From: Alphaproteobacteria bacterium
Lineage (GTDB): Bacteria > Pseudomonadota > Alphaproteobacteria > GCA-2731375
Length of the DNA stretch: 64,000 nt
Direction: 5' to 3'
NCBI GenBank assembly: GCA_965225945.1
Contig: CBDDBZ010000029.1
Coordinates: forward strand, 1-64,000
The notes under the pieces were generated by a model that saw only the letters and a list, made by a program, of their open reading frames with translations, searched no databases and was not told where the DNA came from. A program made the position numbers and the translations under genes. Every line of letters begins with the position of its first letter. Position 1 is the first letter of the stretch. Below are positions 1-64,000 of the stretch, in pieces.

Positions 1-159
1 AAGAACATACGGGCGTGGCGATGTAAAGAACGCGCCCGCCACACTAGCGCCGCGGGCGAGGGCGAGCCTCACCCCCAGACCGTCTCCGCCACCTCCACCA
101 CGCGGGCTAGTTTGGCCCCTTGGTCGGCCTCGCCGTCGGTGGCGACAAGCCCTGGCGAG

Positions 160-372
160 CGGTGCCGGGGCGAGGCTACACTTCGAGGCTTGGTCCGCTC
201 GATCCACCGCAACCTCGCGCTACCACCCGAGACGCGGCTCTTCATCTGCCGCGACTACGCGCCGGGCGGCCGGGACCATGCCTGGGAGACCACGGTCGCG
301 GAGGAGCGGGCGGGCGACATCCACCTCCGCGACGGCACCGACGAGGAGAGCTTCGTCGAGATGCGCACCGCC
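160..372 (+). pseudogene. C-terminal remnant of an MBL-fold persulfide dioxygenase (Sdo/Blh/ETHE1-like)
   Basis: Frame of ORF 112..1122 reads RSIHRNLALPPETRLFICRDYAPGGRDHAWETTVAEERAGDIHL...EESFVEMRTA, matching the LALPDETRLFMCHDY...WETTVAEE motif. The N-terminal HxHxDH region is absent, CHDY has become CRDY, and similarity stops near 370. Confidence 0.65.
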
Positions 373-456
373 GCGGCACCAAGTTGCCGAGTGCCGGCGA
401 CGACGGCGTCGTCTACCCGCGCCTGCCGCTCGACGCGTTCTAATCGATCGGTCGGG

Positions 457-1068
457 TCAGCCGAGTTCGGCGGCCGGCGCGATGCCGGGCATGGCGATAT
501 ATCCCGGCAACGCCTGTATCCGGGCGATCCAGGCGATGACGTTTTTGTACGGTGCGAGCGAAATCTCGCCCTCCGGCGCCAAGGCGACATAGGGGTAGCA
601 GGCGACGTCGGCGACGGTCGGCCGGCCTGCCGCGAGCCAGTCGTTCGATGCCAGGTGCCCGTCCAGCACCTCGAGCCCCGCCTTGCCCAGCGCCTGCGAT
701 TGTTCCACGTTCCATGGTCGGCCGAGCTTGAGCGCCGCGCGGGCCCGCGCCATGCCGTAGAGGCACTCGTTTTCCGCCACCGCCAGCCATTGCATGACCT
801 GGACCAGATCGCCCGTTGCCTCCGGCAGCCAGTCGGCACCGTGATTGCGCGTCAGATGGGTCAGGATCGCCTGGCTGTCCCAAATGACGGACCCGCCGTC
901 GACCAGCGTCGGGATCTGTCCTCGGGGATTGAGGGCGAGATAATCGTCCTGGCGGTTGTCGCCGTTCGCCAAATTGATCGGCGCCAGTTCCAGCTCCACG
1001 CCCAGCAGGGCGGCCATGAGCCGGACCTTGTAACAGTTGCCGGAAATCTCGGTGTCGTAGAGTTTCAT
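457..1068 (-). CDS. Glutathione S-transferase family protein
   Basis: MKLYDTEISGNCYKVRL, NPRGQIPTL, DSQAIL and PTVADVACYPYV motifs; AGGAGA RBS before the ATG at 1068. Confidence 0.93.
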   Translation of the reverse strand: MKLYDTEISGNCYKVRLMAALLGVELELAPINLANGDNRQDDYLALNPRGQIPTLVDGGSVIWDSQAILTHLTRNHGADWLPEATGDLVQVMQWLAVAENECLYGMARARAALKLGRPWNVEQSQALGKAGLEVLDGHLASNDWLAAGRPTVADVACYPYVALAPEGEISLAPYKNVIAWIARIQALPGYIAMPGIAPAAELG

Positions 1069-1079
1069 CTCGTCTCTCC

Positions 1080-1817
1080 TCAGAGGCGCCGGCCATACAA
1101 ATTGAACAGCCGTTCCCAGTGACGCTCGGCGGCGGGCTTGTCGTAGCACCAGCGCTCGGGAAAGGCGAAGCCGTGGTGGACGCCGGGGTGGATCTCGATC
1201 TCGCCCTGGGTGCCGGCGGTCTCGAACAGGCCCTTTAATTCGTCGACCATGTCCGAGGGCGCGAGTTCGTCGTGCTCGGCGCAGGAGATGTAGGCCTCGC
1301 CCCGGATCGTGGCGAGGTTCAGGTGCGGGCTTTCCTCCGCGTCGTTGACCAGCCAGGTGCCGTAGAAGGAGGCGGCGGCGGCGACGCGCTCGGGAAAGCG
1401 CGCGGCGGCGGCCAGCGCGTAGGGCCCGCTCATGCAATAACCGTGGCAACCGACGGCGCCCGCCTTCACCCACGGTCGGCCGTCGATGTAGCCAAGCATG
1501 GCGGCGAAATCCTCCATCACCGGCGGGATCGTCATCTTAGTGCGCACCGCGCGCATCGCGGCGTGGTCGGCGCTGTCCTTTTCCAGCACGTCGGGGCCGT
1601 ACTTGGTGTCACGGCCGGCGCGGTAATAGAGGTTCGGCAACAGCACGACATAGCCGACCGTGGCCAAGCGGCGCGCCATCTCATAGAGCTCCTCGCGGAT
1701 CCCCGGCGCGTCCATCAAGAAGAACACGGCCGGATGGGGTCCGCCCCGCTCGGGCCGACAGATGAAGGTCTCCATCGCGCCCTCGATGGTGGCGAGGTCC
1801 ACGACTTCCTCGATCAT
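1080..1817 (-). CDS. Dienelactone hydrolase family protein
   Basis: MDAPGIRE, nucleophile motif GYCMSG, HHGFAFP. Confidence 0.92.
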   Translation of the reverse strand: MIEEVVDLATIEGAMETFICRPERGGPHPAVFFLMDAPGIREELYEMARRLATVGYVVLLPNLYYRAGRDTKYGPDVLEKDSADHAAMRAVRTKMTIPPVMEDFAAMLGYIDGRPWVKAGAVGCHGYCMSGPYALAAAARFPERVAAAASFYGTWLVNDAEESPHLNLATIRGEAYISCAEHDELAPSDMVDELKGLFETAGTQGEIEIHPGVHHGFAFPERWCYDKPAAERHWERLFNLYGRRL

Positions 1818-1845
1818 GACGTTGCCTCGCGCGGTCGCACGCGGC

Positions 1846-2244
1846 TCAGAGCTTCAGGCCCCAGGCGCGGGTGGCGTAGTCCTCGGTGACGATGTCGAAG
1901 ACGACGCCGTTCGGATCATGAAACTTGATCTCGCTCGCGCCCTCGGGCGTGTCCGGCAGGCGCATGTGGTAGCGCCCACCGTTCTGCTCGATCGTCTTGC
2001 TCTGGGTGTCGATGTCCTCGACCACGAAGCCCATGTGGTGCAGACCGTGGAAGTCCTTGCCGCGCGCGTCGCCGGCTTGCTCGTCGGTCTGGAACTTCAG
2101 GATCGCCAAGCTGACGGTGCCGTCGGTGAGCAGGATGGCGATTTCGGATTCCTGCGCCCGTTGCATCCCGAAGGTCTTCTCGTAAAAGCTGGCCGCCGCC
2201 TCCATGTCGGGCACGGTAACGGCAATATGTCTGAGTTTGGGCAT
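1846..2244 (-). CDS. VOC/glyoxalase family protein
   Basis: MPKLRHIAVTVPD, GLHHMGF, EIKFHDPNGVVFDI; GGAGA RBS before the ATG at 2244. Confidence 0.88.
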   Translation of the reverse strand: MPKLRHIAVTVPDMEAAASFYEKTFGMQRAQESEIAILLTDGTVSLAILKFQTDEQAGDARGKDFHGLHHMGFVVEDIDTQSKTIEQNGGRYHMRLPDTPEGASEIKFHDPNGVVFDIVTEDYATRAWGLKL

Positions 2245-2504
2245 GGCGTTCTCCCCCGCTGATCGCGTTCCGCCTCGATGCTGGGCGCCCGGTGGCCACG
2301 CTGTCAAGCGAGGCCGGTGGCCAAGTCAGAGCAAGATCCGCGAGGGCGCGAAGCCTGCCTGGGCGAGGCGGCGCAATGGCGCGCGGAAGGAGGCCATTTC
2401 GTGGCGCGGGTGCGCTTCGGGGGCTACAGTGACCCGAAATCGGACACGGCGCGCTCCCATGGTGCCAAATCAGGGCGCGAACGGCCGAAATCCGCCCCTC
2501 TACG

Positions 2505-2535
2505 GTTGCGAGAACGGGTCCGCAACCCCATATAT
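2505..2535 (+). promoter_or_regulatory. Putative RpoH (sigma32) promoter of dnaK
   Basis: GTTG-N17-CCCCATAT about 100 nt upstream of dnaK, close to the alphaproteobacterial heat-shock consensus. Confidence 0.65.
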
Positions 2536-2637
2536 CGGCTCGGGTTCGATGTCCTAAAGTATCGATAAGGGCCATACACGGGGGTTCCATGCGGTGCCAC
2601 GTGGCCGCCGGAACCTGCCAAGAGGAGGATATGGAGC

Positions 2638-4575
<1,938 letters not shown>

Positions 4576-4651
4576 GTCGTCCGAGAGACGTGGTGATGGT
4601 CAGGCGGGCGGCCGGCGCGGCCCGAGATTCCGGCGGGAAGGCCTGAGATCG

Positions 4652-5785
4652 ATGGCCCGTCGAGATTTTTACGAGGTGCTGGGTGTCGGGCGCGAGGCCG
4701 CCGGCGACGAATTGAAGCGCGCCTTCCGTGGCCTGGCCAAGCAATACCACCCCGATCGCAACCCGGGCGACGCGGAAGCGGAACTCCGCTTCAAGGAGCT
4801 CGGCGAGGCCTACGGCATCCTCTCCGACGCCGAGAAGCGCCGCGCCTACGATCAATTCGGCCACGCCGCCTTCGAGGCCGGCCGGGGCACGGCCGGAGGC
4901 TTTGATGTCGGCGGCACCTTCGCCGACGTGTTCGACGATCTCTTCGGCGAGTTCATGGGCGGTGGCGGCCGGCGCCGCTCCTCCTCCGGCGCCACCCGGG
5001 GCGCCGACATGCGCTACAACCTCGAGATCACGCTGGAGGAGGCCTATCGCGGCAAGAAGACACAGATCCGCGTGCCGACCTCCGTCGCCTGCGGCAGCTG
5101 CAGCGGTAACGGTGCCGAGCCCGGCTCCAAGCCCTCTCTCTGCGCGACCTGCCACGGTCACGGCAAGGTCCGGGCACAACAGGGTTTCTTCACGATCGAG
5201 CGCACCTGCCCGAACTGCCGGGGCGCCGGCCAGGTGATCCAAAACCCCTGCCGGGCCTGCGGTGGCGCCGGCCGGGTCGAGCAGGAGCGGACGCTCGCCG
5301 TCAACATTCCCCACGGGGTCGAGGAGGGAACGCGAATTCGCCTCGCCGGCGAGGGCGAGGCCGGCCTCAGAAGCGGACCGACGGGCGATCTCTACATCTT
5401 CCTGAGCGTCGCCGCGCACCGCATCTTCCGCCGCGAATCGATGCATCTCTATTGCCGGGTGCCGATCCCGATGGTGACCGCCACGCTCGGCGGGGGGATC
5501 GAGGTGCCGACGCTCGAGGGCGGCCGGGTTTCGGTCACTATCCCGGCCGGGACCCAGACCGGGCGCCAGTTCCGCCTGCGCGGCAAGGGGATGCCGCAAT
5601 TGAACGGCCACACGCACGGCGACATCTACCTTCAGACCGTGGTCGAGACGCCGGCGAAACTCACCAAGCGGCAGGAGGAGTTGCTGCGCGAGTTCGCCGC
5701 CGCCGGGCGCGAAGAGGACACCAGCCCCGAGAGCGTGGGCTTCTTCGCCAAGGTCCGCGACCTGTGGGAAGATCTGAAGGACTGA
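4652..5785 (+). CDS. dnaJ: Chaperone DnaJ
   Basis: J domain with HPD, G/F-rich region, four CxxCxGxG repeats; follows dnaK. Confidence 0.99.
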
Positions 5786-5927
5786 GTGTCCGAGCGCTAG
5801 TACCAACTGCCATGAATGGCGACGTTCGAGTCGGCCTCCGGGCCGGCCCGTGCCGCCGACAGGTTTGTCGCCGTCGTGGTTGGCGCTATCCTCCTCGCCT
5901 GAGCGCAGATGCGGGGAGGGCGGGCTC

Positions 5928-6740
5928 ATGAGCGACGTCGAGATGGGCGTGATCGGCTGTGCCGGGCGAATGGGCCAGGCGCTGCTGCGGGAAATCCAGC
6001 AAACCGAGGGCGCGGCCCTCGCCGGCGGCATCGAGCGCGCCGGCCACCAGGTGATCGGCCAGGACGTCGGCGCGCAGGCTGGGCTCGGAGCGCTCGGTCT
6101 CGAGGTCGGCGACGACGTCGGCGCGCTGATGGAGGCCTCCGACGTGGTGCTCGATTTCACCGCGCCCGAGGCGACGCTCCGCGCAGCCGCGATCGCCGCC
6201 GAGACGGGAACCGCGCTGATTGCCGGAACCACCGGCATCGAGGCCGAGGGCGAGGCCCTGATCACCGCCGCCGCCGAGCGCACGGTCATCGTCCGCGCCG
6301 CCAACTTCAGCGTCGGCGTCAACCTGCTGCTGCAACTCACCCGCCAGGTCGCCGCCGTGCTCGATCCCGACTTCGACATCGAGGTGGTGGAGATGCACCA
6401 CCGCCACAAGGTCGACGCCCCCTCGGGCACGGCGCTGGCGCTCGGCATCGCCGCCGCCGAGGGGCGCCAGGTGGACCATGAAGAGGTCGCCGAGCGCGGG
6501 CGCGACGGCATCACCGGGGCCCGGGCCCGAGGCGCCATCGGCTACGCGGCGCTCCGGGGCGGCAACGTCGCCGGCGAGCACTCGGTGATCTTCGCCGCCG
6601 ACAACGAGCGAATCGAGCTCACCCACAAGGCGGGCGATCGGGCGATCTTCGCCCGGGGCGGCGTCAGGGCCGCGCTCTGGGCGCACGGCAAGCCGGCGGG
6701 GCGCTATTCGATGATGGACGTGCTCGGCTTCACCGAGTGA
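5928..6740 (+). CDS. dapB: 4-hydroxy-tetrahydrodipicolinate reductase
   Basis: GCAGRMG, DFT, GTTG, EMHHRHKVDAPSGTAL; ATG at 5928 after GGGGAGG. Confidence 0.97.
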   Translation: MSDVEMGVIGCAGRMGQALLREIQQTEGAALAGGIERAGHQVIGQDVGAQAGLGALGLEVGDDVGALMEASDVVLDFTAPEATLRAAAIAAETGTALIAGTTGIEAEGEALITAAAERTVIVRAANFSVGVNLLLQLTRQVAAVLDPDFDIEVVEMHHRHKVDAPSGTALALGIAAAEGRQVDHEEVAERGRDGITGARARGAIGYAALRGGNVAGEHSVIFAADNERIELTHKAGDRAIFARGGVRAALWAHGKPAGRYSMMDVLGFTE

Positions 6741-6800
6741 TGTCTCCAGTGGATTCTATCCACTAGGTCTCGCGCATTGGCCGGCGAGAAGTGATGCACC

Positions 6801-8409
6801 ATGGCAATCGATTTAGCTGATCTCGACGGACGGCATTTTGACGTCGTGGTGATCGGCGGCGGTATAAACGGGGCGAGTAGCGCCCATCATTTGGCGGCGG
6901 AAGGCTACACCGTCCTGCTCGTGGACAGGTGCGACTTCGCGTCGGGTTCCACCGCACGCTCCACCAGGATGCTGCATTGCGGCCTGCGTTATTTCGAAAC
7001 GCCACGCCCTGTGCGCGACTTTCTGTTCCACCCGGCACGGTTCCGCACCGCACTCTCCATGGCTCGGGCCGCGATGCGGACGCGGGCCGAGCTGGCGACG
7101 GATTCCCCGGACCGCTTGAATCGTTTCACCCTTTGCTTTCCGATCTACAAAGCTGGGCCCTACAAGCCCTGGCATTTGGACCTGGGCTTCAAGCTTCTGG
7201 GGGCGCTCGGTCCGAAGACGGTGCCACTGGACTATTGCCGCCTCCCCGCCGAGGAGGCTCGCGTGCTGCCGCTCGTGAACCAGCTTGCCAATCCCGAGCA
7301 ATTGCATTCCGTGGCCACCTTTCGAGAATACATGTTTGACTGGCCGGAACGGTTCTGCATCGACGCGGTGCTCGACGCCGAACGGATGGGCGCCGTCGTC
7401 AGAAACTACACGACCGCCCGGCTTTTCCGGCGCGACAGCCAAGGTCGATGGCAGGTCGGTCTCACCGACGCGAGCGCCAGCACAACCGTCCGGTGGTTCT
7501 CAATAGCCGCGCCGGTGGTCGCCGCGCCGGTGGTTCTCAATATGGCCGGGATCTGGATCGACAAGGTAAACCAGAGGGAAGCTTCGGCGCCGGCGCCGAG
7601 ACGCCTGATCCAGGGCACCAAGGGCGCGCATATCGTCGTGCGGCTGGCGGGCGAATTCCGCGATTCCGGCATCGCCACGATGAACAGCCTCGGCGAGCCG
7701 CACTACTGCCTGCCGAGCCAAGGTGGCAATCACCATATCGGGCCGACCGAAACCCTCTACGAGGGAGATATCGACGACATCCGGGTGAACCGAATGGAGC
7801 TCGAATTCCTGCTGGCGGAGACCAACGCGGTCCTACCCGGCCTGGCGCTCGAGGAGCGGCATGTCGTCTATAGCTGGGCCGGGGTGCGGCCTTTGACTTA
7901 CGATCCCGCCTTTCCCAAAGGTAGGAGGTCGCGGGAAATTCACGACCTGAGGAAAGAAGGGCTGCCCAATGTCCTCGCCATGACCGCCGGCCCGGTGATG
8001 AGCCACCGTTCCGCCGGGCGGGAGATGGTGATGGCGGTCAAAGCCATGATCTCGCCTTCACGGCCTGCCCAGCGTCCCGATTACAGACCCCGCCGATTGC
8101 CCGGGAATACCAACGCGCCGCCGCTGATCGAGGGCGACGAAGCCGCCGCTGATCGAGGGCGACGAATGTGTCCGGCTGTCCCATCTCGGGCACGTTGCCA
8201 GCACCGAGCACGGCCGGGAACTTGGCGACATATTGTTTTCGCGTACCGGGCTCGGCTATCGCCACCAATTGCGCGACGAGGACATCCGGCGTGCCGCGGA
8301 GGCCGTCTCTGGCCATCTCGGCTGGGACGGGGCTGAAATCGAGCGTCAGGTAGCCGCCGTCCAGTCCCGGCTCGAGACCGTTTACCAGCCTGCCATTGCT
8401 GCCGAGTGA
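6801..8409 (+). pseudogene. Glycerol-3-phosphate dehydrogenase/oxidase-family FAD enzyme, frameshifted near its 3' end
   Basis: IGGGINGA, DFASGSTARSTRMLHCGLRYF, GTKGAHIVV, WAGVRPL. A 25-nt tandem duplication at 8117-8166 shifts the frame; removing it restores a GlpD-like C-terminus (...ELGDILFSRTGLG...HLGWD...) ending at TGA 8407-8409. Confidence 0.8.
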
Positions 8410-8571
8410 TCAGCTTTGGCCACGGTCGCGTCCAGAACAACCGCCCTTACTGCAACCCGAGACCGAGGGGCGGATCGACTCCAAGATCGCCAATCCGTTC
8501 AAGCTCGACCAGGGGCTCGTGGCGCGGTTCCGACAGCCGGGTCGGGCGGGGAACTCGCGGATCGTCGCCTC

Positions 8572-9702
8572 TCAGGCCGTGGCGCCGGGGGCGACCGTGT
8601 CCGCGTCGAGATGCTTCATCAGATAGTCCAGCGCGGGCCCGTCGATCGTGTCCTCGCAGGAGGTCAGGACCCGTTCGGCCATGCGGGCGACGAAACGCTG
8701 CCGGTCGCGCCCGCGCCCGTCGTAGTCGGTCTCCCGCGCGACTTCCACGGCGGCGCGAATGATCGGCTGCAGTTCCCTCGGAAGCCCCGCCCGCGCGCAA
8801 ACCGCTCGCAACCCATTGTCGCCGCCATCGTCGATCAGAGTGTGTGCGTTGGCTAGAGTAATGCCGCAGAGCCGGGCCATCGCCGCCTCGAAGAAGACGC
8901 GGTCGCCGAGGCAAATCGAGTGCAGCACGATAGTGGGAGTCAGGCGGTCGTTGCTCGCCAGTTGCTCGACCAGCGTGGTGACGTCGCGTTCGCTCGAGTC
9001 GTCGTCGATCAGGCTCATGGTCGCGCGTTCCCGGCTCTCCCGCACCAGGTCGGAGGCGGTGTCGCTCGGAAGTTCGTGTTGCGTGACCAGATGTGCTTGA
9101 AGCCGTTCCGAGACCAGCGATACCAGTCGTTCCGAGATCGAGAGCGGCAGCCATTTGCGCCGCACCATCGGATCGTTGATCCGCTCGTTGTCGCCGAAGG
9201 TGTCGATCACCGTGGCGAGCGCCCGCTCGCTCAGATCCACGTCGTCGTTGGCCAGCAGCGCGACGACGACATCCTCCTCCTGGGTCTCGGCCAGCGCCTC
9301 GCCGACGCGCTCGGAAACGTCCTGGCGCCAGGCCACGGCCACCTGATGGGCGACGGAGGACTCTCCGATGATCGCGATCAGGTCTTCCTCGGGCAGCGCC
9401 TCGGAGTGCTGGAGGATCGGCGTCGCGACCTCGGCGACGTCACGCGCGAGCGCGAGCGCGACATCGTGGGGCACCTCGGTATTGTGCTTGAGGCTCTCGG
9501 CCATCGCGGCGCGAACCCGGACTTCCACGTCCCGGAGCAGGACGCGAAAGATGTCCTCGGTGAGTTTTTTCTCCCGCGCCTCCATGGTTTGGTCGTACTG
9601 ATCCGCCAGGCGGCTGGCGACGGCGGCCCGGTTTTCCGGCGAGGGATCGCTGGCCAGCCGAGCGACCTCGATGGGCGTCAATATCGCGGTTTCATCACTC
9701 AT
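8572..9702 (-). CDS. DUF2336 domain-containing protein
   Basis: Helical repeat pattern DVEVRVRAAMAESLK...PHDVALALARDVAEVATPILQHSEAL typical of alphaproteobacterial DUF2336. Confidence 0.85.
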   Translation of the reverse strand: MSDETAILTPIEVARLASDPSPENRAAVASRLADQYDQTMEAREKKLTEDIFRVLLRDVEVRVRAAMAESLKHNTEVPHDVALALARDVAEVATPILQHSEALPEEDLIAIIGESSVAHQVAVAWRQDVSERVGEALAETQEEDVVVALLANDDVDLSERALATVIDTFGDNERINDPMVRRKWLPLSISERLVSLVSERLQAHLVTQHELPSDTASDLVRESRERATMSLIDDDSSERDVTTLVEQLASNDRLTPTIVLHSICLGDRVFFEAAMARLCGITLANAHTLIDDGGDNGLRAVCARAGLPRELQPIIRAAVEVARETDYDGRGRDRQRFVARMAERVLTSCEDTIDGPALDYLMKHLDADTVAPGATA

Positions 9703-9775
9703 GAACTAACTCGTCCATCGACGCTTGTGGCGACACGCTCCGCCCGGGCCCTGGAGATATAATCGGGGAAGGGCG

Positions 9776-9791
9776 TTAACGTTACGTAAAC
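9776..9791 (-). promoter_or_regulatory. Near-consensus CtrA box upstream of the DUF2336 gene
   Basis: Minus strand TTTA-N7-TTAAC, one mismatch to TTAA-N7-TTAAC. Confidence 0.45.
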
Positions 9792-10024
9792 TGGGTCCAT
9801 GCGTCGCGCCGTCGAGGCTTCACGCACAAGTGAAGCAGCCTGACCCCGCCGCCTCTTGTCAGCGCGGGGCCGGTAGAGAATATTGGGTCCAGATGTTGCC
9901 GGGTGTTCGCTCCTCGTGGCGCGCCCGGCGGAGACGATGCGACGGAATAAAGGGAGTGACATCATCTTTGCGGCCCCCCTATCACCATGATGTCTTCGCG
10001 ACAATCCGTCGTTCGGCGGCGGCG

Positions 10025-10463
10025 ATGCCCCTAGGGCTCGCCGCCGTCATTTTTGTCGCCGTGACGCTGCTTGCCGCCGGACCGGCGACGGCGCAGGAGG
10101 TGCTGTCCGCGGCGCTGGCGCGCGAACGCCAGCTTGCCTCGAAGGTGACGATCGTCGACATTCGCCGGCCCGAGGAATGGCGAGACACCGGCCTGCCGGC
10201 GGGCGCGGCGCGCGCCACCAATCCTCTCGCCGCTCGGCAACCTCGGTTTCCTGAAACGGATCGTGGAAATCACCGGCGGCGACAAGACCATGCCGATCGC
10301 CTTGATTTGCGCCGCTGGCGCGCGTTCGCGCCACGCGGCCAAACTACTGGGCGAGAAGGGTTACACCCGGGTCACCGACATCCGAGAGGGGATGTACGGC
10401 AGCCGTGCTGGCCCGGGCTGGCTCAGGCGGAGATTGCCGCTCGAAACCTGCGACGACTGCTGA
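10025..10463 (+). pseudogene. Secreted rhodanese-like protein with a frameshift near 10220
   Basis: Signal peptide and VDIRRPEEWRDTG in one frame; PIALICAAGARS...EGM..GW in another frame. Confidence 0.75.
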
Positions 10464-10507
10464 AGGGGTCGATGCGGCGCGGGCAGGGACCGCGAAAGCG
10501 GGTCGGC

Positions 10508-10804
10508 TCACACGCGCTCGCGGCCGATGTGCGCCTGGACATTGACCAGCGCGGCCGTCGCGATTTCGCCCGACCGCCGCGCACGCGCCGCGATCATGGC
10601 CGAACCGCCTTCCAACGCCTCCAAGTCGGCGAGCAGCGCATCGAGCCGGGCGACGTTCCAGGCATCGCTCATCTCGACGATCCGGTGTCTGAGGTCGTCG
10701 GATGCCTCGCCGTCGCGCAACAGCGCGGCGAGCGGGCTGTCCATCTCCGCGTTCGGGGCTGGTCCCACCATCGATCCTGTCTCCTTGCTGTCGCCGTGCC
10801 CCAT
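10508..10804 (-). CDS. Hypothetical small helical protein
   Basis: 98-aa ORF with typical codon usage, GAGGTGG RBS and an upstream CtrA box. Confidence 0.6.
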   Translation of the reverse strand: MGHGDSKETGSMVGPAPNAEMDSPLAALLRDGEASDDLRHRIVEMSDAWNVARLDALLADLEALEGGSAMIAARARRSGEIATAALVNVQAHIGRERV

Positions 10805-10820
10805 ATTCCACCTCGCCGTC

Positions 10821-10836
10821 TTAAGACTCGGTTAAC
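10821..10836. promoter_or_regulatory. CtrA-binding box
   Basis: Perfect TTAA-GACTCGG-TTAAC in a GC-rich context. Confidence 0.65.
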
Positions 10837-10928
10837 GCAGGCCGCTGGCGCGGCCCGGCGGCCGCCGCTATATTCGGCGCCATCGAACACCGGGAGCCCC
10901 CGGCTCCCGCGAGGAGGGATCACAGCCC

Positions 10929-12113
10929 ATGCGCGAAGCCGTCATCGTTTCCACCGCCCGCACGCCGATCGGCAAGGCCTATCGCGGCGCCTTCAACAAT
11001 ACCCACGGCGCCGACCTCGGCGGCCATGCGATCCACCATGCGGTCGAGCGCGCCGGCATCGAGCCCGAGACGGTTGAGGACGTCATCATGGGCTGCGCGG
11101 GGCCGGAGGGCGCCACCGGCGGCAACATCGCGCGCCAATGCGCGATCCGCGCCGGTCTTCCCGTCACGACCGCCGGGACCACGGTGAACCGCTTCTGCTC
11201 CTCCGGGCTCCAGACCATCGCCATGGCGGCGAGCCGCGTCATCGTCGACGGCGTGCCGGTCATGGTCGCCGGTGGACTGGAGAGCGTCAGCCTGGTTCAA
11301 AACGAGCATCAGAACCGCTATCGCGGTCGCAACGAATGGATCGAGGAGCATAAGCCGGCGCTCTACGATGCCATGTTGACGACGGCGCAGACCGTCGCCG
11401 ACCGCTATTCGATCAGCCGTGAAGCGCAGGACGAGTACGCGCTGCAGAGCCAGCTTCGTACCGCCGCCGGCCAGCAGCGCGGCGCCTTCGACGACGAGAT
11501 CGTGCCGCTGCCGTCGATCAAGATCATCCTCGACAAGGAGAGCGGCGAGAGTTCGGAGCAGGAGGTGGTGCTGGAACGCGACGAGGGCAATCGGCCCAGC
11601 ACGTCGGCCGACGGCCTGGCCGGCCTCGAGCCGGTGACCGGCCCCGACGGCCACATCACCGCCGGCAACGCCAGCCAACTTTCCGACGGGGCCTCGGCCT
11701 GCGTCGTGATGGAGGCGCGCGAGGCGGAGCGCCGAGGGCTCGAGCCGCTCGGCTATTTTCGCGGCCTCGCCGTCGCCGGTTGCGAGCCGGACGAGATGGG
11801 CATTGGCCCGGTCTTCGCCGTGCCCCGCCTGCTGGAGCGGACCGGGCTCTCGATGGACGACATCGACCTCTGGGAACTGAACGAGGCTTTCGCCGTCCAG
11901 GTGGTCTACTGCCGCGACAAGCTCGCCATCCCGAACGAGAACCTGAACGTCGACGGGGGCGCGATCTCGATCGGCCATCCCTTCGGCATGAGCGGTGCCC
12001 GCATGGTCGGCCACGCGCTGATCGAGGGCAAGAAGCGCGGCGCCAAGCACGTCGTCACCACGATGTGCATCGGCGGCGGCATGGGGGCCGCGGGCCTCTT
12101 CGAGGTGGTCTGA
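10929..12113 (+). CDS. Acetyl-CoA C-acyltransferase (thiolase)
   Basis: [29 protein letters not shown]. Confidence 0.96.
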
Positions 12114-12420
12114 TACCGGTGACCCCATGATGTGACTCTTGGGGGGATTCCCTCGGTGCGGATTTTGTGATTCCCTCACTCCCACACAACATATGGTGGG
12201 GTTGAGATGGTTGCGCTCAAGATACGGGATGATATGATGGCGGATGAGCTTCGGCGCTGGGCCCGCACCTCGGCCCGGGGTCGGGCGGCGGCGCGGGCCT
12301 ACGCGATCGCCAACGCGCTGGAAGGGATGAGCCGGGACGAGGCGGCGCGCTTGGCCGGGATGGAACGCCAAGCGTTGCACGACGCGGTCGTTCGCTACAA
12401 CGCCGAAGGGCTGGCGGGAC
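12114..12420 (+). mobile_element. IS630-family element, left part only (cut by IS21)
   Basis: Near-identical to 48938-49244; starts TA-CCGGTGACCCC right after the thiolase stop codon. Confidence 0.9.
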
Positions 12421-12623
12421 TGTCAATCGGCGTTGAACATTGACCCCCTATCGGCGTGCAATGTTGACCCCTTTGGGGATGCACGGCGGAGGTCGTACAG
12501 GTAGTCCATAGGAGGGGCCCGCGCGCGGGCCGACGCGCCCACCACGCGGCTGGCGGCGGACCGCGCGTGGGAGGTTCCTGTGGGCCCACCTGGGCGACCG
12601 GGCGGCAGGTGGATCGGTTGCCT

Positions 12624-13352
12624 TTAGGACCGATTCTTGAAGCGCCAGGAGTCGTTTCCGGTCTCGATGATCTCGCAGTGGTGCGTCAGACGATCGAGGA
12701 GCGCGGTGGTCATCTTGGCGTCGCCGAAGACGGACGGCCATTCGCCGAAGGTCAGGTTGGTGGTGACGATGATCGAGGTGCGCTCGTAGAGCCGGCTGAC
12801 GAGGTGGAACAGCAGCTGGCCTCCGGTTTGGGCGAAGGGCAGGTAGCCGAGCTCGTCGAGGATGACGAGGTCGCGCCGGGCCAGCTGATCGGCGAGCCGG
12901 CCCTGGCGGCCGGCGCGGGCTTCGGCCTCGAGCCGGTTGACCAGGTCGACGACGTTGAAGAAGCGGCCCCGGGCGCCATCGCGGATGCAGGCCCGCGCGA
13001 TGGCGACGGCGAGATGGCTCTTGCCGGTGCCGGTGCCGCCGATCAGCACGGCGTTGCGCTGGTTGGCCAGGAAGCCGCCGACCGCCAACTCGCGGACCAG
13101 CGGCTCGTTGACCGGGGTGTCGGTGAAGTCGAAGTCGGCCAGCTCCTTGGCCAGCGGCAGCTTGGCGCCACTCATCTGGTACTTGATGGATCGCGCCTGC
13201 TTGTCGGCGATCTCGGCCTTCAACAGCTCGCCGATGATTCGCTGCATCGGATGCTGGCGCTTGAGGCCGTCGGCGAGCACCTCGTCGAACGCGTCGCGCA
13301 TGCCGGCGAGCTTGAGTGCGGCCATCATCTCCAGGACCTCATGGCGCTCCAT
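12624..13352 (-). CDS. istB: IS21 helper ATPase IstB
   Basis: [30 protein letters not shown]. Confidence 0.97.
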
Positions 13353-14911
13353 GGCCGACCCCCCTCAAGCGGTCGTAGCGGGTGCAATCGGCCACCGGCT
13401 CAAAGCGAAGACGCAGGTTCGCGGGCGTCGGGATCGGCGCCGTCTCGGACGGCTGGCGCCGACGATTGAGGATGTTGAGCACGACGTCGGCGCTGCACAC
13501 GCCGCCAGCGAGCGCCTCGGCACAGGCGGCCTCCACCGCCGCCAGCCCATCCGCCAGCACGGCGGTGAGGATCTCGACCATCTGCCTGTCGCCGTCGTCG
13601 TGGCCGGCGAGCCGGACGCGCACGCGACCCAGGGCGCCGGGCAGCGCCCAGTCCTTGAACGGCGCGCCGTTACGAAGCGCACCGGGCTTCCTCGCCAGCA
13701 CGGGCACGTAGTGCCACGGGTCATAGACGGTCTGGTCGCGGCCGAAGCGCCGGGCATGCTCGGCGACGATCTCGCCGTCCTGGCGGATGACGATGCGATC
13801 GGCGTAGGCATGGACCTCGACCGGACGGCCGACGGCGCGCGCCGCCACGCTGTACTTGTTGCTGTCGAAGCGCACCAGGCAGGTCTTCGACACCGACGCC
13901 GGGACCGCGTGGAAGCCGTCGAACGGCCCGCGATAGCCGACCAGGGACGGACGCTCGTCCTCGAACACCTGCCAGACAGTCCTGTCCTTGAACACCGGGG
14001 GGGGATGACGCCGGGCGTAGGCGACGCACTGGTCCAAGAGCCAGGCGTTGAGTTCGTCGTAGGTCTTGAAGCGCAGCCGCGGGGTGAAGAACCGACCGCG
14101 GATGATCCCGACCTGGTTCTCGACCTGCCCCTTCTCCCATCCCGCTCCCGGCGTGCATGCTGTCGGTTCGACCAGGTAGTGGCCACACATCTGCACGAAG
14201 CGCCGGTTGAACGCGCGCTCCTTGCCGATGAGGACGGTCTGCACCGCCGTCTTCATGTTGTCGTAGATGCCTCGCCGGCAGGCACCCTGGAACAGCCGGA
14301 ATGCCCGGTCGTGGGCGTCGAACACCATCTCCTGGCTCTCGCGCGGATAAGCGCGGACGAAGAACATTCGGCTGTGGCACAGCCGGACGTGCGCGACCTT
14401 GACCTTGGTCGTCACCCCCGCCAGCACCACGTACTCGTGGCTCCAGTCGAACTGATAGGCCTCGCCCGGCGAGAACACCAACGGCACATAGGTCTGCGCC
14501 GAAAAACCCTACATCACTTGGAAAGCAGAGGATGACTGATCAACGGCGTTCGATGCCGAACGTCGATGCCGAACGGCGCCACCGCCACGCCTTGGCGTAG
14601 CGCCGCACCGCGTCGTAGCCGCCGCCATAGCCCAGACCCTCGAGGGCTTCGGAGATCCGTAGCAGCGTCAGCCGCTCCCGCTTCGACTTGGTCTCGTTGG
14701 CCTCCAGCATCCGCTCCAGCTCGGCCGTCCACGGCCCCAGCTTCGGCATCGGCTGGACCCGCCGGTCGTAGGTGAACGCCGTCGCCTGCGAACGGATCAC
14801 CTTGCGCACCGTGTTGCCCGAGACCTTCACGTCCCGCACGATCTCCTTGATCGGCTTCCCCTTGACGAAATACTCCCGCCGGATCCGCGCTATCGTCTCC
14901 ACGACCAACAT
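13339..14911 (-). pseudogene. istA: IS21 transposase IstA split by a 61-nt insertion
   Basis: ORFs 14540..14911 and 13339..14487 together correspond to the intact IstA at 46231..47742. Confidence 0.93.
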
Positions 14912-15026
14912 CCCCCACCACCTCGTCCGCCCAAAAACGAGGTGACTTGGACTAGCCAGGCTCAGGGGGTCAAATTTGGACGCCGATCACCCCTCAACAG
15001 GGGTCAACTTTGCACGCCGTTCCACA

Positions 15027-15215
15027 GGCCAGCACCACATCGATCAGCTCGTCTTTCGACAAAAAGGCAAGAACATCCCTATCCATCGAATCCCTAGAAT
15101 CGATCAACCACCCTCTGTCAAACCAAATCTAGGCCGTCAGCGCCCCAAACCCACAAAATCTGCCCCCAGAGACCCAATCCGCAGCCTCATCGAAATCAGC
15201 TACCTGGGCAGTTAC
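15027..15215 (-). mobile_element. IS66-family (ISBst12-like) left end and first 20 transposase codons
   Basis: Minus strand begins GTAACTGCCCAGG; ATG at 15086 gives MDRDVLAFLSKDELIDVVLA, then the IS21 end. Confidence 0.6.
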
Positions 15216-15400
15216 CATATTAGAAGAATAGAATTTCAAAAGTTGGCTAGAAATCGCCGTCCCGGCCACCTCGGCCCGACGGGGAGTGCACCCCCGATAG
15301 CCGACATTGGTGGCCCTCGCCGCGTGAGTGCCGCTCACCTTCTCCGGCTCGCCGCCCTGGCGGATTCCGACGGCCAATTCGGCGCCACCGAAACGGGGCG

Positions 15401-15703
15401 CTAAGCGCCCCTTTTCCAGAGTTGGGTCGAGGCCAACGCCGCACCTTCCGACAAGGTGCGGAGTTTCGCCCAGACGACGCTCGGCGCGACCGGGTTGTTT
15501 GGCCCGGCAAAGGTCGCGAAGCCGCAGTCGGTGCCGGCGATCACGCGTTCGCGGCCGACGGTGTTCGCGTACTGGCGGATGCGCTGGGAAAACAATTGGG
15601 GACAGTATAACATTTCCAGGACCTTATGGGCCTGTGTCCTCGCGAGACGCCGCAGCCAGGCATACCGTGCATCAAGCTCCGCGATTTCATTTAGTACTTC
15701 CAT
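15401..15703 (-). pseudogene. Cobalamin-independent methionine synthase II-family C-terminal fragment fused to unrelated sequence
   Basis: QRIRQYANTVGRERVIAGTDCGFATFAG...VVWAKLRTLSEGAALAS; only about 65 codons are homologous. Confidence 0.75.
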
Positions 15704-15751
15704 TCTCCCTCGCCCCGAAAAACATTTCTCTCGGTGTCCGGTCGACGAGTT

Positions 15752-15843
15752 GCCATCGCCGACGTTTCGCTCGGACACTTCAAAGCCCCTGTTCGCGCGC
15801 CCAGACGTCCTGCGCCGGGGTCTCCGCCGGCGCCCGGTGGCGC
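15752..15843 (-). repeat. Displaced copy of the DUF1028 gene 3' end
   Basis: Imperfect direct repeat of 16606-16696; encodes RHRAPAETPAQDVWAREQGL* versus ...ARERGL*. Confidence 0.9.
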
Positions 15844-15883
15844 TTTTTGCTTGCTTTGCCACCCCCCCCCCCCCCACCGCTCA

Positions 15884-16189
15884 TTATTGTTTCGACGGTG
15901 CGGGCTCGAATTCGACTTTCACGCGATAGCCGAGCACCCGCGCATAGTTCTCGACCGTTGCCAGCCGTGGGGAAATCTCGCTGTTCACGCTTTCGAGCCG
16001 TGAGATATTGCCTTTTTTGGTACCCATGAGTTCGGCCATTTGCGCTTGGGTTTTGCCCGCGGCCGTGCGCATGGCGATCATATCGCGCTTCATGGCATGG
16101 GCCGAGGCGGCTTCATCGTAGGCGGCCTTCACCTCCGGGTTTTTGAGAGCTTTGGCCTTGAAGCTCTCGAATGTGGGTCGATTAGTCAT
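15884..16189 (-). CDS. XRE-family HTH antitoxin
   Basis: AGKTQAQMAELMGTKKGNISRLES HTH; overlaps the toxin stop codon. Confidence 0.9.
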   Translation of the reverse strand: MTNRPTFESFKAKALKNPEVKAAYDEAASAHAMKRDMIAMRTAAGKTQAQMAELMGTKKGNISRLESVNSEISPRLATVENYARVLGYRVKVEFEPAPSKQ

Positions 16190-16511
16190 TGTCCGTTAGC
16201 TCCTTCATGCGTTTGCGCGCCAGTTCCACGTGCTTTTTCGCAATCTTCTGCGTTTTCTTGATGAAGGTGTGCAGGATCACGAGTTCCTGCCCCTCGATCG
16301 TGCAAAACAGGGATCGGCCGATCCCTTCGGGGCCCTTGGCCCTGATCTCGAACAAGCCCTTGCCTAACGGCGCGGTGTGAGGACGGCCGATCGAAGGGCC
16401 AAACTCTTCCACCAGCTCGATGATGTGGAGCAGATTTGCCAGTATCCCGGCAGGCAGCGCCAATGTCTGATTTTCGACCTTTTCGTTATAAAAAGTGACC
16501 GTCCATTTCAT
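16182..16511 (-). CDS. RelE/HigB-type (Gp49-like) toxin
   Basis: PHTAPLGKGLFEIRAKGPEGIGR...LHTFIKKTQK; toxin-before-antitoxin order. Confidence 0.9.
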   Translation of the reverse strand: MKWTVTFYNEKVENQTLALPAGILANLLHIIELVEEFGPSIGRPHTAPLGKGLFEIRAKGPEGIGRSLFCTIEGQELVILHTFIKKTQKIAKKHVELARKRMKELTDND

Positions 16512-16517
16512 ACGGCC

Positions 16518-16546
16518 AGGTTATCAAATATGATACCTCTTGTCAA
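16518..16546 (-). promoter_or_regulatory. Sigma70 promoter with overlapping palindromic operator for the TA operon
   Basis: TTGACA-N17-TAACCT, 6 nt before the ATG; TATCA-N4-TGATA palindrome overlaps the spacer and -10. Confidence 0.75.
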
Positions 16547-16632
16547 ATATCCACCGTAATTTTCCCTTCCAACATAAGGTCAACGCCCGAGCGGCGCGCA
16601 ACGCCGCCGTCGCCGACCTTTCACATCGACAC

Positions 16633-17331
16633 TCAGAGCCCCCGTTCCCGCGCCCAGACGTCCTGCGCCGGGGTCTCCGCCGGTGCGCGGTGGCGCAGTT
16701 CGTAATAGGGAATATAGGGGGCGTAGACGCCGTGGATCCGCCTGAGCTCGTCCACCGCCGCCTCATGCGCGTCGACCCGGAGGTCGAGAAGGGCATATTC
16801 GTGCCGGTCATATACCAGGAGCCCGGCCGAGCGTTCCGGCAGGTGGCCGTCGGCGCCCTGCTGTCCGCCGGCGTCGCGCCCGGCCTCCAGCGCGCGGAGC
16901 AGCCGTTCGTCCAGCCCCTCGCCCGCCGACGCCTCGAAGCCCTCCGCGATCGCCGTCACCACCGCCTCGCCGGCCAGCACGTTCCCCATCGCCACCACGC
17001 CATCCGCCGTCACGTGGCCCGACCAGGGCCGCGTGTTCCGCCCGGTGTGCGCCACGGCGCCACCGTCGCGATCGATCAGGGCGATCTGGCGCCAGTCGAA
17101 CTCGGGATCGCTTTCGGCGAGCTCCGCCATGACCTTCTCGGCCCGGTAGCCGAGCGCCATCAGCCGGAGGGCGAGCGGCCCCAGGCCCGGGTTGACGAAG
17201 GCCTGGGTCGAGACCGCACCCACGCCGGCCCGGATCGAGGGGCAATAGCCGCCGACGGCCAAGGAATAGGTGGCGATGGCGATGCCGAGCCGCCCGCTTG
17301 TCCCGCAGCGGCCGATAACGGTATAGGTCAT
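16633..17331 (-). CDS. DUF1028 (Ntn-hydrolase-like) protein
   Basis: MTYTVIGRC..SGRLGIA, GAVSTQAFVNPGLG, GNVLAG, DLRVDAH. Confidence 0.9.
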   Translation of the reverse strand: MTYTVIGRCGTSGRLGIAIATYSLAVGGYCPSIRAGVGAVSTQAFVNPGLGPLALRLMALGYRAEKVMAELAESDPEFDWRQIALIDRDGGAVAHTGRNTRPWSGHVTADGVVAMGNVLAGEAVVTAIAEGFEASAGEGLDERLLRALEAGRDAGGQQGADGHLPERSAGLLVYDRHEYALLDLRVDAHEAAVDELRRIHGVYAPYIPYYELRHRAPAETPAQDVWARERGL

Positions 17332-17379
17332 GGCGCTTCCCCCCGTGCCTGCGACGAGCCTAGGACGCCCCGCCCGGGC

Positions 17380-18585
17380 TCAGTTCCAGCGGCGCAGCTC
17401 GAGGCGGGCGATCTGGTTGCGGTGGACCTCGTCGGGGCCGTCGGCGAGGCGCAGCGTGCGCGAGTGCGCCCACCAGAAGGCCAGCATGAATTCCTGAGAG
17501 ACGCCGCCGCCGCCATGCGCCTGGATCGCCCAGTCGAGCACCTTCAGCGTGGTGTTCGGCGCCGCCACCTTGATCATGGCGATCTCCTTGCGGGCCGCCT
17601 TGTTGCCGACGGTGTCCATCTTGTAGGCCGCCATCAGCGTCAGCAGCCGCGACTGGTCGATCTCGATGCGGGATTGCGCGATCCGCTCCTGGGTCACCGT
17701 CTGGTCCGAGATCGCCTTGCCGAAGGCGACGCGCGACTTGGTGCGCTTGCACATCGCCTCCAGCGCCCGCTCGGCGACGCCGACCTGGCGCATGCAGTGA
17801 TGGATCCGGCCGGGGCCGAGCCGGCCCTGGGCGATCTCGAAGCCCCGGCCCTCGCCCAACAGCATGTTGGCGGCCGGCACCCGGACGTTCTCGAAGCTGA
17901 CCTCGCCGTGGCCGTGCGGCGCGTCGTCGTAGCCGAAGACGGTCAACATCCGGTCGATGGTGATGCCCGGGGTGTCGCGCGGCACCAGGATCTGCGACTG
18001 CTGGCGGTATCGGTCGGGATGGTTGGGGTCGGTCTTGCCCATGAAGATCAGGATCTTGCAGCGCGGATCGCCGATGCCGGAGGCGAACCACTTGGTCCCG
18101 TTGATGACGTAAGCATCGCCGTCGCGCACGATCGAGCTTTCGATGTTGGTGGCGTCCGAGGAAGCCACCGCCGGTTCCGTCATCGCGAAGCAGGAGCGGA
18201 TCTCGCCCGCCAAGAGCGGCGCTAGCCACTGCTTCTTCTGTTCCTCGGTGCCATATCGGGTCAGCACCTCCATGTTGCCGGTGTCGGGCGCCGAGCAATT
18301 GAAGACCTCCGGCGCCATCGGCGAGCGCCCCATGATCTCGCACAAGGGGGCGTATTCGAGGTTGGTGAGGCCGGCGCCGTGCTCGCTTTCGGGCAGGAAC
18401 AGGTTCCACAGCCCCGCCGCCCGGGCCTTCGGCTTCAACTCCTCGACGAGTTCGACCGGCCGCCAACGCTCGCCCTGGTCGATTTGCGCGAAATAAGTCT
18501 TCTCGTTCGGATAGATATGCTCTTCCATGAAGGCGGTGAGTTGCTCCATCAGAGCCTTGGTCTTGTCCGAATATTCGAAATCCAT
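17380..18585 (-). CDS. Acyl-CoA dehydrogenase
   Basis: [53 protein letters not shown]. Confidence 0.96.
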
Positions 18586-18718
18586 CGGCTTCTTCCTCGC
18601 GCTTCCAGGCTTGAATGGGGCGGGCTCGCCGCCCCCGGCGCCAGCCGCGCGCGGACTCTAGTGCGCCGGGGTTCGCGAGGGAAGGGATCGGCGGGGCCGC
18701 GACGATCTTCCTGAGGCC

Positions 18719-19165
18719 TCAGCGTCTGGTGGCGAAGAAGCGGCGCAGCAGCTCGGCGCTTTCAGCCTCGCCGATGCCCGGATAGAGCTCCGGGCGGTGG
18801 TGACAGGTCGGTTGATGCAGGACCCGGGGGCCGTGGCGGACCCCACCGCCCTTGGGATCGTCGGCGCCCCAGTAGAGTCGCGCGATGCGCGCGAGAGAGA
18901 TCGCCTGGGCGCACATCGGGCAGGGCTCCAGCGTCACATGGAGCTCGCAGCCCACCAGCCGGGCGCTGGCGAGCCGGGCGCAGGCCTCGCGGATCGCCAG
19001 CATTTCGGCGTGTGCCGTCGGGTCCCGGTCCGCCGCCACCCGATTGCCGGCGCGGGCCACGATCTCGCCGCCCGGGCCCACGATCACCGCGCCCACCGGG
19101 ACCTCGTCCCGGGCCATGGCCGCCCGCGCCTCGGCCAGCGCCGCCCCCATCGCCGTCTCGCCCAT
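18719..19165 (-). CDS. tadA: tRNA adenosine deaminase (start uncertain, up to 19201)
   Basis: EVPVGAVI, DPTAHAEM, TLEPCPMC. Confidence 0.88.
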   Translation of the reverse strand: MGETAMGAALAEARAAMARDEVPVGAVIVGPGGEIVARAGNRVAADRDPTAHAEMLAIREACARLASARLVGCELHVTLEPCPMCAQAISLARIARLYWGADDPKGGGVRHGPRVLHQPTCHHRPELYPGIGEAESAELLRRFFATRR

Positions 19166-19243
19166 GACGCCACCATGGGTGCCCTCCGCCACGTCGGTCA
19201 AGTTTGGCCTCGGGCCGTGCTATAGACGGGCCGAAATCGAGCT

Positions 19244-20023
19244 TTGAATTGGGAGAGCGAGATCGCCGAGACCGAACGCATCGCCAAGCGGATCGCCCGC
19301 GCCGGGCTCTGCTCGCGCCGGGAAGCCGAGCGCTGGATCGAGCAGGGCCGCGTCGCCGTCGATGGCCAAGTGCTGTCGAGCCCGGCGCTCAGCCTCGGCG
19401 CCGAGGCCCGGATCATGGTCGACGGCAAGCCCTTGGGCCGGGCCGAGCCGAGCCGCCTGTGGCGCTATCACAAGCCGACGGGCCTGGTGACCTCGCACCG
19501 CGATCCGGAAGGCCGCCCGACCGTGTTCGAACGCCTACCGCACGACCTCGGCCGGGTGATCTCGGTCGGCCGGCTCGACATCGCCTCGGAAGGCTTGCTG
19601 TTGCTCACCAACGACGGCGCGCTGGCCCGTCATCTGGAGCTTCCCGCCACCGGCTGGACCCGACGCTACCGGGCGCGGGTCCACGGCTCGGTCGACGAAG
19701 CGGCGCTGGCCGCGCTCTCCGCAGGGGTGACGATCGAGGGGACTCGATACGGCCCCATCGATGCCCGACTGGAACGCATCCAGCGCGCCAACGCCTGGAT
19801 CGCCATCGCCCTGAAGGAGGGCAGGAACCGCGAAGTGCGGCGCATCTGCGAGCATCTCGGCTTCGCGGTGACGCGATTGATCCGGATCGCCTTCGGACCC
19901 TTCCAGCTCGGCGAACTGGGCCGGGGCGAGGTCGCGGCCGTGCGCCGGCGGGTGCTGCTCGACCAGCTGGGTCCGGCCGCAGAACGCTTCGACCTCGGCA
20001 CGGATGCGGATCGTCGGCGGTAG
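19244..20023 (+). CDS. rRNA pseudouridine synthase (RluB/RsuA family)
   Basis: S4 domain ERIAKRIARAGLCSRREAE, VGRLD, EGRNREVRR. Confidence 0.92.
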   Translation: MNWESEIAETERIAKRIARAGLCSRREAERWIEQGRVAVDGQVLSSPALSLGAEARIMVDGKPLGRAEPSRLWRYHKPTGLVTSHRDPEGRPTVFERLPHDLGRVISVGRLDIASEGLLLLTNDGALARHLELPATGWTRRYRARVHGSVDEAALAALSAGVTIEGTRYGPIDARLERIQRANAWIAIALKEGRNREVRRICEHLGFAVTRLIRIAFGPFQLGELGRGEVAAVRRRVLLDQLGPAAERFDLGTDADRRR

Positions 20024-20582
20024 GCTCGGCGGGCGCCGCCTCGCAGCACCCGGCGACCGCGCCATCCGGCCGACCGCCGAGCGGACCCGCCAGGCGCTCT
20101 TCGACATGCTCGCCCATGGTCCCTATCCGGGGCCGGAGGGGCCGATGCCGCTCGGCGCCCGGATGCTCGATGCCTTCGCCGGGACCGGCGCCGTGGGCCT
20201 GGAGGCGCTCAGCCGCGGCGCGGCGGGCGTGACCTTCCTGGACTCCGAGCCAAGCGCCCTCGATCTCGTCCACCGCAACGCGGCCGCTCTGGCGCCGGAG
20301 GACCCCGCCGTCTCGATCCTACGCCGCGACGCGACCCGGCCCGGCCGGGCGCCCGGGCGCCATGATCTGGCCTTTCTGGACCCGCCCCATGGCGCCGGAC
20401 TCGCCGTGCCGGCGTTGCGCGCGCTGGAGGGTGCCGGCTGGCTCGCCCTCGAGGCGATCGTCGTCGTCGAATGTGCCCGCAAGGAGGTGCTGGCGGCGCC
20501 CGAGGGCTTCCAAATCGCCGACGAGCGGGCGCACGGCGCGGCCCGCCTGGTCTTCCTGCGGCGCGGCCTCACCAGAGCTTGA
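20004..20582 (+). CDS. rsmD: 16S rRNA m2G966 methyltransferase
   Basis: MRIVGG..GR.L, RPT, DAFAGTGAVGLEALSRGA, FLDPP. Confidence 0.92.
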   Translation: MRIVGGRLGGRRLAAPGDRAIRPTAERTRQALFDMLAHGPYPGPEGPMPLGARMLDAFAGTGAVGLEALSRGAAGVTFLDSEPSALDLVHRNAAALAPEDPAVSILRRDATRPGRAPGRHDLAFLDPPHGAGLAVPALRALEGAGWLALEAIVVVECARKEVLAAPEGFQIADERAHGAARLVFLRRGLTRA

Positions 20583-21663
20583 TGTTCTCGTAGATCCGGA
20601 CGTTGATGTTGGCCCGCATGCCGGGGGCGAGATTGGGCGGCGGATTGTCGATCGCAATGCGGACCGGCACCCGTTCGATTCTGCCACCGAAGCTGACGCT
20701 GCCCTGGTCGACCTCGTCGATGCCCATCTGGGCGGTGGTGATGGAGCCGATGCGGCGGACCTGGCCGAAGAAATCCTCGAAAGGATAGGCCTCCAGGTTG
20801 ATCAGCACCGCCTGGCCGGCGCGGACGTGGCGGATCTGGCTCTCGTCGATATAGGCCTCGATCCAGAACAGGTTCGGGTCGTGCAGCATCAGGATGTTGA
20901 CGCCGTCCTCGACGTATTCGCCCTTGAATTTATGGATGCGGCCGATGGTGCCGTCGATCGGGCTGGTGATGTGGCGGTAGCCGAGCGAGATCTTCTGCTT
21001 GGCGATGGCGTCCTCGATCCGGGCCTGCTCGATGTCGGAGATCTTGATCTTCTCCTCGATGACGTCGATCTGCTTAGCGCTGGCCGCGAGCTGTTCCAGC
21101 TCCCTCGCCGCGACCTGGATGCGGGCGGCGAGCAGCCTTTCCTGGCCGCCGAGAACCAGCACCTTGTCCTGCTCGAGGCTCAGTTTCTCCTCGGGCTTCA
21201 GGCCCTTCTTGAAGAGAAACTGGACTCGGGCCAGGTTCTTCTCGGCGAGTTTCAGGCGGGCCTCGAGCGACTTGTGCTCCTGCTCTACGGCGCGGATCTT
21301 CTCCCGCTGGGTCGCCAGCCGGCTTTCGAGATCGATCTCGAAGGCGGTCTGCTCCGAGATCAGCCGGGCACGCCGCGCGCGCTCCAGTTGCAGGTCGGTG
21401 GCAAGCGCCTCGATGTTCATCCGGATATCGTCGTCGACCAGTCGGATCAGCAACTGCCCCTGCTTCACCGGGCCGCCTTCGGCGACCAGAATGGAATCGA
21501 TCTTGCCGTCGACTTGCGATGAGATATAGGTGAGGTCGGTCTGGACGCGGGCGTTATCTTCGTAGACGTGGGTGAACCCGTAGAAGACCTCGTAGGCGAG
21601 GACGACGGCGGCGACCACCAGGGCGGCGCCGGTCACGAACTTCAATGTCGCCTTGAGTGCCAA
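20569..21663 (-). CDS. HlyD/EmrA-family membrane fusion protein
   Basis: N-terminal TM, DNARV, lipoyl-like halves around a coiled coil, ERVPVRI..PGM. Confidence 0.88.
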   Translation of the reverse strand: MALKATLKFVTGAALVVAAVVLAYEVFYGFTHVYEDNARVQTDLTYISSQVDGKIDSILVAEGGPVKQGQLLIRLVDDDIRMNIEALATDLQLERARRARLISEQTAFEIDLESRLATQREKIRAVEQEHKSLEARLKLAEKNLARVQFLFKKGLKPEEKLSLEQDKVLVLGGQERLLAARIQVAARELEQLAASAKQIDVIEEKIKISDIEQARIEDAIAKQKISLGYRHITSPIDGTIGRIHKFKGEYVEDGVNILMLHDPNLFWIEAYIDESQIRHVRAGQAVLINLEAYPFEDFFGQVRRIGSITTAQMGIDEVDQGSVSFGGRIERVPVRIAIDNPPPNLAPGMRANINVRIYENIKLW

Positions 21664-21893
21664 CGGCGCAATTCTTCGCTCAGGCCGGCGGGACGGCGGA
21701 CGGGATCGGGCGTGAACGCGATTCGGTCATCGAGTTTCGACGGGGTCCGGCGGGTATGCCGGCGGGAGCCGAGACGGGGCGCGGCGGCCTCTACCCGACC
21801 AGGACGCTAACAGCAAGGCCATTTCCGATCAAGGCGAGGCGCGCTATACGGCGGTGACGTCGGCGCTTCCCGCGCCCGGAACGAGGTTGCCCC

Positions 21894-23174
21894 TTGGTAC
21901 TCGAAAGCAAGGCAAGACGGCCCAAAAGCGACATCGGCGCGCTGCTGCGCGATCCGGACTACCTCTGCATCTGGTCGATCGGTGGGCTGACCGGCATGGT
22001 CCGCTGGCTGCAGCTCCTCGCCCTCGGCGTCTATACTTACGAGATCACCGGCTCGCCGCTGCTGGTCGCGATGATCCCGGTGCTCTGGATGCTGCCGCTG
22101 CCGTTTCTGGGCCCGGTGGTCGGCGCCGTCGCCGATCGGCTCGACCGCAAGTTGCTGCTCGGCGGCGCGCTGGCGATGATCGTCGCGGTCTCGGCCAGCA
22201 TGGCCGTGCTGGCCCATCTCGGCCGCCTGCCGTTCCACTATATCGCGGTGGCCTCGCTGTTGAGCGGACTATTTTGGGCCACCGACATGCCGATTCGCCG
22301 GAGACTGCTGGGCGATCTCTCGGGCGGCGCGCTGTCGGCGGCGATGAGCCTGGATTCCGCCACCGGCAACGCGACGCGCATGGCGGGGCCGCTCTTGGGC
22401 GGCGTCCTGCTGCAGCTCGTCGGCATGTCCGGCGTCTTCGTGCTCTCGACCACGGTCTATGCGTCTTGCCTGCTGCTGCTCGCCGTCGCCCGCCTTCCCG
22501 CACCCCTCGTCAGCGCGACGGCGCCGGCGCTCGGCCGCGATCTGCTCGCCGGCGCCCGCTTCGTGCTCGGCGACCGACGGCTGCGGCGAATTCTCTCGAT
22601 CACCATCGTCTTCAACCTGTGGGGATTTTCCTTCACCTCGATGATCCCGATCCTGGGCAAGGAGCGGCTGGGTCTCGATCCCTTCATGGTCGGCGTGATC
22701 ACCAGCTTCGAGGGCTTCGGCGCCTTGGTCGGCGCGATGGCGGTCGCCGTGCTGGCGCGCCCGGCCCATTTCTTTCGGATCTATCTGGGCGGCACGACGC
22801 TCTATATCGCCGGCGTGCTCTATCTCGGCGTTCTCGCCCATGTCGCGGGCGGGCCCTATCACTCGCTGCTCGCCGCCGCCATGGCGCTCGCGGTGATCGG
22901 CATCGCCAGCGCCTGCTTCGCGGCGATGCAGGGGACGCTGACCTATCTGGGCGCGCCGGCGGAATATCGCAGCCGCGTGATGGGGGCGCTGACGCTCTGC
23001 ATCGGCAGCGGTCCGATCGGCTTCTTCCACGTCGGCTGGCTGGCGGAGGCCTATGGCGTCTCCTGGGCGCTCACCATCAGTGGGCTGGAAGGCTTGGCGG
23101 TGCTGCTGCTGCTCTGGGTCTGGGGCGACGGCGCGAGCATGGCGGATATCGGCCAGAACGAGCAGGGCCGCTGA
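21894..23174 (+). CDS. MFS transporter
   Basis: About 12 hydrophobic segments, GAVADRLDRK motif A. Confidence 0.9.
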   Translation: MVLESKARRPKSDIGALLRDPDYLCIWSIGGLTGMVRWLQLLALGVYTYEITGSPLLVAMIPVLWMLPLPFLGPVVGAVADRLDRKLLLGGALAMIVAVSASMAVLAHLGRLPFHYIAVASLLSGLFWATDMPIRRRLLGDLSGGALSAAMSLDSATGNATRMAGPLLGGVLLQLVGMSGVFVLSTTVYASCLLLLAVARLPAPLVSATAPALGRDLLAGARFVLGDRRLRRILSITIVFNLWGFSFTSMIPILGKERLGLDPFMVGVITSFEGFGALVGAMAVAVLARPAHFFRIYLGGTTLYIAGVLYLGVLAHVAGGPYHSLLAAAMALAVIGIASACFAAMQGTLTYLGAPAEYRSRVMGALTLCIGSGPIGFFHVGWLAEAYGVSWALTISGLEGLAVLLLLWVWGDGASMADIGQNEQGR

Positions 23175-23188
23175 AGGACCCGCGGCGC

Positions 23189-23383
23189 TCTTTGTCGATG
23201 GCAGCTCGCGCGGCCCGCCGGGCCTCCCGCTCCCGGTCTTCTCCCTTGGCCAAACCACCCAGGAGCGTGAGGCCCCGGCGGGAGCGGCATGACCCGGCCG
23301 GCCCGAGCGGGTGGTTTGGCCAGGGGAGAAAACCCGGCGAGGGCCGGCCGGGCCATGCCGCGCGCACGCGTGGCGACAAAGAA
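23189..23383. repeat. Palindromic MITE/REP-like intergenic element, copy 1
   Basis: TCTTTGTCG...CGACAAAGA ends with internal inverted repeats; homologous to 30158-30309 in reverse orientation. Confidence 0.8.
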
Positions 23384-23416
23384 CCCGTCGGGTCGCTCGC
23401 GCGGCGCGTCGGACAC

Positions 23417-24790
23417 TCAGCCCTCCAGCATGCGGCGCAGGAGGTCGATGTCCTCGTCGAGGGTCGAGTCGGTCTGCCGAAGTTCCTCGATCCGCTTCAC
23501 CGCGTGCATCACCGTGGTGTGGTCGCGGCCGCCGAACTTGTTGCCGATCTCCGGCAGCGAGCGGGTGGTCAACTGCTTGGCGAGGAACATCGCCACCTGC
23601 CGGGGCCGGGCGACGTTGCGGGCGCGCCGGGCCGAATGCATGTCGGCGAGGCGCATATTGTAGTGCCGCGAGACCTTCTTCTGGATGTCCTCGATGGTGA
23701 CCCGGCGATCGTTGGCCCTGAGTAGATCCTGCAGCACCTCCTGCGCCAGTTCCATGGTGACCGGGCGGCCGACCAGATCGCCATAGGCGGCCAGTCGGTT
23801 GAGCGCACCCTCCAGCTCCCGAACGTTCGAGGTGATCCGCTGGGCCAGGAACTCCAAGACCTTCTCGCCTATGGCGCCGCCGCCCGTTATAGGCATCTTG
23901 GCCTGCAGGATGCCGAGGCGAAGTTCGTAGTCGGTCTGGTGAATGTCGGCCACCAGGCCCCAGCCGAGGCGGGAGCGAATCCGCTCCTCGACATCCTCGA
24001 GGTCCGAGGGCGAGCGGTCCGCCGAAATGACGATCTGGCTGTTCTGGTCGACCAGCGCGTTGAAGGTGTGGAAGAACTCTTCCTGGGTCGAGTCCTTGCG
24101 GCTGAAGAACTGCACGTCGTCGATCATCAGCACGTCGACCGCGCGGAAGCGCTGCTTGAAGCCGACCGAATCCTTGTCCCGGATCGCCCGGATGAACTGG
24201 TACATGAACTTCTCGCTCGACAGGTAGACCACCCGACGCGCCGGATCGCGCTGACGGATTTGCCAGGCGATGGCGTGCATCAGATGGGTCTTGCCGAGGC
24301 CGACGCCGCCATAGAGGAAGAGCGGGTTGAACTGCACGTCGGCGCTGTCGGCGACCCGGCGCGCGGCCGCGTAGGCGAGTTCGTTCGATCGTCCGACGAC
24401 GAAGCTCTCGAAGCGGAAGCGAGGATCGAGGGGCGAGCCGACGCCGCGTTCCGCCTCGTCGCGCCGGGTGTCGCGAGCCTCGCTCGCCTCGAGAGGGGTG
24501 GCGCCCAGGCTCTCGACCACGGCCTCGGCGCTCGCCGGTCGGGCGCGGACGACGACCTCGACGGCCTTGATTCCGGCCTCCTCCGCCTGCCAGAGCGCGC
24601 GCAGCCGCTCGGCGTAGCGCGAGACGACCCAGTCACGCATGAAGCGGGTGGGCGCGGCCAACTCGATCCCGCCGCCATCCACCGAGTGCAGGCGCAACGA
24701 CTTCAGCCAACTGTTGAAGACGGCGTCGCCGAACTCGGCTCGAAGCCGCGCGCGGACGCGCTCCCACCGTTCCTCGTCGCGTCGCTCCAT
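23417..24790 (-). CDS. dnaA: Chromosomal replication initiator DnaA
   Basis: FNPLFLYGGVGLGKTHLM, IDDVQF, NVRELEGAL, RPRQVAMFL, GGRDHTTVMHA. Confidence 0.99.
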   Translation of the reverse strand: MERRDEERWERVRARLRAEFGDAVFNSWLKSLRLHSVDGGGIELAAPTRFMRDWVVSRYAERLRALWQAEEAGIKAVEVVVRARPASAEAVVESLGATPLEASEARDTRRDEAERGVGSPLDPRFRFESFVVGRSNELAYAAARRVADSADVQFNPLFLYGGVGLGKTHLMHAIAWQIRQRDPARRVVYLSSEKFMYQFIRAIRDKDSVGFKQRFRAVDVLMIDDVQFFSRKDSTQEEFFHTFNALVDQNSQIVISADRSPSDLEDVEERIRSRLGWGLVADIHQTDYELRLGILQAKMPITGGGAIGEKVLEFLAQRITSNVRELEGALNRLAAYGDLVGRPVTMELAQEVLQDLLRANDRRVTIEDIQKKVSRHYNMRLADMHSARRARNVARPRQVAMFLAKQLTTRSLPEIGNKFGGRDHTTVMHAVKRIEELRQTDSTLDEDIDLLRRMLEG

Positions 24791-25342
24791 CGCTCGGCCC
24801 CCGCCGTCGCTCAGCGGGACCCGGCGGGCCCGCCCGCCGTCGCCGAGATTCGCGCTCTTCGGTAAATCGCCGCCTGGCCGCCTCGCGTGGCATCGCGAGC
24901 CCCGATCCGTGTCGCGGCCGAATCATCGCGTAAGTAAATCAGCGAGTTCGTTCGCTTTTTTTGTTTTCTTTCTTTTTCGATCCGAGCATTTTTTCTTTCC
25001 GTCAAAGAATACACGTCCCCTCCGCCACGGGATGCAAAGACCCCGTGCGCCGAAACTTTCGACGAATACTTACATTGATTTATGCGACAGTCTTCGCGAC
25101 CGACGGATGACAGTAATGCGAAAGCGCCGATGGTGGCAACGAGAGCAAATGAAGAACACGGAAAAAAATTGGTGGCGCGTTCGTGGCTTCGGCTCGATCG
25201 CGCCACAAGATATGGATGTGATCTCCCGTCCGCCCGCCGCCGCCGCCCGGATGCGCCGATCCACCGGGTCGGGAGCTGAATCAAATCGGCCGCCCGGGGG
25301 CGGCCGCTCGCTATATCGGAGCCGATTCGTCGTCGACGGTGC

Positions 25343-25609
25343 TCACGCCCCCATCGCGCGGATCTGCTTCGACAGACGCGATACCTTGCGCCGCGCGGTG
25401 TTGCGGTGGAGCACGCTCTTGTGCGCGCCGCGAATGAGTTCGGGCTCGGCGGCTCGGAGCGCGGCCTTGGCGGCGTCGCTGTCACCGCTCTCGATAGCCT
25501 CTTCCACCTTGCGCACGAAAGTGCGGATGCGACTGGACCGCGACCGATTGACCTTGGTCTTGCGTTCGGTCTGGCGCAGACGTTTCTTGGCGGAGCTACT
25601 GTTCGGCAT
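25343..25609 (-). CDS. rpsT: 30S ribosomal protein S20
   Basis: SAKKRLRQ...[13 protein letters not shown]; rpsT-dnaA synteny. Confidence 0.97.
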
Positions 25610-25814
25610 GGCGTTGACGGATCTCTCCCGGTGGGTCGAGCCGCAGGCTTATAGACGGCGCTCCGCCTCCGGTCAACAGCCAGAGTCGCTCGCCCAGACC
25701 GATTCGCCGCGACGCCCGGCTGGCCTTCGACAGCAGGACCAGCGGGGTCAATTTGTGAGCCATGCGGAAGCATGCTAGGATGATCGATTAGTCGTAGAAG
25801 ACGAGTGCCTCGCT

Positions 25815-26381
25815 ATGAGCGACAATGACGAGGCCATCGAGGGATCGTCGATCGAGGGACCGCCGGAAGCGGGGGAAAGCCATACCGGCCGGGTCAAATG
25901 GTTCGATCCCGTGAAGGGCTTCGGGTTCATCGCCACCGAGATGGAAGGCGATATTCTGATCCACAAGAGCGTGCTGCACGACGCGGGCCGCGAAAGCCTG
26001 AGCGAGGGGGCGACCGTGGTCTGCGAAACCGTCCGCCGGGAGAAGGGCCTGCAGGCCGTTCGCCTGGTCAGCGTCGATGAAAACACCGCGGCGCCGCGCC
26101 CACCCCGCCCGCGCGGGCCACGCCGCGCGCCGATGCACCGGGCCCGGGGGCGGCGCGACGAGGTGGAGCCGGAAGGCGAGGTCATCGAGGTCGAGGTGAA
26201 GTGGTTCAACCGCACCAAGGGTTACGGCTTCGTGACCCGGGGCGAGGGGACCGACGACATCTTCATCCACGCCGAGGTCCTGCGCCGCCGCGACATGGAA
26301 GACCTGGTGCCGGGCCAACGGCTGCGCGTCCGGGTCGGCCAGGGCCATCGCGGCCCCCTGGTCGCCGACATCGAGAGCTGA
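25815..26381 (+). CDS. Cold-shock protein with two CSD domains
   Basis: GRVKWFDPVKGFGFI and VKWFNRTKGYGFV...DIFIH. Confidence 0.92.
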   Translation: MSDNDEAIEGSSIEGPPEAGESHTGRVKWFDPVKGFGFIATEMEGDILIHKSVLHDAGRESLSEGATVVCETVRREKGLQAVRLVSVDENTAAPRPPRPRGPRRAPMHRARGRRDEVEPEGEVIEVEVKWFNRTKGYGFVTRGEGTDDIFIHAEVLRRRDMEDLVPGQRLRVRVGQGHRGPLVADIES

Positions 26382-26609
26382 TCGCCCGCATGTCGGCCAT
26401 CGTCTCCACTTCGATCCGATTTGTCCGCCGCTCCGCTCTTCGCGCAGCGTTCCCTCCCGCGCCCCCGCCCGACCGTCCCGGCGCTATCCCGCATCATCGG
26501 CCAGGAGCGGCCAGGAGCGGTCAGGATCTGAGGTTCTATCGGATCGGACAATGGTCTAGCATTCCCGGCGCGCCGGCGACGGACGCGGCGGCGAGGGGAG
26601 GGAGCGAGC

Positions 26610-27389
26610 ATGACGCTGGAAGGTAAGATCGCGCTGGTGACCGGCGCCGGCAACGGCATCGGCGCCGCGACGTCGGTGGCGCTGGCGGAGGCGGGGGCGA
26701 GGGTGGCCTGCGCCGATATCGACCTCGAGGCGGCGGAACGCATCGCCGCCCGCGCGACGCAAGTCGGGCCGCAAGCCATGGCGCTGCGCACCGATTGCGG
26801 CGACGTGGCCCAGATCGAGGCCATGCTGGACGCGGTCGTAACGAAGCACGGCCGGCTCGATATCATCGTCAACAATGCCGGCGTCACCCGGCATGCCTAC
26901 ATCATGGATATCACCGAGGCCGACTGGGACCGCATGCACCGGCTGAACGCCAAGGGCGTCTTCTTTTGCCTGCAAGGCGCCGCGCGGCGGATGATCGAGG
27001 GCGGCGGCGGGCGCATCATCAACATCGCCTCGGTGGCGGGCCGCGGCTACATCGCCACCTCCAACGCCGCCTACGCGGCGAGCAAGGGCGCCGTCATCTC
27101 GATGACCAAGACGGCGGCCCAACAGCTCGGCCGCCACGACATCAACGTCAACGCCATCTGTCCCGGCGTGACCCTCACCCCGATGGTGGAACGGCTCTTG
27201 TCGGACCGGGCGGAAGCGACCGGCGCGAGCCTCGAGGAGGTGCGCGCCACGGCGACCAGGCACATTCCGATCGGGCGGGCGAACGAGCCGGAGGATATCG
27301 CCGCCATGGCCGTCTTCCTCGCCTCCCCCGCCGCGCGCAACATCACCGGCCAGGCCTACAACGTCGACGGCGGCCTGGTGCCGAGCTGA
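26610..27389 (+). CDS. SDR-family oxidoreductase
   Basis: TGAGNGIG, NNAG, YAASK. Confidence 0.95.
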   Translation: MTLEGKIALVTGAGNGIGAATSVALAEAGARVACADIDLEAAERIAARATQVGPQAMALRTDCGDVAQIEAMLDAVVTKHGRLDIIVNNAGVTRHAYIMDITEADWDRMHRLNAKGVFFCLQGAARRMIEGGGGRIINIASVAGRGYIATSNAAYAASKGAVISMTKTAAQQLGRHDINVNAICPGVTLTPMVERLLSDRAEATGASLEEVRATATRHIPIGRANEPEDIAAMAVFLASPAARNITGQAYNVDGGLVPS

Positions 27390-27424
27390 GCGTTTCAAGA
27401 TCGCTCGAGGCCGCTCGCTCCCCC

Positions 27425-27537
27425 GGCCCGGCGATCCGGCGCAGCAGCGTGATCGAGACATTGGCGCGCCCCGCCTCGAGCCGGGCCAGAAAGCGTTCGC
27501 AAACACCGGATTGGGCGGCGAGGCCGCGGCGCGTCAT
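27425..27537 (-). pseudogene. Truncated BzdR/BoxR-like regulator (XRE HTH only)
   Basis: MTRRGLAAQSGVCERFLARLEAGRANVSITLLRRIA, divergent from benzoate-CoA ligase; no shikimate-kinase-like domain follows. Confidence 0.6.
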
Positions 27538-27641
27538 ACCGCGCCGGGCTCGCGCGCGACAAAATCCCGTCCTTCGGCGCCACCTAGCCGCCTATAATGG
27601 TGTCGTCGCGAGCCGCCACGAAACGCGAGGAGAGCCGCCGG

Positions 27642-29225
27642 ATGACGAGCTTCAGCCGGATCGACACTTCCACCACGCCAGCGAAAGTGACGGTGGAGCG
27701 GGCCTATAACGCCGCTGTCGACATCGTCGATCGACACGGCCAAGGCGCGCTCGCCGAGAAGACCTGCCTGATCGACGACGCCGGCAGCTATAGCTACGCC
27801 GAGCTCGGGGCGGCCGCGAACCGCGCCGGCAATGCACTCCTGGGTCTCGACGTGCGGCCCGAGCAACGCGTCGTGATGTGCATGACCGACGGCATCGACC
27901 TCGCCGCCGTCTTCTTCGGCGCCATCAAGGCCGGCCTCGTCGCGGTGCCGCTCAACACCATGCTGACGAGCGACGACTACGAACACATGCTGCGCGACAG
28001 CCGGGCCCCGGTGCTGGTGGTGAGCGCGCCTCTGTTGGAGCGCTTCGAGCCGCTGCTCGATCGGCTCCCGCGGCTCCGCCACGTGGCGGTCGCCGGCGGC
28101 GCGGATCACGGGCACGAGGATCTGGCGGCCCTGCTGGCGTCGGCGTCGGACCAACTCGTCGCGGCCGAGACGACGGCGGACGACGTCGCCTTCTGGCTCT
28201 ACTCCTCGGGCTCCACCGGTCGGCCCAAGGGGGCGGCGCACCTGCAGACCGCCATGTTGCATACCATCGCCTACTACGGCCTCGCCACCGTCGGAATCGG
28301 ACCAGAGGACGTGGTCTATTCGGCGGCCAAGATGTTCTTCGCCTACGGTCTCGGCAACTCGCTCTCGATGCCGCTCTACGCCGGGGCGACGGCGGTGGTG
28401 ACGGCGGGCTGGCCGACGCCGGAGGCGGTGGTGGAGATCATGGCGCGCCACCAGCCGACCATCTTCCACGGCGTGCCGACGCTCTATGGCGCGATCCTGG
28501 CGGATGCCTCGCTCGATCGCGCCAGGGGCTCGAAGCGGCTTCGGCTCTGCGTCTCCGCCGGCGAGGCCTTGCCCAAGCACATCGGCGAGACCTGGGAGGC
28601 CCGCTTCGGGGCGCCGATCCTGGACGGCATCGGCTCGACCGAGATGCTGCATATATTTCTCTCCAATACACCTGACGACAATCGCTACGGCACCACCGGA
28701 AAGCCGGTGCCGGGCTATGAGGTCCGCCTGCTGGACGAGGCGGGCCAGGCGGTCGGCGCGGGCGAGGTCGGCGAGCTCTGGGTCGGCGGGCCGAGCGCCT
28801 CGCCCTATTACTGGAACAACCGCGAGAAGAGCCTGGACACCTTTCACGGACCCTGGACCCGGACCGGCGACAAATACGTCCGCGACCACGACGGCTATTA
28901 CATCTACGCCGGCCGCTCCGACGACATGTTGAAGGTGGGCGGGATTTGGGTCTCGCCCTTCGAGGTGGAATCGGCCCTGCTGGCCGACGACGAGGTGCTG
29001 GAGGTCGCCGTCGTCGGGCGGGAGGACGCGGACCGGCTGGTCAAGCCCATGGCTTACGTCGTGCTGAAGGACGCTGCCTCGGGCTCGGAGGCGAAGGCCG
29101 AGGCGCTCAAGGCCTTCGTCAAGGACCGGATCGCGCCCTACAAGTATCCCCGCTGGATCGACTTCGTCGAGGCCCTGCCGAAGACCGCGACCGGCAAGAT
29201 CCAACGCTTCAAGTTGCGCGACTGA
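27642..29225 (+). CDS. Benzoate-CoA ligase family protein
   Basis: FWLYSSGSTGRPKG, AKMFFAYGLGN, DGIGSTEMLHIFLSN, PKTATGKIQRF. Confidence 0.95.
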   Translation: MTSFSRIDTSTTPAKVTVERAYNAAVDIVDRHGQGALAEKTCLIDDAGSYSYAELGAAANRAGNALLGLDVRPEQRVVMCMTDGIDLAAVFFGAIKAGLVAVPLNTMLTSDDYEHMLRDSRAPVLVVSAPLLERFEPLLDRLPRLRHVAVAGGADHGHEDLAALLASASDQLVAAETTADDVAFWLYSSGSTGRPKGAAHLQTAMLHTIAYYGLATVGIGPEDVVYSAAKMFFAYGLGNSLSMPLYAGATAVVTAGWPTPEAVVEIMARHQPTIFHGVPTLYGAILADASLDRARGSKRLRLCVSAGEALPKHIGETWEARFGAPILDGIGSTEMLHIFLSNTPDDNRYGTTGKPVPGYEVRLLDEAGQAVGAGEVGELWVGGPSASPYYWNNREKSLDTFHGPWTRTGDKYVRDHDGYYIYAGRSDDMLKVGGIWVSPFEVESALLADDEVLEVAVVGREDADRLVKPMAYVVLKDAASGSEAKAEALKAFVKDRIAPYKYPRWIDFVEALPKTATGKIQRFKLRD

Positions 29226-29334
29226 CGGTGGCGGGCACGGGTTTCCTCGAAGCCCCGGGGGTTGGTGGAGGGGCGATAGGCTCGCCGGTCGGCGAGCGGC
29301 GCATCATGCGCCGGCAACACGGGAGGAGAACCAG

Positions 29335-30117
29335 GTGGATCTGGAACTGGCCGGCAAGTCGGTATTGATCACGGGCGCATCGAAGGGGATCGGGCGGGCC
29401 TGCGCGGAGGCATTCGCGGCCGAGGGGGCGGAGCTCCACATCGTCGCCCGCACGGAAGCCGACCTGAACCGCGCGGCGGAGCAGATCCGCAGCCGCCATC
29501 AGGTCGGCGTCACCGTGCACGCCCGCGACCTCTCCGTCAGCCGCAACGTCGACGAATTGTTCGAGGCGACGTCGGACGTCGACATTCTGGTGAACAACGC
29601 CGGCGCCATCCCCGGCGGCCCGATCGAGAAGATCGACGAGGCGACCTGGCGCAAGGCCTGGGATCTGAAGGTCTTCGGCTACATCAACATGACCCGGCGC
29701 TACCTCGCGGCGATGCGGGAGCGCGGCCACGGTGTCATCGTCAACGACATCGGCACCGGCGGCGAGCGGGTCGACTACGACTACATCGCCGGCGCCGGCG
29801 GCAACGCCAGCCTGATGGCCTTCACCCGGGCGATCGGCGGGCGCTCGATCCACTTCGGCGTTCGCGTCCTCGCGGTCAATCCCGGGCCGGTCGAGACCGA
29901 CCGGATTCAGACGGTGATGCGTCAGTTGGCCGAGGCGGAGTTCGGCGATCCCGAGCGGGCGCGCGAATACTACGCCAATTGGCCGATGCAGCGCTTCGCC
30001 ACGCCGCAGGAGGTGGCGGACCTGATCGTCTTCCTCGCCTCCGCCCGCGCCTCCTACATCTCCGGCACCATCGTCACCATCGACGGCGGCAAGGCCGCCG
30101 ACAACTCGACGCTCTGA
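29335..30117 (+). CDS. SDR-family oxidoreductase (atypical, no YxxxK)
   Basis: TGASKGIG, NNAGAIPGG, WDLKVFGYI. Confidence 0.92.
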   Translation: MDLELAGKSVLITGASKGIGRACAEAFAAEGAELHIVARTEADLNRAAEQIRSRHQVGVTVHARDLSVSRNVDELFEATSDVDILVNNAGAIPGGPIEKIDEATWRKAWDLKVFGYINMTRRYLAAMRERGHGVIVNDIGTGGERVDYDYIAGAGGNASLMAFTRAIGGRSIHFGVRVLAVNPGPVETDRIQTVMRQLAEAEFGDPERAREYYANWPMQRFATPQEVADLIVFLASARASYISGTIVTIDGGKAADNSTL

Positions 30118-30157
30118 GAGTCCGGCTCGAAAATCCCCGAAGCCGGCGCGCTCCCGA

Positions 30158-30309
30158 TTCTTTGTCGCGACGCTATCGCGTCGCATGGCCCGGCCGGCCC
30201 AAGCCTCTGTCGGCACGCCGGGGCCTACCGCTACTGGGTGGTTTGGCCAGGGGAGATGACCGGGAGCGGGAGGCCCCGGCGGGCCGCGCGAGCGGCCATC
30301 GACAAAGAA
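30158..30309. repeat. Palindromic MITE/REP-like intergenic element, copy 2
   Basis: TTCTTTGTCG...CGACAAAGAA; its reverse complement aligns with 23189-23383. Confidence 0.8.
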
Positions 30310-30344
30310 CGGCGGCGGAGCGTCGAAGACGCCGGCGGCCGGCC

Positions 30345-31118
30345 TCACGCCTCGGCGGGCGGGCGGTACTTGGTGGTGCTCCAGCCGCCGTCGACCGCCA
30401 GCACCTGACCGGTGACGAAGGAGGCCTCGTCGGAACAGAGGAAGAGGGCGGCGGCGGCGATCTCCTCCGGCTGGCCGTAGCGGCCCATCGGCGTGCCGCC
30501 GACCATGCCGTCCAGGAACCAAGGGTCGCCCTCGATTCGCCCCTGGGTCAGCGGCGTCTCGATGAAGCCCGGCGCCAGCGCGTTCACCCGAATATTCTCA
30601 GCGCCATAGTCGGCGGCCATGTTCCGGGTCAGGCCGATCAGCGCCGCCTTGGTGGCGGAATAGATCGAGCTTCCCGGAAAGCCGCGCTGGCCGAAGACCG
30701 AGGCCAGATGGACGATCGACCCGCCGCGCCCGCGCATCTCGCGGACCGCCTCGCGGGCGACCCGGAAGGCGGCGCGAAAGTTGACGTCGATGAACCGGTC
30801 GAGCTCGTCGTCCTCGGTCTCGTCGATTGGTTTGGCGGCGCCGACGCCGGCGTTGTTCAGCAGGATGTCGATTCGCCCCAGCCGCTCCCGGCAGGCGGCC
30901 ATGATCGCCGCCGGAGTCTCAGGTCCGGTGACGTCGGCCACCATCACCTCGATCCGCCCGGCCGAGTTGGAGCCGAGGCGCGCCGTCTCCTCGGCGCCCG
31001 TGCCGTTCAGGTCCACCACCAGCACGTCCGCGCCTTCGGCCGCGAAGCGGTTCGTCGTCGCCCGCCCGATGCCGGAGCCGCCGCCGGTGACCACCGCGAC
31101 CTTGCCCGCCAAACGCAT
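30345..31118 (-). CDS. SDR-family oxidoreductase
   Basis: MRLAGKVAVVTGGGSGIG, NNAG, YSATK; GGAGG RBS. Confidence 0.94.
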   Translation of the reverse strand: MRLAGKVAVVTGGGSGIGRATTNRFAAEGADVLVVDLNGTGAEETARLGSNSAGRIEVMVADVTGPETPAAIMAACRERLGRIDILLNNAGVGAAKPIDETEDDELDRFIDVNFRAAFRVAREAVREMRGRGGSIVHLASVFGQRGFPGSSIYSATKAALIGLTRNMAADYGAENIRVNALAPGFIETPLTQGRIEGDPWFLDGMVGGTPMGRYGQPEEIAAAALFLCSDEASFVTGQVLAVDGGWSTTKYRPPAEA

Positions 31119-31168
31119 CGCCGCCCCTCCCGGTGAATGTATCGTCCGGCTGAGAGTATAGCCCGCCG

Positions 31169-32125
31169 TCAGCTCCGGGGCGCGGTGTCGTGGAAGCCGA
31201 GGGCGGCGAGGCCCGCCGCTTCCCGCCCGCCCCAGGCGAGCATGGCCTCGATCAGGCGGCCGGCCGGGGTTTCCGGCCCCTCGCTCCGCCGCCGCACCGC
31301 CCACCAGTCGAGCGCCAGGCCCTCCGCCGTCACCGGGCGCGAGACCAGGGTGCCGTCGGCGACCTCGGGTTCCACCGCCCAGCCGCTCAGGATGCTGACG
31401 CCGAAGCCCGCCCGGACCAGGTCGATGATCGCCTCGGGCAGCTCGACCCGGGAAAGCCGGCGCGGCACCACGCCGGCGGGGCGGAACAAGGCCTCCCACT
31501 CGAAGCCGGGCTCCGCCGTCATCGAATAGGTGATGTAGTGCTCCTCCGCCAGATCCTGCGCCACGATATGGGGCTTGGCGGCCAGCGGGTGGTCGGGCGC
31601 CATGATCGCGACCAGCGGGTCGCGGGTCAGGCGAAAGGCCTCGAAACGGGCCGAGGCCGGGTCCCGCGCGTGCACCATCGCCACGTCGATGCGCCCCGCC
31701 TCCAGGCTCGCCAGCGGCTCGCGGGCGGCGGCGTGGGCCACCAGATCCACTTCCAGGTCGGGCGCATGAGCGCCCAGGAAGCGGAGGAAGTCCGGCAGCC
31801 AGTGGAAGCGGCTGTAGGTCCCCTGGGCGAGCCGAACCAGACGCCGGGCATGGGCGGCGAGCGCCTGGACCTCGTCCTCCGCCCGCGCCAGCTCGTCCAG
31901 CACCACTCGCGCGGTAGCGAGCAAGCGCTCGCCCGCCGGCGTCATCCTGAGGCGCCGGCCGACGCGCTGGAAGAGCGGCGTGCCGAGGCGCCGCTCCGCT
32001 TCGCGGATGCGGTGGGTGAGGGCCGATTGCGTCAGCCCGAGCCGGGCCGCGGCGCGGACCACGGTGCCCTCCTCGTCCATGGCGTCGAGCATGGCGAGGT
32101 GGCGAACGTCGAGTCGTGGATGCAT
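31169..32125 (-). CDS. LysR-family transcriptional regulator
   Basis: AAARLGLTQSALTHRIREAERRLGTPLF plus substrate-binding domain. Confidence 0.95.
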   Translation of the reverse strand: MHPRLDVRHLAMLDAMDEEGTVVRAAARLGLTQSALTHRIREAERRLGTPLFQRVGRRLRMTPAGERLLATARVVLDELARAEDEVQALAAHARRLVRLAQGTYSRFHWLPDFLRFLGAHAPDLEVDLVAHAAAREPLASLEAGRIDVAMVHARDPASARFEAFRLTRDPLVAIMAPDHPLAAKPHIVAQDLAEEHYITYSMTAEPGFEWEALFRPAGVVPRRLSRVELPEAIIDLVRAGFGVSILSGWAVEPEVADGTLVSRPVTAEGLALDWWAVRRRSEGPETPAGRLIEAMLAWGGREAAGLAALGFHDTAPRS

Positions 32126-32206
32126 TTATAATATATGCAAGAAATTCATGATAATCGGTAAAATAACAAATTTGATTCAATTGTTCCAGCCCCCTAAATC
32201 TTGGCC

Positions 32207-33190
32207 ATGAACGCCTTTCGCCGCATCGCCACCGCGCGGCCGATCGCCACCGCCACGGCCTCGATTGCGCTCGCGTCGGTCTGCTTCGCCTTGGTGCCGC
32301 TGTTCGCCCGCATTCTGTTGGCCGATGGCGTCTCGGCGGAGGCGATCGGGCTCTATCGCGCCAGCTTCGCCCTCTGCTCCGCCGTCGGCATTGATCATGC
32401 TGCCTTTCCTGCCGCGCCGGCGCCACAAGCTCGCCACCGCGCCCGAACCGCGGCCTGATTGCGCTCGCGTCGGTCTGCTTCGCCTTGGTGCTCGCCCGAT
32501 CGGCGTCCGGCGGAGGCTCGCCATGGCTGCGGCATTGATCATGGCTGCGATCTGAGCTATCGGCGCCGGCCTATGGGCCTCGGGGGCGATCGAGCGGGCG
32601 CCGGTGGCGACGGCGGGGGTGATCTACATGTCCTACCCGCTGTTCACCGTCGTGTTGGCAAAGCTGTGGCTCGGCCAGCCGATGACCGGGCGCGGCGTGA
32701 TCGCGGGGCTGCTGGTGGTGGCGGCGGCCGCGGTCGCGCTCTCGCCCGGCGCGGTTCCGGCGGACGCGTTGTTGCCGCTGCTCATGAGCCTGCCGGCGCC
32801 GATCTGCTTCGCCGTCATCATCGTCGTGCTGAGCGCCCTGGTGCCGGCCTTGAGCGTGCCCGAGCGGCTGGCTTGCGGGATGTTGGGGGCGGTCATGGGC
32901 CTGCTGCCGGTAAAGCTCGCAGGCGACCTCGACCGGGCGGTTCCCTCGAGCGGCGATGGTTGGCTGGCGATCCTCGCGATGGCGGGGCTGACGGCGACGC
33001 TGCCGCAGCTCCTCTATACCTTCGCGGCGCCGCTAGCCGGCGCCGGACGAGCGGCGATGACGGGTTCGGTCGAGCTTCCGACCATGTTCGTGATCGGCTG
33101 GCTCGCCTTCGGCGAGACCCTGGGGAGCGCGCAACTCGTGGCCGGTGCCTTGGTTCTGCTGGCGATCGCGCTGGCGCCTAGCCGGCGCCG
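32207..33190 (+). pseudogene. EamA/DMT-family transporter, disrupted
   Basis: Hydrophobic EamA-like N-terminus from 32207 and C-terminal half in ORF 32604..33383 (IYMSYPLFTV, ELPTMFVIGWLAFGE), separated by a scrambled, frameshifted segment; divergent from lysR. Confidence 0.75.
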
Positions 33191-33526
33191 TCTCTCGCCG
33201 GCCGCGCGATCGAGGAGCGCGACGATGCTGCCGAGGCCCCTCCGCCCTCGGGCGACAGGGTGCCGCGAACGCCCTGAGCGTCCGGCTCGAAAGTCGCCGA
33301 AGGCGACTTTTCGCTCGGAGACCGAAGTCGGGGCAGCCCGATTAACCGTCGTTCAAGGCCGGGAGGCTCCGGCGATCGGTTGAGCGCGATCGCCTTTCCC
33401 GCGCACCCGCCCACGCACCCGCGACTCCGCGCCCCGCCGTCGCTCGGCGCGGCGATCATGGCGACAACGCAAACAGTTATGATAGGCTCGCCGATACGCT
33501 GTTCGCGCTTTTTCGCAGGGTAGGCC

Positions 33527-34645
33527 ATGGCCGAGGATCCACTTCTGTTCGCGCCGCTCGAGATCCGCGGCCTGACGCTGGCCAATCGTATCGTCGTCGG
33601 GCCGATGGCGACCTATATGGCGGTTGCCGGCATGGTCGGCGACTGGCACTTGGCCCATCTCAGCCGCTTCGCCGGCGGCGGCTCCGCCCTCATCTTCCTC
33701 GAGGCGGCGGCGATCTCGCGCCAGGCCCGCATGATCCAGGGCGCGGTCGGCATCTGGCAGGAAGAGCAAGTGGGCGCGCTCCGCCGGATGACCGAGTTCC
33801 TGCACCAGCAGGGTGTCGCGGCGGGCCTCCAGCTCGCCTACCGCGGCGGCGAAATGCTCAATCACCGGCCCTGGGACGAGATCGATGACGGTGATGATCC
33901 GCTGGTCGCCAACGCCCGCCTTTGGGACATGGACTCGACAGTGGTCGAGGTGCCGGCCGATCCGCTGGCGCACGAGTTCGCCCGCGAGACGCTGGACGAA
34001 CTGCTCGATCTTTTCGAACAGGCGACCCGGCGCGCCGCCGAGGCCGGCTTCGATGTCTTGGAGATCCACGGCGGGCGAGGCTCGATTCTGCATGCCTTCC
34101 TCTCGCCGACGGACAACCGGCGGGGCGACGAGTACGGCGGCACTCTCGAAACGCGGATCGGCTTTCCGCTCGATGTCGTGGGCAGTGTCCGTGCCGCCTG
34201 GCCCGAGGAGCGGCCGCTGTTCTACCGAATGGCGCCAGTCGACAGCTCGCGGGTCGGCTGGCGAATGGCCGACACGGTGACCTTCGCGGACCGGCTTCGC
34301 CGCGCTGGCGTCGACGTGGTCGACCTGGCCTCCGGCGCGACGCCGCTGGCCGATGATACCGGCGTGCTGTCGGACGGCGTTCAAGCCGGCACGGCGCGCG
34401 CGCTTCGTGGCGAGGCCGGGATCCTGGCCATGGTGGGCGGTGGCCTCGAGGGCCATGTCTCGGCCGAGGACGCGCTCTCGGGCGGGGTCGGCGACCTGGT
34501 GGCGCTGGTTCGCGCGACCGTCTGGAATCCCAACTGGCCGTTGCATGCCGCCGACGTACTCGGTATCGACCCCGAGAAAGCCGCCTGGCAGCCGCCTTAC
34601 GGCTGGGCGCTCCGCGCGCCCGCGTCCGAGGCATTGCAAGAGTAA
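33527..34645 (+). CDS. NADH:flavin oxidoreductase (Old Yellow Enzyme, YqjM-like) with atypical active site
   Basis: LFAPLEIRGLTLANRIVV, AGFDVLEIH, FLSP.DNRRGDEYGG, NPNWPLHAA. Confidence 0.88.
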   Translation: MAEDPLLFAPLEIRGLTLANRIVVGPMATYMAVAGMVGDWHLAHLSRFAGGGSALIFLEAAAISRQARMIQGAVGIWQEEQVGALRRMTEFLHQQGVAAGLQLAYRGGEMLNHRPWDEIDDGDDPLVANARLWDMDSTVVEVPADPLAHEFARETLDELLDLFEQATRRAAEAGFDVLEIHGGRGSILHAFLSPTDNRRGDEYGGTLETRIGFPLDVVGSVRAAWPEERPLFYRMAPVDSSRVGWRMADTVTFADRLRRAGVDVVDLASGATPLADDTGVLSDGVQAGTARALRGEAGILAMVGGGLEGHVSAEDALSGGVGDLVALVRATVWNPNWPLHAADVLGIDPEKAAWQPPYGWALRAPASEALQE

Positions 34646-34740
34646 CCGAGGGATGCGCCGTCGGGCGCCGCTTGCCGGTCGAGGCCGGCCGCGACTACAG
34701 TCCGATGTTATGCGCGCCCCGGCCTGGGAGGACGAGCTAC

Positions 34741-34836
34741 GTGGTGTCAACGGCTAGCTGGGCGCGCGCCGCCGCGCCCGTCGATACCTCGCCGTCGCTC
34801 TCCGACGAGGTCAATTACACGACCTGCTACATGTGC
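34741..34836 (+). pseudogene. N-terminal stub of a molybdopterin oxidoreductase, SoeA-like
   Basis: GGAGG RBS then GTG; DTSPSLSDEVNYTTCYMC, breaking off inside the first 4Fe-4S motif. Confidence 0.65.
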
Positions 34837-34950
34837 CCGCCGGCGGCGCGACCAGCATCTGGCGGCCGCATGCGGTGGGTGGGGGCGGGGGCTTTCGGAG
34901 CAGCCATGCCATCGTATCGTGCTCTAACTGGCTAACATTGGGGTAATTTA

Positions 34951-35709
34951 ATGTTCACCAGCAATCCCTTCGCCGAGCTTTCGGCGTTCATACCACCCAC
35001 CGTCATGCAGACGTACATCGTCGTCATGATACTCATGGTTGCGGGTGGCACGCTGTTCGACATGATTCACAAGAAGAGCGCCACGTATTTCTTCCGCGCG
35101 TGGCGGAATTCGAAGGGAAAAGCGACGCGGCAGCTCGGCGGCGGCGAGATGACGTCCTTGGCAATCCGGACCGCCGTGGTGGAGGTCCTGACGTCCGGCG
35201 AGTTCTGCAAGGTGAGGCGCAGGATCGCGCACCTCCTGACGTTTTACGGCTTCCTGGCGTACATCATCACAACCGTCATCATGGTGTTCTCGTACCCAAC
35301 TCCCGACACGCCCGCGCCCGCCATCCTGCCGGCGCTGTGGAACATCGGGGCCCTGATGATCCTCGTCGGCGGCTACTGGTTCTGGTTCTTCCTCAGGGTC
35401 GACGTCGCCTACGAGGGCCATTCACCGTTCCGCCTGGTGCGCGCCGACCTGTTCGTCGTCTCGCTTCTGGTGAGCGTGACGCTGGGCCTGGTATGGGAGT
35501 TCGTGCAGGCGACGGGCAACACGGTGGGGACAAACCTGTTCCTGGCTCTGTACCTCCTCTCCACGACGGTGCTCTTCGTGTCGGTTCCGTGGTCCAAGTT
35601 CTCTCATATGTTCTACAAGCCCGCGGCGGCCTTCCAGAAAAGGGTGGAGGAGGCGAACGGTTCGAGCGACCTGCCGGCCCCCGCCGAAAGCCCCAGAGGA
35701 GAAATGTAA
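34951..35709 (+). CDS. aprM: APS reductase membrane anchor AprM
   Basis: NPFAELS, HKKSA.YFF, RRIAHLL, VPWSKFSHMFYKPAAA; precedes aprBA. Confidence 0.9.
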   Translation: MFTSNPFAELSAFIPPTVMQTYIVVMILMVAGGTLFDMIHKKSATYFFRAWRNSKGKATRQLGGGEMTSLAIRTAVVEVLTSGEFCKVRRRIAHLLTFYGFLAYIITTVIMVFSYPTPDTPAPAILPALWNIGALMILVGGYWFWFFLRVDVAYEGHSPFRLVRADLFVVSLLVSVTLGLVWEFVQATGNTVGTNLFLALYLLSTTVLFVSVPWSKFSHMFYKPAAAFQKRVEEANGSSDLPAPAESPRGEM

Positions 35710-35713
35710 TCTC

Positions 35714-36160
35714 ATGCCTACTTTCGTTTATATGTCGCGTTGCGACGGCTGCGGAGAGTGCGTGGATATCTGCCCGTCCGACATCATGCACATCGACCCC
35801 GTCTACCGACGTGCCTACAACATCGAGCCCAATATGTGCTGGGAGTGCTACTCGTGCGTGAAGGCCTGTCCGCAGCATGCGATAGACGTGCGCGGCTACG
35901 CCGACTTCGCCCCCCTGGGCCACAGCGTCCGGGTGCGCAGGGAGGAGGAGAAGAGAACCATCTCCTGGAAGATCAAGTTCCGGGACGGGCGCGAGAAGAA
36001 CTTCGTTTCCCCGATCAGGACCACGCCCTGGGGTTCGATCAAGTCACCGTCCGATTTCGAGGCGCCCAGCCCGGATGCCCTGAAGACCCAGGAACTCGCG
36101 CACGAACCCGAGGCACTCCACATCGAGGCGCTGCCCGCGCTGCCTCCCAGGGAAGACTAG
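35714..36160 (+). CDS. aprB: Adenylylsulfate reductase beta subunit
   Basis: MPTFVYMSRCDGCGECVDICPSDIMH...CWECYSCVKACP. Confidence 0.97.
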   Translation: MPTFVYMSRCDGCGECVDICPSDIMHIDPVYRRAYNIEPNMCWECYSCVKACPQHAIDVRGYADFAPLGHSVRVRREEEKRTISWKIKFRDGREKNFVSPIRTTPWGSIKSPSDFEAPSPDALKTQELAHEPEALHIEALPALPPRED

Positions 36161-36174
36161 GAAAGATTGCAGGT

Positions 36175-38019
36175 ATGGGTCTGTTCACATCCAGAAAAAC
36201 GGTGTTCGTGGATTCGGATATCCTCGTCATCGGCGGTGGCTTTGGCGGCTGCGGGGCCGCGTATGAATCCAGGTACTGGGGGCGCAACCTAAAGGTTGTC
36301 GTCGTCGAGAAGGCGAACATCGAGCGCAGCGGCGCCGTCGCTCAGGGCCTGTATGCGATCAACTGCTACATGGGCATGCAGTGGGACGAGAACCAGCCCG
36401 AGGACCATGTCCGCTACGCCCGGAACGACCTCATGGGTCTCGTGCGGGAGGATCTGGGCTACGACATCGCGCGCCATGTCGACTCCACGGTGCACATGTT
36501 CGAGGAGTGGGGCCTTCCCATTATGAAGGACGAGAAAACCGGAAGGTACCTGCGCGAGGGCAAATGGCAGATCATGATCCACGGCGAGAGCTACAAGCCG
36601 ATCATCGCCGAGGCCGCCCGCAAGGCCGCCACCGAGGTCTACAACCGGATCATGGTGACCCACCTGCTGATGGATGAGACGCGGCCCAACAGGGTCGCCG
36701 GGGCCGTCGGCTTCAGCGTCCGTGACGGGAATTTTTACGTATTCCGGGCCAAGGCGGTCATCGTCTCCGCCGGCGGCGCGTCGCACATCTTCAAGCCCCA
36801 CTCGGTCGGCGAGGGCATGGGGCGGACCTGGTACGCCCCGTGGAGCAGCGCCTCCGCCTACGCGCTGCCGATCCAAGTCGGCGCCAAGATGACGCAGATG
36901 GAGAACCGGATCGTCCTCACCAGATTCAAGGACGGCTATGGTCCGGTCGGCGCCTACTTCCTGCATCTCAAGACTTACACCGAAAACGCGTATGGGGATA
37001 ATTACGAGGCCACCTGGTACGACTCGATCAAGGAAATGGTCGGGGATTACGTCGATAAGGAGCCGGTGCCGACCTGCTTGCGGAACCACGCCTTTCTGGA
37101 GGAGATCAAGGCCGGCAGAGGCCCCATCCGCATGGTGACGAAGGAGGCCTTCGCCGATCCGCACAAAGAGACGGTCGGCTGGGAGAACTTCCTCGGCATG
37201 ACGATCGGGCAGGCGGTCGTGTGGGCGTCGCAGAACATCGATCCCAAGGAAACCAACCCCGAGCTGATCATGTCCGAGCCTTACGTCATGGGCTCCCACG
37301 CCACGTGTTCAGGCGCCTGGGCGAGCGGTCCGGAGGACTACGCGCCCTCGGACTACCAGTGGGGATACAACCGGATGATGACCGTCGAGGGACTCTTCGG
37401 CGCCGGCGACGCCATCGGCGGCAGCGCCCACAAGTTCTCGTCGGGATCCTTCACGGAAGGCCGGATCGCCGGCAAGGCGGCGGTCAGGTACGTCGAGGAC
37501 CTGGGTAGCGACCAGCCTCGGCTCGATGAGACAGAGTACGAAGCTCTCAAGGTGATGGTTTACCAGCCCATGGAGAACTACGAGGTCGGCCGCAACGAGA
37601 TCGTCGCCGGGACCGTTTCGCCGAGCTATCTCTTGCCGCTTCATGGTCTTCAGCGGCTCGAGAAGATCATGGACGAATACGTCGGCGGCACCAGCACCAA
37701 CTACTTGACCAACGAACCGATGCTCACCCGCGGGCTGGAGTTGCTGGGCATGTTGAAGGAAGACCTCGACCATATCGGGGCCGACAGCCTGCACGAGCTC
37801 ATGAGGGCGTGGGAGCTTCAGCACCGGGTCTTGGCCTCGGAGTGTGTGACGCAGCACACGTTGTTCAGGGAGGAAACGCGGTGGCCGGGGTATTATTATC
37901 GGGCCGATCATCCGAGGCTGGATGACACCGATTGGCATTGCTTCACCTTATCTCGCTACCATCCGCAATCCGGGGAATGGGCAATGGAGAAGGCCCCCGT
38001 ACACCACATTATCGACTAA
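36175..38019 (+). CDS. aprA: Adenylylsulfate reductase alpha subunit
   Basis: [53 protein letters not shown]; ATG at 36175. Confidence 0.98.
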
Positions 38020-38144
38020 ACGGAGTCCCTCATCTCGCCCTGCCCGCTCGGTGCTCGTCGGCGCGGGCCGCCCGGGTGGCCGCCGCGAGGCCCGATGTCG
38101 TGGCCTTCGAGAAGCGCCAGCCTTTGGAGAGAGGCGACAAGTCG

Positions 38145-39308
38145 ATGCTCGCACCGCCACACGGAAACGGCCGGCTCAATCCGCTGCTCGCGCCCGAGGC
38201 CGAGCGCGCGGGCGCATGCAAGCGCGCCGAGCGGTTGCGGAAAGTGCCGCTGTCGAGCCGCGAGGTCTCGGACCTGCTGATGCTGGCGATGGGAGCCTAT
38301 ACGCCGCTCACCGGATTCATGGGCGAGGCGGACTGGCGCGGCTGTTGTCTCGACATGAAGACCGCGGACGGCCTGTTCTGGCCGATCCCGATCACGCTTT
38401 CGTGCGAGAGCGACCTCGCCGGCGGCATCGGCCTCGGCGAGGAGGTGGCCCTGGTCGATGGGGCCGGCGCGATCTTCGGGGCCCTCGAGGTGGTGGAGAA
38501 ATACGCGATAGACCGGGCGTTCGAATGCTCCCACGTCTACCGCACCACCGACGCAGCGCACCCCGGGGTCGAGAAGGTGATGCGGCAGGGCGCGGTCAAC
38601 CTGGCCGGGCCGGTGACCGCGCTGAACGAGGGCCACTACCCGCAAACCTACCCCGGCCTCTATTATCGCCCGGCCGACACCCGGGCGCTGTTCCGGGACC
38701 TGGGCTGGACCACCGTCGCCGCCTTCCAGACCCGCAATCCCATGCACCGCAGCCACGAATACCTGGCCAAGATCGCCGTCGAGATTTGCGACGGGCTGCT
38801 GATCCATCAGGTCCTCGGCGCGCTCAAGGCGAGCGACATCCCGGCCGAGGTCCGGGTCGCGGCGATCGATGCCCTGGTCGCGAACTATTTCGTGCCCGGC
38901 ACCGTGATACAGGGCGGATACCCGATCGAAATGCGTTACGCCGGCCCGCGCGAGGCCCTGCTGCACGCGGTATTCCGGCAGAACTTCGGCTGCTCGCATC
39001 TGGTGATCGGGCGCGACCACGCCGGGCTCGGCGACTACTACGGACCGCTCGACGCCCATCACATCTTCGATCAAATCGAGGCGGGCAGCATTGCAATCCA
39101 GCCGCTGAAGATCGACATCACGTTTCACTGCTACAAGTGCGACGGCATGGCGACGGGCCGCACCTGTCCGCACGGCGAGGAGGACCGGCTCGCCATCTCG
39201 GGCACCCGGCTGCGCGAGATGTTCGCCAACGGGGAGCCGATACCCAAGGAGTTCAGCCGGCCCGAAGTGCTCGATGTGCTGCGGGCGTACTACGACGATG
39301 TGAAGTGA
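38145..39308 (+). CDS. sat: Sulfate adenylyltransferase (ATP sulfurylase)
   Basis: [28 protein letters not shown]. Confidence 0.97.
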
Positions 39309-39694
39309 AATCGTCGTGCTGAAAGCACAGGCGGATCGCCCCGGTCCGCGATGGCCGCGCGGCGTGAATAACTGGCTTGCCCACGCCAGACTCGGGGCGC
39401 TCGCTTCGACCAGCCAGTTAGCCACAACTCCTACACCAGGTCCTGGAACGTGAGCGAGCATCACGGCCAACTCCCGATTTAGGCTGAACGGTTGCTCCCC
39501 GGCTCCGGCCCTCCGAATCGGTCTGGTCGTGGTCTCCAAGGCGTTATTCTCCCTCCGGCGCCACCGGCCACGAGATCTCGGGGGCGGTCGCGGACCCGAA
39601 GATCGCGACCTGCCCCCGTTCGTCTTTTTCGCTTATGGAGTGTGTCGAGGGAGCTCTCCGGCGGCGAAATGAGCATTAATGAGGCATTCATTTT

Positions 39695-40718
39695 GGCTCA
39701 ATTCGTGAATTGTATGCGTCACCTTGTTACGGCGGCGGCGAGGCAGGCTCGGTCATTGGCGCCGGGGGCGAGGCCGACGAGGTGGAACCAGCTCAGGTAG
39801 TTGTCCAGATAGCGGGTGGCGATGCCGCGGCGGGGACGCAGGAAGTCCTTCAACCGGCTGTGGCGGCTGTTCACCGTCTGCACATGCAGATCGCCCCGAA
39901 CCCGTTCCCCCATCGAGCGGTTGAGTGCTTCGTGGCTCACCCCGAGCGCGGCGGCGCACGGTGGGCAGCTCGCGCCGCCGTCGGAGACCAGCAGGGCGTC
40001 CTTCGCGACCACCGGGTCGAGGGCAGCCGTGAGCGCCGCCGCATCGACCCTGGGCAGCACCGCGCTGACCGTCGTTCCGCTCCGGTCCGCCGCCATGAGA
40101 ACCGGTACCTGCTCGCGCGAGAGGCCGCGCTGCTTCGGCTTGCCGCCCCGCCGCCGTGCCTTGCGCCCCAGCCCGCGCGCGCCCTTCCGGCTCTCCAGGA
40201 CGTAGGTCTCGTCCGCTTCCACGATCCCCTTGAGCACCTCCGAATCGCTTCGCGCCGCCGCCAGAAACCGGTGACGCCAGCGGAACGCCGTGCTCACCGC
40301 CACGTCGCAGCGCGCCGCCGCGCCTTCACCGTCTCCCCCTTCGCCAGCGACGCCCCGAACGACAGCCAGCGTTCCTTGTGGTGCAAGCCCGACAGCGGCG
40401 TACCGCTCAGCGCGTTGAAGGTCCTGCCGCAGCCCTTGCACTGGTAGCGCCGCAGACCCCGCGCCATACCGCGCGAAACCGCCCCTTCGCTCGCGCAGTG
40501 CGGACAGCGCCGGGCCTCGTCCACACCAAGCTCGATCGCGGCCTTCGATGCCTCGCCCTCGCTCCGGCCCGACAGCACCGCGAGCGCCTCGCGCCGCTGC
40601 GCGCGCGTCAGCCCGCGCGCCGCCGAAAGCCACACCTGGAAACCCTTGCCGTCCATAACCCAACCTCCTGACGTTCCAGGCACTCTATCACTAATGCATA
40701 CAATTCACGAATTGAGCC
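39695..40718 (-). mobile_element. IS1595-family element (ISPna2-like ends); transposase 40656..39719 has a 1-nt frameshift
   Basis: 23-bp perfect TIR GGCTCAATTCGTGAATTGTATGC; 8-bp DR TTCATTTT; Zn ribbon CPHC...CKGC, VEADETY, LVSDG, GIATRYLDNYL. Confidence 0.93.
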
Positions 40719-41004
40719 TTCATTTTCGCTCGAAAATGAATGGTTTTGCTTGGCTCGGGGCATAAATGGCGTTCTCGGCGGAGGGTTTCCCGCGCCGCCG
40801 GGAGGGCCGGTCTCGTCGTCATTTAGGGCCAGGCATGTTTGGGGTCACATGTTTGGAGTCAGGTCTTGCATCTTGCATTGGCCTGTCGTGGGTAGCGCGG
40901 CGATCCGCGGCGGCCTCCGCGAGGCGGCGCGGAGTTCGGAAGTTCCGCCGACGGGCCGCCGGATCGTGGCGAGGAGTTCCGCGGCGGCCTCCGTCGGGAG
41001 AAAA

Positions 41005-42065
41005 GGGGTCATTCTGCTTTTGTTCCGCTCCAGCGAATAAAGTAGAACCTGACTACGCATCAACCTCAGCTAATTTGAGGAGCCGATATGGCATGGGGGG
41101 CGTGCGCAGGGCGTCGCGTCCGAGGGCCTCGATCATGTCGGCGAGCCGGTAGCGGCGGTTATATCGGTATTGGAACGCCGCCAGGTAGCGCGGAACGTGT
41201 TTGGGCCGGATCGCATGGTAGGTGCCACGCAGGGTGTTCTTGAGATTGCCGAGGGTGGTGTTGACCCATTTGAAGGCCGGCACGGCGACGGCCCCTGGTC
41301 CGGAGCCGGTGGGTATCGGATGGTGGGCGCAGCCTTGCGCGGTGACCGCGGTGAAGCAGTTGAGCCCGTCGCTGAAGACGCTCGTCCCGGGGCTCAGGTC
41401 GCGCTTGGCCATCTTGGCGATTTCGGCCTTGCGGAAGCCCTTGACGCGGCGCAGCTTGATGCGCACGGGCTGGCCCTCCGCCGTGGCTCGGCGGCGATAA
41501 ATGGCGTCTTGCCCGGCGCGCCCCGGCCGCGCTTGGCCCCGGAACGCCGGCCGCCGAGGTAGGCGTCGTCCATCTCCACCCGCCCGGTGAGCGGCAATTT
41601 GGCGTCGCGCGAGCATGGGCATCAGTTTCTGCTTGATCTTCCAGGCCGTGGTCTGGGTGAGCCGAGCCGTCGGCCGATTGTTCGATGGAGGAGATCCCCT
41701 TCTTCGATTGGGTCATGTGATAGATCGCCGAAAACCACAGGGTCAGCGCCAGCTTGGTCGCGTGGAAGAGCGTGCCGGCGGTCAGCGAGACTTGATGACG
41801 GCAGGCGGCGCATTGGTAGAGTTTTCGCCCGGCGATCTCGCAATGGCGCGTGGCACCGCATCGGGGGCAGGAGAAGCCCTCCGGCCAACGCCAGCGGAAC
41901 GGCCTCGCGGCCTGCTCCTCGGTGCCGTACATTTCACGGAAACGCGGCTCGCTGAGTCACCTTGTTGCGTGCATTGTGAACCTCCAGAAAAACCACCAAA
42001 TATTCACGATTTGTACCACATCAATCCGGCTGAGTAAGGTGCGTAATCAGGAAGTAGAATGACCC
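41005..42065. repeat. REP-like hairpin split by IS1595 (arms 41005-41047 and 42052-42065)
   Basis: Removing the IS gives GGGTCATTCTGCTTTTGTTC-N9-GAATAAAAGTAGAATGACCC. Confidence 0.8.
41048..42051 (-). mobile_element. IS1595-family element (CCTGATT-type ends) with multiply frameshifted transposase
   Basis: Ends CCTGA(C/T)TACGCA; 8-bp DR AAGTAGAA; RWPEGFSCPRC, VEMDDAYLGG, FKWVNTTLGNLK in different frames. Confidence 0.92.
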
Positions 42066-43266
42066 GTGCGCCGGTATCGCCGGCGAGGAGTAGCGGATGA
42101 GAGAGCCGTACGGTGAAGGGTTAGCCATCCACACCGGCCCCGAGTCATGCGCCTGCGGTCCGCGAGGGCGAGGCGAAGCGTTGACAGGGGTACATGTGGG
42201 CTGGGTATTGAGCCGCAAAAAATGCGCATTCGAGGCGCCGACCCTGTGGGTCTATGGGGAAGGCCACACCGACGAGCGCGCATTGGCGAGCGCTCGGAGG
42301 GCCTTGCGCGGTCGTAGAGCCCACGCACGCATGGAAATCGCCTGAGCGGAAACCGGGAGATCTCTCGAGTGGCCGTCCTTGCGTTTGCGCGGTCCGCATC
42401 GGGAAGGCCCGAAGGGCCGTAGCCGATGACGCACGCTCGAGAGAAGTCAGATTCGCCCATAGTACCTGGGAAGCCGACGAACAAAGCCTTGTGCGAGGCG
42501 GCGGAGCCGGTGGAGGGAAGGGGCGGAGCCAAGGGGAACGTGGGTCAGCAACGCAGGCGCCGGACGCGGAGTCGGGAAAGCCTGTCACAGGGGCTGGAGC
42601 GCGTACGAGAAGCGGCGAGACGAGATGGGAAACTAAAGTTCACCGCGCTGCTGCACCATGTCGATGTCGAACTCCTTCGGGCCTCCTACCTGGCGCTGAA
42701 GCGCGACGCGGCGCCCGGAGTGGACGGCATGACGTGGCAAGAGTACGGCCAGGATCTGGAGCAGCGTCTCCCGAACCTGCATGGGCGGCTCCATCGGGGC
42801 GGCTACCGGGCTCTGCCGAGCCGGCGACAATTCATCGCGAAGTCGGACGGCTCGGCGCGGGCATTGGGGATCGCGGCCCTGGAGGACAAGATCGCCCATA
42901 TGGCCGTGAGCACGGTGCTGAACCAGATTTACGAGGAAGATTTCCTCGGGTTCAGCTACGGCTTCCGTCCGGGGCGCAACCAGCACGACGCGCTGGACGC
43001 GCTCGCGGTGGCGATCACCGAGCGCGAGGTGAACTGGATCCTGGACGCCGATATATCCGGCTTCTTCGACTCATCCGACCAAAACTGGCTGAGAGGGTTC
43101 CTAGAGCGCCGGATCGGAGATCGGCGTCTCCTCCGCCTTACGGCCAAGTGGCTGAAAGATGGTATATCGCGGCGGCTGTGGCTGATGATATCAGGATGAT
43201 GGCAGCCCCTTCACGCATGATCGTTCAATCGGGGTCGCCCTGACCTCGAACATCGAGGAAGGAGCG

Positions 43267-44316
43267 ATGACGATGGCACATTTCGTAGGTCTGGATGTTT
43301 CGGTGAAGGAGACGGCGGTATGCGTCGTCGACGAGGTTGGCGAGGTGGTGTTGGAGCGGAAAGTACCGACCGAGCCGGACGACATCGTCACGCTGCTGAC
43401 CTCGATCGGCGTGGCCTATGGCCGGATCGGGATCGAAGCCGGTCCGCTCTCGCAATGGCTGGTCAACGGTCTTGCCGCCGCCGGGCTGCCGGTTGTCTGC
43501 GTCGAGACTCGGCACATGAAAGCACTGCTCAAGGGGCAGCAGGTCAACAAGAGCGACCGCAACGATGCGCGCGGCATCGCCCAGATGATGCGGGTCGGGC
43601 TGTTCAAGCCGGTGCATGTGAAGACCCTGGTTGCCCAGGAGCAGCGGATGCTGCTGACCAGCCGCAAGCTGCTCCAGAGAAAACTGCTCGACGTCGAGAA
43701 CGATCTACGCGGGACGCTGCGCAACTTCGGTCTCAAGGTGGGCATGGTCAGCACCCGCGGGTACGAGGCGCGGATCCGCGAGCTGGTCGAAGACTTTCCG
43801 AAGCTGGCCGCTATTGTGGAACCGCTGCTCACCGTCCGGCGAGTGATGCGCCGGCAGTTCGCGGTCCTCCACAAAATGGTGCTCGACACGGTCCGCCATG
43901 ACCCGGTCTGCCGACGGCTCATGACGGCACCCGGCGTCGGCGTGGTCGTCGCGCTGACCTACCGGGCTACCATTGATCAGCCGCAGCGCTTCGTTCACTC
44001 CAGGGCGGTCGGCGCGCATGTCGGCCTGACGCCGAAGCGCTTCCAGTCCGGCGAGATCGACTATGATGGTCGCGTGTCCAAGTGCGGCGACAGCATGCTC
44101 CGCACGATGCTGTACGAGGCCGCGCAGTCGCTCCTCACCCACGGCCGGAAATGGTCCTGGCTGAAGGCGTGGGGCATGCGAGTGGCCCAGCGACGTGGCA
44201 TGCGCCGTGCCATCGTCGCCGTCGCGAGGCGCCTGGCCGTAATTCTGCACCGCATGTGGGTCGACGGCACCGAGTTCCGCTGGAGCAACGGCCCTACCGC
44301 CGCCAAGGCGGCTTGA
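43267..44316 (+). CDS. IS110-family DEDD recombinase/transposase
   Basis: VGLDVS, IGIEAG, KSDRNDA, GLTPKRFQSGE, VAVARRLAVILHRMW. Confidence 0.96.
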   Translation: MTMAHFVGLDVSVKETAVCVVDEVGEVVLERKVPTEPDDIVTLLTSIGVAYGRIGIEAGPLSQWLVNGLAAAGLPVVCVETRHMKALLKGQQVNKSDRNDARGIAQMMRVGLFKPVHVKTLVAQEQRMLLTSRKLLQRKLLDVENDLRGTLRNFGLKVGMVSTRGYEARIRELVEDFPKLAAIVEPLLTVRRVMRRQFAVLHKMVLDTVRHDPVCRRLMTAPGVGVVVALTYRATIDQPQRFVHSRAVGAHVGLTPKRFQSGEIDYDGRVSKCGDSMLRTMLYEAAQSLLTHGRKWSWLKAWGMRVAQRRGMRRAIVAVARRLAVILHRMWVDGTEFRWSNGPTAAKAA

Positions 44317-44369
44317 ACCTTCGGCTGTACCGACAAGGAGATCAACGCGTTCTGCTCCGGCAGAGAGAG

Positions 44370-44530
44370 GCCCTCACGGGGACGACGGGTGGGGTGAGTT
44401 CGTAATGTCTGCAGATCCTGCCGCTGAGCGGCGGCAAGGGCGCGCAAAAGATTGAACCGCCTCATCCTCTTATCCCATCATGAGGTGGTCACGCGCCAAC
44501 CTCGAAGAGAAGCAAGAGCCCCGTGCGGCA
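44370..44530 (+). ncRNA. Candidate bridge/seek RNA of the IS110 element
   Basis: Outer stem CACGGGG/CCCCGTG encloses two hairpin-containing loops whose flanks match the target site and the element ends. Confidence 0.7.
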
Positions 44531-46230
44531 ACATCCGCCAGTGCGGAACGACGTGAAGAAGGAATATGGCATGACGTAACCAGAAAGGGCTTGACCGAGG
44601 ACGCGATAGAGAAGCCGGCATTATGCAAGATGGCAAACTCACGGTCCCGGAGCAGGGGACGCCACAGGGCGCGGTGCTCTCACCGCTGCTCTCCAACGTC
44701 TACCTGCACTATGTCCTGGACTTGTGGGCGCACCAATGGCGTCGGCGCCATACCCACTGCGACATGGTCATCGTCCGCTACGCGGACGACTTCGTCGTGG
44801 GCTTCGAGTACCGGGAAGACGCGCTTGCCTTCCGGGCGGCATTGGAGGAACGCTTGCGGGCTTTCGGCCTCGCGCTGTTCGCGGAGAAAACCCGGCTCAT
44901 CGAGTTTGGGCGGCACGCCGCGAAAAGTCGGAAGGGCCGAGGCGACGGCAAGCCGGAGACGTTCGACTTCCTGGGCTTCACGCACATCTGCGCGAAGGAC
45001 CGGAAGGGACGGTTCCAACTGCGACGCAAGACGCGGCGTAAGCGCATGGGGGCGAAGCTCGGGGAGATCAAGCGCGAACTCCTCCGGCGACGGCATCAGC
45101 CAATCGCCGAGCAGGGCCGCTGGCTGGCATCGGTGGTGCGAGGCTACTTCGCGTACTTCGCCGTGCCGACCAACGCTCCGGCCCTGAATGCCTTCCGCTA
45201 TCAGGTCGCCCGGTTCTGGCTGAAAGCGCTCCGGCGCCGCAGCCAGAACGACCGCACGACCTGGAAGGTCTTTGCCAAGCTGGTCGAGCGCTGGCTTCCG
45301 CCAGTGACGATCCTCCATCCCTGGCCGTCGAAGCGGTGACGGGGCATGGGGTGTAGGATCCGGATCGGCGGGAAGAAGCGATCGACGAGACGGCTGAACT
45401 TCTCCCAGTTGAGATACGCCCGTTGACTGCGGCGCCGAAGCGCGCGCCGCCACAGGTGCATCAAGCGGGAGAAGAACCAGGTGAGGCTGCCGGCATTCAG
45501 GGGAACGGCGTAGTAGTTCAGGTGCCCAGTGAGCACCTTGTTGAGCCACGCGCCTGTCTCCGCGACGGGATTGTGCCAACGTCGGCGCAACTCCGTCTTG
45601 ATCGCCAGCAGCTGCGCCCGCATCCGTTTCTTGATCGTTCTGCGCCCGATAACGAATGCGCCGGTGATCCAGGACCGCGAGCAGAAGTGGGTGAAGCCGA
45701 GGAAGTCGAAGGTCTCCGGCTTCCCCTGCCCCCGCTTCTTGCGATCCATGGCCGCGAAACGGCCGAAGCGGATCAGCCGGGTCTTCTCCGGGTGCAACGC
45801 CAACTCGAACGCGCCCATCCTTTCCTCCAACTCGTGCCGGAAGCGCCGCGCCTCATGCTCATGCTGGAAGCCGAGCACGATGTCGTCCGCATAGCGGATG
45901 ACGATCACGTCGCCAGACGTCGTCTTCCGACGCCAAGCGTGGGCCCAGAGGTCGAACACGTAGTGCAGGTAGATGTTCGCCAGGATCGGTGAGATCACCG
46001 CCCCTTGTGGCGTTCCCCGGCAACTCCGCGTGACCCGGTGCTCATCCGTGGTGCCCACCTTCAGCCACTTCGCGATGAGACGCAGGATGCGCTTGTCCAG
46101 GATCCGGTGCCGGAGTGTGGAACGGCGTGCAAAGTTGCCCCCTGTTGAGGGGTGATCGGCGTCCAAATTTGACCCCCTGAGCCTGGCTAGTCCAAGTCAC
46201 CTCGTTTTTGGGCGGACGAGGTGGTGGGGG

Positions 46231-47742
46231 ATGTTGGTCGTGGAGACGATAGCGCGGATCCGGCGGGAGTATTTCGTCAAGGGGAAGCCGATCAAGGAGA
46301 TCGTGCGGGACGTGAAGGTCTCGCGCAACACGGTGCGCAAGGTGATCCGTTCGCAGGCGACGGCGTTCACCTACGACCGGCGGGTCCAGCCGATGCCGAA
46401 GCTGGGGCCGTGGACGGCCGAGCTGGAGCGGATGCTGGAGGCCAACGAGACCAAGTCGAAGCGGGAGCGGCTGACGCTGCTACGGATCTCCGAAGCCCTC
46501 GAGGGTCTGGGCTATGGCGGCGGCTACGACGCGGTGCGGCGCTACGCCAAGGCGTGGCGGTGGCGCCGTTCGGCATCGACGGCGCAGACCTATGTGCCGT
46601 TGGTGTTCTCGCCGGGCGAGGCCTATCAGTTCGACTGGAGCCACGAGTACGTGGTGCTGGCGGGGGTGACGACCAAGGTCAAGGTCGCGCACGTCCGGCT
46701 GTGCCACAGCCGAATGTTCTTCGTCCGCGCTTATCCGCGCGAGAGCCAGGAGATGGTGTTCGACGCCCACGACCGGGCATTCCGGCTGTTCCAGGGTGCC
46801 TGCCGGCGAGGCATCTACGACAACATGAAGACGGCGGTGCAGACCGTCCTCATCGGCAAGGAGCGCGCGTTCAACCGGCGCTTCGTGCAGATGTGTGGCC
46901 ACTACCTGGTTGAACCGACAGCATGCACGCCGGGAGCGGGATGGGAGAAGGGGCAGGTCGAGAACCAGGTCGGGATCATCCGCGGTCGGTTCTTCACCCC
47001 GCGGCTGCGCTTCAAGACCTACGACGAACTCAACGCCTGGCTCTTGGACCAGTGCGTCGCCTACGCCCGGCGTCATCCCCACCCGGTGTTCAAGGACAGG
47101 ACTGTCTGGCAGGTGTTCGAGGACGAGCGTCCGTCCCTGGTCGGCTATCGCGGGCCGTTCGACGGCTTCCACGCGGTCCCGGCGTCGGTGTCGAAGACCT
47201 GCCTGGTGCGCTTCGACAGCAACAAGTACAGCGTGGCGGCGCGCGCCGTCGGCCGTCCGGTCGAGGTCCATGCCTACGCCGATCGCATCGTCATCCGCCA
47301 GGACGGCGAGATCGTCGCCGAGCATGCCCGGCGCTTCGGCCGCGACCAGACCGTCTATGACCCGTGGCACTACGTGCCCGTGCTGGCGAGGAAGCCCGGT
47401 GCGCTTCGTAACGGCGCGCCGTTCAAGGACTGGGCGCTGCCCGGCGCCCTGGGTCGCGTGCGCGTCCGGCTCGCCGGCCACGACGACGGCGACAGGCAGA
47501 TGGTCGAGATCCTCACCGCCGTGCTGGCGGATGGGCTGGCGGCGGTGGAGGCCGCCTGTGCCGAGGCGCTCGCTGGCGGCGTGTGCAGCGCCGACGTCGT
47601 GCTCAACATCCTCAATCGTCGGCGCCAGCCGTCCGAGACGGCGCCGATCCCGACGCCCGCGAACCTGCGTCTTCGCTTTGAGCCGGTGGCCGATTGCACC
47701 CGCTACGACCGCTTGAGGGGGGTCGGCCATGGAGCGCCATGA
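46231..47742 (+). CDS. istA: IS21 transposase IstA
   Basis: [25 protein letters not shown]. Confidence 0.97.
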
Positions 47743-48457
47743 GGTCCTGGAGATGATGGCCGCACTCAAGCTCGCCGGCATGCGCGACGCGTTCGACGAG
47801 GTGCTCGCCGACGGCCTCAAGCGCCAGCATCCGATGCAGCGAATCATCGGCGAGCTGTTGAAGGCCGAGATCGCCGACAAGCAGGCGCGATCCATCAAGT
47901 ACCAGATGAGTGGCGCCAAGCTGCCGCTGGCCAAGGAGCTGGCCGACTTCGACTTCACCGACACCCCGGTCAACGAGCCGCTGGTCCGCGAGTTGGCGGT
48001 CGGCGGCTTCCTGGCCAACCAGCGCAACGCCGTGCTGATCGGCGGCACCGGCACCGGCAAGAGCCATCTCGCCGTCGCCATCGCGCGGGCCTGCATCCGC
48101 GATGGCGCCCGGGGCCGCTTCTTCAACGTCGTCGACCTGGTCAACCGGCTCGAGGCCGAAGCCCGCGCCGGCCGCCAGGGCCGGCTCGCCGATCAGCTGG
48201 CCCGGCGCGACCTCGTCATCCTCGACGAGCTCGGCTACCTGCCCTTCGCCCAAACCGGAGGCCAGCTGCTGTTCCACCTCGTCAGCCGGCTCTACGAGCG
48301 CACCTCGATCATCGTCACCACCAACCTGACCTTCGGCGAATGGCCGTCCGTCTTCGGCGACGCCAAGATGACCACCGCGCTCCTCGATCGTCTGACGCAC
48401 CACTGCGAGATCATCGAGACCGGAAACGACTCCTGGCGCTTCAAGAATCGGTCCTAA
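47729..48457 (+). CDS. istB: IS21 helper ATPase IstB
   Basis: Walker A and B motifs; same protein as 12624..13352. Confidence 0.97.
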
Positions 48458-48937
48458 AGGCAACCGATCCACCTGCCGCCCGGTCGCCCAGGTGGGCCCA
48501 CAGGAACCTCCCACGCGCGGTCCGCCGCCAGCCGCGTGGTGGGCGCGTCGGCCCGCGCGCGGGCCCCTCCTATGGACTACCTGTACGACCTCCGCCGTGC
48601 ATCCCCAAAGCGGTCAACATTGCACGCCGATAGGGGGTCAATGTTCAACGCCGATTGACACCGGAGAAAGCGGAGCATCCAGTCGTGGCTCATGGCATCG
48701 AAGAAGCCTTGAATGTCCGCGTCCAGCACCCAGCCCACCCGCTTCCGATAGATCCCGGCATGGAGCGCGTCCAACGCATCGTGCGGACCGCGACCCGGCC
48801 GGAAGCCATAGGAGAAGCCCAAGAAGTCCGCCTCCCAGATCGCCTCCAGAATGAACGCCACCGCCTGCTGGACGATCTTGTCCTCCAGGCAGAGGATACT
48901 GAGCGGACGCTCCGTGCCGTCCGGCTTCGGGATGTAA

Positions 48938-50105
48938 TACCGGTGACCCCATGATGTGACTCTTGGGGGGATTCCCTCGGTGCGGATTTTGTGATTCCCT
49001 CACTCCCACACAACATATGGTGGGGTTGAGATGGTTGCGCTCAAGATACGGGATGATATGACGGCGGATGAGCTTCGGCGCTGGGCCCGCACCTCGGCCC
49101 GGGGTCGGGCGGCGGCGCGGGCCTACGCGATCGCCAACGCGCTGGAAGGGATGAGCCGGGACGAGGCGGCGCGCTTGGCCGGGATGGAACGCCAAGCGTT
49201 GCACGACGCGGTCGTTCGCTACAACGCCGAAGGGCTGGCGGGACTGTTCGATCGTCCCAAGGGTCGCCCTCCCTTCCGCTTGAACGCGGACGAGGAGGCG
49301 GCCTTGAAGGCGGTCGTCCTCGACGGGCCGGATCCCGAGCGCGACGGGATCTCGGCCTGGACCCGCGCCGATCTCTGCCGTTGGGTGGAAGAGAGGTTCG
49401 CCAAGACCTATCACCCCTCCTCGATGAGCCGGGTGCTGCGACGACTGGATTTGTCGCGCCAGAAGATACGCCCGGCCCATGCGAAGAAGGACCCGGAGGC
49501 CGAGGAGAGCTTCAAAAAAGGGGGCTTCGCGCGCGCCTGAAGGCGGTTCGCGAGGCCCATCCCGGCAAGCGCGTCGAACTCTGGTTTCAGGACGAGGCCC
49601 GCGTCGGCAACAAGGGGCGGGTCTGCCATCGCTGGTGGCGCCGGGGAGAGCGCGCCAGGGGACCCAGGCAGATCGGCTACCAATGGGCCTATATCTATAC
49701 CGTCGTGCATCCGGCGAGCGGCGCCGACTTCACTCTCGTGCTCCCCGCCGTCAATGCCGATCTCATGAACCTGTTCCTCGCCCGCTTCGCCGCCACCCTG
49801 CCCGAGGACGTCCACGTCGCGACCGTCCTCGACGGCGCCGGTTGGCACGACCCCAGGGCACTCGACATCCCGGAGAACCTCACTCTGGTCTTCCCGCCGC
49901 CCTACTGTCCCGAGCTCAATCCCGTCGAGCGTCTGTGGCTCTACCTCAGAGACCGCTTCCTCTCGATCCGCGTCCTCGACGACACCAACGCCATCATCGA
50001 CGCCTGCTGCGCCGCGTGGAACAAACTCCTTGACGAAGAGGACCGAATCCAATCTCTCTGCGCATACCCCTGGATCATGGAGATCAGTTCATAGGCTCAC
50101 TGGTA
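48938..50105 (+). mobile_element. IS630-family element, full length; transposase 49031..50094 via a probable -1 frameshift
   Basis: TA-flanked IRs TACCGGTGACCCCATGA / TACCAGTGAGCCTATGA; AAAAAAGGGGG slippery site near 49514; FQDEARVG, LDGAGWH, PELNPVE. Confidence 0.94.
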
Positions 50106-50213
50106 TGATACCAATCGACGTAAGTCCCGGGTGGCCCGGCGATCGCGCGCGGGCGGACCGTGCCGTGGCGCGATCCGCATCTCCGGGTGGTCTTGGGCCG
50201 AGGGGCGGAAAGG

Positions 50214-51485
50214 ATGCGCAACGTGGTGACCGCGCACCAGGTCGAGTCGAGATATGCCTGCCTGCGCGCGCTGGCCTCGCTCGCGCTGATGACCTGCGGC
50301 GGTGTCGCCATGTTTGGCGTCGTGGTGATCTTGAAGCCGGTGGCCGAGGAGTTCGGGGTCACCCGCTCCATGGCTTCGATCCCCTTTGGCCTGACCATGC
50401 TCGGCTTCGGCCTTGGCGGCATCCTCATGGGCCGCTGGGGCGACCACTCTGGCGTGATGCGCCCGGCGACATTCGGCTCAGGCGTCCTGGCGCTCGGCTT
50501 CGTGCTCGCCGGCAACGCGCAAAATCTCTGGCAGCTCTGTCTCCTGCAAGGAGTGATGATCGGCCTTTTGGGGCACGCCGCCGTCTTCACCCCGCTGGTG
50601 GCCGACATCACCCACTGGTTCGACCGGCGCCGCGGCATGGCGGTCGCCGTGGTCATCAGCGGCAACTATCTGGCGGGCGCGGTCTGGCCACCGATCATCC
50701 AGCACTTCATCGACGAGGTCGGCTGGCGCCAGACTTACATGGGAATCGGTGTCTTCTGTTTCTGCTCCATGCTGCCGTTGACCCTGGCGCTGAGGCCGAA
50801 GCCACCCGAGGCGGTGCCCGGCGCCCAGGCGTTCGGCGGCGATCCTCGGCGCGATCTCGGCCTGCGGCCGGCGAGGCTGCAATCGGCGCTCTGCCTTGCC
50901 GGGGTCGGCTGTTGCGTCGCCATGGCGATGCCCCAGGTCCATATTGTCGCCCTTGTCGGCGATCTCGGGCACGCCGCCCAGCGGGGCGCGGAAATGCTGG
51001 CGATCATGTTCGGCTGCGGGGTCGTCAGCCGCTTGATCTCGGGCTGGATCTCCGATCGGATCGGTGGCCTCGAGACCTTGATTCTCGGCTCCGTCCTTCA
51101 GGCCCTGGCGCTGGCGCTGTTCCTGCCGGCGCACTCGCTCTGGGCGCTCTATGTCGTGGCGGCGCTGTTCGGCCTCGGCCAGGGCGGCATCGTGCCATCC
51201 TATGCGGTGATCGTGCAGCGCTATTTCCCGATCGGCGAGGTCGGCCGCCGGCTCGGCACGGTGATGTTCGCCACCATGGCGGGGATGGCCCTCGGCGGCT
51301 GGCTGGCCGGCGCGCTGCACGATCTGGCCGGCGACTATAGCCTCGCGCTGATCGGCGCGATCGCCTTCAACCTCCTCAACTTGGGCGTCGTCGCCTGGCT
51401 TCTGGCGCGGGCGCGGCGCGGGCCGGTCGGCGGCGCGCAGGCTCCGGCCCGGGCGCTCCCCGGCCGCGTGCTCACAAGAAAATGA
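50214..51485 (+). CDS. MFS transporter
   Basis: Multiple TM segments, WFDRRRGMA, GWISDRIG. Confidence 0.9.
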   Translation: MRNVVTAHQVESRYACLRALASLALMTCGGVAMFGVVVILKPVAEEFGVTRSMASIPFGLTMLGFGLGGILMGRWGDHSGVMRPATFGSGVLALGFVLAGNAQNLWQLCLLQGVMIGLLGHAAVFTPLVADITHWFDRRRGMAVAVVISGNYLAGAVWPPIIQHFIDEVGWRQTYMGIGVFCFCSMLPLTLALRPKPPEAVPGAQAFGGDPRRDLGLRPARLQSALCLAGVGCCVAMAMPQVHIVALVGDLGHAAQRGAEMLAIMFGCGVVSRLISGWISDRIGGLETLILGSVLQALALALFLPAHSLWALYVVAALFGLGQGGIVPSYAVIVQRYFPIGEVGRRLGTVMFATMAGMALGGWLAGALHDLAGDYSLALIGAIAFNLLNLGVVAWLLARARRGPVGGAQAPARALPGRVLTRK

Positions 51486-51611
51486 TTCCCCGCCGGCCGC
51501 ACCTTTGATCGTGATGAGCCGATGGCGATCGCGTTCGCGAACCCCGGTCGGATAGACTGAGCCGGCAATTCGAGCTGTCGATCGACGAAATGGACCGAAG
51601 GGAAATGTCCG

Positions 51612-51893
51612 ATGGCGTTGGCGAACGATGAATTGGCCCTCGACCTCGCGCATCTGCGAGCCGCCGCGCGCGCCGGCCTCGACTCGCTTGATCAGGTCGA
51701 GGGATTTCACAACATCGGCCTCGCGGTCCAAGTGGCGACCTATGACGATACGGGCATCGCCGGTCGCGCCGTCGAGATCCGTCTGCAAGGTGAGGCGGCA
51801 TCGGCGGTGGTCGAGGCGATGCGCCACGCCCTCGAGGAAACGCTCGCCGGCGCCAACAAGGCCCTGGGCGAGCACGCGAGCGGCGCGGACTGA
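51612..51893 (+). CDS. Hypothetical protein
   Basis: 93-aa ORF with typical codon usage and an RBS, co-oriented with cinA. Confidence 0.55.
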   Translation: MALANDELALDLAHLRAAARAGLDSLDQVEGFHNIGLAVQVATYDDTGIAGRAVEIRLQGEAASAVVEAMRHALEETLAGANKALGEHASGAD

Positions 51894-51931
51894 ACGGGTG
51901 GGTCGCGAATAGTCCCTCGGGAGAGAGAGAC

Positions 51932-53161
51932 ATGCGTTGTGAAATCGTCGCCGTCGGCACCGAATTGCTGCTCGGCCAGATCGTCGACACCAACTCCAGC
52001 TGGATGGGCGAGCAATTCGCCCTCGCGGGCATCGACTCGCACTACCACACCACGGTCGGCGACAATCTCGAGCGCATGATCGTCACCATTCGCCTTGCCC
52101 TCGAGCGGAGCGACGCGGTCGTCGTCTGCGGTGGCCTGGGCCCGACCCAGGACGACATCACGCGCGAGGCGATCACCGAGGTCATGGGCGTGGCGCTGGA
52201 GCGCGACGCGGCGATGGCGGACCATATCCGAAACATTTTCGCCTCCCGCGGCCGGCGGATGAGCGAGAACAATCTGCAACAGGCCGACCGTCCCGTCGGC
52301 GCCTGGCCCATCCCCGAGATGCCGGGCACCGCGCCGGGCCTGGTGTGCCCGGTGGGCGAGAAGGTGATCTATGCCGTGCCGGGCGTCCCCCATGAGATGC
52401 GGGAGATGCTCACCGGCACCGTGCTGCCCGACCTGCGGCGCCGCGCCGGGGCCAGCGCGGCGATCCGCAGCCGGGTGCTCAAGACTTGGGGCAACTCGGA
52501 GTCCGGCCTCGCCGAACTGCTGGCCGGCCGAATCGAGGCGCTGGACCGGACCGGCAATCCGACCCTCGCCTTCCAGGCGAGCGGGATCGAGGGCCTGAAG
52601 ATCCGCATCACCGCCAAGGCCGAGGACGACGCGGCCGCGGGCCGGATCCTCGACGAGGAGGAGGTGACGGTTCGCGCCATCCTGGGCGACGTCGTCTTCG
52701 CCCTCGACGACGCCAGCATGGAATCCGTCGTCCTCGACATGCTGAAGGCCCGGGGCATGACCTTGGGGGTCGCGGAATCGATGACCGGCGGCCTGGTCGG
52801 CGCCCGCCTCGCCGCCATCCCGGGCGCCAGCGCCGTCTTCCGGGGCGCCATCGTCGCCTATGCGCGCGACGTCAAGTTTGCCCTCCTGGGCGTGCCCGAG
52901 GGCCCGGTGGTGAGCGAGGACTGCGCCAAGGCGATGGCGGAAGGGGTCCGCCGCGTCCTCGGCGCCGACGTCGGCCTGGCGACCACGGGCGTCGCCGGCC
53001 CCGACGAACTGGAGGGCCAGCCGGTGGGCCTCGCGATCCTCGGCCTGGCCACGGCCGAGGGCGCCAAGGCGTTGTCGGTCCGCTTGCCGGGCGACCGGAA
53101 CCGGATCCGCGAATACGCGGTGATCAACCTGTTGAATTTCCTTCGCCGCGAACTCGCCTGA
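51932..53161 (+). CDS. cinA: CinA-like protein (MoCF-type domain plus NMN deamidase)
   Basis: VGTELLLGQIVDTNS, GGLGPTQDDITRE, AESMTGG, TTGVAGP. Confidence 0.94.
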   Translation: MRCEIVAVGTELLLGQIVDTNSSWMGEQFALAGIDSHYHTTVGDNLERMIVTIRLALERSDAVVVCGGLGPTQDDITREAITEVMGVALERDAAMADHIRNIFASRGRRMSENNLQQADRPVGAWPIPEMPGTAPGLVCPVGEKVIYAVPGVPHEMREMLTGTVLPDLRRRAGASAAIRSRVLKTWGNSESGLAELLAGRIEALDRTGNPTLAFQASGIEGLKIRITAKAEDDAAAGRILDEEEVTVRAILGDVVFALDDASMESVVLDMLKARGMTLGVAESMTGGLVGARLAAIPGASAVFRGAIVAYARDVKFALLGVPEGPVVSEDCAKAMAEGVRRVLGADVGLATTGVAGPDELEGQPVGLAILGLATAEGAKALSVRLPGDRNRIREYAVINLLNFLRRELA

Positions 53162-53260
53162 CCTCGCGCCGCATCGCCGTCGCGCTCATGAGCCCCCGCC
53201 GACATCGAAACGATTACTTCCGCGGATGCATTGGCAAAGCTTTCATTCGGCGGCCGGATG

Positions 53261-53678
53261 TTACTTTCGTCGATGGCTGACGATTCGCGAAATCACGTTC
53301 AATTTTTTTCGGAGTTGGTCCGCGGAGAACGGCTTTCTGATATACCCGGTCACGCCGTAGGTCTTGGCTTCCACAACCGCCTCCAGATCGGCGTTACCGG
53401 TGATCATGAGGAACGGCAGATCTGGACCGCAGGTCCGAATCTGTTTCAACAATTCCAAACCAGATAATCTCGGCATATTCCAGTCACACAGAATAACATC
53501 AACAGAATCATCTCCGTCGGCAAACCCCATGAAGTTTAGGGCTAGCATACCATTCTTGGCGGTAAAATTTGGGTCATGCCAAATCTTTCAGCATGTTCTT
53601 TATCAGGTTCATCGCCTCACGATTGTCCTCAACCAGCAAAATTCTTAAATCTTCAAGAGGTTCGTCGAGAAATTTCAT
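53261..53678 (-). pseudogene. Single-domain response regulator with two apparent 1-nt deletions
   Basis: LRILLVEDN from ATG 53678; frame breaks near 53580 and 53565; then ILCDWNMP...MITG...YIRKPF. Confidence 0.8.
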
Positions 53679-54167
53679 CGTTCGGACACTCCCCGGGCTA
53701 GCCGTGTATCTTAACGCTAGTCCTATCGAGTTCCATTCGGATCGCGTGGGCAAGCTGACCCGGTTTTATCGGTTTTTGCAGGAAGGGTGTATTTTCCTGA
53801 ATTTCGATTTTTCCGGCACCGCGCTTCGGATAGCCCGACATGAAAACTGCCTTCATGTCCGAACGCCTTTCCTTAAGAATCTCGTAAAGCTCAAAGCCGC
53901 CCAGAGATGGCATCACCACGTCGCTTAGAAGAAGATCAACAGGTTTTTCCATTGCCTCATCGACCGTAAGGGCCTCAAATCCGTTATCAGCCACAACAAC
54001 CTTGTAACCCAGATCGTAGAGCCAATCATAAATCAACTCCAGCAGCCGATTGTCGTCCTCAACCAAAAGGATCGTTTCGCCATTACCTCTATGCTCTATC
54101 TGCTCTTGGATTGATTTGAGGGTGGGTGATCGTTTGGCAACCGGCAAGTAGATATAAACGGTCGTTC

Positions 54168-54922
54168 CTTGCCTATCCGGTTATCACCCACACCCACTAT
54201 ATGTAGTGTGTCTCCTTGGACTGCAGGCAAGGGCCGGCGCAGGCGCATTGAGGAGGCGATCCGGCTAATTCTTGATTGTTCTGAAAACCGAACCGGAGTT
54301 TAATTCACGTCACGTACTTAACATCGGGGGACGGAACGGTGGCGACCAAGGGAAAAACGAAGAAACCCACGGCCAGACGGGAAGCTGCTGATGAAACGAC
54401 ATCGTCTGAGCGATTGACGGCACTAGTCGAAGAAAGCGACGCGCTGGCACGAATCGTTGCGAAGAACCCGTCCGCGCCTGTTAGTCTCCTGCGCGTTTTG
54501 AGTCGCAGCGAAGACGAAGCGACACGCAAGAACGTGATCCTCAATCCGTTTACTTCATATGACGTATTGAGCGAACTTGAAAACCAGCTCACAGAGCTAT
54601 TTGTGAATAATCCGGCACTCGAATCCTACAATTCAATGAAGCTCTGATTTCCTGGAATATTCCATCGGTGTCGTTCACCTCCGATTTCAGATAAATTTCA
54701 ATGAAGTGACGGTCCTTTATGCAACGTGGCGTTTTGCCAAATCCGACTCAATGATTAGGATTTCCACCACGCTAAAGTGTCGCCTAAAAGGCGCTACAAT
54801 GCCGTCCGAGTCCCTGCTCGGCATCGCCGGAGATATCTCCGCTTCGACCTGCACCGAGCTTTACTCAGGAAAATGGGTGCACACTACATATAGTGGGTGT
54901 GGGTGATAACCGGATAGGCAAG
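54168..54922. mobile_element. Non-autonomous IS1595-derived cassette (ISSod11-like ends) carrying a passenger ORF
   Basis: 43-bp perfect TIRs starting CTTGCCTATC; 8-bp DR GGTCGTTC; no full transposase. Confidence 0.88.
54339..54647 (+). CDS. Leucine-rich-repeat-variant/HEAT-like repeat protein (passenger, possibly truncated)
   Basis: Repeated A.NP..P...L..L pattern: VAKNPSAPVSLLRVLS...VILNPFTSYDVLSEL...NNPAL. Confidence 0.6.
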   Translation: MATKGKTKKPTARREAADETTSSERLTALVEESDALARIVAKNPSAPVSLLRVLSRSEDEATRKNVILNPFTSYDVLSELENQLTELFVNNPALESYNSMKL

Positions 54923-57844
54923 GGTCGTTCCTTTGCTAACGGAACTGATGACCTCGAGTTTTCCCCCTGACTGTCGCGCAAAACCGTAGGCCATCGATAA
55001 TCCGAGTCCGGTTCCTTGCCCCTGTTCCTTGGTGGTAAAGAACGGCTCGAAGATATGCTCCATCGTGTTTTCGTCGATCCCGCAGCCCTTATCGGTTACG
55101 GAAATTTCTACAAAACTTTCCTCGGGCGTATTTTCGTCAGACTCGATGAATTCCGCATCCCCACCGATGACCCGGACACCGATCGTGATCTTTCCACCCT
55201 CTGGCATGGCATCACGTGCGTTGATGGCAAGATTGAGGATGGCTTGACTCAACTCTCCCGGGTCAGTGTGTACACACACTTTCTTGTCCGAGATCTCGAA
55301 TTCCAACTCATGCTGTTCCCCGACGGATTGCTCTAGAAGCCGCTTGAGCTCACTCACCGATTCGGCAACCGGAAACACCTGTTTGTCCATGATCTGTCGG
55401 CGGCTGAAGCCGAGCAGTTGCTTAGTGAGGTTTGCCGCCTTTTCCGTCGCGGCCAGGACTTCCTCCAGGGACCTTCCCGCTATCTCCACATCACCGATGT
55501 TGCTCAGCGTGCGCCGTGCGTAACCGTCTATAATCATGAGAAGGTTATTGAAATCGTGGGCAATGCCGCCGGTCAACTGACCGATCGCTTCCATCTTCTG
55601 CGATTGAGTCAACTGCTGCTCAACGCGCTTGCGCTCGGTGATGTCGTACATCATGACCATGAAGGTCGTTTGCCCCCCGGACTCGAGCTTGGAAATCACC
55701 GCTTCCGCCGGAAACTCGGTTCCATCCTTTCGCAGACCAAGAATCTCCTTCCCCAAGCCCATCACATGCTGGCCCCGGGACATTGTTTTGAATTCTTCCA
55801 GGTGCTTGTGATGAATATCCCTGAATCTAGTAGGAATAAGCCTATCGAGAGTTTGTCCGATCATCTCCTGGGCGGAGTGACCGAATATGGCTTCGGCCCC
55901 CTTGTTGAACAACTCGATGCGGCCATTTCCATCGACGGTAATGACGCCCTCCGGCGCGATATCGAGGATCTCCGCAAGCCGCTCCTCCGAAGCCAGAAGC
56001 GCATCCTCCGCCCGCTTGCGTTCCGTGATGTCGCGTTCGGTGGTGGCGAGGCCGACGGGCTTGCCGTGCTCGCCGACGAGGAGGGTGACCGTCAGCGATA
56101 CTTCGAGGAGCCGTCCGTCCTTGGCGCGGCGCTGCGTCCTGAAGACCGAGACATCTTCGCCTCGTGTGTTCGCCAGGGCGATCTCCTCGGCCTCCGCCCG
56201 CTTGTCCTCGGGCATGAGGTCCCTGGCGTTCATCTTCAGCGCCTCGGCCTCGCTGTAGCCATACATCGCCTCGGCGCCGCGGTTCCAGGCGATGATTTGG
56301 CCGCTGAAATCCTGCATTGTGATGGCGTCGTGGGAGTCCCTGACCACGGCCGCCATGCGGCGCTGTTCGGTCTCGATGCGCTTGCGCTCGGTAACTTCCT
56401 TTTCGAGCTCGGCATTGGTCTTGCGAAGCTCGGCGGTGCGTTCGCGGACGCGGCGCTCCAGGGAGTCGCGTGCCTCGCGAAGCGCCTCCTCGGCGCGGGC
56501 GCGCGCGGCAAGCTCGCTCGTCAGGTCCCGGGTGCGTTCCGCCACCCTTCCCTCGAGCTGTTCGCGCGCATCCTCGATCCTTCGCAGGGCGCGCGCCAGG
56601 TTCTCCACCATGGCATTGAAGGCCCGGGCCAGGTGGCCGAACTCGTCCCTGCTCGCGGCCTCGATCCTGTGAGCCAGATCGCCGCCCCCGACGATCTCCG
56701 CCCCGCTGACCAAGGCGCGAATAGGCCCGATGATCGCCCGGGATATGACCCACGCCGCCGCGATTGCCACGCATAGGCCCATCAGACCCAGGAGAATGAG
56801 GTAGAGTGCCGCCAAATCGGTCGAGGTTTTCGCGTCCGCCGCCGCCGCCACCGTCTCGGCATGGATCAAGGGCTGGATCTGGTTGTCCAAAATGGCGTCA
56901 ATCTTCGCGAGGTGCTGTTCGAATTCCTCGAGGCGCGTGTTCAACCCGTCGGTGACCGTCATGATCCGTTCGCCGGCCATCACGGCCTCCGCGAAGTTCC
57001 GGTCGATCTGGTCGAGCCAGCCTTTTTCCTTGGTGGAGAGGCTGGTCTCCCGATAGATCGTCTCGTAGCGTTCGAAGTCCGCCTCCGCGTCCTCGAGCTC
57101 GAGGCGAAGGGTGGGATCCGGCCGGGCGGCATAGCCCTCGATGGCGGCGAAGGCTTTGAAAATATTGATTTCCATGTCGAGCGTGCTATGCAGCTTCATC
57201 ATCCCCTCGTGGGCTGTCGTATCGAGGGCCTTCTGAAGCTTTCCGTCGATCAGCTCGTCGATCTCCAGGACATCGCGCCGGAAGGTCTCCAGGGCGTTGC
57301 GCCGCAGGTCCGAGAGCCCGACGATCTCATCGCCCAGCGCCTTGAACACCCCATGGAGCCCGGCCACCTCTCGGCCGAGCCGGCGCTCGTCGTCGGTCTC
57401 CGCCAGGCGCTCGAAGTCCCGGGAGAAGCGCTCGAAGTCGGCCTCCGAATCGCGCCGCGCCTCGATGTGTTCGGGGGCCAATTCCCGGACGTAATCGAGC
57501 ACCGCCCGGGCGCCCTCCCCGGCGTTGATCTCCATTTCCAGGGCGGCCCGCTCGAGCGGCTCCTCGACCGCCACGAACCGGCGCAGGTCGCGATCGATCT
57601 GTTGGATGGAGCGGTAGGAGACCAGGCCGCTCACGGCCAGAACCAGGACCAGCAGCCCGAACGCCAGCCACAGCTTTCCGGCCACCCCCCAAATCCCCGG
57701 CGCTTTAAGCCCGGGGAAGCCCTTCCCGACAACCATGCCTATTCATTCCCTTCCGCAACGCCGGATGGACTGCTCGTATCGCTTGACGCTCTTGCGATTG
57801 AAAAGTATCTCATCTATTCAGTTGTAGTTAATGAAATAATCACG

Positions 57845-57859
57845 TTAAAAATTGCTTAA
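57845..57859. promoter_or_regulatory. CtrA-like box upstream of the hybrid kinase
   Basis: TTAA-AAATTGC-TTAA, but in an AT-rich intergenic stretch. Confidence 0.45.
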
Positions 57860-57891
57860 GATCTCCACAGGTCAACTATTCAGGGTTAAAG

Positions 57892-58401
57892 CGGATCGCC
57901 GGGATCGCGTTGGAGGAGGTTGGCGGTTTCACGGTCGAAATCTGCGATGGCGGGGCCGCGGCGCTCGATGCCGCGCCCGGTTTCGGGCCGGACCTGGTCG
58001 TGCTCGACGTCATGATGCCCGGCATGGACGGGCCGAGCACGCTCGAGGCGTTGCGCTCGATGCCTGGACTCGGGTCGACCCCGATCGTATTCATGACCGC
58101 TAAGACCATGCGGACGGAGGTTGAATTGTACAAGAAGCCGGGCGCCTTGGAGGTGATCCCCAAGCCGTTCGATCCGATGATGCTGTCGGACGTAGTCTTG
58201 CCTGGGGGCGTGAACGGACTAAAAATCGCGGCCGAGGCGCGCCGAAGCAAGCCTGACCTGAAGCTTGTCTACCTGTCCGGCTACCTCGGTGACGCGCTCG
58301 AGCGACACGGCGGCACCGATGCCGACGCGGTGCTGATCCAGAAGCCATTCGATGATGAGATACTGGGCCAGCGCCTGCGAGAGCTTCTCGATCGCGATTG
58401 A
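57892..58401 (+). pseudogene. Chimeric response-regulator remnant (5'-truncated REC fused to the second half of another REC)
   Basis: LDVMMPGMDG...FMTAK...IPKPFDPMM runs into LSDVVLPGG...LSGY...IQKPF; the first acidic strand is missing. Confidence 0.7.
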
Positions 58402-58578
58402 ACGCGGCACTTCTGCCGCCGGGGCGTGGGTCCTCGATTTTCTCGGCCCGGAGCTGCGACCATTCCCGCAAGCCGGACACGATTGCCGAAATGGGGTGTC
58501 CACTTCAGTCTCTGAGTCGGACCCGATTTCCTTGGACACAGAATTGGTTTAATCGAAGTGTCCAAGGAGGACCGGAAC

Positions 58579-58989
58579 ATGACCGACAATTTTGAGAACA
58601 AAGTTGCTGTTGATGGGCCTGTGGTAAACGAGGGCGAGCTTGGCTCGTCCACGTTTTCCCCGGGCCAGGTTTCGCCGGCAGGCCCGCTGGGACTTGGCCA
58701 GCGGTGGACGGTGACGCGCAAGCGTGAGGTTGCCCTGCGGCTTTTGCGTGGCGAGCCGGTGGAACTTTTGTCGCGGCAGTTGGGCGTGGAGATTTTCCGG
58801 CTCGAGCAGTGGCGTGAGAAGGCGATCGCCGGGATCGATGCCTCGCTCAAGGAACGCAAGGGCGATCCGGTAAAGGCGGAACTGGACATCGCCATGAAGC
58901 GGATCGGGGAGTTGATCATGCAGGTGGAACTGCTGGAGGCCAAGACGGAGACGTCCGGCCCTTTGGGGCGGCGGAGGTCGCGGCGATGA
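58579..58989 (+). CDS. Transposase OrfA (HTH, DUF1153-like)
   Basis: QRWTVTRKREVALRLLRGE; ATGA overlap with orfB. Confidence 0.8.
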   Translation: MTDNFENKVAVDGPVVNEGELGSSTFSPGQVSPAGPLGLGQRWTVTRKREVALRLLRGEPVELLSRQLGVEIFRLEQWREKAIAGIDASLKERKGDPVKAELDIAMKRIGELIMQVELLEAKTETSGPLGRRRSRR

Positions 58990-59897
58990 GTGCCGCCACC
59001 TCTCCCGGCACGGGTTTGGCCTACGGCCTCCAGCGGGTCTGTGCGGCCTGGGGTTTTGCCCGTTCCTCGTTCTACGCCATGAAATCCCGGCAGCAGGCCA
59101 CCGCTGAGCGCCCACCAGCAAAGCGCCGGGGACCGAAGCCCTCGATCTCGGACGAGGCTCTGCTGGTGGCCATCGAGGCCGACCTGGAGGCATCCCCCTG
59201 GGAGGGCGAGGGACACCGCAAGGTCTGGGCTCGGCTTCGGGTCTGTCGTGGCATCCGTGTTTCCCGCAAGCGGGTGCTCCGGGTGATGCGCGAGAACAAC
59301 CTGCTCTCGCCCCATCGCTGCCGCCGCCGTGGCGGAAATCCCCATGTCGGTGAGATCATCACCCATGCCCCCAACCTCATGTGGGGCACGGACGGCGTTC
59401 GGGTGTTCACGGTGGACGACGGCTGGGGCTGGATATTCACCGCCATCGAGCATTGGAACGCCGAGTGCGTCGGCTGGCATGTGTGCAAGCGAGGCGACCG
59501 CTTCGCCGCCCTTCAGCCGATCTCCATGGGGCTTGCGAGGCTGTATGCCTCGACCTCCGCCGGTGCGGCGCGGGGGCTGGCCTTGCGGATGGATCACGGC
59601 TCCCAGTATCTGTCGGACCACTTCACCAACCAGATCAAGTTCTGGGGCATCCAGCCGTCCTACGCCTTCGTCGAACAGCCCCAGACCAACGGCGTCGCCG
59701 AGAGGTTCAATCGCACGCTCAAGGAACAGATCATCCATGGCCGCATCTACCGCAACATCGCGGAGCTGCGGAACGCCGTCCGCGGGTTCGTCGAACAGTA
59801 CAATGCCCAGTGGATCGTGGAGAAGAACGGCTACCTGAGCCCCGCTCAAGCTCGTCAGGCGTGGCACACCGCGATGTCACTCAGGCCCGCCGCATGA
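58986..59897 (+). CDS. Transposase OrfB (integrase core, DDE)
   Basis: PNLMWGTD, RMDHGSQY, NGVAERFNRTLKE. Confidence 0.92.
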   Translation: MSAATSPGTGLAYGLQRVCAAWGFARSSFYAMKSRQQATAERPPAKRRGPKPSISDEALLVAIEADLEASPWEGEGHRKVWARLRVCRGIRVSRKRVLRVMRENNLLSPHRCRRRGGNPHVGEIITHAPNLMWGTDGVRVFTVDDGWGWIFTAIEHWNAECVGWHVCKRGDRFAALQPISMGLARLYASTSAGAARGLALRMDHGSQYLSDHFTNQIKFWGIQPSYAFVEQPQTNGVAERFNRTLKEQIIHGRIYRNIAELRNAVRGFVEQYNAQWIVEKNGYLSPAQARQAWHTAMSLRPAA

Positions 59898-60038
59898 GAC
59901 AAACTTGTGTCCAAGGAACCGGGTGCGATACATCCACTTCAGTCTCGTCGTTCTGCAAACTAATTATTTTCAATGATTTACGCTATAACCGAGGTAACCG
60001 GGGCAAAAGCCCAGGCAGTGCGGGAAAAACACCAGAAA

Positions 60039-63002
60039 ATGGCGAAGTTCGTAGGTCAGCCACTGGAACGGGTTGAGGACGTGGCGTTGCTGACCGGGCG
60101 CGGCCGGTTCGTGGACGATCTAGCGGTCCGGGCCGACACGCTGTCCGCCGCGATTGTGCGCTCGACCCATGCCCACGCGGAGATCCGCGACATCGATACG
60201 GCGGCCGCACGCGCCCGGCCTGGCGTTGTCGCTGTCTTGACCGGCGAGGATATCTGCGAGCTGTCGGATCCCTTTCTGGTCGTCGTCAAACAACCCATGG
60301 ACCAGTGGTCGCTGGCGGTGGGCCGGGTTCGCTACGTCGGCGAGCCCGTGGCGCTGGTCGTTGCCCGGGACCGCTACCTCGCGGAGGACGCCGCCGATCT
60401 CGTCAAAGTGTCCTACCAGCCCTTGCAGCCCGTCATCGACCCGAAAATGGCGGCTCGCGACGACGCGCCGCTGCTGTTTGAACAGATCGGCAGCAACGTC
60501 GTATCGACGCGGCGGTTTTCATACGGCGATCCCGACAGGGCCTTTGGCGATGCCGACAAGGTGGTGGGGCTTACGGTCGAGTATCCGCGCAATTCCTTGA
60601 CTCCCATCGAATGCTTCGCGGTGGTGGCCGAGTACCACCCGGGCGAAGGCATCTTCGACGTCATGTCGAACTTTCAGGGGCCCTATACGACCCACCCGGT
60701 CATGGCGCGCGCCTTGCGCGTGACCGGGACCGGCCTACGTCTGCGCACGCCGCCGAATTCGGGCGGTAGCTTCGGCACCAAGCAGAGCGTGTTTCCCTAT
60801 ATCGTGCTGATGGCGCTCGCCGCCCGCAAGCTCGGCCGGCCGGTAAAATGGATCGAGGACCGCCTGGAACACCTGACGGCGGGAAATTCAAGCCCGAACC
60901 GGGTGACCACCATCTCCGCCGCCCTCGAGGCGGACGGCAAGGTCGTTGGCCTGCGCCTCGACCATCTCGACGACTACGGAGCCTATCTTCGCGCACCCAT
61001 GCCGGCACCGATCTACCGGATGCATGGCGCCTCGAGCGGCGCTTACGACATCCCCAATCTCGCCATCGACGTCCGGGTGTTGGTGAGCAATAAGACACCG
61101 GCGGGCTTGGTCAGGGGGTTCGGCGGGCCACAGCTCTACTATGCCCTCGAGCGGCTGATGCAGCGCATCGCGGTCGAACTTCAACTCGACCCGTTGGAGG
61201 TGATCCGGCGCAATCTGGTTGCGGCCGACAAGTTTCCCTACCGCGCGGCCGCGGGTGCGCTGTTCGATTCCGGGGACTATGCCGGCGCCATCGCAATCGC
61301 CGTCGAGAAAGGCGGCTTGGCGGAGCTCGAGCAGCGCCGCGAGCGGGCCCGCGCGGAGGGCCGGCTCTACGGTATCGGCTATGCCGCGGTGGTCGAACCC
61401 GGCATGTCCAACCTCGGCTATCTCAGCACCATTCTGAGCGCGGAGGAACGCTATGAGGCCGGCCCGAAGAACGGGGCGGTATCGATGGCGACGGTCAACG
61501 TCGATCCGCTGGGGGCGGTGTCGGTGACCGCCGACACGACTCCGCAAGGGCAAGGCCATGCCACCGTGTTGTCGCAGATCGTCGCCGACGAGCTCGGCCT
61601 GGAGCCGGGCGACATCACGGCGGCGCTCGACCTCGACACCCACAAGGACCCCTGGTCGATCGCCGCCGGGAGCTATTCTTGCCGCTTCGCGCCGGGCACC
61701 GCCAACGCGGCCAAGATCGCGGCCGCCAAGATCCGGGACAAGCTGGCCCAGATCGCGGCGCCGCTACTGAACGTGCCCGCCGAGGCAATCGAATTTGGCG
61801 GTGGCAAGATCTTCGCCGCCGACAACCCGGACAATGCGCTGAAATTCACTCGCGTCGCCGCCGCGACGCATTGGGCGCCGGCGACGCTGCCCGACGGCCT
61901 GGAGCACGCCCTGCGCGAGACCGGGGTATGGTCGCCGCCCCAGATCGAGGCCACGAATGAGCGAGACCAGACCAACCCCTCGCTCACCTACGGCTTCGTG
62001 TTCGACTATTGCGGCATCGAGATCGATCCTGATACCGCCCAGATTCGGATCGACCATTATGTGACCATGCATGATTGCGGCAGGCTGCTCAATCCACTGA
62101 TCGCCGAAGGTCAGATATTGGGCGCGTTCGCACAGGGTCTCGGCGCCGCGCTCTACGAGGAATTCATCTATGGCGAGGATGGCAGCTTCCTGTCGGGCAC
62201 GTTCTCCGACTATCTCGTGCCCTCGGCGGCAGAGGTCGTGGAGCCGCTGATTCTGCACCTGGAAACCCCCTCGCCGTTCACGCCGCTGGGCGCCAAGGGC
62301 CTGGCGGAAGGCAATTGCATGTCCACCCCGGTCTGCCTGGCCAACGCGGTCTGCGACGCGCTCGATATCGAGAATGTCACCCTGCCGCTGACGCCGGCCA
62401 AGGTTTCCGCATTGATCCACGGCGAGGAACCAGCGCCGCCGGCCGGGGCCGCCGGAGCCGTGCTGGCCGTGGCCGCGGCCCAATCCGAATTGGCGCCAGC
62501 GCTCTCCGGCGCGGGCGAGGTCGTGATCCCGGCGCCACCCGAAACCGTCTGGCGGGCCCTGCTCGACCCGGATGCCTTGGCGGCGACCATTCCCGGCTGC
62601 CATCGCCTCGAGCGGGTCGGCGAGAATGCTTACCAGGCCACCGTGTCACTCGGCGTCGGGCCGGTGCGCGGCCGCTTCGAGGCCCGGATCCAATTGTCGG
62701 AGCTCGAGGCTCCCCGCGCGGCGACGCTATCCGGTGGGCTGGACGGCCCGTTGGGATCGTCGGCCGGATCCGGACGGGTCCGCCTCGAAGCCGTGCCGGG
62801 GGGAACCAAGGTCGGCTACGCCTATGAGGTTGCGATCAGCGGCAAGGTCGCGGCCGTGGGCGGGCGCATGCTGGAGGGCGCCTCGCGTATTTTGGTGAAG
62901 CAGTTCTTCGAGCGCCTGGCGGCCCAGATCGAGGGCGTGCCGCTTGCCACCGGGCCGCCCTGGTGGCGCCGGCTGCTCGGCTGGCTGGGGATCGGCCTGT
63001 GA
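60039..63002 (+). CDS. Xanthine dehydrogenase-family molybdopterin subunit fused to a CoxG/SRPBCC domain (HmfA-like)
   Basis: RVED..LLTGRG, GGSFG, VRGFGGPQ, QGQGH.T, GAKGLAEG; C-terminal LLDPDAL...IPGC CoxG domain. Confidence 0.9.
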   Translation: MAKFVGQPLERVEDVALLTGRGRFVDDLAVRADTLSAAIVRSTHAHAEIRDIDTAAARARPGVVAVLTGEDICELSDPFLVVVKQPMDQWSLAVGRVRYVGEPVALVVARDRYLAEDAADLVKVSYQPLQPVIDPKMAARDDAPLLFEQIGSNVVSTRRFSYGDPDRAFGDADKVVGLTVEYPRNSLTPIECFAVVAEYHPGEGIFDVMSNFQGPYTTHPVMARALRVTGTGLRLRTPPNSGGSFGTKQSVFPYIVLMALAARKLGRPVKWIEDRLEHLTAGNSSPNRVTTISAALEADGKVVGLRLDHLDDYGAYLRAPMPAPIYRMHGASSGAYDIPNLAIDVRVLVSNKTPAGLVRGFGGPQLYYALERLMQRIAVELQLDPLEVIRRNLVAADKFPYRAAAGALFDSGDYAGAIAIAVEKGGLAELEQRRERARAEGRLYGIGYAAVVEPGMSNLGYLSTILSAEERYEAGPKNGAVSMATVNVDPLGAVSVTADTTPQGQGHATVLSQIVADELGLEPGDITAALDLDTHKDPWSIAAGSYSCRFAPGTANAAKIAAAKIRDKLAQIAAPLLNVPAEAIEFGGGKIFAADNPDNALKFTRVAAATHWAPATLPDGLEHALRETGVWSPPQIEATNERDQTNPSLTYGFVFDYCGIEIDPDTAQIRIDHYVTMHDCGRLLNPLIAEGQILGAFAQGLGAALYEEFIYGEDGSFLSGTFSDYLVPSAAEVVEPLILHLETPSPFTPLGAKGLAEGNCMSTPVCLANAVCDALDIENVTLPLTPAKVSALIHGEEPAPPAGAAGAVLAVAAAQSELAPALSGAGEVVIPAPPETVWRALLDPDALAATIPGCHRLERVGENAYQATVSLGVGPVRGRFEARIQLSELEAPRAATLSGGLDGPLGSSAGSGRVRLEAVPGGTKVGYAYEVAISGKVAAVGGRMLEGASRILVKQFFERLAAQIEGVPLATGPPWWRRLLGWLGIGL

Positions 63003-63826
63003 AACCGATGGTCTTCGACTACCTTCGCGCCGAATCGCTGGCCGAAGCGCTCGATGCGCTGCACCAAGACGGCGAGGATGCCCGCCTCCTCGCCGGCGGG
63101 CAATCGCTCATCGCCATGCTCAACTTGCGGCTGGCCGAGCCCGCGATCCTGATCGATATTTCACGGCTCGCCTCGCTTGCCTACGTCCGCGAGGATGGCG
63201 CCATGATCGAGGTCGGCGCCGCCACCACGCAGGCCGAACTGCAACGCTGGCCCGAGCTGTCCGAGAAAGTTCCGCTGCTCGCCATGGTGCTACCCCATGT
63301 CGGGCACTACCAGACCCGGAACAAGGGCACGGTCTGCGGCTCCATCGCCCATGCCGACCCGAGCTCCGAACTGCCCTTGGCTCTGGCGCTCTTGGGCGGC
63401 GAAGTGGTCCTGCGCTCGGCCCGAGGCCGACGCATCCTGCCCGCCGCCGAATTTCAGACCGGCATGTTGTCGACCGCGCGGCGGGCGGATGAAATCGTCG
63501 TTGCCGTCCGCTTCCCTCGTGGTCGAGCGGGCGAGGGCTTCGCCTTTACCGAAATGACCCGGCGCCATGGCGATCTGGCCATCGTCGCGGTGGCCGCCAA
63601 GGCGACGGGCGCGAGCGTGCACGTCGCTATCGGCGGCGTCGCCGACCGGCCCACGGTACGCGAGCTACCCGCCGTGGCCGATGGCGGCTGGGACGACGCC
63701 CTGAACGCGCTCGCATGGGAGCTCGACGCCGTCGACGACATTCACGCCACGGCGCGCTATCGCCGCGAGTTGGTGCGCCGTCTCGGCCGCCGCATGATCG
63801 ACGAGGCGCTGTCATGGCGAAACTGA
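62999..63826 (+). CDS. Molybdenum hydroxylase FAD-binding subunit
   Basis: LAGGQSL, QTRNKGTVCGSIAHADP; GTGA overlap with the upstream gene. Confidence 0.93.
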   Translation: MKPMVFDYLRAESLAEALDALHQDGEDARLLAGGQSLIAMLNLRLAEPAILIDISRLASLAYVREDGAMIEVGAATTQAELQRWPELSEKVPLLAMVLPHVGHYQTRNKGTVCGSIAHADPSSELPLALALLGGEVVLRSARGRRILPAAEFQTGMLSTARRADEIVVAVRFPRGRAGEGFAFTEMTRRHGDLAIVAVAAKATGASVHVAIGGVADRPTVRELPAVADGGWDDALNALAWELDAVDDIHATARYRRELVRRLGRRMIDEALSWRN

Positions 63827-64000
63827 GTGGCTCGCAAACTCACCCGATCACCGTCGAGTTGAATGGGGCGCGGGCCACCGGATGGGCCGAGCCGCGCATG
63901 CTGCTCTCCGATTTCCTGCGCGAACGGCTGGGGGCGAGCGGAACTCATGTCGGCTGCGAGCAGGGCGTCTGTGGCGCCTGCACCGTGCGGGTCGATGGCG
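63814..64000 (+). CDS. Molybdenum hydroxylase 2Fe-2S subunit (runs off the window end)
   Basis: EPRMLLSDFLR...THVGCEQGVCGACTV. Confidence 0.92.
   Translation, partial: MAKLSGSQTHPITVELNGARATGWAEPRMLLSDFLRERLGASGTHVGCEQGVCGACTVRVDG

Follow-up and report, generated by a model that had tools for sequence, protein, structure and literature searches.

An IS1111-type insertion sequence with a predicted seekRNA, a REP-like cognate site and a near-cognate site in a group II intron

The window analysed here is a 64,000-nucleotide stretch of contig CBDDBZ010000029.1 from an alphaproteobacterial genome assembly (GCA_965225945.1); all features described below lie on the forward strand. Group II intron A begins with GTGCG, and its 5′ part (42066–43158) encompasses D1–D4 and the N-terminal half of the reverse transcriptase (RT), with a match to Rfam RF02005 of 168.3 bits at 42100–42321. 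The C-terminal RT half occupies 44615–45332. Between the two halves lies an insertion sequence that splits the Pfam RVT_1 profile (profile positions 1–91 on the left, 115–204 on the right), as expected from an initial annotation of this DNA, which had described one mobile element interrupting another; joining the flanks of the insertion restores K-W-L-K-A-G-I-M. Homology with the other two copies of intron A in the genome ends at 45332. Rfam gave no matches for D5–D6, not even where introns of the genome are full-length, so the break of the window intron at 45332 was judged from homology.

By its sequence, the inserted element (43159–44614) is an IS1111-type insertion sequence of the IS110 family with a complete anatomy, and an ordinary member of a known RNA-guided group. 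Its own genome contains 10 full-length copies of 96–100% identity. The element consists of a 1454-bp body and one AG core, giving 1456 bp; most other copies measure 1459 bp. The non-coding region downstream of the transposase gene measures 295 nt, compared with 108 nt upstream (43159–43266); this IS1111-group asymmetry and the protein models described below bear out the family assignment of the initial annotation. The left end begins with ATGGTATA, the right-donor sequence. The subterminal inverted repeats, TATCGCG (43165–43171) and CGCGATA (44602–44608), pair over 7 bp, at the bottom of the 7–17 bp range of the IS1111 group; homologues of 65–67% identity have repeats of 11 bp (TAATCGGCCGG and CCGGCCGATTA). 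The right end carries an outward-facing −35-like hexamer, TTGACC (44591–44596), which is conserved in the homologue alignment. No sigma-70-like promoter was found in the linear element. Across the joined ends, a weak −10 hexamer (GATGGT) follows the conserved TTGAC at a spacing of 17 nt, and TTGACC may represent one half of a circle-junction promoter.

The transposase gene (43267–44316) encodes 349 amino acids, comprising an N-terminal DEDD RuvC-like domain (PF01548, E = 3.6e-19, residues 7–153) and a C-terminal Tnp domain (PF02371, E = 1.7e-20). The conserved G(L)-P----S/T-G motif of the latter is present as GLTPKRFQSG. The NCBIfam model NF033542, 'IS110 family RNA-guided transposase', is matched with 250.5 bits against a cut-off of 140. 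Relatives of known structure are ISCro4 (PDB 9t56), in which the motif aligns as GLTPRRYESG, and IS621 (chain 8wt6, E = 1.1e-12).

The 3′ non-coding region contains the core of a predicted seekRNA, or bridge RNA, of ~165 nt (44367–44531), which matches the covariance model with 168.1 bits. Its outer stem P1 pairs CACGGGG (44375–44381) with CCCCGTG (44519–44525) and shows an exchange between A-U, G-U and G-C at one pair. Stem P2 (5′ strand, 44384–44402; partner, 44453–44469) has both sides changed in 6 of its 15 pairs. Hairpin P3 (44417–44439) lies within the target loop, and hairpin P4 (44482–44503), between the donor guides, switches from G-C to A-U at three pairs in 15–27 sequences. Upstream of the core is a small conserved hairpin, UCUGC-UCCG-GCAGA (44351–44364), whose stem reads CUGCC/GGCAG in close homologues and CCACC/GGUGG in distant ones. 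Across 54 distinct homologues, 97.2% of cells pair in the proposed fold, compared with 37.6–51.5% when the partner strand is slid; both sides are altered in 14 of the 32 pairs, and none of 500 shuffles matched the covariation score. The outer stem and the guide–hairpin–guide layout of both loops, proposed earlier from the window, are thus upheld by homologue covariation. Folding of 44370–44532 is better than that of shuffled sequences (z = −2.72), an equally good fold being obtained in 2 of 200. The entire 295-nt region treated as a single fold is no better than shuffles (z = −0.88), the structure being confined to the core.

Of 80 homologous loci, 79 have the seekRNA, positioned 3′ of the transposase gene with the same orientation, and a covariance-model search located it 12 times in the element's own genome. 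Rfam 15 contained no family for it when 41500–47500 was searched at E ≤ 1. The matches in that interval were the intron (RF02005) and a sub-threshold CRISPR-DR29 at 47305–47337, outside the element. The element is present as contigs in the metatranscriptome runs X15 and X16; as these libraries may contain DNA, the contigs indicate presence in the library, not transcription, RNA ends or strand. Among the four public runs X1, X3, X15 and X16, no read joined the right end to the left end as in a circle junction, and no read joined the intron across the insertion as in an IS-less intron; neither result says anything about absence. In run X3, a minor variant contig has a depth similar to that of the intron flanks, the 140-nt contigs being too short to link the two.

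Each loop of the RNA contains two putative guides. In the first loop, the right target guide lies at 44403–44413 (UAAUGUCGGUA in the other, standard copies) and the left target guide, GCGCAAAAG, at 44442–44450 (GCGCGAAAG in standard copies). The left guide has the same sense as the left flank plus the core AG, with most of the signal in its last 7 nt. As expected of a seekRNA, the two target guides match opposite strands of the target, one for each flank, and their matches overlap in the core. In the second loop, the right donor guide, UUAUCCCAUCAU (44470–44481), is complementary to the core G plus the start of the left end, with 9 of 11 positions pairing, and the left donor guide occupies 44504–44512. 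The strings, coordinates and match counts of the initial annotation were all reproduced: TAATGTCTGC (44403–44412) matches the reverse complement of G+CCGGCATTA at 8 of 10 positions, ATCCCATCAT (44472–44481) matches that of the core plus left end at 8 of 10, and AGAGAAG (44506–44512) equals the right end plus core at 7 of 7. AAAG at 44447–44450, read there as the left guide, is present, but the guide extends over ~7 nt (44444–44450) and AAAG alone carries no weight. Both right guides pair incompletely with the AG core in this subgroup, having CA or UA versus the complementary CU.

Judged from the window by itself, the guide matches are suggestive only. In 5000 dinucleotide shuffles of the 295-nt region, a right-flank match of 8/10 arose in 11.5%, a left-end match of 8/10 in 2.2% and a right-end match of 7/7 in 6.2%; the three occurred jointly in one shuffle. 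It is the comparison with homologues that lifts the matches above chance. We examined 90 elements, of which 80 yielded guides and 59 both flanks, giving 58 unique combinations; flanks were extracted with hand-made sequence patterns, which gave no guide in 10 of the 90 elements, and a few right-end calls that are plainly wrong (e.g. L046, L064) were left in the counts. The right guide matches its cognate flanks at 8.72 of 11 positions and non-cognate flanks at 6.91; the corresponding values for the left guide are 6.67 of 9 and 4.87. The observed value was reached in 0 of 10000 permutations for either guide, so that covariation of the first-loop guides with insertion sites, the check suggested with the initial annotation, is borne out. 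With one representative per distinct guide, permuted inside each identity group, 0, 0, 17 and 0 of 10000 permutations reached the observed value. Guides and flanks change together over 25 right-guide and 31 left-guide variants. A second candidate for the left guide, AGCAAGAGCC (44511–44520; 8/10 to AGCGAAAGCC), was rejected: it is conserved despite different targets and is partly P1 stem. As for the donor guides, A/G at position 6 of the left end goes along with U/C in the right guide, the combination C-A being absent, and the left guide and the right end are both invariant in homologues. Because the donor guides are nearly invariant, their assignment draws on where they lie, on their complementarity (9/11 and 7/7) and on weak covariation at a single position.

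The genome contains 11 left and 12 right ends, and the junctions (marked ^) always read ..AG^ATGG and GAGAAG^. Each of the 11 left junctions has AG as its last two bases, in one case within GATAG. An occupied site, ..GATAG^IS^..GAGAAG^CCGAC on contig C26, has an empty paralogue on contig C4, CCGATAGCCGACATT. This comparison defines the core as AG, present at 43157–43158, as the final two bases of the left target flank, and again at 44613–44614. The core had been proposed to be AAG; AAG strings are indeed found at 43156–43158 and 44612–44614, but the base preceding AG varies, following the left guide in homologues. The core of IS621 is CT. The 11 insertions occurred at GA(A/T)AG^(C/A)CG(A/G)CATT, and in the comparison of C4 with C26 element and target share only AG; insertion is thus site-specific and without target duplication.

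In the other 11 genomic copies of the RNA, the guides read UAAUGUCGGUA and GCGCGAAAG and fit a REP-like site perfectly (8+7). That site, GCGAAAG^CCGACATT, lies within one arm of a REP-like palindrome and is the cognate site of the family in this genome. Seven of the 12 ends fall in this repeat family, and no perfect empty standard site is left in the genome. The RT site in intron A, GAAAG^CCGGCATTA, is near-cognate: with the standard guides, 10 of 11 positions pair in its right half, G-U pairs accounting for two of these, and 5 of 7 pair in its left half. The initial annotation had concluded that the guides match the intron RT gene; the perfect fit is to the REP-like site, the intron being secondary. 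Sites one mismatch away from the standard 15-mer are empty and the intron site, with three mismatches, has been filled three times, so mismatch counting alone does not predict use. Among introns, the near-cognate site is confined to intron A and is occupied in all three copies, while none of 15 paralogous-intron sites (CTGAACG^CCGGCGTC, lacking AG) is occupied.

One rival reading concerns the three occupied introns. A single insertion into intron A may have been followed by spread of the composite, through trans mobilisation or DNA duplication, and later by gene conversion of the IS, in which case the three copies are uninformative on repeated targeting. We regard this as a realistic possibility, if somewhat short of an even chance. 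No empty intron A was found in the genome (0 matches at ≤3 mismatches in 22) or in 32 genomes of the family, the intron flanks differ by 0–2 positions per 600 nt in most segments (one segment, at 1.6%, indicates mosaicism), RTs of a related intron family are abundant, with at least 15 copies, and the window copy itself bears a block that shows exchange among copies. On the other hand, the composite is unlikely to have retrohomed with a broken RT, the SNP patterns of the IS copies are those of different IS lineages, and the three introns, two of them full-length, are found at different places.

The block just mentioned (44242–44489) is diverged in the window copy only and accounts for 20 of the 27 differences between that copy and the 10-copy consensus; divergence is ~7% inside it, compared with ~1% in the 5′ 1062 nt. 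Three of the substitutions, at 44410, 44412 and 44446, alter guides. As a result, the window copy's guides fit their own site worse than the standard guides do (the right guide is interrupted by an internal mismatch, and the left guide matches at 4 of 7 positions), and no target within one mismatch of them was found in the genome. If specificity is read from the window copy alone, as proposed earlier, the resulting target is absent from the genome. The missing target, the heavily rearranged surroundings and the host intron broken at 45332 would fit a decaying, inactive copy whose guides have changed by random drift, with no exchanged module. We consider such decay unlikely: the transposase frame is open over all 349 codons, the RNA scores 168.1 bits compared with 170.2 in standard copies, and the differences are clustered. 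Moreover, at 44412, 44416, 44440 and 44471 it is the window copy that has the commonest homologue state and the standard copies that are unusual, and a similar variant, with C at 44410, was found in a public run. The description of the system as complete and intact applies at the level of sequence features only.

The diverged block also bears on the idea, put forward initially, that the element has the intron RT site as its cognate, selected target and that the window copy's guides are tuned to it. All three intron A copies are indeed hit at the same base, the standard guide pairs well with the right half of the site, and the intron-borne IS copies are not mutual nearest relatives (the window copy is closest to C24b, with 4 differences, and the C37 copy to C37, with 1), which fits repeated hits. 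However, 8 of the 11 full insertions and a stand-alone remnant consisting of the RNA and right end (G000:C37:60704-60962) lie outside the intron, the standard guides are perfect on the REP-like site and imperfect on the intron's left half, the window copy's guides fit the intron worse still, and the changed bases belong to a 250-nt block with 20 differences rather than being three point adaptations. This idea is thus very improbable. Least likely of all is that the protein or a DNA hairpin of the REP-like repeat sets site choice and the complementarities are by-products: most targets are one palindrome arm (AAAGCCGAC..GTCGGCTTT) and a structure component is reported for ISPpu10 (10.64898/2026.03.19.712850), but the intron, C12 and C26 sites lie outside the palindrome yet share GA(A/T)AG^CCG(A/G)CATT, no insertion occupies the other arm of these palindromes (CCGAAAGCCGACGTT), and guides and flanks change together across all the variants.

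We therefore favour, with considerable confidence, an explanation that combines IS1111-group anatomy, a seekRNA, a REP-like cognate site, a near-cognate intron site and an exchanged block. In the corresponding mechanism, the DEDD transposase would act with the ~165-nt RNA, whose outer stem would close two modules: module 1, made up of stem P2, an internal loop and hairpin P3, and module 2, made up of hairpin P4 and single-stranded multiloop arms. The arms of module 2 would pair with the element's own joined ends, the start of the left end and ..AGAG-AG of the right end. By analogy with ISEc11, ISPa11 and IS621, the RNA–protein complex would bring the circularised element and its target together and exchange strands at AG without target duplication. 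We infer that the RNA is produced and bound by the protein, that the element is active and passes through a circle, and that the circle junction serves as a promoter. The diverged seekRNA block of the window copy most probably came from a related element through recombination, changing three guide bases and leaving the copy with no good target in the genome.

A joint reading of these observations is that the guide part of the seekRNA is an exchangeable cassette, that a swap of ~250 nt retargeted a ~99% identical element in one step, and that guides acting in trans can also place copies. We put this forward tentatively, as something possible but rather doubtful. If it is true, an element may sit where its own RNA would not choose, via guides from sister copies, and the locus, with all three intron A copies occupied, would be a natural record of RNA-guided retargeting in which one mobile family disables another.

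The known picture of how the family works is left unchanged by our findings. IS110/IS1111 RNA-guided recombinases are under development for genome writing, and natural examples of tolerance are useful in this respect. The present genome is a small natural data set, with one guide pair, 11 mapped insertions, a fully occupied class of perfect sites and a copy with a swapped block. The near-cognate sites that are used have G-U wobbles in the right half and two distal mismatches in the left half; those that are unused have the core G changed to C or distal mismatches in the right half. The 25 right-guide and 31 left-guide variants, together with their flanks, constitute a readable code for the subgroup.

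The closest known systems are the seekRNA elements of the IS1111 group, ISEc11, ISPa11 and ISKpn4 (Siddiquee et al. 2024, PMC11187229), with which guide lengths were compared as given in the main text of that paper. As described there, they share with the present element a transposase of 330–350 aa with the GL-P----SG motif, a longer downstream non-coding region, and subterminal inverted repeats with short terminal extensions. The guide complementary to the top strand likewise lies 5′ of the one for the bottom strand, the two matches overlapping at the insertion point (section 9), and ISPa11 similarly targets a REP-type repeat. A natural guide change is described between ISEc11 and ISXne4, but these relatives are 72% identical, whereas the change observed here is on a ~99% identical backbone within one genome. 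Unlike the elements of that report, ours is known from sequence alone and has a secondary site inside the RT gene of a group II intron. There is precedent for insertion into another mobile element, since the IS110-group element ISEc21 is directed at codons within an IS3 transposase (PMC11187229). The bridge RNA of IS621 (Durrant et al. 2024, PMC11208160; Hiraizumi et al. 2024, PMC11208158) resembles the RNA predicted here in that it combines target and donor recognition in a single molecule with four guides (left and right, target and donor), has its dinucleotide core inside each left guide, and works with a protein of DEDD and Tnp domains. In our element, by contrast, the RNA is in the right end, not the left, its guides follow the opposite order, core pairing by the right guides is incomplete, and the putative donor guides are arranged in a multiloop around a hairpin instead of a simple internal loop, as is noted for many IS1111 orthologues (PMC11208160). 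Finally, ISPpu9 and ISPpu10 of Pseudomonas putida also belong to the IS110 family and lie in REP or conserved intergenic repeats (PMC12288879, 10.64898/2026.03.19.712850). For ISPpu9, the small RNA gene is reported to occur in additional stand-alone copies, comparable to the one RNA plus right-end remnant found here; both elements are of another subgroup and another host, and the comparison with them is one of published descriptions.

The insertion sequence occupies 43159-44614 (1456 bp) and encodes a single protein, a transposase of 349 amino acids (43267-44316), flanked by non-coding regions of 108 nt on the left and 295 nt on the right. The transposase carries both IS110-family domains (Pfam PF01548 and PF02371) and scores 250.5 bits against the NCBI equivalog model NF033542, 'IS110 family RNA-guided transposase' (cut-off, 140 bits). 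Relatives of known structure are the transposases of ISCro4 and IS621, to whose serine motif the segment GLTPKRFQSG can be aligned. Seven-base inverted repeats, TATCGCG (43165-71) and CGCGATA (44602-08), are set in a few bases from the ends. The element interrupts intron A, a group II intron (42066-43158 and 44615-45332), within its reverse transcriptase (RT) gene, with the KWLK codons on one side and the AGIM codons on the other. The RVT_1 profile is divided accordingly, positions 1-91 to the left and 115-204 to the right, and Rfam RF02005 (group II intron) matches 42100-42321. We found no sigma-70-like promoter in the linear element. In a circle, a conserved, outward-facing TTGAC(C) at 44591-96 would precede, by 17 nt, a weak hexamer that straddles the junction (predicted sequence, ..GCGATAGAGA-AG-ATGGTATATCG), making the pair a candidate junction promoter.

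The right non-coding region contains the seekRNA (bridge RNA; core, 44367-44531), for which Rfam holds no family. Loci were fetched for the best 80 of 559 relatives (transposases 65-95% identical), and aligning 54 distinct RNA regions gave a consensus structure. It consists of an outer stem P1 (44375-81 with 44519-25), a long stem P2 (44384-402 with 44453-69) leading to an internal loop and, beyond it, hairpin P3, and a hairpin P4 (44482-503) whose single-stranded arms lie within a multiloop. In this structure 97.2% of cells are paired, compared with 37.6-51.5% when the partners are slid by 1-3 columns; 14 of 32 pairs show double-sided changes, and none of 500 shuffles reached the covariation score. 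The covariance model made from these aligned regions recovers the RNA in 79 of the 80 homologous loci, always on the transposase strand and downstream of the transposase gene, and finds 12 matches in the element's own genome, the window RNA scoring 168.1 bits. The segment 44370-44532 folds better than shuffled sequences (z = -2.72); the whole 295-nt region does not. The initial annotation had described an outer stem enclosing two guide-hairpin-guide modules. The covarying structure of the homologues bears this layout out, and every string and coordinate quoted agrees with the window sequence. A further small conserved hairpin (44351-44364) separates the seekRNA core from the stop codon of the transposase gene; it reads CUGCC/GGCAG in some homologue groups and CCACC/GGUGG in others and may be part of a longer precursor RNA.

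The window by itself makes the guide matches no more than suggestive. When the non-coding region was dinucleotide-shuffled 5000 times, the informative matches arose in 11.5%, 2.2% and 6.2% of the shuffles, and all three jointly in one; the match of AAAG has no weight. A wider set of 90 elements (10 from the own genome and 80 homologues) was searched with sequence patterns for guides and flanks. Guides were obtained for 80, and 59 had both flanks, giving 58 unique combinations. The guide on the 5' strand of the loop matches its cognate flank at 8.72 of 11 positions, and the flanks of elements with other guides at 6.91; for the 3' strand the values are 6.67 of 9 and 4.87. For neither guide did any of 10000 permutations reach the observed sum; the loop-1 guides covary with the insertion sites. 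With one representative per distinct guide and permutation within identity groups, 0, 0, 17 and 0 of 10000 reach the sum. The few mis-called ends kept in the set make the signal weaker, not stronger. The left target guide, initially taken to be AAAG, is about 7 nt long and ends in the core AG; the base preceding AG varies among the homologues and follows the left guide. The segments 44470-81 and 44504-12, complementary to the joined element ends at 9/11 and 7/7 positions, are likely the donor guides. They are near-invariant because the element ends are; at one position U/C tracks A/G, with no C-A case.

In the own genome the element is represented by 11 left and 12 right ends. Three insertions lie at the identical base in three copies of intron A, in the window and on contigs C24 and C37, the last being broken further by two more insertions. 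One REP-like repeat (..CCGGACGTGAyCyGAGCGAAAG|IS|AAGCCGACATTCGGCC..) harbours another six; of the remaining two, one is on C12 (CTGGAAAG|..|CCGACATTCC) and one on C26, in a second repeat family (CCCCGATAG|..|CCGACATTGG). The extra right end belongs to a remnant in the REP-like repeat (G000:C37:60704-60962, minus strand; G000 is the own genome), which has kept the seekRNA, with the guides common to the other copies, and the right end, has no transposase gene, and scores 170.2 bits. The C26 site has an unoccupied paralogue, CCGATAGCCGACATT; only AG is common to both junctions, and therefore the core is AG rather than the AAG first proposed. The consensus insertion site is GCGAAAG^CCGACATT.

All other RNA copies in the genome carry the same target guides, UAAUGUCGGUA and GCGCGAAAG (standard guides), which match CCGACATT and GCGAAAG perfectly. 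The initial annotation had the guides directed at the intron RT gene, but the intron A site fits the standard guides only partially, pairing at 10 of 11 positions on the right (8 Watson-Crick, 2 G-U) and 5 of 7 on the left. Judged by predicted pairing, the intron A site is near-cognate, not cognate. It is nevertheless a specific one: the genome holds exactly three copies of intron A, all occupied, and 15 paralogous-intron sites reading CTGAACG|CCGGCGTC, which lack the AG, are empty. A genome scan found no perfect unoccupied copy of the standard site, seven empty sites with one mismatch (at the core G in four of them and in the distal right half in the other three) and 24 with two. Empty REP-like repeats reading GCGAAAC^CCGACATT, with the core G changed to C, occur at C25:157324, C29:100457, C29:102711 and C36:267678, and one at C29:109708 has the core C plus one further change. 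From their sequence, the GCGAAAC alleles look like sites that the element cannot use.

Relative to the consensus of ten copies the window copy carries 27 differences, and 20 of these fall within 44242-44489. Three of the 20 alter target guides: 44410 (G>T) and 44412 (T>C) belong to the right guide, 44446 (G>A) to the left. This block is ~7% diverged from the other copies, the 5' 1062 nt ~1%. At several block positions it is the other copies that have the odd state, whereas the window copy agrees with most homologues; one public run contains a similar variant as a minor component. We read the block as probably acquired from a related element by exchange, not as a sign of decay. The window copy's own guides fit its own site worse than the standard guides do, with an internal mismatch on the right and 4/7 on the left, and the site they predict, GCAAAAG^C(A/G)GACATTA, is absent from the genome even when one mismatch is allowed. 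Two histories would fit: placement of the window copy by standard guides, either its own earlier ones or those of a sister copy's RNA acting in trans, or alteration of its guide block after insertion.

We lean, with modest confidence, towards at least two independent insertions into intron A. Two observations speak for three insertions. In most segments the flanking intron sequences show 0-2 differences per 600 among the copies, while the three IS bodies show 5-11 per 1062 and carry SNPs of different IS lineages; and two of the introns are full-length and at different places. A single insertion followed by spread and gene conversion, which we consider somewhat less probable, is favoured by one intron segment that differs by 1.6% among the copies and by the block of the window copy, which is evidence that copies exchange sequence.

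The context of intron A is paralogous in the window (upstream, 41037-42065) and C24, with 93.7% identity upstream, where ISXO2/IS1595-like transposase ORFs lie on the minus strand. On C37 the context differs, and the only common stretch is AAG(T/C)AGAATGACCC before the GTGCG start, which looks like the intron's homing site. Homology of the window intron to the other two copies ends at 45332, seven bases short of the RT stop, and the adjoining segment (45333-46115) is an RT fragment from a third type of intron, in inverted orientation; the other copies go on to a D5-like hairpin, after which the next intron begins. A second intron family (RT region ~67% identical to intron A; 15 or more copies) forms head-to-tail arrays with a period of ~1881 nt, each intron following the 3' end of the previous one (G000:C38:556928-561077; G000:C31:260883-265033; and directly after intron A at loci L138, ~11050-14900, and L139). 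An IS21-type element occupies 46116-48663 (503-aa ORF, 46231-47742); copies with 99.8% identity to it interrupt the present IS on C37, at the equivalent of 44225, and intron A on C24, at the equivalent of 42551. A second, more distant IS110-family element, 72% identical over 160 nt of the transposase gene, has at least five copies (G000:C30:137469-137629 and 143710-143870; C16:1253-1413; C11:19105-19265; C13:8764-8924).

Full-text literature searches turned up no IS110/IS1111 element described inside a group II intron RT gene. PMC11187229 describes an IS110-group element directed at conserved codons of an IS3 transposase, and events of this kind are thus already known; the value of the present element lies in its natural record of guide-target tolerance and guide-block exchange. 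It is a further member of the already known IS1111/IS110 kind. Its short left and long right non-coding regions and subterminal repeats correspond to the IS1111-group layout given in PMC11187229 and PMC11208160. These papers place the top-strand-complementary guide first in IS1111 members and report the reverse for IS110 members; here that guide lies 5' of the bottom-strand guide, the IS1111 order. The candidate junction promoter would fit the one described for the family in PMC11187229, and the donor module within a multiloop is a trait that PMC11208160 notes for many IS1111 orthologues.
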